Virus record (IMG/VR): IMGVR_UViG_2671180275_000009
Coordinates: 1 to 40,622 of that record
Origin: a virus
Lineage: Duplodnaviria > Heunggongvirae > Uroviricota > Caudoviricetes
Length of the DNA: 40,622 nt
Direction: 5' to 3' (one strand)
Part shown: piece by piece, positions 1-40,622 of the stretch
How positions within the stretch are numbered: position 1 is the first letter of the stretch
How the letters are laid out: the number at the start of each line of letters is the position of its first letter
Notes under the pieces: model-generated
Database searches by the model: none
What the model was told of the DNA's origin: nothing
What the model saw: the letters and a program-made list of their open reading frames with translations, nothing else
Position numbers and translations under genes: made by a program

Positions 1-1589
1 ATGATGTTAAATGCATGGCACCTGCCGGTGCCCCCATTTGTTAAACAAAGCAAAGATCAACTGCTCATTACACTGTGGCTGACGGGCGAAGACCCACCGC
101 AGCGCATTATGCTGCGTACAGAACACGATAACGAAGAAATGTCAGTATCGATGCATAAGCAGCGCAGTCAGCAGCAGCCTGGCGTCACCGCATGGCGTGC
201 GGCGATTGATCTCTCCAGCGGACAACCCCGGCGGCGTTACAGTTTCAAACTGCTGTGGCACGATCGCCAGCGTTGGTTTACACCGCAGGGCTTCAGCCGA
301 ATGCCGCCGGCACGACTGGAGCAGTTTGCCGTCGATGTACCGGATATCGGCCCACAATGGGCTGCGGATCAGATTTTTTATCAGATCTTCCCTGATCGTT
401 TTGCGCGTAGTCTTCCTCGTGAAGCTGAACAGGATCATGTCTATTACCATCATGCAGCCGGACAAGAGATCATCTTGCGTGACTGGGATGAACCGGTCAC
501 GGCGCAGGCGGGCGGATCAACGTTCTATGGCGGCGATCTGGACGGGATAAGCGAAAAACTGCCGTATCTGAAAAAGCTTGGCGTGACGGCGCTGTATCTC
601 AATCCGGTGTTTAAAGCTCCCAGCGTACATAAATACGATACCGAGGATTATCGCCATGTCGATCCGCAGTTTGGCGGTGATGGGGCGTTGCTGCGCTTAC
701 GCCACAATACGCAGCAGCTGGGAATGCGGCTGGTGCTGGATGGCGTGTTTAACCACAGTGGCGATTCCCATGCCTGGTTTGACAGGCACAATCGTGGCAC
801 GGGGGGAGCTTGTCACAACCCTGAATCGCCCTGGCGCGACTGGTACTCGTTTAGTGATGATGGCACGGCGCTCGACTGGCTTGGCTATGCCAGCTTGCCG
901 AAGCTGGATTATCAGTCGGAAAGTCTGGTGAATGAAATTTATCGCGGGGAAGACAGTATTGTCCGCCATTGGCTGAAAGCGCCGTGGAGTATGGACGGCT
1001 GGCGGCTGGATGTGGTGCATATGCTGGGGGAGGCGGGTGGGGCGCGCAATAATATGCAGCACGTTGCTGGGATCACCGAAGCGGCGAAAGAAACCCAGCC
1101 GGAAGCGTATATTGTCGGCGAACATTTTGGCGATGCACGGCAATGGTTACAGGCCGATGTGGAAGATGCCGCCATGAACTATCGTGGCTTCACATTCCCG
1201 TTGTGGGGATTTCTTGCCAATACCGATATCTCTTACGATCCGCAGCAAATTGATGCCCAAACCTGTATGGCCTGGATGGATAATTACCGCGCAGGGCTTT
1301 CTCATCAACAACAATTACGTATGTTTAATCAGCTCGACAGCCACGATACTGCGCGATTTAAAACGCTGCTCGGTCGGGATATTGCGCGCCTGCCGCTGGC
1401 GGTGGTCTGGCTGTTCACCTGGCCTGGTGTACCGTGCATTTATTACGGTGATGAAGTAGGACTGGATGGCAAAAACGATCCGTTTTGCCGTAAACCGTTC
1501 CCCTGGCAGGTGGAAAAGCAGGATACGGCGTTATTCGCGCTGTACCAGCGAATGATTGCGCTGCGTAAGAAAAGTCAGGCGCTGCGTCG
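1..1589 (+). pseudogene. malZ: Maltodextrin glucosidase MalZ, N-terminal ~529 codons; the frame runs into prophage sequence and stops at 1602
   Basis: Translation matches my recollection of E. coli MalZ N-terminus ([32 protein letters not shown]...); native MalZ is ~604 aa, here the C-terminus is replaced by ...ALRRVTR* from the element end. Confidence 0.85.
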
Positions 1590-1780
1590 TGTAACCAGGT
1601 AAATCATTTGATACCGACAAGGGTTTTAGTGAAAGGAGGTGAAATCACCTGTAAGATACTGAAATAAAACAGGTGATCGATGATTCTGGAGGTTACTTAG
1701 TTTTGATACTGATTAAATAAAATCCGGTATAAAATTAAGGCATCGGCAACAAATTTGATACTGCACATACTGCTTATAGA
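1590..1780 (+). repeat. Prophage left end (attL-like) with three TTTGATAC-containing putative transposase-binding repeats and an 8-bp inverted repeat
   Basis: TTTGATAC at 1607-1614, 1702-1709 and 1754-1761 (spacing 95 and 52 bp, similar to Mu L1/L2/L3 layout); TCACCTGT 1643-1650 and ACAGGTGA 1669-1676. Confidence 0.5.
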
Positions 1781-1895
1781 CGTTTTAAAAAGTACTTAAA
1801 ATGTCTTTCATGCTAAAAAGTTTATATCAATGTCGATCTGGTCACAAATCAAGTTGAAAGTGCTCGCTAAGTGCATAGGACTGGGCTTCATGGGG

Positions 1896-2414
1896 TTACG
1901 CTTTGGCTTCTTTATGGGTTAGATTGAAATGATGATCCTTGGTTTCATCTCCCTCGAAAATCTCTCTAACCTTTTGATCTGATAAATTATTGAGGCTCAA
2001 TGCTGCCAGGCGTCGAATACCTGTTAAAGCGATCAGCTCTTGATTCTCTTGATTGCAGAATTCCAGCAATTTTTCTACCCCTTTCCTTCTCAAGGTGTAA
2101 ATAACTAATTCTTGCTCTTCTTGGTTCAAGGTGTCGATGAGTTCGAGCAACTCGCTATTGCCACCGTTCTTTTTAGGGGCTTGGTGTTTTATTTCTGCAC
2201 TACCTGTAATGATGGAAACTACATGTGCAGGTAAGTCGCTTAAACGGTAGGCAAATGCTCTCCCTCTGATACCGGGTGTAGTTACCGAACGTTTTTCCCA
2301 TCCTTCATTTTTTGCTCGTTTATGAAGCCCAGCCAGAGATGAAGGAAGACCTCCAACCCCCAACAAGTCACTGGCAAGGATCCATTCTTGGTCAAGGATC
2401 ATATCAAACTCCAT
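1896..2414 (-). CDS. c: Mu repressor c-like protein
   Basis: Minus-strand ORF divergent from ner; N-terminal LPSSLAGLHKRAKNEGW motif shared with the N-terminus of the transposase at 2859, as in Mu Repc and MuA. Confidence 0.7.
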   Translation of the reverse strand: MEFDMILDQEWILASDLLGVGGLPSSLAGLHKRAKNEGWEKRSVTTPGIRGRAFAYRLSDLPAHVVSIITGSAEIKHQAPKKNGGNSELLELIDTLNQEEQELVIYTLRRKGVEKLLEFCNQENQELIALTGIRRLAALSLNNLSDQKVREIFEGDETKDHHFNLTHKEAKA

Positions 2415-2632
2415 TTGATATTAACTTTTGTTCATATCTCTTCTGTGGTTTATTTCAAAAATAATCTAATATAAAACAAATAGATATCGAGTAAATCTAA
2501 GGAATTTGAAATTAACCGGTTGATATTTACTTAGTTAATATCTAATATATCAAACATACACTAGTGAGTAACTCAATAGAGTAGCACACATGAGTAATAA
2601 AGTTTGCCATAGAAAGTACACAGGGGGCCATT
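2415..2632. promoter_or_regulatory. c/ner divergent operator-promoter region (candidate operators and transposition enhancer)
   Basis: 218-bp AT-rich intergenic region between divergent c and ner; palindrome AACCGGTT at 2514-2521; repeated ATATCTAATAT-like motifs. Confidence 0.4.
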
Positions 2633-2878
2633 GTGAGTCTTATTGAAGATTGGTCTTCCGCCGATATAAAGGCAGCCTTAGAAAAACGCGATACCAATTT
2701 GTCACGTTTATCAAGGGAAAATAATTTGCAGCCTAGGACTTTGGGTAATGCTTTGCGAGTTCCCTACCCTAAAGGTGAAAAGATTATTGCTAGGGCTATA
2801 GGTGTAGAGCCGCAAGTTATTTGGCCTACTAGATATGAACGACGTGCGCGGAGGAAATATGTGGGTTGCAATGACTGA
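2633..2878 (+). CDS. ner: Ner-like DNA-binding protein (GTG start)
   Basis: 81-aa ORF with ...GEKIIARAIGVEPQVIWPTRY, resembling the Mu Ner C-terminus (...IIANALETKPEVIWPSRY). Confidence 0.8.
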   Translation: MSLIEDWSSADIKAALEKRDTNLSRLSRENNLQPRTLGNALRVPYPKGEKIIARAIGVEPQVIWPTRYERRARRKYVGCND

Positions 2879-4943
2879 ATTGATTTCATTCAGTGACCTA
2901 CCTAGTTCTTTGGCAGGTCTGCACAAAAAAGCAAAGAGGGAGGCGTGGAAAACGCGGCTAAAACCAGGGGTAAAAGGGAAAGTTTTAGAGTGTGAAATAG
3001 GTGCTTTGCCTTTAACTGTTCAGCAGGCAGTACGTGAACGCTACGCCCTGCAACTGATGACGCAAAAAGCCGATGAATCACCGGCTCCGGTGGTGACAAA
3101 GGCCAGACGCTCACCTGCCGTGGTTGATGCGGTGGAGGCATATCGCGGATCACCACAACTGATGGTCGAACGCCTCAATGCCCTGACTGAAAACCAGCGC
3201 CAGGTGGCTGATGCACGAATCGCGATCGTCAGCGAAGTTCTGAAAGTCGCGCAACAACCTGGTTTCAGCTGTGCGAAGGCTATCCGGTTTATCGTTGACA
3301 ACCTGGCACGTTCGCAGCTGGACGAGCGCATTGTGGCAATGGTTGAGACGGCGAACGCCAAAAAGGGAAACAGCCGCGCGTTAAGTGAAATCACGCTGAA
3401 ACGCTGGATTGCGGCCTTTAACAAGGCGCAGAACGCCGCTGAACGCCTGCTTTTACTGGCACCGGGTAAGCGCCAGGAAATAAAAGCCGAAGATATTAAC
3501 TGGCTGCCCGAATTTCTGGCGCAGTATCGCCAGTCAAACGGCCGACCAATGACCGAGGCTTACGAGGATTTTGTCGCTGAATGGCAGCACCGGCACGCTG
3601 ATGAGCCTTATATGCTCGATATCATGCCGTCTTATGACACCATTCGCCGCGCAATGAAGAAACTGCCGGAAGTGGTGAAACAAAAAGGCCGGGTGACCGG
3701 CAGTGAATACCGTCAGCTTGAGGGATTCACGCGCCGCGACTGGTCCAGAATGCCGGTGAATTATGTCTGGATTGGTGACGGTCACGGCATGAAGCTGAAA
3801 TGCAAACACCCGGTTCACGGACGGCCATTTGCACCGGAAGTGACCTTTATTATCGACGGTGGCACACGCTTTGTGGTGGGCTGGAGCATGGACCTGGCTG
3901 AAAATGTTTTCGCCGTAGCCGGTGCCATACAGCACGGCATTCGTCATCACGGCAAACCGTTTCTGTATTACTCGGATAACGGTTCGGGGGAAACCGCCGA
4001 CATCCTGGATAAGGAGGTTGTGGGGATCCTGCCGCGCCTGGGGATTAATCACCCGACAGGGATTGCCGGTAATCCGCAGGGGCGAGGCATTATCGAACGG
4101 CTTAACCGCACATTACCAATGCGCATAGCCCGTAAATACCGCACCTATTTCGGGAAAGGTGCAGATCGCGAAACGTTACGCAAAACCAACCGCGATTTAC
4201 GCTCGGCATTCACTGCCCTGCAACAGGACAAACGGCTGAACGCCCGGCAGCAGTCAGCGATGCGTGATTTACCGTCCTGGCCTGAACTGATTGATGCCAT
4301 CCGTGATGGTGTCGAGTGGTACAACAACCGGCCGCACAGCGGATTGCCGGTGAAACCGAACGGTAAACATTACAGCCCGGCGGAATACAGGAAAAAACGC
4401 CTGGCAGAAGAGGACACGGAAATTGAATGGCTGTCCGATGTTGAGCTGCGGGATATGTTCCGGCCAATGGTGGAACGCCCTGTAAGACGCTGTGAAATAC
4501 GCTGGCTGAATAATATTTACTACGCGCCCGAGCTGCGTGATGAGCATGGCCGCAAGGTGCTTATCAGCTATGACATTCATGATGCCGAACGAATTACCGT
4601 ACGTCGCCTGGATGGCAGCGTGATTTGCGAGGCGGTATGGGACGGTAATAAACGCGAAGCCTTCCCGGTTAGCGCGGAATACTACAAACAGCAGCAACGC
4701 CTTAAAGGCATGCGTAAACGCGCAGAGGAAAAAATCCGTGATGCCGAGGATGAGGTTGTCAACGTGCTGGAGCACAAGCCGCAGGAGCCCTGGCTGGAAA
4801 ACATATACCGCCCTGTGGGTAATACGGTGACCGTTCAGCAACCGGTCGCTGACGATGAACCTGATGAAGAATGCGAGCGTAATTTCCAGCGGGGATTGCA
4901 GCTGCTTGAAGCGAAATTAAAAGAAAATGACCCGCTGGCCTGA
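2859..4943 (+). CDS. A: Mu A-type DDE transposase
   Basis: ~694-aa ORF; N-terminal repressor-like DNA-binding motif (LPSSLAGLHKKAKREAWKTR); position after ner; start 2859 or 2868 uncertain. Confidence 0.9.
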   Translation: MWVAMTELISFSDLPSSLAGLHKKAKREAWKTRLKPGVKGKVLECEIGALPLTVQQAVRERYALQLMTQKADESPAPVVTKARRSPAVVDAVEAYRGSPQLMVERLNALTENQRQVADARIAIVSEVLKVAQQPGFSCAKAIRFIVDNLARSQLDERIVAMVETANAKKGNSRALSEITLKRWIAAFNKAQNAAERLLLLAPGKRQEIKAEDINWLPEFLAQYRQSNGRPMTEAYEDFVAEWQHRHADEPYMLDIMPSYDTIRRAMKKLPEVVKQKGRVTGSEYRQLEGFTRRDWSRMPVNYVWIGDGHGMKLKCKHPVHGRPFAPEVTFIIDGGTRFVVGWSMDLAENVFAVAGAIQHGIRHHGKPFLYYSDNGSGETADILDKEVVGILPRLGINHPTGIAGNPQGRGIIERLNRTLPMRIARKYRTYFGKGADRETLRKTNRDLRSAFTALQQDKRLNARQQSAMRDLPSWPELIDAIRDGVEWYNNRPHSGLPVKPNGKHYSPAEYRKKRLAEEDTEIEWLSDVELRDMFRPMVERPVRRCEIRWLNNIYYAPELRDEHGRKVLISYDIHDAERITVRRLDGSVICEAVWDGNKREAFPVSAEYYKQQQRLKGMRKRAEEKIRDAEDEVVNVLEHKPQEPWLENIYRPVGNTVTVQQPVADDEPDEECERNFQRGLQLLEAKLKENDPLA

Positions 4944-5019
4944 AATAAAAAAATAACCCGAGCGGCGACTCAGGTTATTTGATTAAACAAAGGTATCTAT
5001 ATAAACGCGAGGTAATAAT

Positions 5020-5952
5020 ATGACCGATATTAACGATGTAATCAAGACCATTGATGAGCTTATTGATGGCGGCGTACTGACGCAGTATGCCATCGCCAGA
5101 GAGGCGGGAATTTCCGACGGCACATTATCGGCTTTCCGCAAGGGAAAATATAAAGGCGATAACGCTGCTGTGGCTGCTTCCCTGCGCTCCTGGTATGAGA
5201 ACTGGAATAAACAAAGCGCACTGCCCGAGCCGCCGCAGTTTGTGGAAACGCAGACAGTCCAGGAGCTGCGCGCGCTGTTTCAGGCGGTCCGCCTGATGGG
5301 CTGTATTAACGTCATAGTGGGCGTGCCCGGGGTGGGTAAAACGGCCACGGCTCGTAATTACTGTCAGGAACAACCGAACACCTGGATGATCACCCTGTCG
5401 CCCGCGCATTCCAGCGTCACGGAGTGTCTGCTGGAGCTGGCAGAGGAACTGGGGATTGATTACACCCGCGCGAACAAGGGGGCGTTATCCCGCGCCATCC
5501 GCCGTCGCCTGATGGGAACGCGTGGACTGGTGATTGTTGATGAGGCGGATCACCTTGGTATTGACGGTCTGGAACAACTGCGTGCAATCCAGGACGCCAC
5601 GGGGATCGGGATGGTGCTTATTGGTAACCCACGCGGACTGTTTAAGGGTGGACGCCGCGCCGTTGATGATTTATCGCGCCTGTTCAGTCGTCTTGCCCGT
5701 ACAAAACAACTTCGCAAGGCCAAAAAGGCGGATGTGCTGGCCATTGCCAGGGCATGGGGGATTAGTGGTGAGGCCGAGCTGGCTGTCATGCAGGCTATCG
5801 CTGAAAAGCCGGGAGCCTTACGCGTTCTGACACATACGCTTAACCAGGCGTGGATCACCGCCAGCGGTGAAGGCGCGGCGCTGACAGAAAAACATATTAA
5901 TGCGGCCTTTAAAGAGGTTTATACCAACCCTGAATTACTCTCACAGGTGTGA
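5020..5952 (+). CDS. B: Mu B-type transposition ATPase
   Basis: 310-aa ORF with N-terminal HTH-like region and Walker A GVPGVGKT; immediately downstream of A. Confidence 0.85.
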   Translation: MTDINDVIKTIDELIDGGVLTQYAIAREAGISDGTLSAFRKGKYKGDNAAVAASLRSWYENWNKQSALPEPPQFVETQTVQELRALFQAVRLMGCINVIVGVPGVGKTATARNYCQEQPNTWMITLSPAHSSVTECLLELAEELGIDYTRANKGALSRAIRRRLMGTRGLVIVDEADHLGIDGLEQLRAIQDATGIGMVLIGNPRGLFKGGRRAVDDLSRLFSRLARTKQLRKAKKADVLAIARAWGISGEAELAVMQAIAEKPGALRVLTHTLNQAWITASGEGAALTEKHINAAFKEVYTNPELLSQV

Positions 5953-6176
5953 TTATGGCTGCATTTAATATTCCTGATATTTACGGACGCTTTTACCTGG
6001 TGAATTTCGATAACGTGAAAGTGATTTCACTGGCCGAAAATAAAGAATGTGGTGATTTACTTTTTGAATTTAATGACCGCACACGAATGGTGATATCTGC
6101 CGGACTTGATCGCGAAGGTGCGACAGACGTTTACAGCGGAATATGCCGTTCTGTTGGTGCAAAACAAGTCAGCTAA
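5949..6176 (+). CDS. Hypothetical early protein (75 aa)
   Basis: ORF overlapping B stop (ATGA-type coupling); no recognisable motif. Confidence 0.45.
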   Translation: MIMAAFNIPDIYGRFYLVNFDNVKVISLAENKECGDLLFEFNDRTRMVISAGLDREGATDVYSGICRSVGAKQVS

Positions 6177-6188
6177 ATGAGGTGTTAT

Positions 6189-6443
6189 ATGAATATGCAA
6201 TCCTGCGGTAACAAAATGAATTTATTCGACTCCCTGAACAGCGCGCGTCGTCTGACCGAACTTGCCGGTGCGGTACTGGAGCGCAGCAAACGCTACCCAC
6301 AACGTTATGCCCTGAAAACCACGCCGCCGGTAAACGAAGTTAAGGGAACCGGTGAAATTGAAATCACTGTTCAGACCAATGGCCTGCGCCGCCGTGTAAA
6401 AGCCACCCGCATAAGCGGCTGCACGGTTTACTGGGAAGTATGA
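6189..6443 (+). CDS. Hypothetical early protein
   Basis: ORF with GAGGTG Shine-Dalgarno before ATG 6189 (track start 6177). Confidence 0.45.
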   Translation: MNMQSCGNKMNLFDSLNSARRLTELAGAVLERSKRYPQRYALKTTPPVNEVKGTGEIEITVQTNGLRRRVKATRISGCTVYWEV

Positions 6444-6790
6444 AGTTGCTTCATGGTTCGACTCTGTCATCAGGTCAGACGCCGGGGCAGTTATCCAAAC
6501 AGAACGAGGACCAGAGGGTGAGTAAAGTCGTACGCATTATTTTCGAATACAAGGAGCACGTTATCCATAAAAACGCGGATGGAACAGTGCGCATGGGGGT
6601 AAGTCTGGACATACGTTCAACCGGGATAAAGCAGAAAGGTGATGGACCTGCCATGATTTTTGGGGTGGTTATGCTCGCGGAAAGCAGAGACTTTGCTGAA
6701 CTTGTGGCAATGAAAGCCAGTGCGCTCATGAAAGATATGAACATGAGTTCCGGGGTTATTAAAGGTAATGAATTTAATCAGCAGGGGTAA
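6440..6790 (+). CDS. Hypothetical early protein, paralogue 1 of a tandem pair (alternative GTG start at 6518)
   Basis: Contains SKVVRIIFEYKEHVIHKNADG, similar to the start of the next ORF; GAGGA RBS 7 nt before GTG 6518. Confidence 0.5.
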   Translation: MKLLHGSTLSSGQTPGQLSKQNEDQRVSKVVRIIFEYKEHVIHKNADGTVRMGVSLDIRSTGIKQKGDGPAMIFGVVMLAESRDFAELVAMKASALMKDMNMSSGVIKGNEFNQQG

Positions 6791-6794
6791 TTCC

Positions 6795-7088
6795 ATGAGC
6801 AAAGTACGCGTTATTTTTGAATTTGAGCATGTTTCGCATGACGAAAAATCGGCAGGCAATGACAGTGTTGAAGTGCATGAAAAGATTGGAGTAGATGTGA
6901 AAACAGAACGTGATACGGATAACAGGCCGACGTCACTCTGTGACGTTTATGCAAGCATTCTCCAGTATCACAGTCCTGTAATTATTCAGTTTCTCTCAGC
7001 GGAATTTCAGGCATCTGTACAGGCTTTTGGGGCGGATGCCATCATTAAACGCCACCGTGTGCATAAAGCATCAGGCACACTGCAATAA
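6795..7088 (+). CDS. Hypothetical early protein, paralogue 2 of a tandem pair
   Basis: Starts MSKVRVIFEFEHVSHDEKSAGND, paralogous to the preceding ORF; RBS before ATG 6795. Confidence 0.55.
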   Translation: MSKVRVIFEFEHVSHDEKSAGNDSVEVHEKIGVDVKTERDTDNRPTSLCDVYASILQYHSPVIIQFLSAEFQASVQAFGADAIIKRHRVHKASGTLQ

Positions 7089-7098
7089 GGAAAACAAA

Positions 7099-7629
7099 AT
7101 GGTTAAACGTGTTACAAAATTAAAGGCCGCAGCCGAGGCTGCACCGCAGACCCGCGAAGAAGTCAGCCGCGATATCCGAACCCTGGGCGATATTCAGCGA
7201 GAGGCGCTGCGCCTGGAAACGGCAATGAATGATGAAGTGGCAGAAATCACCGCCCGTTATACGCCGCAGATTGAAAACCTTAAAAAAGAAATCAAAGTGC
7301 TTTTTAAAGGGATTCATGACTGGTGTAAAACCAACCGCAATGAGCTGACGAACGGCGGCGAAACCAAAACTGCCAATCTGACCACCGGAACGGTGTCATG
7401 GCGGCTGGGAAATCCATCATGCAGCGTCAGTCGTGATGTGGAGGGTGTGATTGAAATGCTGCGTCGTATGGGGCTTGAGCGCTTCATCCGCACGAAAGAG
7501 GAAGTGAATAAGCAAGCTGTCCTGGCAGAGCCGGATGCGGTGAAAGGGATTGCTGGTATTAAGGTGAATAAAGGCGCTGAAAGTTTTCATGTCGAGCCTT
7601 TTGAACAGGACGCCGGACTGAATAAATAA
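7099..7629 (+). CDS. gam: Gam-like host-nuclease inhibitor (Ku-like DNA end-binding protein)
   Basis: Strong similarity to my recollection of Mu Gam (..LGDIQREALRLETAMNDEVAEIT..NRNELTNGGETKTANLTTGTVSWR..LERFIRTKEEVNKQA..); AAGGA RBS before ATG 7099. Confidence 0.85.
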   Translation: MVKRVTKLKAAAEAAPQTREEVSRDIRTLGDIQREALRLETAMNDEVAEITARYTPQIENLKKEIKVLFKGIHDWCKTNRNELTNGGETKTANLTTGTVSWRLGNPSCSVSRDVEGVIEMLRRMGLERFIRTKEEVNKQAVLAEPDAVKGIAGIKVNKGAESFHVEPFEQDAGLNK

Positions 7630-7713
7630 CACCGCATTAAATCTTTAAATATCACATCGTTTTAATTATGGCGCTCGCGTCAGGGGACTGCTCGCGCCTG
7701 AATGAGGCATGTC

Positions 7714-8292
7714 ATGAGTATTAAATATCGTTATTTTAAAATGAATGAGAGCGATTCCCGTCATTATCACAGGGAATGGCTTGATTGTGTTGGCAGGGAG
7801 CGCCAGAAATTGATTGATGATTTTCTCAGTAATCAGAATGCCAGAGGGTATTGTTGTTCCTGGTATTGTGGGGATTTTTTTGTCAAATCAATACTGGTGC
7901 ATGAGGATGTTGATGTCGGAAGAAATAAACGGGTGTTGTCTGATAAATTTGATGAAGATGGCCGTACTTTATTTTCAGTTAAGCCCGACCGCAGATTCAG
8001 AGAGGGAAAAAAACTGAACAAAGCACTGAATATCTTAAACGAGAAGTTAAAACAGCTTCCGTCATTCAGTACCTGGATGGTTAATAAACTGGACTGCTAT
8101 TTTGAGGTTTTTGGTGTCAGCAACGGCCGCACAGTTATGGCGTGCTCTTCTGCCGGGTTCTATGGCGACAAAGGGGCTGTTGTGGTTCGTATTCCTGTCG
8201 GTGAATCAGATAATGCCTTTTCACCTGAAAAGCTGCATCCGTCATTGATGGCAATCAAGCATTCCGAATTCATCGCAATAACGGAGGAATAA
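7714..8292 (+). CDS. Hypothetical protein encoded in an AT-rich segment (candidate moron)
   Basis: ORF with visibly lower GC than flanking phage genes; no recognisable family. Confidence 0.5.
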   Translation: MSIKYRYFKMNESDSRHYHREWLDCVGRERQKLIDDFLSNQNARGYCCSWYCGDFFVKSILVHEDVDVGRNKRVLSDKFDEDGRTLFSVKPDRRFREGKKLNKALNILNEKLKQLPSFSTWMVNKLDCYFEVFGVSNGRTVMACSSAGFYGDKGAVVVRIPVGESDNAFSPEKLHPSLMAIKHSEFIAITEE

Positions 8293-8295
8293 TTC

Positions 8296-8829
8296 ATGAT
8301 TGATGCAAAAGTGCTTGAAGGGGTTAAAAGCTGGCTGCGTTTTTCTGGCCGTCTGACCAGTCGTTCTCTGGCAGAAAAAATGAATATGCCGCTATCCTCC
8401 ATGGTTTATTTTCTGCGTGATGCGGTCGATGCCGGTGTGCTGACGGACCGTAACGGTTTTTATGATATTCCGCGTCCCCGCCCGGTGCAGCCGGTTCGTC
8501 GCAAATGCAGCCAGGAGTCTGCGGCTGATGATGTTCAGTGGTGCAGCTTCAGAAAATCCCTGCCGTGGATTGAAGGGCATGATATTCCGTCGATGGCGTG
8601 GGAATTTGCTCAGGGCGTTCTGACCTGTGAAACCGTTTATGTGGTGGCTGAAGTTGATGAGCAGGCCATGAAAGAAGGCGTGCCCCAGTTTGTGATGGCG
8701 TATATCGACATTCGCCTGGGTGTCATTATCTGCGGTTTAAGCGGCTGGAATATCACCGCGCGTGTTCTGCGTTACCTGATTGTTGACCGGACGGCCGCGC
8801 CTGCCGGGATATCTGCGGAGGTGGCGTAA
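8296..8829 (+). CDS. Hypothetical protein, possible N-terminal winged-helix
   Basis: 177-aa ORF tightly packed after the previous gene. Confidence 0.5.
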   Translation: MIDAKVLEGVKSWLRFSGRLTSRSLAEKMNMPLSSMVYFLRDAVDAGVLTDRNGFYDIPRPRPVQPVRRKCSQESAADDVQWCSFRKSLPWIEGHDIPSMAWEFAQGVLTCETVYVVAEVDEQAMKEGVPQFVMAYIDIRLGVIICGLSGWNITARVLRYLIVDRTAAPAGISAEVA

Positions 8830-9344
8830 TGTTCTTTAAAACATCAAACCCTGCCGCGCTGGCTGCGTGGCAAAAATACCAGCAGGACTACAAGAAAGTT
8901 AAGGATGAGGCAAAACGTCTTGAGGCCGTGCTGAATGTTGCGTGCCGGTCGGTATTTGTATCCGGTATCAATGGTTTTTATTTTAAGGGACTGCGTTTTA
9001 CGGATGACAAATATCCTTTTCATCGAGACTTATGGCGAAAACCGACTGCGTCGAATGGCTGGAGCTGCACGCCGCGCACATCGTGTATTCCCAAAGCCCT
9101 GCGCTCTGCCTCTGACGAACTTAACAGTCTGTGGCGTGAATATTCGCCCGTCACGTATGCCAGAACCGATGCGCTGTTGTTCTGGCTGGGCATTGACTTC
9201 TCAGCAATATTGCATGGTCCCGTGAAGTGGTTCTGCGTTGACGATGTGATTTACCTTGAGTGTGGCGTAAAACCCGCAAAACAGAAAATGACCGAAATTC
9301 TGTCTGATGAGTTTTATGCTGCTGAAAAGCGAGTCAGGGGGTGA
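8829..9344 (+). CDS. Hypothetical early protein
   Basis: 171-aa ORF, start overlaps previous stop. Confidence 0.5.
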   Translation: MFFKTSNPAALAAWQKYQQDYKKVKDEAKRLEAVLNVACRSVFVSGINGFYFKGLRFTDDKYPFHRDLWRKPTASNGWSCTPRTSCIPKALRSASDELNSLWREYSPVTYARTDALLFWLGIDFSAILHGPVKWFCVDDVIYLECGVKPAKQKMTEILSDEFYAAEKRVRG

Positions 9345-9347
9345 TGC

Positions 9348-9899
9348 ATGATGAAATTACAACCCATGGGACGAAAAGGTCGGGCACCCGCTCATGTCCG
9401 CGCATGGACACCTGAAGAAGATGCGCTGCTGATTGCGCTTTATTCGTCCACCCCGGTTAAGGATATTGCTGTCAGAGTAAAAAGAAGTTACTGGGGAGTA
9501 TATAACCGGATTATTTTATTACGCGGTATTTACCCGCAGTTGCTCAAATGCAAACGTCCCAGATTTAAACCTGATGAAGATAAATTTATCCGAAAAAATG
9601 CCAGGACGATGACCGGTAAGCAAATAGGAGAATATCTGGGGCGAGACCGGGATTCTGTCCACAATCGGGCGCGATATATTGCCGTAAGCATGAAAAAATA
9701 CGGAGAATTGCTGCCTTTTACCCGCATACCTGACGATGATGTTCATCTTATTCGTAAATTACGGGATGCAGAGTCGCCACGACGTCTTACCTTCCGGGAA
9801 ATTGGCGAGAAATTTGAATTATCCGAGGGCACGGTGAGTTTTATTTATCACCGTCGCCGGACTGCCGAAGATGTTGTATTACGGGAGTTAATGCCATGA
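9348..9899 (+). CDS. Hypothetical DNA-binding protein with three HTH-like repeats
   Basis: Three internal segments of similar design (WTPEEDALLIALY..., FKPDEDKFIRKNA..., DDDVHLIRKLRD...LTFREIGEKFELSEGTVSFIYHRRR). Confidence 0.45.
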   Translation: MMKLQPMGRKGRAPAHVRAWTPEEDALLIALYSSTPVKDIAVRVKRSYWGVYNRIILLRGIYPQLLKCKRPRFKPDEDKFIRKNARTMTGKQIGEYLGRDRDSVHNRARYIAVSMKKYGELLPFTRIPDDDVHLIRKLRDAESPRRLTFREIGEKFELSEGTVSFIYHRRRTAEDVVLRELMP

Positions 9900-10228
9900 T
9901 AACGACATTATTTGTTGAATCAGATGAACCCCTTGTGTGTGCCGCCGGAATGCCGGTCTGTGGCGGAACGCTGACCGGTGTTTATTTCGGGGATTTGCGC
10001 GGTTATCCCTGGCATTCACTGGATGACGCATTTCCGCCTGATATGGAGGCTGTCGTGCTGATTGTTCAGTATGGTGACCAACAGGAACTGCGCATCGGCC
10101 ATATGGGGTATGAAGGCTTTTTTATTGATGAAGAAACCGGAGCCTGCCTTGAAGATGAGGACGGACAGGTGACGCACTGGTGCCATATTTCAGCTTTACC
10201 GGAATTACAGGAGACGCCCAATGGATGA
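9896..10228 (+). CDS. Hypothetical protein (DUF551-like C-terminus)
   Basis: 110-aa acidic ORF ending ...VTHWCHISALPEL. Confidence 0.45.
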   Translation: MITTLFVESDEPLVCAAGMPVCGGTLTGVYFGDLRGYPWHSLDDAFPPDMEAVVLIVQYGDQQELRIGHMGYEGFFIDEETGACLEDEDGQVTHWCHISALPELQETPNG

Positions 10229-10361
10229 TCAAATAGTTGAATGTCCCACCTGTGGAAATGAAGCCCCGGAGTATCTGAAAGAGTGCCCACATTGTGGTGA
10301 GGTAAAATGTAATCACTGCGATATGGGCGACGACACTGCATGTATGAATTGTGAGGATTAA
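10221..10361 (+). CDS. Small zinc-ribbon protein (46 aa), absent from the ORF track
   Basis: MDDQIVECPTCGNEAPEYLKECPHCGEVKCNHCDMGDDTACMNCED; four CxxC pairs; AGGAG RBS 7 nt upstream of ATG 10221. Confidence 0.45.
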   Translation: MDDQIVECPTCGNEAPEYLKECPHCGEVKCNHCDMGDDTACMNCED

Positions 10362-10365
10362 TAAT

Positions 10366-10653
10366 ATGGAAAAAGAAATCAAATTTGCGCCTAAAGATAT
10401 CGACGAAGAACTGGCTAAAATCGGCATGCTTGAGCGTATGCGGGACATTATCGAATATGCGATAAAAGAAAATCTTGCAGCCAGAGAAGCCCTTTTGATA
10501 ATGGAGCGGGAGATTAACCTGATTAAGGATGCTGTATCTCTGGATAATAAAATAGCCCGCGAGGAATACGTTCGCCGCAGGCTCGGTGTTGATGGTTCAG
10601 CAATTCTTACATCTGAACATTATGCAAAAATCTTTAATCTTTTTTCGCGGTAA
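10366..10653 (+). CDS. Hypothetical early protein
   Basis: ORF starting MEKEIKF with GAGGA RBS (track start 10351 is a GTG extension). Confidence 0.45.
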   Translation: MEKEIKFAPKDIDEELAKIGMLERMRDIIEYAIKENLAAREALLIMEREINLIKDAVSLDNKIAREEYVRRRLGVDGSAILTSEHYAKIFNLFSR

Positions 10654-10873
10654 TGCCCATGCAGGCCCGGAGATTGTCGAAATGCCAGTTTGTATTAATA
10701 TATGAGCCATCCTGGTGTCCCTCTGCGCTTTGGGGTGCGGCACTTTTTTGAGCAATATTGATAATATGTGTTGCCTCCTCACGGGAAATAACCCCCTTAT
10801 CGAACAGGGTTACCATAAGATTTCCAGCCATTGTGAATGCGGCAACATCAAGGGCATTTTTTATATCTGACAT
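10634..10873 (-). CDS. Hypothetical protein on the opposite strand within the early region
   Basis: 79-aa minus-strand ORF with AAGGA RBS 7 nt before its ATG; convergent with and overlapping the 3' end of the previous plus-strand ORF. Confidence 0.45.
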   Translation of the reverse strand: MSDIKNALDVAAFTMAGNLMVTLFDKGVISREEATHIINIAQKSAAPQSAEGHQDGSYINTNWHFDNLRACMGITAKKD

Positions 10874-10901
10874 AGATTTTTCCTTTTATGTTAATTGACA
10901 T

Positions 10902-10930
10902 GGCGGTGCGGTAACACCGCCCATTTTTTA
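10902..10930 (+). terminator. Rho-independent terminator candidate
   Basis: GGCGGTG / CACCGCC 7-bp stem with 6-nt loop followed by CATTTTTTA. Confidence 0.5.
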
Positions 10931-10943
10931 TGGAGCCACGATA

Positions 10944-11456
10944 ATGAATCGCGCTTCCCTGATTACCTTAATACATGTCGCAAAACGCGATCTACAGCTT
11001 GACCGGGAGACCTATATATCCGCGCTGCTGGCAGCCACCGGCAAAACCAGCTGCCGGGATATGTCACCGGATGAGTTGTCCCGCGTGCTGGATGTTTTCA
11101 AAAAACGCGGTTTTAAAGTGCGTCAGAACCCGGTTAACCGGGCCTTAAAACCGGGTACGGTGACCGCTAAAATTCGCGCCATCTGGAAGGTGATGCACCG
11201 GCAGGGCTTTATCTCTGATGGTGCGGAAACCGCCCTTAACCGCTGGGTGAAATCGCAGACGGCCGCGCAAAACGGCGGCGAAGGTGTGGCAAACTGGCAG
11301 TGGCTGGAGCAACACCCCGCCCTGGCCTCAGATGTGCTGGAGCGTCTCAAGCGATGGCACCGCCGCAAAATGCTGGCCGCGATGGGAATGCCCGAACGCA
11401 CGCTGATGGGGTATGACGCCGTTTGCAGGCAGTATGAAAAATCACTTCCCCGTTAA
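10944..11456 (+). CDS. gemA: GemA-like protein (Mu gp16 family)
   Basis: 170-aa ORF in the position of Mu gemA; conserved-looking basic, Trp-containing C-terminal region. Confidence 0.65.
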   Translation: MNRASLITLIHVAKRDLQLDRETYISALLAATGKTSCRDMSPDELSRVLDVFKKRGFKVRQNPVNRALKPGTVTAKIRAIWKVMHRQGFISDGAETALNRWVKSQTAAQNGGEGVANWQWLEQHPALASDVLERLKRWHRRKMLAAMGMPERTLMGYDAVCRQYEKSLPR

Positions 11457-11460
11457 CCCC

Positions 11461-11490
11461 AAATCCCGCCACAACGCGGGATTTTTATTT
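11461..11490 (+). terminator. Rho-independent terminator candidate after gemA
   Basis: AAATCCCGC / GCGGGATTT stem, 6-nt loop, followed by TTTTATTTT. Confidence 0.6.
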
Positions 11491-11525
11491 TAAACTTACC
11501 GGGAACGCGAGAACCGGAGGCTGAT

Positions 11526-11951
11526 ATGGCAGAAACTCAGATGAGCATGTTTGGTGGTGACAGTGAGCAACTGCACGCCCTTATCGACCGCCTTGATGAC
11601 ATCCCTGATGATGTTCTCAAAAAGAACTGGCCGCGGACCCTGTCAGAACTGGTTGAAGTCACCGGCGCAGAACTTCAGCGTCAGGGGATTGAGCCGGTAC
11701 TGGCCGGCAAACTGGCACGCAAGGTGGCTGCGGCTCAGGCAGCCTATATGGGCGGACGGGGTTATTACCTGCCGGTCGGGGAATCTCTCTTTGCCGAGCT
11801 GCGAAACAATGAGATATTTTCGCGCTGGGACCGGGGCGAGAAAATTGAATCCCTTCGCCGCCATTACCGGATGTCAGAAACCCAGATTTATACCGTCATA
11901 CGCGAACAGCGCCGTCTGCATCTGGCAAGAACGCAACCGCCACTTTTCTGA
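11526..11951 (+). CDS. Mor/C-family transcription activator
   Basis: 141-aa ORF between gemA and lys with C-terminal HTH-like segment (RRHYRMSETQIYTVIREQRR); cannot assign Mor versus C. Confidence 0.6.
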   Translation: MAETQMSMFGGDSEQLHALIDRLDDIPDDVLKKNWPRTLSELVEVTGAELQRQGIEPVLAGKLARKVAAAQAAYMGGRGYYLPVGESLFAELRNNEIFSRWDRGEKIESLRRHYRMSETQIYTVIREQRRLHLARTQPPLF

Positions 11952-12022
11952 TATTCCGCAAAGCCTGCCGCCTTTCCTTCACCGTTACGCTGACTCAGAG
12001 AACATCATGAGACAGCGTAACA

Positions 12023-12523
12023 ATGCCAAAACTCCCCGCACCACTGCGTAAAAAGCTGATTGCCCTTGTTCTGGCCGGTGCCGGGACGTTCACGATTGCC
12101 ACGCATTACACCGGTTACTGGGAAGGGAAAGAAAACTCCACGTATATCGATCCCACCGGTACACCCACCATCTGTTACGGCCATACCGGCCCGGATGTGA
12201 AACCGGGTATGACCCTGACGGATGAAGAATGCCTGGAACTGCTGGAAAAGGACATGAAATGGGCCTTTGCGGCCATTGATCGGCGTGTTCAGGTGCCGCT
12301 TACCCGTGGTCAGACGGTGGCGCTGGCTTCGTGGATCTTCTGGGCCGGTGAAACGAACTTCCGCAACTCCACGCTTCTGCGCCTGATCAATGCCGGGCAG
12401 ATGCCCGCGTCCTGTAAGCAGTATATCCGCTGGATTTATTCAAAGGGGGTGAAACTCCCCGGCCTTGAGGCCCGCCGTTCGGCGGATGAATGGTTATGTC
12501 GCTACGATTTGCCGAAAGTCTGA
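12023..12523 (+). CDS. lys: SAR endolysin (phage lysozyme)
   Basis: N-terminal weakly hydrophobic Gly/Ala-rich signal-anchor (LIALVLAGAGTFTIA) then lysozyme-like domain (..GYWEGKE..TICYGHTG..). Confidence 0.8.
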   Translation: MPKLPAPLRKKLIALVLAGAGTFTIATHYTGYWEGKENSTYIDPTGTPTICYGHTGPDVKPGMTLTDEECLELLEKDMKWAFAAIDRRVQVPLTRGQTVALASWIFWAGETNFRNSTLLRLINAGQMPASCKQYIRWIYSKGVKLPGLEARRSADEWLCRYDLPKV

Positions 12524-12635
12524 ACCGCTTCTGGCGACCGCTCATGATTGCGCTGCTGTGTGCCGTTGTGCTGCTGCGGGGTGTGCTGTGGCTGCGGTGA
12601 ATAATCCCTTACCGGCCCTGATTGCCGGAGGCTGT

Positions 12636-12986
12636 ATGGCGGCGCTGGGGGTGATGAGCGTGCTGGCTGCCGTGGTATGGGGAATGCACCAGAAGACGCA
12701 GCGCCTTGAGGACAATAATCATGTGCTTGTGCGCGAACGGGACGAAGCCCGTCTGGTGCTGGCAAACCAGCAACGCACCCTGCAACTCATTTCACAAATC
12801 AGTGAGGCGGCCACGAATGAAAAACAACAGAACATTCAGCACAGCGAGGGGCAGCAGAGCGTTGTCCGCCGGTCGCTGGCAGCAGTGCCTGCGGCCTCTG
12901 CCCCTGTTCCTGATGATGTGGCTGATCGGGTGCGCCGGGCCGTCTGTGAAATACGTGCCTGTGAAGCCGGTGCCGATCCCCGCTGA
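12636..12986 (+). CDS. i-spanin candidate (Rz-like)
   Basis: GGAGG RBS before ATG 12636; N-terminal TM segment (MAALGVMSVLAAVVWG) then coiled-coil-like region; alternative GTG start 12597; the long track start 12465 is probably an artefact. Confidence 0.5.
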   Translation: MAALGVMSVLAAVVWGMHQKTQRLEDNNHVLVRERDEARLVLANQQRTLQLISQISEAATNEKQQNIQHSEGQQSVVRRSLAAVPAASAPVPDDVADRVRRAVCEIRACEAGADPR

Positions 12987-13188
12987 ATGGCTGGCTGACT
13001 GCCTGGTGCCTCCTGCGCCGGAGCCGTTCACGTTTGGGGCATCGGTCACTTACAACCTGCAACTGCTGGCGGTGATCAAGAACTGCAACGTGGACAAGGC
13101 CAGTATTCGTCGTCTGGAGGCGCGGCGACAACATGAATTTACTGATATGGCCGGAACGCCTGCTGTTCCGGCAGGAAAGACGAAGTAA
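12817..13188 (+). CDS. o-spanin candidate (Rz1-like outer-membrane lipoprotein)
   Basis: Starts in a different frame inside the i-spanin gene; lipobox LIGC after a hydrophobic segment; Pro-rich mature part; GAGG RBS before ATG 12817. Confidence 0.6.
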   Translation: MKNNRTFSTARGSRALSAGRWQQCLRPLPLFLMMWLIGCAGPSVKYVPVKPVPIPAEWLADCLVPPAPEPFTFGASVTYNLQLLAVIKNCNVDKASIRRLEARRQHEFTDMAGTPAVPAGKTK

Positions 13189-13197
13189 GGAAAAGCT

Positions 13198-13425
13198 ATG
13201 GATGATTCAGATCGTGCTCAGGCTGTGATGGAGCGGGGATCAGAACGCGCCCTTTGTAACCGGCTGACACGTAAGTGCCGGGCAATGGATGCTCCGGGCA
13301 GACGTGTCTGCGCAGACTGTGGCGGAGAGATCCCCGCCGCACGTCTTGTTGCTGTGCCGGATGCCATCCGTTGTGTGAACTGCCAGAACATCATGGAGGC
13401 CCGTCATGTGGGTCAGCATCGTTAA
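13198..13425 (+). CDS. TraR/DksA-family C4 zinc-finger protein
   Basis: CADCGGEIPAARLVAVPDAIRCVNC gives CxxC-17-CxxC spacing typical of the zf-DksA/TraR family. Confidence 0.7.
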   Translation: MDDSDRAQAVMERGSERALCNRLTRKCRAMDAPGRRVCADCGGEIPAARLVAVPDAIRCVNCQNIMEARHVGQHR

Positions 13426-13714
13426 AGATTATGTTGTGCCGATCCTTTCGGCGACGGCAACCGCTGGCGGGATATTCATGGCGCTGATGCGCAAAACGTT
13501 TGTCCCCCGCGAGGCCTTTGAAAAACTCTCCGACCGCGTTGAGAAGGTGGAAACCCGCCTGTCGTCACTGCCGACAGAAGCCGAGGTCAACCGTCTGAAT
13601 GTGGAAATCGTGACCCTGCGGGGTGAACTGAAAACCACGAACGCCACGCTCCGCTCTGTCTCCTATCAGAACGAACTGCTGCTGGAGCAGGCTGTAAGGA
13701 AAAAAACGCAATGA
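13406..13714 (+). CDS. Small membrane protein with coiled-coil
   Basis: N-terminal hydrophobic segment (VPILSATATAGGIFMALM), GGAGG RBS. Confidence 0.5.
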   Translation: MWVSIVKDYVVPILSATATAGGIFMALMRKTFVPREAFEKLSDRVEKVETRLSSLPTEAEVNRLNVEIVTLRGELKTTNATLRSVSYQNELLLEQAVRKKTQ

Positions 13715-14001
13715 GTGATTTCATTACTGAAGATCAGCGTCTGGTCATTCTGCGGTCGCTGGCAGATTACAACGGTGAACTGGGTGAATCCGTGCTCCAG
13801 GACTGTCTGGATGATTACGGTCACCGCGTGTCCCGCGACACCGTTCACACCCACATTGCCTGGCTTACCGAACAGGGACTGGTGCGCAAACGCGTTCTGA
13901 TTAACGGTTATTTCATCGCAGAGCTGACCGGCCGGGGGCAGGATGTGGCGGAAGGCCGCGCCAGTGTTCCGGGTGTGAAGAAACCACGCGCAAGGGGGTA
14001 A
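13711..14001 (+). CDS. Hypothetical protein, possible winged-helix
   Basis: 96-aa ORF with start overlapping previous stop. Confidence 0.45.
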   Translation: MSDFITEDQRLVILRSLADYNGELGESVLQDCLDDYGHRVSRDTVHTHIAWLTEQGLVRKRVLINGYFIAELTGRGQDVAEGRASVPGVKKPRARG

Positions 14002-14003
14002 CG

Positions 14004-14585
14004 ATGGACAAGCCGACGCGTGGCCGCGTGCGCAAGGTGGATTTGCTCCCCGACAGCATCCGTAAGCCGCTGCTGGAAATGCTGCGTGAAAAACGTCTGA
14101 CGCAGGTCCAGATCCGCGAGGAAATCAACCGTCTGATCCGCGAGGCAGGCCTGCCGGAAGAGCAGCAGCTTTCACCGGCGGCCATCAGCCGAGAAGCCTC
14201 CCGTAATGAGCTGATTGCCCGTAACCTGCGTGATTTACGCGAGCAGACAAAAGCCATGATGGCCGAACTGGGGGACAAGCCGACCGGTGAAACCACTGCA
14301 CTGATTCTGGAAATGTCCCGCGCCCTGATGTACCGCCGCCTGCGTGCCGCGACCGAATCCCTGAACAGCGACAGCGACGTGGATATGCGCCTCATCAAAG
14401 ATATCCTCCTGTCAGCACAGCGTGCGGAAAGTGCCGCCGAGCGCAGCATTAAGCGTGAAAAAGAAATCCGGGCCGCATTTGCTGAAGAGATGGCAAACGC
14501 GGTCACCGACGAACTGCGCGGCGTGGACGGGATGAGTGAACAGCTTGAGTCCCGTATTAAGGGGATTCTGTTGGGTAAAGTCTGA
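14004..14585 (+). CDS. Terminase small subunit-like protein (Mu gp27 position)
   Basis: 193-aa helical/charged ORF immediately upstream of the large terminase. Confidence 0.55.
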   Translation: MDKPTRGRVRKVDLLPDSIRKPLLEMLREKRLTQVQIREEINRLIREAGLPEEQQLSPAAISREASRNELIARNLRDLREQTKAMMAELGDKPTGETTALILEMSRALMYRRLRAATESLNSDSDVDMRLIKDILLSAQRAESAAERSIKREKEIRAAFAEEMANAVTDELRGVDGMSEQLESRIKGILLGKV

Positions 14586-16249
14586 TGAATAACGCCGAAG
14601 AACTCTCCCCCTTACTGACGAATACCGTCTCCACCCGCAAAATTGATCTGGCCGGTGAAAAAGCCCTGCTGGGCGTGGATGTGCCGGACAGCCTTGATTT
14701 GCCCGGTGATATGCCGGTATTTCTGGATTATCAGGCCCGCTGGTTTGAGGATGAAAGCGAGGTCTGCATCGCGGAAAAATCCCGCCGTACCGGGCTTACC
14801 TGGGCGGAAGCCGGGCGTAACGTCATTACCGCTGCAAAACCGAAGCGGCGCGGTGGCCGCAATGTGTTTTATGTGGGGTCAAAGCAGGAGATGGCGCTGG
14901 AATATATTTCTGCCTGCGCCCTGTTCTCCCGTGCCTTTAACCAGCTGGCAGATGCTGATGTGTATGAGCAGACCTTCTGGGATCGGGATAAAAAAGAAGA
15001 AATTCTGACCTACATGATCCGCTTTCCGAACAGTGGATTCAAAATTCAGGCACTGTCTTCCCGTCCGTCAAACCTGCGCGGCCTTCAGGGGGATGTGGTG
15101 ATTGATGAAGCCGCGTTCCACGAGTCACTGGATGAGCTTCTCAAGGCGGCAATGGCGCTTACCATGTGGGGCGCGCGCGTGCGTATTATCTCCACGCATA
15201 ACGGCGTCGATAATCTGTTTAATCAGTACATTCAGGAAGCCCGCGAGGGACGCAAGGATTACAGCGTCCACCGCATAACCCTGGATGATGCCATTGCGGA
15301 CGGGCTGTACCGTCGTATCTGTTATGTCACCGGCCGCGAATGGTCACCGGAAAGCGAGCAGAAGTGGCGTGATGATCTCTACAAAAACGCCCCGACCCGT
15401 GAGGATGCCGACGAGGAATACGGCTGTATCCCGAAAAAATCCGGCGGTGCCTATATTCCTCACGCGCTTATTGAAATGGCGATGATCCGCGACATCCCGA
15501 TTCTGACGTTTGAAGCCCCGGACGACTTCATCAGCCGTGCTGCATGGCTGCGTGAATCGGAGGTTTTAACCTGGTGTGAAGAACATTTAAAACCGCTTTT
15601 AGAGAAATTAAATCCCCGTTCCCGCTTCAGCTTCGGGGAAGACTTTGCCCGCACCGGTGACCTGTCCTGCTTTGTGCTGCTGGAAATCACCGAATCCCTG
15701 GCAAAACGCGAGGTGTTTCGCGTGGAGCTGCGTAACCTGCCGTATGCCCAGCAGGAGCAGGTGATGATGTACATCCTGACCCGCGTTCCGGCACTGACTG
15801 GCGCGGCGTTCGATGCCACCGGTAACGGCGGCTATCTGGCCGAAGCCGCGCTGCTGGCCTTTGGTCCGGACATCATCGACTGCGTGATGTTATCGCCGAA
15901 GTGGTACGGCGAGTGGATGCCAAAACTGAAGGCCGAGTTTGAAGATCAGAATATCCTCGTCGCCCGTCATCAGACCACGCTTGATGATTTGCGCCATGTG
16001 AAGGTGGTGAACGGTATCCCGCAAATCGACAAGGGGCGTACGAAGGACCAGAACGCAACGGCTGTGAACGCCCGCCGCCATGGTGATTTTGCCGTGGCGC
16101 TCTGTATGGCAAACCGGGCGTCATACATGGAGGGCTTCATCCTGGATGAATCAGCCTGTCAGGCGCTGCCGGAGCGGTCGCGGGCCATGGAGGGCGGTTA
16201 TCGTGATGACGATGAGGCATATCATAAATTTGATCGGGGGTGCTGGTAG
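14585..16249 (+). CDS. Terminase large subunit
   Basis: 554-aa ORF in the Mu gp28 position with ATPase then nuclease-type layout. Confidence 0.75.
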   Translation: MNNAEELSPLLTNTVSTRKIDLAGEKALLGVDVPDSLDLPGDMPVFLDYQARWFEDESEVCIAEKSRRTGLTWAEAGRNVITAAKPKRRGGRNVFYVGSKQEMALEYISACALFSRAFNQLADADVYEQTFWDRDKKEEILTYMIRFPNSGFKIQALSSRPSNLRGLQGDVVIDEAAFHESLDELLKAAMALTMWGARVRIISTHNGVDNLFNQYIQEAREGRKDYSVHRITLDDAIADGLYRRICYVTGREWSPESEQKWRDDLYKNAPTREDADEEYGCIPKKSGGAYIPHALIEMAMIRDIPILTFEAPDDFISRAAWLRESEVLTWCEEHLKPLLEKLNPRSRFSFGEDFARTGDLSCFVLLEITESLAKREVFRVELRNLPYAQQEQVMMYILTRVPALTGAAFDATGNGGYLAEAALLAFGPDIIDCVMLSPKWYGEWMPKLKAEFEDQNILVARHQTTLDDLRHVKVVNGIPQIDKGRTKDQNATAVNARRHGDFAVALCMANRASYMEGFILDESACQALPERSRAMEGGYRDDDEAYHKFDRGCW

Positions 16250-17838
16250 TGGGACGCATAATTGATCTTGACGGAAAACCTTTCTCCTTTGACCCGGAGA
16301 TGCAGAGTGCCGTGCTGGATATTCCGCAGATTGCCAGCCGTTATATTGAACATCCGGCCTCGGGTATCACCCCGAACCGGGCGGCGCAGTGCCTTCGCGG
16401 GGCTGAACATGGCGATCTGATTGCCCAGTCCGATCTGGCGGCTGACATTGAAGAAAAGGACACCCACCTTTTTGCAGAGCTGGGCAAGCGACGTCTTGCC
16501 ATTCAGGGCGTGCCCTGGAGTATTGAGCCGCCACCGAACGCCAGCGCGAATGAGAAAAAGGACGCGGAAATGCTCGACGAATATCTGCATTCCGCCGACT
16601 GGTTTGATGCCATGCTGTTTGATGCTACCGATGCCATCCTGAAGGGCTATTCCTGTATGGAGATTGAGCACGGGATGCTCGGTAAAATGCACATCATCCG
16701 CGCCATCCGCTGGCGTGACAGCGGGCATTTCTGCCTTAACCCGGATGATTTGAGCGAACTGCGGCTGCGTGACGGCAGCCATGCCGGGGTGGCGTTTCAG
16801 CCCTTTGGCTGGATAGTGCATCAGTCACGTTCACGCACCGGTTACGGCGGCGCAACGGGGCTTGTCAGAACGCTTATCTGGCCGTTCATTTTCAAAAACT
16901 ATTCCGTGCGCGATCTGGCTGAATTTCTGGAAGTGTACGGCCTGCCGATGAAGGTCGGTAAATACCCGTCCGGGGCAACACCGGAGCAGAAAAGCGCCCT
17001 GATGCGGGCGGTGATGGATATCGGGCGACGTACAGGCGGGATCATCCCGGCCGGGATGTCGCTGGAGTTTCAGGCGGCAGCGAACGGTCAGGCCGATCCG
17101 TTTGAAACCATGATTTCGTGGGGGGAGCGTTCCATCTCCAAAGCTATCCTCGGCGGCACGCTGACCACGGAAGCCGGAGACAAAGGCGCGCGCTCGCTGG
17201 GTGAAGTGCATAACGAGGTGCGCCGGGAAATCAGGGATTCTGATTTACGTCAGCTGGCTGCCACGCTGAACCGCGATCTGGTGTATCCGCTGTACGCCCT
17301 GAACACCACGCACACTATTGATATCCGCCGTCTGCCACGTATCTGCTTCCAGACAAAAGAACCGGGGGATATCACCAAAATCACCAGTGCGGTGATGCAG
17401 CTCAGTACGGGGATGGATATTTCTGATCCCTGGATACGTGAGCAGACGGGTATTCCGCAGCCCACGCCCGGCGAAGCCATCTTCCGTGTCCGTCAGAGTG
17501 GCAATGAACCGGCTCAGACTGACAGGGAAATACCACCGGAAACACAGGAAAAGACAGAGCAGACGGCGCTGTCAGCCCGAGTGCCGGAAGCGAAAAGCAG
17601 CCCCCGTGATGAACTGGACGACATGGGGGATGCGGTGCCTGCCCGCCGGTTACAGGAGGCCATCGACCCGCTACTGGAGCCGGTCATTGATGCCATCAGA
17701 ACGCGGGGGCTGGCGGATGCGCTGGCAGACCTGCCCGCCCTTTACCGTGAAATGGATGATTCCCGCCTGATGACGCTGCTCAGTGATGCCATGTTTGCTG
17801 CGGAAATGAAGGGGATGCTGGATGGCACAGGGGATTGA
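16240..17838 (+). CDS. Portal protein (Mu gp29 family)
   Basis: 532-aa ORF following the terminase; GTG start. Confidence 0.7.
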   Translation: MLVVGRIIDLDGKPFSFDPEMQSAVLDIPQIASRYIEHPASGITPNRAAQCLRGAEHGDLIAQSDLAADIEEKDTHLFAELGKRRLAIQGVPWSIEPPPNASANEKKDAEMLDEYLHSADWFDAMLFDATDAILKGYSCMEIEHGMLGKMHIIRAIRWRDSGHFCLNPDDLSELRLRDGSHAGVAFQPFGWIVHQSRSRTGYGGATGLVRTLIWPFIFKNYSVRDLAEFLEVYGLPMKVGKYPSGATPEQKSALMRAVMDIGRRTGGIIPAGMSLEFQAAANGQADPFETMISWGERSISKAILGGTLTTEAGDKGARSLGEVHNEVRREIRDSDLRQLAATLNRDLVYPLYALNTTHTIDIRRLPRICFQTKEPGDITKITSAVMQLSTGMDISDPWIREQTGIPQPTPGEAIFRVRQSGNEPAQTDREIPPETQEKTEQTALSARVPEAKSSPRDELDDMGDAVPARRLQEAIDPLLEPVIDAIRTRGLADALADLPALYREMDDSRLMTLLSDAMFAAEMKGMLDGTGD

Positions 17839-19147
17839 TCTGGGTTATGCCGCCACGCTTCCCTCAAAAGAGGCGGTGGCATACTTCCGCGCCAAAGGGG
17901 CGCATATCAGCTGGAACTGGTTCGAAACAGACGCGGATGTTCATGCCCGTTCATTCACGGCGGCAAAAGTGGCACGCCTGGACGTACTGACCACACTACA
18001 GGCGGAAGTGCAGCGTGCTGTTGATGAGGGGATTTCACAGAAAGCATTTATTCGCACGCTGACACCCCGCCTGCAAAAGCTGGGATGGTGGGGAAAACAG
18101 ATTGTGGTGGACAGTGCCGGTAACGCGGAAGAAGTGCAGCTGGGCAGTCCCCGCCGTCTGGCGCTGATTTACAACGTGAACACCCGTGTGGCTTACAATG
18201 CCGGGCGTTACACGCAGATGATGAACAACACGGACACGCATCCGTTCTGGCAGTATGTGGCGGTGATGGACAGCCGCACCCGCCCGGCACATTCCGCCTT
18301 TAACGGGCTGGTATTCCGCTATGACGATCCGTTCTGGAATACACACTACCCGCCCAATGGCTGGAACTGCCGCTGCCGTGTCCGGCCATTATCTCAGGCC
18401 CGTCTGGATGCAATGGGGTTATCCGTTTCATCCGGTCAGGATCATCTCTCCACCCGCAATGTTGAGGCTGGCGTGGATAAGCAGACCGGAGAAGTCAGAG
18501 AAATGCCGGTGACCACATATTCAGATGGCACCAGAACCATGACACCGGATGTGGGCTGGTCATATAACCCCGGTTCGGCGGCGTTCGGCACAGACCAGGC
18601 GCTGATCCGTAAACTGATCGAGGTGAAAAGCCCGGCGTTACGGGAAATGGTGGTTCAGGAGATGAACAACAGCCCGGAGCGGCAGCTGGCGTTCCGCATC
18701 TGGGCAAAAAACATCATGAAGACCCGGCGAGGTGGTCACGATATCCGCACGCTGGGCTTTATGACCGAAAGTATTGCGCAGGCGGTGGAAAGCCGGACGG
18801 GAACGCCACCGGCCCGCCTGCTGGCGATGAGCGGTAAAAATGTGCTCCATGCGGACAGCGTGAAACATCAGAATGACGGCATTGCCCTGACGCCGGAGGA
18901 TTTCGGGCGATTACCGGCAATGCTGGCCGCGCCTGATGCCGTGCTGTGGGATCATGTCCATCAGAATCTGCTTTACATCACTGAAACCCGTGACGGAACG
19001 GCAAAGATTGCCGTCAATGCGCCTTATAGTGTGAAACGTCAGCCGGATAAGCTGGATGTGGTGATTAATGCCTACAGAGTCAAAAAGGAGGCATTACTTG
19101 ATGATCTGCGCGGTGGAAAGCTGGAATTACTGGAGGGTGAATTGTAG
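17822..19147 (+). CDS. Head morphogenesis protein (Mu F / gp30-like)
   Basis: 441-aa ORF after portal, order-based assignment. Confidence 0.65.
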   Translation: MAQGIDLGYAATLPSKEAVAYFRAKGAHISWNWFETDADVHARSFTAAKVARLDVLTTLQAEVQRAVDEGISQKAFIRTLTPRLQKLGWWGKQIVVDSAGNAEEVQLGSPRRLALIYNVNTRVAYNAGRYTQMMNNTDTHPFWQYVAVMDSRTRPAHSAFNGLVFRYDDPFWNTHYPPNGWNCRCRVRPLSQARLDAMGLSVSSGQDHLSTRNVEAGVDKQTGEVREMPVTTYSDGTRTMTPDVGWSYNPGSAAFGTDQALIRKLIEVKSPALREMVVQEMNNSPERQLAFRIWAKNIMKTRRGGHDIRTLGFMTESIAQAVESRTGTPPARLLAMSGKNVLHADSVKHQNDGIALTPEDFGRLPAMLAAPDAVLWDHVHQNLLYITETRDGTAKIAVNAPYSVKRQPDKLDVVINAYRVKKEALLDDLRGGKLELLEGEL

Positions 19148-19231
19148 GTCGGTGGCGGGGGTCGAACCCGCATAAACATCCCTCAGGAAAAAACCATCAG
19201 GCGCCGCTTTACCAGTTAAGAGTACACCGAC
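19148..19231 (-). ncRNA. tRNA-like structure (acceptor stem plus T-arm) between the F-like and G-like genes
   Basis: On the minus strand: GTCGGTG ... GCGGG TTCGACC CCCGC CACCGAC, i.e. a perfect 7-bp acceptor stem and 5-bp T-stem with a TTCGA-type loop; D and anticodon arms are not canonical. Confidence 0.25.
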
Positions 19232-19269
19232 CTGCTTTTATTTTAACCAGGTAGTTTCACGGAGGCAAT

Positions 19270-19743
19270 ATGTCATCCATTGATGCCGCTGTCGTTGTTG
19301 ACGTTACGCGTCTCCAGCGGGTGTTTGCCCGGCTTCAGTTTGTGGGGGGCGGAAAAGACCTGGCCCGCAGTGTGGCGTCCAGCCTTCTGTCATCCTCAGA
19401 AATGGCGTTTGAACAGGAAAAAGAGCCGGACGGCGAACGCTGGCATGACTGGTCAGATCCTTACCGCAAGTGGCGTACCCGTAAGGGATACACGCCCGGC
19501 AAAATCCTGACGCTGAACGGCGATCTGGCCCGCCGCCTGACCACGGATTATGGCGATACCTGGGCGCTGATTGGATCAAATGAACCTTATGCAGCCATTC
19601 ATCAGTGGGGTGGCCTGCCTGGTATGCCACCGGGACTGGCAGCCATTGGCGCACGTCCGTATATGGGCTTTGATGAGGTGGCTGAACAGGAGATCATGGA
19701 CGAAATCAGAAAACGCTTTAAAAAGGCCACAGAAACGCCTTAA
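19270..19743 (+). CDS. Mu G (gp31)-like virion protein
   Basis: 157-aa ORF in the Mu G position. Confidence 0.5.
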   Translation: MSSIDAAVVVDVTRLQRVFARLQFVGGGKDLARSVASSLLSSSEMAFEQEKEPDGERWHDWSDPYRKWRTRKGYTPGKILTLNGDLARRLTTDYGDTWALIGSNEPYAAIHQWGGLPGMPPGLAAIGARPYMGFDEVAEQEIMDEIRKRFKKATETP

Positions 19744-19919
19744 TTGTTTAAGGTATGCAAATGCATTACCTTACCCCCTTCAGGCGCGTGTCGTGATTTT
19801 CTAACCTGTATTTAACGGGCTTTAAAATCTGCGTGAAGCGCCTTTGTATTTTTCCCCTGAAAGCACTTCCTGAAATCCCGCAAAACCCGCCCTGAAAATT
19901 CCCGGCTTATGCTGCCGGA

Positions 19920-21044
19920 ATGAAGACGAAAAACACGCCCAAACTTGCTTATGCCATTCTGAATGCCATCAGCCTGTCCGCAGACGGGGACGGTGACTGG
20001 TGTCAGATCATGCCAGCCGGTCGGGTAAAGGCCCGTGACGGTCGCCCGGAAAAACCGGCTGAAGGCTGGCTGATTAACCGTGCGACCGTTGAGCGCATGG
20101 TATCCCGGGTTGTGGCGCTCAATCAGCCGGTAAAAATTGACTACAACCACCAGACCCTGATTAAGGGGCATCAGGCACCGGCTGCCGGTTTTGTGACGGC
20201 TTCACCGGAAAACTTCCGCTTCAGTGAAGAGCGTGGCTTCGAGGTGCGCCCGAAGTGGAACCCTCCGGCCCTTGAACATCTGCGTAATAACGAATTCCCC
20301 TGGTTTTCACCGGTGATTGGCTATGACGAGAACACCGGCGAACCTGTCGAACTTCGGATGCTGGCTATTACCGGTGACCCCGGTCTGACCGGCATGAATC
20401 CTGTCGCCGCGCTGTCGGCGGATGACCTTTATAACGCCTTAAACCCTCCTTTAAAGGATACCTCCATGAATGAGCAATTACGCCAGTTGCTGACGGCGCT
20501 CGGTCTGACCGTGGCTGACGGTGACGAATTTACGCCGGAGCTGGGCACGGCGGCGCTGTCTGCCCTCACCGGGATCAAAACCCGTGCGGATGCACACGAC
20601 AACCTGAAAACACAGGTCGCCAGTCTGTCGGCAGAGCTGGAAACCGCAAAAGGCACACCGGCTGGCGGCAGTATTGATCTGACGAAATACGTGCCCGTTG
20701 AGACGTATAACGCCCTGCGTACCGAATATGTCGCGCTGTCGGCACAGCACGGCAGCACCACGCTGGAGCAGTTGCTGGATAAGGCCGAGTCCGAAGGACG
20801 CATTTTCAAAAGCGAACGCGGATACATGGAAGGACTCGGACAACAGATTGGCGTTGCAGCACTTTCTGCGCAGCTTGACGCCCGCCAGCCGGTTGCGGCT
20901 CTGACCGGTCTTCAGACCGACACCGTGACCGTGCCGGATAAAAAGACCGCCACCGCCTCGCTGTCGGCTGAAGATATCGCCGCCGCCCATCTTCTGGGTA
21001 AAACCGAAGCCGAATTCCTGAAAATGAAAGAGGAAATGCAATAA
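19920..21044 (+). CDS. Head maturation protease / scaffold (Mu I, gp32-like)
   Basis: 374-aa ORF directly upstream of the major head gene, with coiled-coil C-terminal half. Confidence 0.7.
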   Translation: MKTKNTPKLAYAILNAISLSADGDGDWCQIMPAGRVKARDGRPEKPAEGWLINRATVERMVSRVVALNQPVKIDYNHQTLIKGHQAPAAGFVTASPENFRFSEERGFEVRPKWNPPALEHLRNNEFPWFSPVIGYDENTGEPVELRMLAITGDPGLTGMNPVAALSADDLYNALNPPLKDTSMNEQLRQLLTALGLTVADGDEFTPELGTAALSALTGIKTRADAHDNLKTQVASLSAELETAKGTPAGGSIDLTKYVPVETYNALRTEYVALSAQHGSTTLEQLLDKAESEGRIFKSERGYMEGLGQQIGVAALSAQLDARQPVAALTGLQTDTVTVPDKKTATASLSAEDIAAAHLLGKTEAEFLKMKEEMQ

Positions 21045-21991
21045 TGCCTACCCCGATTACACCGGCGATGATCACCGCCCTGATGACGGGCTACCGTTCT
21101 GATTTTCAGGCCGGGATGTCCATGGCCCCGTCGCAGTACAAAAAAATTGCGATGACCGTGCCCTCCACCTCGAAATCCAACACCTACGGCTGGCTGGGGC
21201 AGTTCCCGCAGTTCCGTGAGTGGATCGGCTCCCGCGTCATCGAGAAGATGAAGGCCTATGGCTATGCCATCGTGAACAAAACCTTTGAAGGCACCGTCGC
21301 CATTAACCGTGATGACTTCGAAGACGATAACCTCGGTATTTATTCCCCGTTGTTCCAGGAGATGGGGCGCGCTGCTGCGGCACAACCGGATGAACTGGTC
21401 TTTGCTGCTCTTCGTGACGGGATTAATGCGGCCTGCTATGACGGCCAGAACTTCTTTGATACCGAACATCCTGTTTACCCCAAAGTGGATGGCTCCGGGG
21501 ATGCGCAGATGGTCAGCAATATGTTTGTGGCAAAAACCGGCTCTGTCGGTGCACAGGCGGATTACAGCGGTCCTGCCTGGTATCTGCTCGACTGTTCACG
21601 CGCAATCAAACCGCTGATTTATCAGGATCGCCGTAAGGCTGAACTGGTTGCCCAGACCAAAGTCGATGAAGGTCGCGCATTCACCGATAACGAATTTGTG
21701 TTCGGTGCTTCCGCCCGTCGCAATGTGGGCTACGGCTTCTGGCAGATGGCCTACATGATGCAGTCACCGCTGACGCTGGATGCACTGTGGCACGGCTGGT
21801 CAGCCATGCGCGAATTTACCGCTGACGGTGGCCGCAAGCTCGGCATCAAACCCACCCATATTGTTGTCCCCACCTCGCTGGAAAAACAGGCGGTGCAGCT
21901 GCTGGAGCGTGAACTGTTCGCAGACGGAAACGCCACCGTCTCTAACGAGATGAAGGGCAAGCTGGAGCTGGTTGTCGCGGATTATCTGTAA
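21044..21991 (+). CDS. Major head subunit (Mu T, gp34-like)
   Basis: 315-aa ORF after protease/scaffold; start overlaps the upstream stop. Confidence 0.75.
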   Translation: MPTPITPAMITALMTGYRSDFQAGMSMAPSQYKKIAMTVPSTSKSNTYGWLGQFPQFREWIGSRVIEKMKAYGYAIVNKTFEGTVAINRDDFEDDNLGIYSPLFQEMGRAAAAQPDELVFAALRDGINAACYDGQNFFDTEHPVYPKVDGSGDAQMVSNMFVAKTGSVGAQADYSGPAWYLLDCSRAIKPLIYQDRRKAELVAQTKVDEGRAFTDNEFVFGASARRNVGYGFWQMAYMMQSPLTLDALWHGWSAMREFTADGGRKLGIKPTHIVVPTSLEKQAVQLLERELFADGNATVSNEMKGKLELVVADYL

Positions 21992-22034
21992 ACGGTGAGC
22001 CGGGCTTACGGCCCGGCCCCTGCGGAGGGCAAAT

Positions 22035-22412
22035 ATGAATGAACATCACACTGTGGCAGCAACAGATGATTCAGGTCTTCAGGTCAGTGGTGACAATTCT
22101 GTCACGGTGCTGGCAGAAGTGCGTTGCAGTCGTTCGGCGTTTCGTCGTGCGGGGTTCCTGTTCACGCGTGGACGTCAGCAGGTTGAGGTCACCCCGGAGC
22201 AGCTTGCCCGACTGGAGGCGGAGCCATGCCTCACTGTGCGAATACTACAGACGCCTGCTGATGATGCGGGGAGCGTGGCGGGTGTGGTTCATGCAGTGGC
22301 CGGTACAGATTTAGCCGAAGCCGAAGCCGAAGCCGAAGCCGAAGCCGGACAGGATGCTCCCCGGAAAAAGACCGGTAACAAAGCGAAACAGGCGAAAAAG
22401 GCCCGCGCATGA
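22035..22412 (+). CDS. Hypothetical head-associated protein with an internal (Ala-Glu)n repeat and basic C-terminus
   Basis: 125-aa ORF; ...LAEAEAEAEAEAGQDAPRKKTGNKAKQAKKARA. Confidence 0.55.
   Translation: MNEHHTVAATDDSGLQVSGDNSVTVLAEVRCSRSAFRRAGFLFTRGRQQVEVTPEQLARLEAEPCLTVRILQTPADDAGSVAGVVHAVAGTDLAEAEAEAEAEAGQDAPRKKTGNKAKQAKKARA
22314..22349 (+). repeat. Hexanucleotide tandem repeat: GCCGAA x5 plus GCCGGA
   Basis: Directly visible; in frame, encoding (AE)5-AG. Confidence 0.95.
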
Positions 22413-22828
22413 ATTACGCCACTGAAAGCGATATGCGGGCGCGTTACCGCGAGGATTTGCTCAGGCCGTTACTGGCAGTGCCCCGTTCGGATGAGCTGGA
22501 CACGCGCAAGCTGAACCGGGCGCTGACAGATGCGTCAGCCCTTATCGACAGCTATCTGTCCGCCCGTTACACGCTGCCGCTGGAGGTTATCCCGGCTGTT
22601 CTTGTTCAGCACTGTTGCGCGATTGCCTTTTATTACCTGTGCGATCAGCGAGCCTCCGATCAGGCGCGTGACCGTTACCGTGAAGCGCTGGCCTGGCTGA
22701 AAGATGTCATGAACGGCAATGTGCCGGTAGGTGTGGATACGAACGGTGCGGCCCCTGAATCCGGGGATTTACCACAGGTTCAGTCTGATGCAGCGGTATT
22801 CGGGCGCAACCAGAAGGGCTTCATATGA
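22409..22828 (+). CDS. Mu gp36-like head-tail connecting protein
   Basis: 139-aa ORF, position. Confidence 0.5.
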   Translation: MNYATESDMRARYREDLLRPLLAVPRSDELDTRKLNRALTDASALIDSYLSARYTLPLEVIPAVLVQHCCAIAFYYLCDQRASDQARDRYREALAWLKDVMNGNVPVGVDTNGAAPESGDLPQVQSDAAVFGRNQKGFI

Positions 22829-23385
22829 TTACGGAAACCGAACAGGCATACATCGCCCGTATCCGTGAGTATTTCGGGAATGAACTTGTGTCTGTTGACA
22901 CGCATCCCGGCGACTGGAGCGACAGCGTACTGCGCACCATGCTGATTAACGCTCCGGCGATCTACGTTGCCTGGCTGGGTGCCGGTGAAGGCCGTACCCG
23001 TGGTCGCCTGGTCAGTCACTGGGTGTTCTACGTCATCGGCGACATGCTCAACGGGCGTGAGGCCAGCCGTCCCGGACTGTATCAGATTGTGGCCCGGCTG
23101 ATTGCCGTGCTTAACGGCTTCAGAACCGAAAAAACCTCACCGCTTTACTTTGAAAAGGCGGTCAACGGTTACACCGAAACCCAGGCGAACAGTGGTGCGG
23201 TGATGTATGCGCTTTATTTCTCCTGCGAGGAAATGATCGCACCGCTGACCGATATCAGCTCGCTGGACGACTTCCTGCGTCATTACGAAACCTTTGTGGA
23301 GCCGCCCGGTACGCCGCCGTTTGAGGCACATATTGATTTGCCGGGGAACACGACAACGGCGGTCGAACCGCCGGAGGAACTGTAA
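22825..23385 (+). CDS. Mu gp37-like protein
   Basis: 186-aa ORF, position. Confidence 0.5.
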   Translation: MITETEQAYIARIREYFGNELVSVDTHPGDWSDSVLRTMLINAPAIYVAWLGAGEGRTRGRLVSHWVFYVIGDMLNGREASRPGLYQIVARLIAVLNGFRTEKTSPLYFEKAVNGYTETQANSGAVMYALYFSCEEMIAPLTDISSLDDFLRHYETFVEPPGTPPFEAHIDLPGNTTTAVEPPEEL

Positions 23386-23664
23386 ATGAAAACCATCTTT
23401 ATCAAACCCGCGCCGGGACGCCTGATTCGTGATCCCGACACAATGCGCCCGCTGGCACAGGAGGGGGAGGAAAAAACCTTCACGCCGTTCTGGTGTCGGC
23501 GTCTTGATGACGGCGATGTCATTCAGCCTGGAAGCCTGCCGGAAAGTGAAGCTCCCGCCGTGACGGAAGAAAACAGTGATAACGACATGGCGATGAATGC
23601 CGACCCGGTTATGGACAGTGACACGGTATCCGGCCCCGCAGTCTCAGATGAGGAAACGCTCTGA
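23386..23664 (+). CDS. Mu gp38-like small acidic protein
   Basis: 92-aa ORF before the sheath gene. Confidence 0.45.
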   Translation: MKTIFIKPAPGRLIRDPDTMRPLAQEGEEKTFTPFWCRRLDDGDVIQPGSLPESEAPAVTEENSDNDMAMNADPVMDSDTVSGPAVSDEETL

Positions 23665-25166
23665 TGATCAGTTTTAATCAGATTGGGGATGATAACCGCA
23701 TCCCGCTTGTACAGATTGAATTTGATAATTCCATGGCCGTCACCGGCACCCCGGCGCAACGTCAGTCTGTGTTGCTGTTCGGGCAGGCTGCCATGAAAGA
23801 CACCGCCGTACAGGGTTCCGGTCAACTGGACATTCCTGTACGTATTACCCGTGCATCTCAGGCAAGAGAGCTTTGGGGGCGTGGTTCCATGATTGCGCTG
23901 ATGGTGGCGGAATTCATCGCCATTAATCCCGACACAGAGTTATATGCCATTGCCCAGGGGGCGGGCACTGGTCAGCCGCAGGCGTGTGTGATGAATATCA
24001 TTGGTACGGCGACGGCAGACGGTGTGTTATGCGTCTATATTGGTGGTCGCCGTTATCTGCTGGCTGTCGGTACAGGGCAAAAAGGTAAAGCGCTTGTGGA
24101 AGCACTTGTGAAGGTCATTAACGCCGATGTTGATGCACCATTCACGGCTTATGCAGCAGAAGTCAGTGGAGATAATGCTGAAGGCCTTAAAGGCAGTATG
24201 GGGGTGAATGCCCGTTTTACCGGTGAGTGCTCAGTTCATGATTTACGTGTGAACTATTACGACGGTGAAACCACCCCTTCCGGCCTTACATTGCAGATAA
24301 CATCTCCAAAACAGAAGGCCACAAACCCGGATATCACCCGCAGCGTGGCGGGGATGGGGGATCGTCAGTACAACTACATCGTCATGCCCTATAAGGATGA
24401 CGCAAACCTGAAGGTGATCAGCGATGAACTGCTGAAACGCTGGGGACCGGTCAAAATGTCCGATGGAGTCATCTGGATGGCTCACACGGGCACATTCGGA
24501 GAAGTACAGGCGTTCGGTGAAAAACGTAACGATTTTCTTGCTACCTGTACGGCTATTCCAAAAGCACCGGAACCCGATTATCTGTGGGCAGCCTCGGTGT
24601 GTGCGACATGCGCACCGTCATTATCTTCGGATCCGGCACGTCCACTTCAGACACTGGCCATCACGCCCCGACTGGCACCCGCCGCAGCGGATCGTCTGAC
24701 CCGTGAAGAGCGAAACAGCCTGCTGTGGAGCGGTATCGCTACAGTAACCGTCGCAACCGGTGATGTGGTGCAAATCGAACGTCAGGTGACGATGTATCGT
24801 CAGAACGCCTATGGAGACAATGACCCCAGCTATCTGGATGTGGAAACCGTCTACACCCTTTCATATCTGCGTTACTCCCTGCGAACGTTCATCACGCAGC
24901 GTTTTCCGCGCCATAAGCTGGCGGATAATGGCACACCGGTGAGCGCGGGACAGAATATTGTAACCCCGGAAATCATGACGCTTCAGTTGATTGCTCTGGG
25001 TGAGGAATGGGTCGATCAGGGGTTGGTCGAGAACCTGGACACTTTTAAAAAGAATCTGCTCGTGGAGCGTAACACATCAGATCGCAACCGCCTTGATGTG
25101 TTGTGCACACCGGACCTGGTTAACCAGTTCCGCTTTATGGCCGCGCAGATCCGTTTCATTTTGTGA
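23664..25166 (+). CDS. Contractile tail sheath protein
   Basis: 500-aa ORF followed by a ~120-aa tube gene, the standard myovirus arrangement. Confidence 0.8.
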   Translation: MISFNQIGDDNRIPLVQIEFDNSMAVTGTPAQRQSVLLFGQAAMKDTAVQGSGQLDIPVRITRASQARELWGRGSMIALMVAEFIAINPDTELYAIAQGAGTGQPQACVMNIIGTATADGVLCVYIGGRRYLLAVGTGQKGKALVEALVKVINADVDAPFTAYAAEVSGDNAEGLKGSMGVNARFTGECSVHDLRVNYYDGETTPSGLTLQITSPKQKATNPDITRSVAGMGDRQYNYIVMPYKDDANLKVISDELLKRWGPVKMSDGVIWMAHTGTFGEVQAFGEKRNDFLATCTAIPKAPEPDYLWAASVCATCAPSLSSDPARPLQTLAITPRLAPAAADRLTREERNSLLWSGIATVTVATGDVVQIERQVTMYRQNAYGDNDPSYLDVETVYTLSYLRYSLRTFITQRFPRHKLADNGTPVSAGQNIVTPEIMTLQLIALGEEWVDQGLVENLDTFKKNLLVERNTSDRNRLDVLCTPDLVNQFRFMAAQIRFIL

Positions 25167-25174
25167 GGTAATTC

Positions 25175-25540
25175 ATGAGCGGAAAACAGTATCAGGGGAC
25201 CGCAACCATCCGTGTGAACGGTCAGGAGTTTGCCACGCTGGAAGGCGCAACCTTCTCGCCATCCGGTTTTGAACGTGAAGCCGTGAAAGGCGCAAAGGTC
25301 TACGGTTACCGGGAGAAACCCCGTGAGGCCACGCTGGAATGCAAATTTCCGGCCGGTGGTGAAGGCTCGCCGGCAACGGATGAAATCAACAGCTGGAACG
25401 CAGTCACAATTGAATTCGTCGCCGATACCGGTGAAGTCCATATGATGACCAAAGCCTGGAGTGTGGAGCCCGCGTCTTTAGATGGTGGTGGCGATATCTC
25501 TGCGAAGTTCGCCAGCGCAACCAGTACCCGTGTTCAGTAA
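25175..25540 (+). CDS. Tail tube protein
   Basis: 121-aa ORF directly after the sheath gene. Confidence 0.75.
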   Translation: MSGKQYQGTATIRVNGQEFATLEGATFSPSGFEREAVKGAKVYGYREKPREATLECKFPAGGEGSPATDEINSWNAVTIEFVADTGEVHMMTKAWSVEPASLDGGGDISAKFASATSTRVQ

Positions 25541-25549
25541 GGAGCAGTT

Positions 25550-26026
25550 ATGGCATCACGTAAGAAAAAAACAGCGGTTTCAGACGAAGGCGTCATGGAG
25601 GCCATTCGTGAAGCGCTTGAAGGAGGCGATCCGCGCACCGCCGGTCTGACTGAACAACTGGCTAATGGGTATGTGGATCTGCTGGATGGTCTGCCCTGCG
25701 GTGAAAGCCGTGAATACCGTGTCACATTCCGGGAACTGACCGCGAAAGACAGCATTGATGCTGAATCAGAAGCCGAGAAAGTGATGGATACACGTAACGG
25801 TCCGATGCTGATTGCGTCTCCCTCTCTACGGGGGATTGCACTTCTGCGCCGTCAGATTGCCGCTGTCGGTGAGATTCAGGGACCGTTATCCCTCCGCCAG
25901 GTTGGGCAGTTGAGTGAACGTGACCTGTCCCGTCTGATGGCGGCGGTCGGCATTCTGGATACAGCCATGGCCGGAAAGCTGGCGGCTGACCGGGGGCGAG
26001 CAGGCGCAGTGTCGGGCGCAGATTGA
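25550..26026 (+). CDS. Tail assembly chaperone candidate (possibly extended by frameshift to ~26149)
   Basis: 158-aa ORF before the tape measure gene; an overlapping frame is open from ~25941 to stop at 26147-26149. Confidence 0.5.
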   Translation: MASRKKKTAVSDEGVMEAIREALEGGDPRTAGLTEQLANGYVDLLDGLPCGESREYRVTFRELTAKDSIDAESEAEKVMDTRNGPMLIASPSLRGIALLRRQIAAVGEIQGPLSLRQVGQLSERDLSRLMAAVGILDTAMAGKLAADRGRAGAVSGAD

Positions 26027-26153
26027 AGAAGCGGCGATAGTACTGGGGATGGTGACGAAAAGCGGCCCGGAATGGGCGCTTAACCTCCCCTTATCGCAAC
26101 TTTACCGGCACTGCCAACAAACGGAAAAAATCCTTAAAGCGAAGCAGTAAACG

Positions 26154-28220
26154 ATGGCAAAAAATCTGAAAGCCTCCCTGATAGTCGATCTGCTCGGCAA
26201 TATTTCCGCTAAATCTCGCCAGTGGTCGCAGGAGCTGGGGACATTTTCCCGTTCCGGACAGTCGGGGCTGGGTGGTCTGGGTAATGCAGCCCGTCGTGCC
26301 GGTCAGGAAACTGATCTTGTTGGCACCCGTATGCAACGTATGCTTGCCGGAGTCCGTGGCAGTATCCGTTCAGTCACCTCTGATTTTGACCGGCTTCAGG
26401 GAAGTATTACCGGTACGCTGGGACGTATCAGCAACCTTTACGGGATGCTGGCCGGTGGTGCGGCTGCGTACGGATTTAACAAGGCTTTTCTTCGTCCCGC
26501 ATCAGAGATGGAGAATTACATTCTTCGTCTCAATGCCATCAATCATGGTGATACATCCAGAACAGAAGACGTCCGTAAGTGGGCTGTCCAGAATGCAAAA
26601 GAAACCACGTGGGGGCTGGCCGGCGTTATGCAGGAATACGCTTCCAGCCGTGGTTTTGGTATGAGTGATAAGGAAGCACGTAACTTTATCACCATGCTTC
26701 AGGATCAGGGGGGCTATCACGGCTGGTCCCTTGCTGACGCGCAGGGCGCATCCCTTCAGCTCAAACAGATGTATTCCCGTGGTGCAATTCAGGCGGCTGA
26801 TGCCAGTATTCTGACGGGCTACGGTATCAACGTTTATCAGTTGCTGGCTGAAAAACTGAAAGTTGATCAGAAAGTACTTCGTGATCTGGGTGGCAAAGGT
26901 AAGCTGGGACCGGACAGTATTCGTCTCCTGTTCCAGGTCATGGCAGAACAGGCAAAAGGTGCACAGAAAAATGCCATGAACTCCTGGACGGGCATGACTG
27001 CCATGATGGGGGATGTATGGGATGACTTTGCCCGTGACGTCATGGCCAAAGGACCTTTTGACAGCCTTAAAAACAGCCTTAAAGGCTTTCTGGATTATGC
27101 TGATGAGGCAAAGTCCAGCAGTCTTCAGGAAAAACTGGCGGCACAGACAGCGGGTGCCCTGAATCAGGGCTTTGAGTATGCCCGTGATGCGGCAACTGGT
27201 TTTTACCGGGCTATTCAGAAGGTACGGGAAACGCTTCAGGCGCTGCGTGATGCAGGGTATGGCGATACGCTGGACGGTATCGCTCGTGGTGCACAGACAG
27301 CTGCGAAATATCTGCTGTATATGTATCTGGCCACCCGGACACTGAAACTGGTCAGGGCTGTTGGTGGAAGTGCGCTGCGTCTTGGTGCAACACCGCTTCG
27401 CTGGGGCATGTCCACCGCTTCTGTTCTGACCTCCCCCTTCCGCAAACCACAGACCACCGTTCCCGAAACCATACCGGGGCGTGGCGGTCGGTTCCTGAAT
27501 TTTCTGACGGGGGTTAACCCCGCAGCCATTCAGCCCGTAAATGTCATGAACTGGCCAGCCGGTGCCATGGCGGGGGGCGTTTCTGATGTGATCAGCGGAG
27601 GTGAAGGAAAACGTCAGCGTGGACGCACCAGACGCGGGCCGGGGCGCGGACGCCCGGTGACGTCGGTTGTTACTGTACCGGCAACGCCGCCAGCCTCACC
27701 CCCTCAGGGCTTCTTCGGGCGCATGATGAGCCGTGCCGGTGGCTTGCTTTCATCCGCCGGTAACCGGCTGGGTATGGGGCGTTTCTCCGGCCTTTTCCGC
27801 CGTGCCGGTGGGGTTGCCGGTCGTTTGGGCGGTGGAGCCCTTTGGGCCGGGGCGATGGCCGCCCCTGTCCTGCTGGACGATAGTGCCAGTGCTACCAACA
27901 AGGGGGAGGCTGTCGGCTCTCTTGCTGGCAGCATTGCCGGTGGAGCGCTGGGAGCTGCGGCAGGACCTGTCGGCGTGGCTATCGGTTCAACGGTGGGAAG
28001 TTATCTCGGTAATTATCTCGGCGGCTGGCTGACAGAAGCCTGGCAAAAACTACGGGGGGATACCGATAACAGCGGAGGAAAAGCCGCTGAACAGGCTTCT
28101 GCCCGTGTGGAGCTGGTTGCCCCGGATGGCTGGAGCGCAAGAAGTATTGATATCAATGAAACCTCCGGCAGTTCGCTGGATGTGGATGTCTGGAACGGAG
28201 GTAACTATGTCCACTGGTGA
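26154..28220 (+). CDS. Tail tape measure protein
   Basis: 688-aa Ala/Gly-rich ORF with glycine-rich C-terminal region, between chaperone and baseplate genes. Confidence 0.75.
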   Translation: MAKNLKASLIVDLLGNISAKSRQWSQELGTFSRSGQSGLGGLGNAARRAGQETDLVGTRMQRMLAGVRGSIRSVTSDFDRLQGSITGTLGRISNLYGMLAGGAAAYGFNKAFLRPASEMENYILRLNAINHGDTSRTEDVRKWAVQNAKETTWGLAGVMQEYASSRGFGMSDKEARNFITMLQDQGGYHGWSLADAQGASLQLKQMYSRGAIQAADASILTGYGINVYQLLAEKLKVDQKVLRDLGGKGKLGPDSIRLLFQVMAEQAKGAQKNAMNSWTGMTAMMGDVWDDFARDVMAKGPFDSLKNSLKGFLDYADEAKSSSLQEKLAAQTAGALNQGFEYARDAATGFYRAIQKVRETLQALRDAGYGDTLDGIARGAQTAAKYLLYMYLATRTLKLVRAVGGSALRLGATPLRWGMSTASVLTSPFRKPQTTVPETIPGRGGRFLNFLTGVNPAAIQPVNVMNWPAGAMAGGVSDVISGGEGKRQRGRTRRGPGRGRPVTSVVTVPATPPASPPQGFFGRMMSRAGGLLSSAGNRLGMGRFSGLFRRAGGVAGRLGGGALWAGAMAAPVLLDDSASATNKGEAVGSLAGSIAGGALGAAAGPVGVAIGSTVGSYLGNYLGGWLTEAWQKLRGDTDNSGGKAAEQASARVELVAPDGWSARSIDINETSGSSLDVDVWNGGNYVHW

Positions 28221-29622
28221 CGGCAAGGGGTCGTTTCGCGGTGTGCCATTCCTGGTATTTCGCGAACAGCGTGAACGCGGTGGGCGTAATATCGTTCGCC
28301 GGGAATATCCGTTACAGGAACGGGGCGGTGCAGATGATCTGGGGCCAAAACTGCCGGAATACACCTTCACCGTACTGGTGATGGGAGAGGATGTTCACAC
28401 GCAACGAAGCCGTCTTCGGGATGCCCTTCGCGCCCCCGGGCCGGGTGAACTTATGCACCCGGAATATGGCACTTTAAACGTGATGATAAACAGCTTTGAA
28501 AGCCGTTACAGCGCCGATGAACAGCGCATTGTTGAATTCACAATTAATGTGTCTCCGGTCAGTGATGAAACAGCGCCAACGGCCAGCCAGGATACGGCTG
28601 CACTTCTGGAGGCCAGAAGTGGTGCAGCCCTGAACAGCATGTTTGGTACGCTGGCAAGTGGCTGGACCGTCATTTCCGATGGTATGCATGATGTGCAGGC
28701 AATGGCTGAAACCATCAGTGACAAAATTGAGGCGCTGGAAAATTCCGTTTCCGGGATGGGGATTGTGCAGGATATCAGTGCCTTTACGGCCACGTTTACG
28801 GCGCTTAAAGGTAACGTTACCGCATTGCTCACAAGTCCGCAGCGAATGGCGGAATCACTGGCGGGTATGTTTGTCACCCTGACGGCATTACCCACGATCC
28901 CTGCGCTCTCCCTTACCCGGAAGAATACCGGCAGTACCGTAACCGGTGCTTCCGGGGGGAATGGCGGTACGGTTTACACCAGAGGCAGTGGAGGCGAATT
29001 GCCCGCAGGGAGTCTGGATGTGGTGATGCAGAGCACCCTTGAACAGGGACTTCCTCAGCTCTACAGAACCTTATCCTCCCTGCGTTATGCGCTGACAGAA
29101 CAGGATGATCCACAGCGTCTGATTGGGCTTACCCCGCCAGCTCAACAAAATATCCGGCTTCTCAGGGCAGTGATGCAGAGTGCAGCCGTGGTGTCTCAGG
29201 CTCAGACAGTGGGAAAATTGCTGGATCAGGTAATCAGTCTTGAAACAGCCCGGACAAGTAATAACACGAAGTCAGCCGGTCTTGTCTGGCTGGAAAGTGC
29301 CGCAGATGTTGAGCGTATCAACCGTGATTTGAGTGATGCGCTTGAATTACAGGTCATGGATTTGTCTGCGCTGGGGTATACCTCCACAGCCCTGACTCTC
29401 AGGGATGCCCGCCTGGCGTTGACAGAAGATCTTACGGTCAGGGCGGTCTCCCTGCCGGGGGCTGTACAGGTATCCGTCCGGGCGACAGAACCTGCACTGG
29501 TAACCCTGTACCGTGAAACAGGAAACAGCACCCGCTGGCAACATTTTGTGCGTCGTAACAACATTTCAGACCCGCTTTTTGTGCCGGGGGGAAGTACTGT
29601 GGAGGTGATCAGTGAACAGTAA
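28207..29622 (+). CDS. DNA circularisation protein-like (Mu N / gp43 family)
   Basis: ~471-aa ORF starting MSTGDGKGSF; track start 28105 overlaps tape measure and is probably an extension. Confidence 0.6.
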   Translation: MSTGDGKGSFRGVPFLVFREQRERGGRNIVRREYPLQERGGADDLGPKLPEYTFTVLVMGEDVHTQRSRLRDALRAPGPGELMHPEYGTLNVMINSFESRYSADEQRIVEFTINVSPVSDETAPTASQDTAALLEARSGAALNSMFGTLASGWTVISDGMHDVQAMAETISDKIEALENSVSGMGIVQDISAFTATFTALKGNVTALLTSPQRMAESLAGMFVTLTALPTIPALSLTRKNTGSTVTGASGGNGGTVYTRGSGGELPAGSLDVVMQSTLEQGLPQLYRTLSSLRYALTEQDDPQRLIGLTPPAQQNIRLLRAVMQSAAVVSQAQTVGKLLDQVISLETARTSNNTKSAGLVWLESAADVERINRDLSDALELQVMDLSALGYTSTALTLRDARLALTEDLTVRAVSLPGAVQVSVRATEPALVTLYRETGNSTRWQHFVRRNNISDPLFVPGGSTVEVISEQ

Positions 29623-30742
29623 AGTGGAGCTGTATCTTGGCAGCCAGATTTTTACCGGCTGGGTGACGGTCAGTGTACGACGTTCTCTTGAACATCTTGC
29701 GGGATCATTCGAGCTGGGCCTTATGCTCCCCGGTGAACCGGTTCCGGCGATCATCTCGCCCGGTCAGTCAGTGACACTGAAAATTAACGGTCAGACAGTC
29801 ATCAGCGGCTGGCTGGATCAGGTGAATCAGAGTATCAGCGCCACGCGTTATCAAATTACTATCAGTGGCCGCGATAAAACAGGTGATCTGGTTGACTGCT
29901 CTGCTGTTCACCAGGGAAGTCAGTGGCGGAACCGGACGCTGGCCCAGATAGCCGCTGATTTGTGTGCGCCGTTTGGTATCAGCGTTCGCTGGCAGGTTAA
30001 TGATGTCACGGCAGAGAAACCGTTCGCATCTTTCACGCTTGAGAACTCAGAAACAGTGGCGGATGCACTCACACGAGCCGCACGGCATCGTGGGGTTCTG
30101 GTAACCAGTAACGCTGTGGGTGAACTGGTTTTTACTCAGGCTGGAAGCAAGCAGACCGATACGCTTGTACTGGGTGAGAATTTGCTTGAGGCCATTCATA
30201 ACGATGACCACCGTATGCGCTACAGCGAATACCGAATCAGAGGACACGGGCGCGGAGGCGGCAAATCCGGTGACAGCGCAAAACCAGCCAGCCTGTCTGC
30301 ACCGGTCGGGGTGGTGAATGACGAAGGTGTTACCCGTTACCGTCCGAAAATTGTTCTCGCCGATCATCACATTGATACCAGCGGAGCCACACAGCGGGGA
30401 TTACGGGAAATGCGCCGGGCAGTGGCCCGTTCCTCCCGCTTTACCGCCGTGGTGCGTACCTGGTTCCGCTCAGACGGCACGTTGTGGGATCTTAATCTGC
30501 TGACGCGCGTTACCGCTTCACGGTTTGGTATTGACCAGCGTGATCTGCTGATTTGCCAGGTTGAATTCTCCCTGGACGCACAAAAAGGCGAAACCACGCG
30601 GCTGATTCTTGCCCCCCGTGATGGTTTTATTGTTCCTGCGGAGCCTGACAGTAAAGGTCGGGGCGGAAATGATGCCGGTGGCGTGGATGCCTTTATCCAT
30701 CAGCAGATGAAAAAACAGGGGATCACCTTTAATGATAAATGA
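29612..30742 (+). CDS. Baseplate hub / tail protein (Mu gp44-like)
   Basis: 376-aa ORF, position. Confidence 0.6.
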   Translation: MNSKVELYLGSQIFTGWVTVSVRRSLEHLAGSFELGLMLPGEPVPAIISPGQSVTLKINGQTVISGWLDQVNQSISATRYQITISGRDKTGDLVDCSAVHQGSQWRNRTLAQIAADLCAPFGISVRWQVNDVTAEKPFASFTLENSETVADALTRAARHRGVLVTSNAVGELVFTQAGSKQTDTLVLGENLLEAIHNDDHRMRYSEYRIRGHGRGGGKSGDSAKPASLSAPVGVVNDEGVTRYRPKIVLADHHIDTSGATQRGLREMRRAVARSSRFTAVVRTWFRSDGTLWDLNLLTRVTASRFGIDQRDLLICQVEFSLDAQKGETTRLILAPRDGFIVPAEPDSKGRGGNDAGGVDAFIHQQMKKQGITFNDK

Positions 30743-31346
30743 AGAGGTTTTCAGCCGCCTTATAGCCCCCGTTATGCGTGGGGTGCGTCTTCTGATTGGA
30801 CGGGGGGTTCTTACCGGTATCCGTGATGAGCTGAAAATGCAGAATGTACAGCTTACCGGAATGGAGGGGGAAACGTTTGATGATGTTGAACGGCCACAGC
30901 AGTACGGACAAATCAGCGTACCCTTACCGGGGGCGGAGCTATTCTTCGCCTGTCCTGGTGGTCAGCGTGATCAGGCCGTTGTTCTGGTGGTTGATGACCG
31001 GCGTTACCGCCCATCCGGGCTGACTTCCGGCGACAGTGGGCTTTATCACTACGAAGGGCACCGCATTCGCCTGACAAAAGACGGACGCATCATCATCACC
31101 TGCCGGACGCTTGAGATTTTTGCTGATGAGCGCGTGAGCGTTGATACCCCTGAAACGGTCTTCACCGGCGATGTCATCGTGGAAAAAAATCTGCATGTGA
31201 AAGGCAATCTTGCGATCGATGGAACCGGTATGTCAAAAGGCACATTTACTATGTCTGAAGCCAAGATTGCGGGGATCACCTATTCCGGACATGTGCACCA
31301 TGACAACGGCAAAGGAAGTAAAACAGGAGGACCGGAAAATGGCTGA
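30732..31346 (+). CDS. Baseplate assembly protein (Mu gp45-like, spike-type)
   Basis: 204-aa ORF, position. Confidence 0.55.
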   Translation: MINEEVFSRLIAPVMRGVRLLIGRGVLTGIRDELKMQNVQLTGMEGETFDDVERPQQYGQISVPLPGAELFFACPGGQRDQAVVLVVDDRRYRPSGLTSGDSGLYHYEGHRIRLTKDGRIIITCRTLEIFADERVSVDTPETVFTGDVIVEKNLHVKGNLAIDGTGMSKGTFTMSEAKIAGITYSGHVHHDNGKGSKTGGPENG

Positions 31347-31776
31347 TATTGCCGTGATATGGAAACAGGGGCATGGTGCACTGCAACTGAATGGCGCAGA
31401 TCTTCTGACAGACAATACATTGCAGACGGCAGTGATTATCTCACTGTTTACTGATCGTCGAGCCCTGGCATCAGATGTCATACCAGATGGTACCCGCGAT
31501 CGCCGTGGATGGTGGGGTGACAGCTTCCGGGAATACCCCATAGGCTCCCGTCTGTGGTTGCTGAGCCGGGAAAAAACGCTTACTTCGGTGGTAAGTCGTG
31601 CACAGGCGTATGCGGATGAGGCGCTGGCATGGCTTCGTCAGAGCGGCGTTGCATCGGATGTTGTGTGTCGTGCTGAACGAACGGCGCACGAGCAACTTTC
31701 ATTATTTGTTGAAATCACGCTGCCGGACGGCAGTCGGGAACCCATGATTTTTTATGCTGATATTAAGGGGGAATGA
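31339..31776 (+). CDS. Baseplate wedge protein (Mu gp46-like)
   Basis: AGGAGG RBS before ATG 31339; track start 31210 is probably an extension. Confidence 0.55.
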   Translation: MADIAVIWKQGHGALQLNGADLLTDNTLQTAVIISLFTDRRALASDVIPDGTRDRRGWWGDSFREYPIGSRLWLLSREKTLTSVVSRAQAYADEALAWLRQSGVASDVVCRAERTAHEQLSLFVEITLPDGSREPMIFYADIKGE

Positions 31777-32858
31777 TGCCTTATCAGCCCTTGCCACTGG
31801 CGCAACTGATCACCCAGACACAGCAGGATATCAGCCAGCGTCTTCCCGGTTCCCAGCCGGGTGTGAGTGAAACAACATTAAATGCCATTGCATATGCTCA
31901 GGCCGGGTTGTCTGCGCAGGAGCATGAGCACCTTGCCTGGATTGCCAGGCAGATTATTCCGACAGAAGCAGACGAGGCTGAACTGCTGAAACACTGTTCC
32001 TTCTGGGGTGTGATCCGTAAACCGGCATCACGTGGCGATGGTCCCGTCCAGTTGATGCTGACGACAGATGCCGGGGTGACCGAAGGGGTACAACTTCAGC
32101 GCAGTGATGGTGAGGTGTACCGCATCACCGGGTCTGTTACCGGAAAGGCCGGAACCCTGACCGTGCAGGTTGAAGCGGAAAATGCAGGTCGTTCCGGTAA
32201 TGCCCCAGCAGGTACCCCCCTGACGTTCGTCACCCCGCAGGCGGGTATAAATCAGACAGCCACCATTACCGGTACGGGGATCACCGGAGGTGCGGATGTT
32301 GAGTCAGTCCCGGAATTGCTGTCCCGCCTGGTGTTTCGTGTACAGAATCCACCATCCGGTGGTACGCAGTATGATTTTGAGCGCTGGGCGCGTGAAGTTC
32401 CGGGGGTAACCCGTGCATGGTGTAAACCGGAATGGCCTCAGGCTGGCAGCGTTGGAGTGACCTTTGTTCAGGATAACAACCCTGATATTTTCCCCGGCGA
32501 AGGTGACGTACAGCGCGTGGCGGAATATATCCGTAGCCATGATGATCCAGCAACGGGGCAACCCGTCGGACAGCCACTGGGACCAACGGTAAAGGTCTTT
32601 AAGTTAACGAATAAGCCCGTGGATTTTGAAATCCGCATAGTCCCGAAAACGCCGGAGAACCAGGCTGCTGTAAAGCAGGCGCTGACAGACCTGTTGTATA
32701 ACGAATCAAGCCCGGGGGCCCTGGTTCTTCCGTCTTCATTCTGGCGAACCGTGGCAGGTGTGAAAAATCTTGAGGATTTTGAAGTCCGCAGCCCCCTCAA
32801 ATCGGTTATGGCTGGTGATGCTGAATTGCTGACGGTGGGAGAAATTACATGGCTCTGA
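31773..32858 (+). CDS. Baseplate J-like protein (Mu gp47-like)
   Basis: 361-aa ORF, position. Confidence 0.6.
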   Translation: MMPYQPLPLAQLITQTQQDISQRLPGSQPGVSETTLNAIAYAQAGLSAQEHEHLAWIARQIIPTEADEAELLKHCSFWGVIRKPASRGDGPVQLMLTTDAGVTEGVQLQRSDGEVYRITGSVTGKAGTLTVQVEAENAGRSGNAPAGTPLTFVTPQAGINQTATITGTGITGGADVESVPELLSRLVFRVQNPPSGGTQYDFERWAREVPGVTRAWCKPEWPQAGSVGVTFVQDNNPDIFPGEGDVQRVAEYIRSHDDPATGQPVGQPLGPTVKVFKLTNKPVDFEIRIVPKTPENQAAVKQALTDLLYNESSPGALVLPSSFWRTVAGVKNLEDFEVRSPLKSVMAGDAELLTVGEITWL

Positions 32859-33406
32859 CGCTTGCAGCTCATCAGCGCGCATTGTTGCAGCTCCTACCCG
32901 ATGGCCTGGCATGGGATAAACGTCCTGAATCCGTGTTGTCAGCCTTATGTCTTGGGCTAAGTCACGCCACCGAGCGTGTATCCTGGACGGCTAATCAGTT
33001 ACTTTCGGAGCGCTTTCCGGAAACATCCCGGATGTTACTGGAGGACTGGGAGCGTTATCTGGGGTTGCCTGAATGTGATATGGCAGGAGCAACGTTGCAG
33101 GAGCGCCAGCGATACGCGGCGAATAAATACCGTATGAAGCCGTCACTGAACCGCGAGTTTTATATCCGGTTTGCGGCTGAATTTGGCTATGTGATTGATA
33201 TTCAGCCATCACCGGAATCGCAGTGGATCAGTATTGTGACCGTAAAAAGCGAGGTTGGGTATCGTCACATGCATGTGCTCGATCACATTCTGACGCCTCT
33301 GCGGATATATGAAGGTGGTGCGCTGGAATGCATTTTAAACCGGTATAAACCGGCCTGGCAGACGTTTTTATACATTTACGAAAAGTCGCATGAGGAGACG
33401 GAATAA
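32849..33406 (+). CDS. Tail protein (Mu gp48-like)
   Basis: 185-aa ORF immediately upstream of the tail fibre gene. Confidence 0.5.
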   Translation: MALTLAAHQRALLQLLPDGLAWDKRPESVLSALCLGLSHATERVSWTANQLLSERFPETSRMLLEDWERYLGLPECDMAGATLQERQRYAANKYRMKPSLNREFYIRFAAEFGYVIDIQPSPESQWISIVTVKSEVGYRHMHVLDHILTPLRIYEGGALECILNRYKPAWQTFLYIYEKSHEETE

Positions 33407-34374
33407 TGTATTTCGTGGATAACAATACCGGTACGACAGAGATGCCAGCGCTGGCTCCATCGCAGGGTACTGAAGTTAAGTGGTTTACGGAAGGCGACGG
33501 TAATAAAGGTATCAGCCATATCGGGCAGGACTGGCTTAATATCATTCAGGCAGAATTGCTTGCGATTTTGACTGAAGGAAAAATTCAACCAGATAAAATG
33601 AAGCTGAATCAGCTTACACTGGCAATCAAGGCCATTATTACGGCCAATGCTTTTTTACGTAAAAACAACCTGAAAGAAATCGAGGATGCGGGAGCTGGTG
33701 CTCAGGCGAATGCCAGAAAAGCTCTTGGGCTGGGGACTCTGGCGACAAAAGATAAGCTTTCACCAACAGATGTTGGTGCGCTTGAAAAAAGCAAAAATTT
33801 GTCTGACGTACCCGATAAAGTTGCGGCCCGTACCAACCTTGGGGTTTACAGTAAAGAAGAAGGTGATCGGCGTTATCTGAAAAGCGGCGCAGATATTGGT
33901 TCATATAGTCGCGAACAAAGTGATGGGTCATATCTTAAGGTTGCGTCAAATGGTTCTGACATTGCAAACAGAAGTGCCTTTATCGATAACCTCGGTTTAC
34001 GGGAAACGGTAAACAGGGCGGCGAATGCCCTGCCATCGAACGGAACGGCCGTTGCCGCGAACAGGCTGGCAAATGCCCACACAATTAATGGTGTTCCCTT
34101 TGACGGAACGCAGGATATCAACATTACCTCCGGTATGACCGAAGCTGCTGCTGATAACAAATACGTTCGCAACGTTCAGCTTGGTGCCCAGAGTTACCAT
34201 TCACCCGGAGGTAATGAAATGTCCTGGAGTTATGGCGCGCCTTCCGGTTGTATGCTTTCAGGTATTAACGTGCAGGAGACCGGGAGAAATTCAGCCGATA
34301 ATATCGGAGGCGTTTATTACCGTCCGGTGCAGATATATATCGGTAATGCCTGGCGCACAGTTTCATCCGTCTGA
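33406..34374 (+). CDS. Tail fibre protein S: constant N-terminal part (to ~33990) fused to the currently expressed variable C-terminus
   Basis: 322-aa ORF; C-terminal third is homologous to the inverted alternative exon at 35422-35051 (AANRLAN..INGVPFDGT.DINITSGM). Confidence 0.75.
   Translation: MYFVDNNTGTTEMPALAPSQGTEVKWFTEGDGNKGISHIGQDWLNIIQAELLAILTEGKIQPDKMKLNQLTLAIKAIITANAFLRKNNLKEIEDAGAGAQANARKALGLGTLATKDKLSPTDVGALEKSKNLSDVPDKVAARTNLGVYSKEEGDRRYLKSGADIGSYSREQSDGSYLKVASNGSDIANRSAFIDNLGLRETVNRAANALPSNGTAVAANRLANAHTINGVPFDGTQDINITSGMTEAAADNKYVRNVQLGAQSYHSPGGNEMSWSYGAPSGCMLSGINVQETGRNSADNIGGVYYRPVQIYIGNAWRTVSSV
33980..34005 (+). other. gix/hix-like 26-bp recombination site, left
   Basis: TTATCGATAACC TC GGTTTACGGGAA resembles the Gin/Hin site consensus as I remember it (TTATC..AAACC nn GGTTT..GATAA); lies inside S codons D-N-L-G-L-R-E-T. 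Confidence 0.6.
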
Positions 34375-34383
34375 TTAAAGGAA

Positions 34384-34406
34384 AAGGGTGCGATAAGCAC
34401 CCTTTA
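34384..34406. terminator. Hairpin between convergent S and tail fibre assembly genes (candidate bidirectional terminator)
   Basis: AAAGGGTGC / GCACCCTTT 9-bp stem with GATAA loop. Confidence 0.45.
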
Positions 34407-34408
34407 CG

Positions 34409-34951
34409 TTATTCAGGCTTCTCCGGCCATTTAATGTCGTCAAATTCAGCTTTGTTTTTAATCGCTGGTAGTTCCATTTTTTTCACCTGACTGATGTATG
34501 CCATCCATCGGGTAAGTGCGGCTCTGTCTTCATCACTGATGGTGCCCAGCTGTAATTCTGTTCTCCAGTCATTAATTTTTTCATATGCCTGATTAAGATA
34601 TGACTGGCGCATTGCTTCCAGTTTTCTTGCGTAGTTAACCGGAATACGGGAGATCACGCCATTATCAAACTTCCAGTTACCCGAAATATCAGCACCTTCA
34701 GGGAGTTCGTCGACTTCAACCACAGAGAACCCCGCAGGATACAGCGCCGAAGCGTCCTGTGATATTGAGCAGATAATGCCGCTGTCAGGTGTTATACAAA
34801 GTTTATATTTTTTTGTGAATAATGGCAGGGACTCGTAGAAATCCTTACCATCTTCACTCTGAAAATACTGTACATCATTACCATAGAGGGTGTTTTCCGG
34901 GTAATATCGTTTAACATTAATCAGTTGCATAAACATCACCATGTGAATCAA
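34409..34951 (-). CDS. Tail fibre assembly protein (Tfa / Mu U family)
   Basis: 180-aa ORF ending ...FDDIKWPEKPE, typical C-terminus of phage tail fibre assembly chaperones. Confidence 0.75.
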   Translation of the reverse strand: MIHMVMFMQLINVKRYYPENTLYGNDVQYFQSEDGKDFYESLPLFTKKYKLCITPDSGIICSISQDASALYPAGFSVVEVDELPEGADISGNWKFDNGVISRIPVNYARKLEAMRQSYLNQAYEKINDWRTELQLGTISDEDRAALTRWMAYISQVKKMELPAIKNKAEFDDIKWPEKPE

Positions 34952-35050
34952 TGATAAAAACAGGAATAATACTATCGCTATATACGGACAGGGGTTGTCT
35001 GAGATAACGCATATATCAGGCGCTGCCTGCCGTACGCCATGAGCCGTTAA

Positions 35051-35422
35051 TTAAATACTTGCAGCGGATACCCAATTCCCATTAATACAATATTGTATCT
35101 GTCTGTAATAAACACGGTCATCACCACCACGCATTTCCCAGTCTCCGTCAGTCTTAAAACCGGTAATCACATTTCCTGATGACAGGGAGTAATTATATTC
35201 CAGTACGCCGCTTAATGCCTGCGCTCCCAGTCTTACCCCTGTAACATAACGCTGATTGGCCGTTGATTCCGGCATTCCTGACGTAATGTTTATATCCCGC
35301 GTCCCGTCGAAAGGAACACCATTAATATTTCTTGGGGTGGCGAGTCTGTTTGCTGCCACGGCGGTTCCCCCCGATGGCAGGGCATCAGCGGCCTTATTTA
35401 CCGTTTCCCGTAAACCGAGGTT
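35051..35422 (-). CDS. Alternative tail fibre C-terminal exon with no start of its own
   Basis: Reading frame opens immediately after a TGA inside the right gix-like site and encodes NLGLRETVNKAADALPSGGTAVAANRLATPRNINGVPFDGTRDINITSGM..., homologous to S residues from the crossover point. Confidence 0.65.
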   Translation of the reverse strand, partial: NLGLRETVNKAADALPSGGTAVAANRLATPRNINGVPFDGTRDINITSGMPESTANQRYVTGVRLGAQALSGVLEYNYSLSSGNVITGFKTDGDWEMRGGDDRVYYRQIQYCINGNWVSAASI

Positions 35423-35430
35423 TCAGGGAT
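35405..35430 (+). other. gix/hix-like 26-bp recombination site, right (inverted relative to left)
   Basis: TTCCCGTAAACC GA GGTTTCAGGGAT; its reverse complement shares the half-site GGTTTACGGGAA and centre TC with the left site. Confidence 0.6.
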
Positions 35431-35484
35431 GCCGTATATCTGCTTTAAAAAGCATTTCCACCTCTTTTTAAGGAAGGTAAATAC

Positions 35485-36045
35485 ATGCTGATTGGCTATA
35501 TACGCGTATCAACAAATGACCAGAACACAGGTTTACAAAGAAATGCGCTGGAATGTGCAGGATGTGAGCAGATTTTTGAAGACAAAATGAGTGGTAAAAC
35601 GACGCAGCGGCCGGGACTGAAGCGGGCACTGAAGAAACTAAAACCCGGCGACACACTGATGGTCTGGAAACTGGACAGGCTGGGGCGCAGTATGCGCCAC
35701 CTTGTTGCGCTGACAGATGAATTACAGCAACAGGGGATAAATTTTCGTAGTCTTACTGACAACATTGATACGTCAACCCCCATGGGGCGCTTCTTTTTTC
35801 ACATAATGGGTGCGCTGGCAGAAATGGAGCGTGAATTGATTGTCGAACGGACACGGGCTGGTCTTGCTGCTGCCCGTGAAAGGGGACGAACCGGCGGCAG
35901 ACCCCGTCGTCTCACGCAGGAACAATACGAGCAGGTCGGGCGTTTACTGGCCGGGGGTGTCAGCCGAAGACAGGTGGCACTTATTTTTGATATCGGCCTT
36001 TCAACCCTTTATCGTTATTATCCTGCGAGCGTTTCGGAAAAATAA
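35485..36045 (+). CDS. gin: Gin/Hin/Cin-family serine DNA invertase
   Basis: 186-aa ORF starting MLIGYIRVSTNDQNTGLQRNAL (catalytic Ser motif) with C-terminal HTH; adjacent to invertible segment. Confidence 0.85.
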   Translation: MLIGYIRVSTNDQNTGLQRNALECAGCEQIFEDKMSGKTTQRPGLKRALKKLKPGDTLMVWKLDRLGRSMRHLVALTDELQQQGINFRSLTDNIDTSTPMGRFFFHIMGALAEMERELIVERTRAGLAAARERGRTGGRPRRLTQEQYEQVGRLLAGGVSRRQVALIFDIGLSTLYRYYPASVSEK

Positions 36046-36144
36046 GACGCTCTCTTTGTTGGGCCTTTACTGAATTAACGCAAAATGGCGTTTATCGGTC
36101 TGTGGATATGATAATTCTGTTTATTCAGGAACAGGCTGATTATT

Positions 36145-38184
36145 ATGACGTCCAAATGGGTTCAACTATCATCAATGCCCGGAAACTTTACTGTTAAAGT
36201 TTCCGGTGGTACAGCGGCATTTCTTGAGGCTCCCTTTCCTCCGGCCGAAACAAAAGGAGGAATGACATTTGCTGACTGTCTCATCAGTTTTAATACACGG
36301 GATTGCCTGTGGGTAAGGCCAGTATCCGGTGATCCGAGCGTGGAAATTACCGGTGCGGGTATTGGTGCTGTCATTCCGTTAAGTGCTGATGTTGCCGGTA
36401 CTGCTGAACCGTCAGACTGGGATAATGCTGAAACACATACCCGTCCGTCAGGAAATGAAACTGCTTCCAGCTCCCCTTCCTGGTATTACGTGGTGGTTCT
36501 TGCTGGTCAGTCAAACGGGATGGCCTACGGTGAAGGTCTGCCGCTGCCGGAGACATATGACCGCCCCGAACCGCGTATTATGCAGTTAGCCCGTCGCAGT
36601 ACAGTCACGCCGGGAGGTAAAGCCTGTCAGTATAACGACATCATTCTGGCCGACCACTGTCTGCATGATGTGCAGGATATGAGTGGAAAAAATCACCCGA
36701 AAGCGGATGTGGCTAAAGGGCAATATGGCACCGTGGGTCAGGGGCTTCACATTGCCAAAAAACTGCTGCCGTTTATTCCGGCAGATGCGGGGATTCTGCT
36801 GGTTCCCTGCTGCCGTGGTGGTTCTGCATTCACGGCGGGTGCTGACGGCACGTACAGTGACAGCACGGGTGCTTCAGAGGACTCAGCCCGCTGGGGTGTG
36901 GATAAGCCGCTGTATAAGGACTTAATCAGCCGGACAAAAGCGGCACTGGCGAAGAACCCGAAAAACCGCCTGCTTGCTGTGGTGTGGATGCAGGGCGAGT
37001 TTGATATTGATGCGAAGCCGACGGAGCATTCCGCGCTGTTTCTGGCGATGGTGGAAAAATTCCGCGCAGACCTGGCTGAACAGGCGGAACAGTGTACCGG
37101 TGGCAGTGCTGCTGGCGTTCCGTGGATTTGTGGCGATACCACGTATTTCTGGAAACAGAAAAACGAACAGGCATACCAGGCAATCTATGACGGCTACAAA
37201 AATAAAACAGATAAAAACATTCATTTCGTCCCATTAATGACAGATGAAAATGGCGCGAATGTACCCACCAACAATCCGACAGAAGACCCGGATATTGAAT
37301 CCATTGGTTATTACGGCTCAACGTGGCGTAACAGTGCCGCCACCTGGACATCTGCGGGCCGGGCCAGCCATTTCAGTTCATGGGCACGTCGTGGGATTAT
37401 TTCCGACCGTCTGGCCACGGCTGTTCTGACTCATGCAGGGCGAACCACAGTAAAAGCCGATGTTCCATCTTCTGAAACTGAAGCACCAGTGCCGTCACCT
37501 TCAGAAACTGAAGCAGTAACCACAACACTGCTGTCTTACCGTGTCAGTGAGTCAGAAGGAAATCTGAAAGCCCAGGGCTGGGAGCCGGCTGGCGGTAAAG
37601 CTGAAATTATCAGTGATGCAGGAGGCACAGGTGGTAAGGCAATGAAACTGACCAAGGAAACAGGTAAATCATCCTGGTATCTGGATCATGATGCCGGTAC
37701 TGGTGCTGAACTGCTGAAAAATGGTGGTTTAATCAGTTGTCGTTTTAAAGTACCTGGCGACCTGGTGGCAAACCAGTATGTCATGGCGCTTTACTGGCCG
37801 GTTTCCTCTCTGCCGCAGGGTGTCACCCTGACAGGGGATGCAGGGAATAATCTGCTGGCATCGTTCTACATCCAGACAGACGCAAAAGACCTGAATGTGA
37901 TGCACCACAATGCAAAAGTGGCAACAAATAACCAGAAACTGGGAACCTTTGGTGTATTTGATAATGAATGGCATACGCTGGCCTTCCGTTTTGCAGGAAA
38001 TAACAGCCTTCAGGTTATTCCGGTTATTGATGGTCAGGATGGTGCCGCGTTTACCCTGACGCAGTCACCAGTAGGAACTTTCCCGGTGGACAAACTCCGC
38101 GTAACGGATATCACCAAAAATGCAACTTACCCGGTGCTGATTGACAGCATTGTGGTGGAAGTGAAAAAAGCGGTAACAGAATAA
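36145..38184 (+). CDS. Putative carbohydrate O-acetylesterase (SGNH/SASA family, NanS-like) with additional N- and C-terminal domains
   Basis: 679-aa ORF with YYVVVLAGQSNGMAYGEG (GQSN active-site motif of sialate O-acetylesterase-type hydrolases); GATAAT -10-like element upstream. Confidence 0.55.
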   Translation: MTSKWVQLSSMPGNFTVKVSGGTAAFLEAPFPPAETKGGMTFADCLISFNTRDCLWVRPVSGDPSVEITGAGIGAVIPLSADVAGTAEPSDWDNAETHTRPSGNETASSSPSWYYVVVLAGQSNGMAYGEGLPLPETYDRPEPRIMQLARRSTVTPGGKACQYNDIILADHCLHDVQDMSGKNHPKADVAKGQYGTVGQGLHIAKKLLPFIPADAGILLVPCCRGGSAFTAGADGTYSDSTGASEDSARWGVDKPLYKDLISRTKAALAKNPKNRLLAVVWMQGEFDIDAKPTEHSALFLAMVEKFRADLAEQAEQCTGGSAAGVPWICGDTTYFWKQKNEQAYQAIYDGYKNKTDKNIHFVPLMTDENGANVPTNNPTEDPDIESIGYYGSTWRNSAATWTSAGRASHFSSWARRGIISDRLATAVLTHAGRTTVKADVPSSETEAPVPSPSETEAVTTTLLSYRVSESEGNLKAQGWEPAGGKAEIISDAGGTGGKAMKLTKETGKSSWYLDHDAGTGAELLKNGGLISCRFKVPGDLVANQYVMALYWPVSSLPQGVTLTGDAGNNLLASFYIQTDAKDLNVMHHNAKVATNNQKLGTFGVFDNEWHTLAFRFAGNNSLQVIPVIDGQDGAAFTLTQSPVGTFPVDKLRVTDITKNATYPVLIDSIVVEVKKAVTE

Positions 38185-38333
38185 AAAAAATCCCGCCGGT
38201 CATGATATGGCTGGCGGGAGCTACCTAACCCATAAAGGAAAATAAAAATACTCCCGAAGGAGTAGTTACCAGTCACTTCGTCATGTTTTTACCCGATAAC
38301 GAATTATGTAGTCAATATCAAAGGTAAGGTTAT

Positions 38334-38516
38334 ATGACATTCGTTCATACAATGCTGCTTTATTTCTGCGCTGTGGTCAGTGCGTTATATCTGGTGAGCG
38401 GCGGTTATAAGGTCATCAGAAATTATATTCGCCGCAAAATTGATGACGCAGCAGCCGAAAAGCTCAGTAAAACAGCACAGGCACCATCATCCCCAAACGA
38501 CCCGACCCCGCTCTGA
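38334..38516 (+). CDS. Small membrane protein (60 aa)
   Basis: Hydrophobic N-terminus (MLLYFCAVVSALYLVSGG); AAGGTAAGG RBS. Confidence 0.4.
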   Translation: MTFVHTMLLYFCAVVSALYLVSGGYKVIRNYIRRKIDDAAAEKLSKTAQAPSSPNDPTPL

Positions 38517-38551
38517 TAACGGGGCAATATACCTGCAAAAGGAGAATATTC

Positions 38552-38797
38552 ATGCCAGAGATTAAAGGCACGGTTACTGAAGAGCTTGTCAAACAGGCAC
38601 TTTATTCTGAAGAAGTGAACCGCGTGCTGAAGGCGCAGGTTCGCAAGGATTTTGAGGCACAAATCGACGCATATGTTGATGAAGTGCTGGCCCGAATGGT
38701 TGGCCGTTCTCCGGCTGAAAACAGCACGGAAAATGCTCCTCAACCCGTAGAGCAACCAGAGCCGGTTCAGCCCGGAACTGACGGTACTATGATGTAA
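38552..38797 (+). CDS. Hypothetical protein (81 aa)
   Basis: AAGGAG RBS 8 nt upstream of ATG. Confidence 0.45.
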   Translation: MPEIKGTVTEELVKQALYSEEVNRVLKAQVRKDFEAQIDAYVDEVLARMVGRSPAENSTENAPQPVEQPEPVQPGTDGTMM

Positions 38798-39229
38798 CAA
38801 TACCGACCTGCAGGTTTCCCTGCCGGGTGAATTTGTTAATGCACGTTTTGTGTATTTTCCCTCTGGGGAGAACAGGCAGGGCATATCAGCATCCTGAAAC
38901 AGGAAGCATTTTTTGGTTTGTATGTCTTGCCATTTTGAGATCGAGAACGGCGATAGATGAGCTGTAAGGGAGTCTTACAGGCAGGGTAAACAGGCTCTTT
39001 ATCCATGATAAAGATCTCCTTTTTATGCATCTCTGCTTTACAGGAGACCGGGGAATATCATAGGATACGCCACGAGCTCGAAGTAAAGCATTGATGCAAA
39101 ATTGTCTAAATCGGCCCAGAATAGTTCGCGCTATCTGGGTCGCCCTTTATGTATGTAGTATCCCATTGATTTGAAACATACTACATATACGCACAATCCT
39201 ACCTTCACTGTATAAAAAGTCAATAAAAT

Positions 39230-39368
39230 GATCATTTTATGATCGTTTTCACCACCTAACTCTTCGTTTTCTTTAAGTAAGTAATCACCGCCCTGAATCA
39301 TTGTTGATGACTTTTCAATCTATTTGTTGTATCAATTAAACAAACCGAATCGATCGTTTTTGTCGATC
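39230..39368. promoter_or_regulatory. GATC-rich region upstream of com (candidate Dam-methylation-sensitive regulatory region, by analogy with Mu mom)
   Basis: GATC at 39230, 39241, 39352 and 39365 within 140 bp of AT-rich intergenic DNA. Confidence 0.4.
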
Positions 39369-39415
39369 GATTGCATGAGAAAGGCATCAACAACAAAGCA
39401 GGAGGTTATGCGGCC

Positions 39416-39601
39416 ATGTATCGAAACATACGGTGCCGACACTGCAATAAGCTACTGGCACGGGCCAGTTTCAGTTATCTGGAAGTAAAATGTCCGCGCT
39501 GCAAAACCCTCAATCAAATCACATCTCAGAGCGCCACAGAGCACCCCACATACACAAGGAAATCCTGCCGTGGGGAACAAGAAACATTACTTTCAGTCTG
39601 A
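39416..39601 (+). CDS. com: Com-like zinc-finger translational activator
   Basis: MYRNIRCRHCNKLLARASFSYLEVKCPRCK closely resembles my recollection of Mu Com (IRCKNCNKLL...IEIRCPRCK); GGAGG RBS; 3' end overlaps the next gene. Confidence 0.8.
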   Translation: MYRNIRCRHCNKLLARASFSYLEVKCPRCKTLNQITSQSATEHPTYTRKSCRGEQETLLSV

Positions 39602-40622
39602 TAAGTCACTAACCTATGGTTCAGTATGCAGTGGTATTGAAGCTGCGACAGTAGCCTGGAGCAATCTTGGCTGGAAAGCCAGATGGTTCAGTGAAATAGA
39701 GGACTTCCCGTCAACACTTCTTTCATATCGCTGGCCCCATATACCAAATCTTGGTGATATGGCTTTGCTTGCGCCTCGTATCAGGGATGGGCTTATTGAA
39801 GCACCAGATATTCTTGTAGGTGGAACTCCGTGTCAGGCATTCAGTATGTCAGGCAAACGAAAAGGCCTTTCAGATCCACGGGGGCAGTTAACACTGTCTT
39901 TTGTTGAACTGGCGAATCAGATAGATACCGTTCGGGCATCGCTCAATAAATCCCCCTCAATAATCGTATGGGAAAACGTCACAGGAGTTTTAAGTAGCCA
40001 TGACAATGCATTCGGTCATTTTCTTGGTGCGCTGGCCGGAGCAGGTTGCGCATTACAGCCAGCAAGGAAAAGATGGGCAAACGCTGGTGTTGTGTCTGGA
40101 CCATCGCGTATCGTCGCCTGGCGAGTACTTGATGCCCAATATTTCGGAGTCGCCCAGGCTCGCAGAAGAGTGTTTGTTGTGGCAAGTGCTGGAAAAAGGC
40201 TCGATCCCGGAAAGGTATTATTTGAGTTCCCGCCTGTGTCGCAGGGCGATAAAAACTATTACGGAAAGAAGAAAAAATCCGAATCCCTTCTTGATCAAGG
40301 CATTGAAGGAAAATTGCACCGATATTGCCTTGAAGCATTGCCAAAACGAACAGGCACAGTAATAGCTGGCTATAACGGAACAACTAACCAGGACATGACT
40401 ATGTCTGGTGGGCTCATAGTTGAAAGAGCGCCATATTCAAGGGTTCGTAGGTTGACGCCAACCGAATGCGAGAGGCTACAAGGTTTTCCCGATGGATATA
40501 CAGATATTCCATGGAAAAATTCATCTCCAGCTCATCGTTATAAGGCCATTGGAAATTCAATGCCTGTACCGGTCATGAAATGGATTGGTCGAAGAATACA
40601 GGAAGCGTTAAACGAAGTTTAA
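39570..40622 (+). CDS. C5-cytosine DNA methyltransferase (GTG start overlapping com)
   Basis: Motifs GGTPCQAFS (catalytic PCQ), IVWENV, QARRRVF and IGNSMPVPV in canonical order; stop codon is the last triplet of the window. Confidence 0.85.
   Translation: MGNKKHYFQSDKSLTYGSVCSGIEAATVAWSNLGWKARWFSEIEDFPSTLLSYRWPHIPNLGDMALLAPRIRDGLIEAPDILVGGTPCQAFSMSGKRKGLSDPRGQLTLSFVELANQIDTVRASLNKSPSIIVWENVTGVLSSHDNAFGHFLGALAGAGCALQPARKRWANAGVVSGPSRIVAWRVLDAQYFGVAQARRRVFVVASAGKRLDPGKVLFEFPPVSQGDKNYYGKKKKSESLLDQGIEGKLHRYCLEALPKRTGTVIAGYNGTTNQDMTMSGGLIVERAPYSRVRRLTPTECERLQGFPDGYTDIPWKNSSPAHRYKAIGNSMPVPVMKWIGRRIQEALNEV

Follow-up and report, generated by a model that had tools for sequence, protein, structure and literature searches.

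An orphan C5-cytosine methyltransferase, putatively under Com control, at the mom position of a Mu-like Escherichia coli prophage

In phage Mu, com and mom make up the operon nearest to the right end, and the Mu-like sequence analyzed here (a stretch of 40,622 nucleotides, referred to below as the window) carries at the corresponding position a com-like gene that, as in Mu, overlaps the gene downstream of it. The downstream enzyme differs: by sequence it is a C5-cytosine methyltransferase of family PF00145, while that of Mu is the adenine-modifying Mom (PF25680). This raises the question of what the enzyme is doing there and whether it has come under the translational control that Com exerts on Mom. 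The best explanation, to which we assign a probability of about 0.8, is that an orphan phage enzyme, a C5-cytosine methyltransferase, has taken the place of Mom with the full Mu-type control cassette retained, giving a Mom-position operon in which Com would control an enzyme with a role in anti-restriction.

The last base of the window is also the last base of the methyltransferase stop codon, and the right end of the phage lies beyond it. In prophage copies that are 99.8 to 100% identical, the element ends 164 bp past this stop codon and is followed by unrelated host DNA that is different from copy to copy. These 164 bp are non-coding and contain transposase-binding end repeats, and the final ~95 bp of the element are common to com-mom and Salmonella com-dcm prophages. 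Judging from these copies, com and the methyltransferase gene form the right-terminal operon of an SP18/Mu-like transposable E. coli prophage. Since the operon lies 164 bp from the mapped end, the initial annotation was right to place the pair at the Mu mom position and inside the prophage. ARAGORN found no tRNA in the window, though RefSeq annotates a "tRNA-OTHER" in a sibling copy.

The first gene of the operon and its ribosome-binding site are located as follows.

39401 to 39406, + strand: Shine-Dalgarno sequence AGGAGG of com, read off the sequence, 9 nt before ATG 39416
39416 to 39601, + strand: com, whose product is a Com-family zinc-ribbon protein (CCCC type) of 61 aa (PF10122, PHROG, identity to Mu Com, RefSeq CDS)

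The 61-aa product is indeed the Com homologue that it had been taken for, with matches to Pfam Zn_ribbon_Com PF10122 (E value of 5.8e-13, 48.5 bits, exceeding the cut-off of 22.9) and to PHROG 13819, "gpCom control of modification" (E value of 1.5e-13), and with 52% identity to Mu Com across residues 3 to 45. The zinc cysteines C7, C10, C26, and C29 (CxxC ... CxxC) are invariant in an alignment of Com proteins that includes those of Mu, B3, Salmonella, and Yersinia. The start at 39371 given in the initial annotation had to be corrected, being merely the first TTG of a mechanical 76-aa reading frame; the real start is the ATG at 39416, which is also that of the RefSeq CDS in identical loci, and the last base of the stop codon is 39601. 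RefSeq labels the protein "Com family DNA-binding transcriptional regulator", a misleading name, since the characterized member of the family binds RNA. By analogy with that member, the Com of the window would be an mRNA-binding activator of the translation of the downstream methyltransferase gene.

The second gene and the motifs of its product are the following.

39570 to 40622, + strand: orphan C5-cytosine DNA methyltransferase, 350 aa, GTG start (PF00145, motifs, dN/dS)
39615 to 39647, + strand: motif I in a subfamily variant, YGSVCSGIEAA
39819 to 39845, + strand: motif IV with the catalytic Pro-Cys (PCQ), GGTPCQAFS, aa 84 to 92
39966 to 39980, + strand: motif VI (ENV), VWENV, aa 133 to 137
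40155 to 40175, + strand: motif VIII (QxRxR), QARRRVF, aa 196 to 202
40446 to 40490, + strand: motif IX, RRLTPTECERLQGFP, aa 293 to 307
40545 to 40574, + strand: motif X, AIGNSMPVPV, aa 326 to 335

The identification of this gene from its reading frame was borne out by a full-length match to PF00145 (E value of 1.6e-42, 146.6 bits, profile positions 5 to 323 of 324), the only Pfam match, with Mom PF25680 not among the families found, and by a match to TIGR00675 dcm (E value of 1e-39, 137 bits, cut-off 100.65). With motifs I, IV, VI, VIII, IX, and X all present, the enzyme would transfer a methyl group to the C5 position of cytosine. No target specificity could be assigned because a PDB sequence search matched M.HhaI and M.HaeIII in the core motifs only and the NCBIfam match was to the generic dcm superfamily only. 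The dN/dS ratio is 0.18 to 0.19 against the collinear Salmonella and Citrobacter orthologues, which together with the complete set of catalytic motifs indicates that the gene is under selection.

Among phage orphan C5 methyltransferases with the SGIEAA type of motif I, gp27 of Pectobacterium phage ZF40 is 64% identical to the enzyme and the N-terminal domain of P1/P7 Dmt is 46 to 47% identical, with the same set of motifs in both cases. Phage homologues align from residue 12 to 14 onward only, in these two cases to the end, and residues 1 to 13 have no counterpart in homologues without Com such as ZF40 gp27 and P7 Dmt. Neither ZF40 nor P7 has a com gene before the methyltransferase gene, and ZF40 gp27 and P1/P7 Dmt lack the MGNKKHYFQSDKS leader that accompanies the Com cassette. 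In the window, the GUG at 39570 is the sole in-frame start 5' of motif I. Many PF00145 enzymes come from type II systems and motif I reads CSGIEAA where the textbook form is FxGxG, which could suggest that the gene belongs to a restriction-modification system as its modification component, or that it is a relic that has lost its activity. We regard both as highly improbable and rejected them: the gene is preceded by com and followed by non-coding DNA and the prophage end, with no adjoining endonuclease gene, the SGIEAA variant is common to the whole phage subfamily, and the other motifs are all intact with a dN/dS of 0.18.

The origin of the arrangement is visible at the start codon, where the window can be compared with its mom-carrying relatives.

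39570 to 39582, + strand: shared start codon and leader, GUGGGGAACA, with the exchange junction at ~39582/39583 (alignment near-perfect, then unrelated)

In a megablast search, com and the DNA upstream of it were 98% identical in ~225 E. coli genomes in which mom follows, and the match ended at query base 285, corresponding to position 39584 of the window. The near-identity spans com and ~480 bp upstream, and alignment with a com-mom sibling shows that mom and the methyltransferase gene begin at the identical GUG and that homology ends 13 nt afterwards. These relatives are SP18-type Mu-like prophages of E. coli O157 and other STEC, of the same lineage as the window, with which they share the cargo genes DUF6645, DUF1378, and DUF826, the GUG start, and the right-end repeats. 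The replaced segment extends from 13 nt past the GUG to ~70 bp beyond the stop codon and encodes a 350-aa methyltransferase here and a 245-aa Mom there; the disordered C-terminal tail of Com differs too, with a Com of 61 aa here and 66 aa there. A further difference from Mu is that the invertase gene and com are ~3.3 kb apart in the window, with cargo genes between them. The exchange junction is found at the same place in Salmonella, Yersinia, and phage Chuche loci. The module probably arose when a com-mom phage recombined, within the conserved region around the start codon, with a phage in which com was already fused to this methyltransferase gene. Such a sharp junction is a natural experiment in which the regulatory RNA elements have been kept and the cargo has been exchanged.

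Two such RNA elements can be recognized in front of the start codon.

39529 to 39545, + strand: predicted Com binding site GAG-CG-CC-ACA-GAG-CA-CC (GAGCGCCACAGAGCACC), from a match to the SELEX motif
39544 to 39575, + strand: translation-inhibition hairpin, CCCCAC (39544 to 39549) paired with GUGGGG (39570 to 39575), from the MFE fold and conservation

The motif obtained by SELEX with Com is bipartite, NGAGNNCC(N)2-3GAGNNCCNN, and a C-G pair closes the six-base loop that contains CC(N)2-3GAG (PMC6483171). The predicted site fits this motif perfectly and is the sole match in the 40.6-kb window, with 0.04 matches expected. It contains a short hairpin with a stem of 39531 to 39534 and 39541 to 39544 and the loop CACAGA, and double changes across nine enterobacterial loci were seen at three of the four pairs, the third pair being a non-canonical C.A in the lineage of the window. 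In 41 of 54 diverse Com junctions, CC(N)2-3GAG occurs at most 60 nt upstream of the start of the partner gene, compared to 11% of random windows.

The stem-loop burying the methyltransferase start, suspected in the initial annotation, was found in the CCCCAC/GUGGGG pairing, which is present in the MFE folds of the window, its E. coli com-mom sibling, Salmonella com-dcm, and Mu. The GUG start of mom lies within the stem of a translation-inhibition structure (PMC6483171), and in both Mu and the window, the downstream GUG is part of a CCCAC/GUGGG stem, the Shine-Dalgarno sequence is in the loop, and the Com-binding hairpin (predicted in the window) is directly 5' of the inhibitory stem. The loop is 20 nt in the window, where it contains the methyltransferase Shine-Dalgarno sequence AAGGA (39556 to 39560), and 11 nt in Mu. 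The 5-bp CCCAC/GUGGG core is invariant in all nine loci, whether the gene that follows encodes Mom, a C5 enzyme, or either of two N6/N4 types. Since the inhibitory stem is without any variation across the loci, covariation speaks neither for nor against it. The fold energies are ordinary for the composition, with z scores of -1.6 for a 55-nt segment and +0.2 for 121 nt, and predicted pairing of the partner start codons across the 54 junctions (0.51) is not higher than that of com start codons (0.57), so the case for the hairpin is built on homology to Mu and conservation and not on energy. Both elements also fall within the com reading frame, where they encode a conserved EHPT peptide, and protein constraint could therefore account for part of their conservation.

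The overlap of com with the methyltransferase gene is 32 nt (39570 to 39601), in agreement with the initial estimate. As com ends 32 nt beyond the GUG, the entire hairpin lies within the translated com frame, and overlaps of 11 to 95 nt are common in Com-partner pairs. This would also suit plain translational coupling, in which ribosomes on com unwind the hairpin and reinitiate without any need for Com binding. We nevertheless find coupling quite unlikely, given that the Com recognition motif, the only one in the window, has been kept exactly beside the hairpin, and that Com supplied in trans activates mom translation in Mu. Moreover, in the accepted Mu model Com binds a hairpin adjoining the inhibitory structure (PMC6483171), and the cassette of the window is homologous to that of Mu. 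The proposal of a Com-controlled cytosine methylation module is consistent with every test made at the sequence level (protein families, position, mom-carrying siblings, Com motif, and hairpin), and from homology we infer that the enzyme depends on Com, is expressed late, and acts against restriction.

Upstream of com, a further element resembles the control region of Mu.

39349 to 39371, no strand assigned: palindromic double-GATC element ATCGATCG-N8-GATCGAT (Mu-like architecture, conservation)

The pattern GATCG-N8-GATCGAT is expected zero times in shuffles of the window, and every enterobacterial com locus fetched has it 64 to 68 nt 5' of the ATG of com, whichever the partner enzyme. The same pattern is located 91 nt 5' of com in Mu, the element of the window being 27 nt closer to com. 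It is likely the counterpart of the Dam-methylation/OxyR control region of the Mu mom promoter. This element, the Com site, and the inhibitory hairpin are all located 5' of the exchange junction. In Mu, the late promoter of the operon depends on the C activator and is repressed by OxyR at GATC sites that are unmethylated; in the window, a Mor/C-family gene is present at 11526 to 11951. A sigma-70 consensus scan of 38900 to 40622 yielded fewer matches than shuffled sequence did, and the stretch from the GATC element to com contained none of them, and 16-mers of 39230 to 39415 shared with the rest of the prophage (at most three mismatches) included no convincing late-activator site, so the late timing is proposed by homology.

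In the mechanism that we propose, transcription would start from a mom-type promoter region bearing the double-GATC (Dam/OxyR-type) element, and com would be translated via its own strong ribosome-binding site, while translation of the methyltransferase would be blocked with its Shine-Dalgarno sequence in the hairpin loop and the GUG at 39570 in the stem. Com would then bind the adjoining GAGNNCC-N3-GAGNNCC hairpin at 39529 to 39545; a lengthened stem of the Com site would compete for C39544 to C39546, which belong to the 5' arm of the inhibitory structure, and this structure would then open and allow the ribosome to load. The methyltransferase would thus be made late in lytic growth and put 5-methylcytosine on replicated phage DNA before packaging; restriction enzymes with the target cytosine in their sites would then fail to cut this DNA in the next host. 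For hosts that have McrBC, McrA, or Mrr, foreign chromosomal m5C is toxic, which makes tight control of the enzyme plausible.

The control could also be as proposed and the methyltransferase serve another purpose, such as resetting the epigenetic state of the host or lysogen, labeling phage DNA so that it is packaged or replicated, or interfering with a different defense system. Pure protection is less obvious when m5C invites attack by McrBC or McrA in many E. coli, and the homologous C5 domain of P7 is fused to a Dam domain and annotated as a "hypothetical bifunctional DNA methyltransferase". Such a role is in our view rather unlikely, as a multilayer off-switch speaks against a function in the lysogen and the interchangeability of the enzyme classes behind Com fits a generic role of modifying the DNA. 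Furthermore, Mom and the FluMu, Pnm1, and Hia5 methylases occupy the corresponding slot, and DNA methylated by the latter three resisted the m6A-sensitive restriction enzymes tested (PMC3299994).

An enzyme other than Mom behind Com is not new. Non-Mom adenine methyltransferases have been reported with Com for FluMu (HI1522.1/Hin1523), Pnm1 (Nma1821), and Hia5, hin1523 was noted to have Com-binding elements at its 5' end, and control of the Com type has been suggested for the non-Mom methylases of FluMu and B3 (PMC3299994); ORF47 and ORF48 of phage B3 are Com and Dam, according to the B3 record. As in the window, a Com homologue lies upstream of, and overlaps, a methyltransferase gene in the place of mom in B3, FluMu, Pnm1, and Hia5, but those enzymes are N6-adenine methyltransferases, and the published Com partners that we found all modify adenine. 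Full-text literature searches turned up no publication in which Com is paired with a C5 methyltransferase, which agrees with the initial view of the pairing as uncharacterized. Its novelty was overstated, however, given the published non-Mom methylases (PMC3299994) and the routine annotation of Com with C5 enzymes in RefSeq. The pairing is not rare: collinear orthologues exist in Salmonella and Citrobacter, and it recurs in Pseudomonas, Neisseria, and others. A census, for which 80 of the 228 Com loci of a genome collection were retained, covered 64 distinct partners, 55 of which match one of four DNA modification families (22 Dam-like, 20 N6/N4 methylases, 8 C5 methylases, and 5 Mom).

With at least four enzyme families behind Com, the translational switch appears not to be bound to Mom or to adenine modification. 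We would give even odds to a wider reading in which a unit of ~230 bp (39349 to 39578), which starts with the double-GATC element, includes com, the Com site, and the hairpin, and extends to GUGGGGAAC, is a portable multilayer safety switch that phages, both transposable Mu-like phages and integrase-carrying ones such as Chuche, put before any toxic DNA-modifying enzyme. The start-codon region would then be the crossover point at which Mom, Dam-like, N6/N4, and C5 enzymes are traded, diversifying anti-restriction chemistry, and the C5 variant would be the first case of cytosine modification gated by Com and would carry a built-in trade-off against McrBC-type restriction. Com and its RNA hairpin are already in use as a synthetic-biology tool, and a natural panel of divergent Com/hairpin pairs would therefore be useful. 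A cytosine methylase behind Com is present in prophages of clinically relevant E. coli (STEC) and Salmonella, and induced Mu-like phages of such strains may carry m5C, which would affect restriction barriers, host range, and the reading of methylomes. This base is usually missed by PacBio sequencing. The modification would also lay the phage open to type IV restriction.

We confirm the observation of the initial annotation that a Com homologue and a C5-cytosine methyltransferase overlap at this locus: the two ORFs, both on the + strand, share the 32 nt originally reported. The proposal that went with it, a cytosine methylation module under Com control, is supported at the level of sequence by the following features.

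39349-39371: palindrome ATCGATCG-N8-GATCGAT, with the same architecture as the two GATC sites ahead of com in Mu
39416-39601, + strand: com, 61 aa
39529-39545: predicted Com site, GAG-CG-CC-ACA-GAG-CA-CC
39544-39549 and 39570-39575: predicted inhibitory hairpin, CCCCAC pairing with GUGGGG directly 3' of the Com site, with the Shine-Dalgarno sequence AAGGA in its loop
39570-40622, + strand: C5-cytosine methyltransferase, GTG to stop, 350 aa

The credible start of com is ATG 39416, 9 nt past AGGAGG (39401-39406), in agreement with the RefSeq annotation of identical copies; a start at 39371 was rejected as merely the first TTG of a mechanical 76-aa ORF. In protein searches the 61-aa product matched Pfam Zn_ribbon_Com (PF10122) with an E value of 5.8e-13, far over the curated cut-off, and PHROG 'gpCom control of modification'. 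Its identity to Mu Com is 52% across residues 3-45, and an alignment of eight Com proteins shows all four zinc-binding cysteines to be invariant. The PGAP label of the RefSeq copies (window 39416-39601), 'DNA-binding transcriptional regulator', is misleading, since Mu Com, the characterised member of the family, is an RNA-binding translational activator.

The downstream ORF, whose stop codon ends on the last base of the window, covers nearly the entire PF00145 profile (E 1.6e-42) and also matches TIGR00675, which bears out the claim that it is a C5-cytosine methyltransferase and not Mom. All motifs of the family were found, catalytic PCQ included, and the motif I variant YGSVCSGIEAA is no defect, since ZF40 gp27 and the N-terminal C5 domain of P7/P1 Dmt, the nearest phage homologues, have the same variant. 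In a search of PDB sequences, M.HhaI and M.HaeIII matched the enzyme in core motifs only, which do not identify its target sequence. An unlikely alternative is that the enzyme is a component or remnant of a restriction-modification system. The window enzyme is collinear with its Salmonella and Citrobacter counterparts and 69% identical to them, and the dN/dS of 0.18-0.19 indicates purifying selection. The G+C content of the swapped segment (39583-40622) is 46.5% versus 52.7% in the remaining prophage, consistent with a foreign origin.

The window is a Mu-like transposable prophage. At its left lie a repressor-like gene of Mu type, the transposase and a MuB-like ATPase; a Mor/C-family activator comes next, then the genes for lysis, head and tail, and, past an invertase, the com-methyltransferase operon. 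A search with the 1,323-bp com-methyltransferase segment found copies 99.1-100% identical in 10 of 5,426 complete E. coli genomes, and two further copies (99.8% identical) lie within Stx-converting phages, both labelled 'inserted Bacteriophage Mu-like phage' by their depositors. Insertion sites vary (lambdoid tail genes, Stx phages and, for the window copy, a truncated alpha-amylase-family gene), as expected for a transposable phage. In these copies the methyltransferase stop is followed by 164 bp of the element, the final ~95 bp of which hold repeated GGTATCAAA motifs. This right end is conserved in E. coli com-dcm (Com plus C5 enzyme) prophages, one E. coli com-mom prophage and one Salmonella com-dcm prophage, and all four compared ends diverge directly after ...CGCCGCGCT(A/T)TA. 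The operon therefore lies inside the prophage, at the Mu mom position as had been suggested, and the refuting condition set in the initial annotation, a locus outside the mapped prophage, does not hold.

The main finding is that a cassette has been swapped at the start codon. In the same search, about 225 more E. coli genomes matched just query bases 1-285 (39300-39584), with an identity of about 98%. Many of them have Mom annotated behind com, and most others a feature called only 'hypothetical protein'. In strain JNEC-KY203, which carries a sibling prophage with Mom downstream, the annotated mom start aligns with the methyltransferase GUG; the two sequences align almost perfectly from at least 39100 to about 39582, beyond which they are unrelated. 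Homology with the com-mom prophage returns about 70 bp beyond the methyltransferase stop, within the end repeats; the exchange is limited to the enzyme-coding segment. The boundary GUGGGGAAC recurs in Salmonella and Citrobacter com-C5 loci, in Salmonella and Yersinia com-N6/N4 methylase loci and in phage Chuche. Methyltransferase homologues from outside Com loci begin to align only at residue 12-14, indicating that the first 13 residues are a leader belonging to the cassette. Upstream of motif I the frame has a single start codon, GUG 39570, and the enzyme must therefore be translated from an initiation region common with mom of the sibling prophages. In one Salmonella locus (L009, 1896-1938) the called N6/N4 methylase start (1938) lies 42 nt 3' of an in-frame conserved GUGGGG at 1896; the true start is probably GUG 1896, and the assembly annotation is likely mis-started.

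RNAs selected for binding to Haemophilus sputorum Com carry CC(N)2-3GAG in a six-base loop closed by C-G, with the bipartite form NGAGNNCC(N)2-3GAGNNCCNN, and the Mu model as restated there places Com on a short hairpin beside a translation-inhibition structure with the mom GUG in its stem (PMC6483171). The predicted Com site matches the bipartite motif perfectly and is the single match on both strands of the 40.6 kb, with 0.04 expected. The stem-loop anticipated at the methyltransferase start was present in the minimum-free-energy folds of the window, the com-mom sibling, Salmonella com-dcm and Mu, although the fold energies are unremarkable for sequences of this base composition (z no better than -1.6). 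Nine enterobacterial junctions, which between them precede four kinds of enzyme, were aligned: the 5-bp core CCCAC/GUGGG showed zero variation and hence zero covariation signal. Three of the four pairs of the predicted Com hairpin were changed on both sides, and pair 3 is a C.A mismatch in the window's lineage. With an extended stem (G39531-C39544, G39529-C39546), the Com hairpin would be in competition with the 5' arm of the inhibitory structure, and this suggests how Com binding could open that structure. Both RNA elements lie within the com frame and encode the conserved EHPT peptide; their conservation is thus confounded by constraint on the protein, and across 54 diverse junctions the start codons of Com partners were not better paired than com starts. 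The case for control thus draws on homology to the Mu structure, which has been studied by experiment, and on the retention of that structure through enzyme swaps, and not on thermodynamics; expression through plain translational coupling is a less likely rival explanation.

The GATC palindrome lies 64-68 nt before the com ATG in all enterobacterial com loci fetched, whatever the partner enzyme. In Mu, it is through these GATC sites that Dam relieves the repression of the mom promoter by OxyR. A sigma-70 consensus scan of 38900-40622 did not locate the corresponding promoter here, and a comparison of 39230-39415 with the rest of the prophage for shared 16-mers (up to 3 mismatches) gave no convincing late-activator site. 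Another pair of GATC sites (39230 and 39241) is found ~110 bp before the palindrome, so that the 140 bp ahead of com contain four such sites.

It is already established that Com can be paired with enzymes other than Mom. Phage B3 has Com with Dam, and FluMu, Pnm1 and a Haemophilus influenzae biogroup aegyptius island have Com with non-specific m6A methylases, with Com-binding elements reported at the 5' end of hin1523 (PMC3299994). All published partners that we found are adenine modifying, in contrast to the C5-cytosine enzyme here, and a full-text literature search found no publication on a cytosine-C5 partner. The description of the pairing as uncharacterised holds to that extent, although RefSeq annotates both genes routinely and non-Mom partners are published. 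A census of one genome per species by Com-alignment scan found 228 confirmed loci and retained 80 of them. Of 64 distinct downstream proteins, Pfam assigned 55 to four families: D12 (Dam-like) N6-adenine methylases (22/64), N6_N4 methylases (20/64), C5 methylases (8/64) and Mom (5/64). BLASTP with the window enzyme recovered seven of the C5 partners, from Citrobacter, Pseudomonas (three), Neisseria and uncultured Proteobacteria (two), that are merely 28-69% identical to it, and Com has therefore joined C5 enzymes more than once. One Com cluster of Salmonella (73% identical) precedes a 350-aa PF00145 protein with an overlap of 35 nt; 25 contigs with this Com were read, and the chromosomal neighbours differ in the three places shown. 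At 41 of 54 junctions CC(N)2-3GAG occurred no more than 60 nt ahead of the partner start, compared to 11% of random windows and 3/54 control segments further upstream.

In phage Chuche (L004) and Yersinia enterocolitica (L011-L013), the GATC-com-hairpin cassette precedes an N6/N4-type methylase outside transposable phages; Hok/Gef-type toxin genes precede it in both, and in Chuche it adjoins an integrase gene. A single 316-aa ORF in a Proteobacteria MAG (L044, 521-1471) joins the Com zinc ribbon to an N6/N4-type methylase domain, through either a natural fusion or a sequencing frameshift. An identical com-methylase locus occurs on at least 11 contigs, often at contig ends, of one draft genome of Methylophaga thiooxydans DMS010 (L080-L090), which could reflect a multi-copy or actively transposing Mu-like phage during DNA preparation or an assembly artefact.

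The Mom test of the window operon was negative, and it is thus not com-mom in the strict sense; it has the regulatory cassette of com-mom by descent and would work in the same way. By analogy with Mom and Hia5-type enzymes, the most economical reading is anti-restriction through m5C, made late and silent in the lysogen, with a role other than protection as a less likely rival. m5C would sensitise DNA to McrBC, McrA and Mrr, which would rationalise tight control of the methyltransferase. What is most interesting is the modularity: a ~230-bp switch (GATC element, com, predicted Com site, hairpin and GUG) is kept whole, with the exchange of the downstream enzyme taking place at the start codon.

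Elsewhere in the window, a 533-aa alpha-amylase-family ORF (window 1-1602; N-terminal Ig-like and catalytic domains) has its stop codon at the left end and looks like a host gene cut by the insertion. Just inside (1603-1800), TTTGATAC(C/T)G repeats at about 1607-1765 mirror the right-end repeats and are probably transposase-binding sites. A sibling copy (L008, 22653-22737) has a RefSeq 'tRNA-OTHER' between head morphogenesis and virion morphogenesis genes, equivalent to about 19150-19270 here; ARAGORN found no tRNA over the entire window. Cargo of ~3.3 kb, where Mu has nothing, separates the invertase gene (35485-36045) from com; it comprises, at 36145-39030, a 679-aa DUF6645 protein, DUF1378, DUF826 and a frameshifted ORF (38423-39030, - strand), and the com-mom sibling prophage carries the same set.
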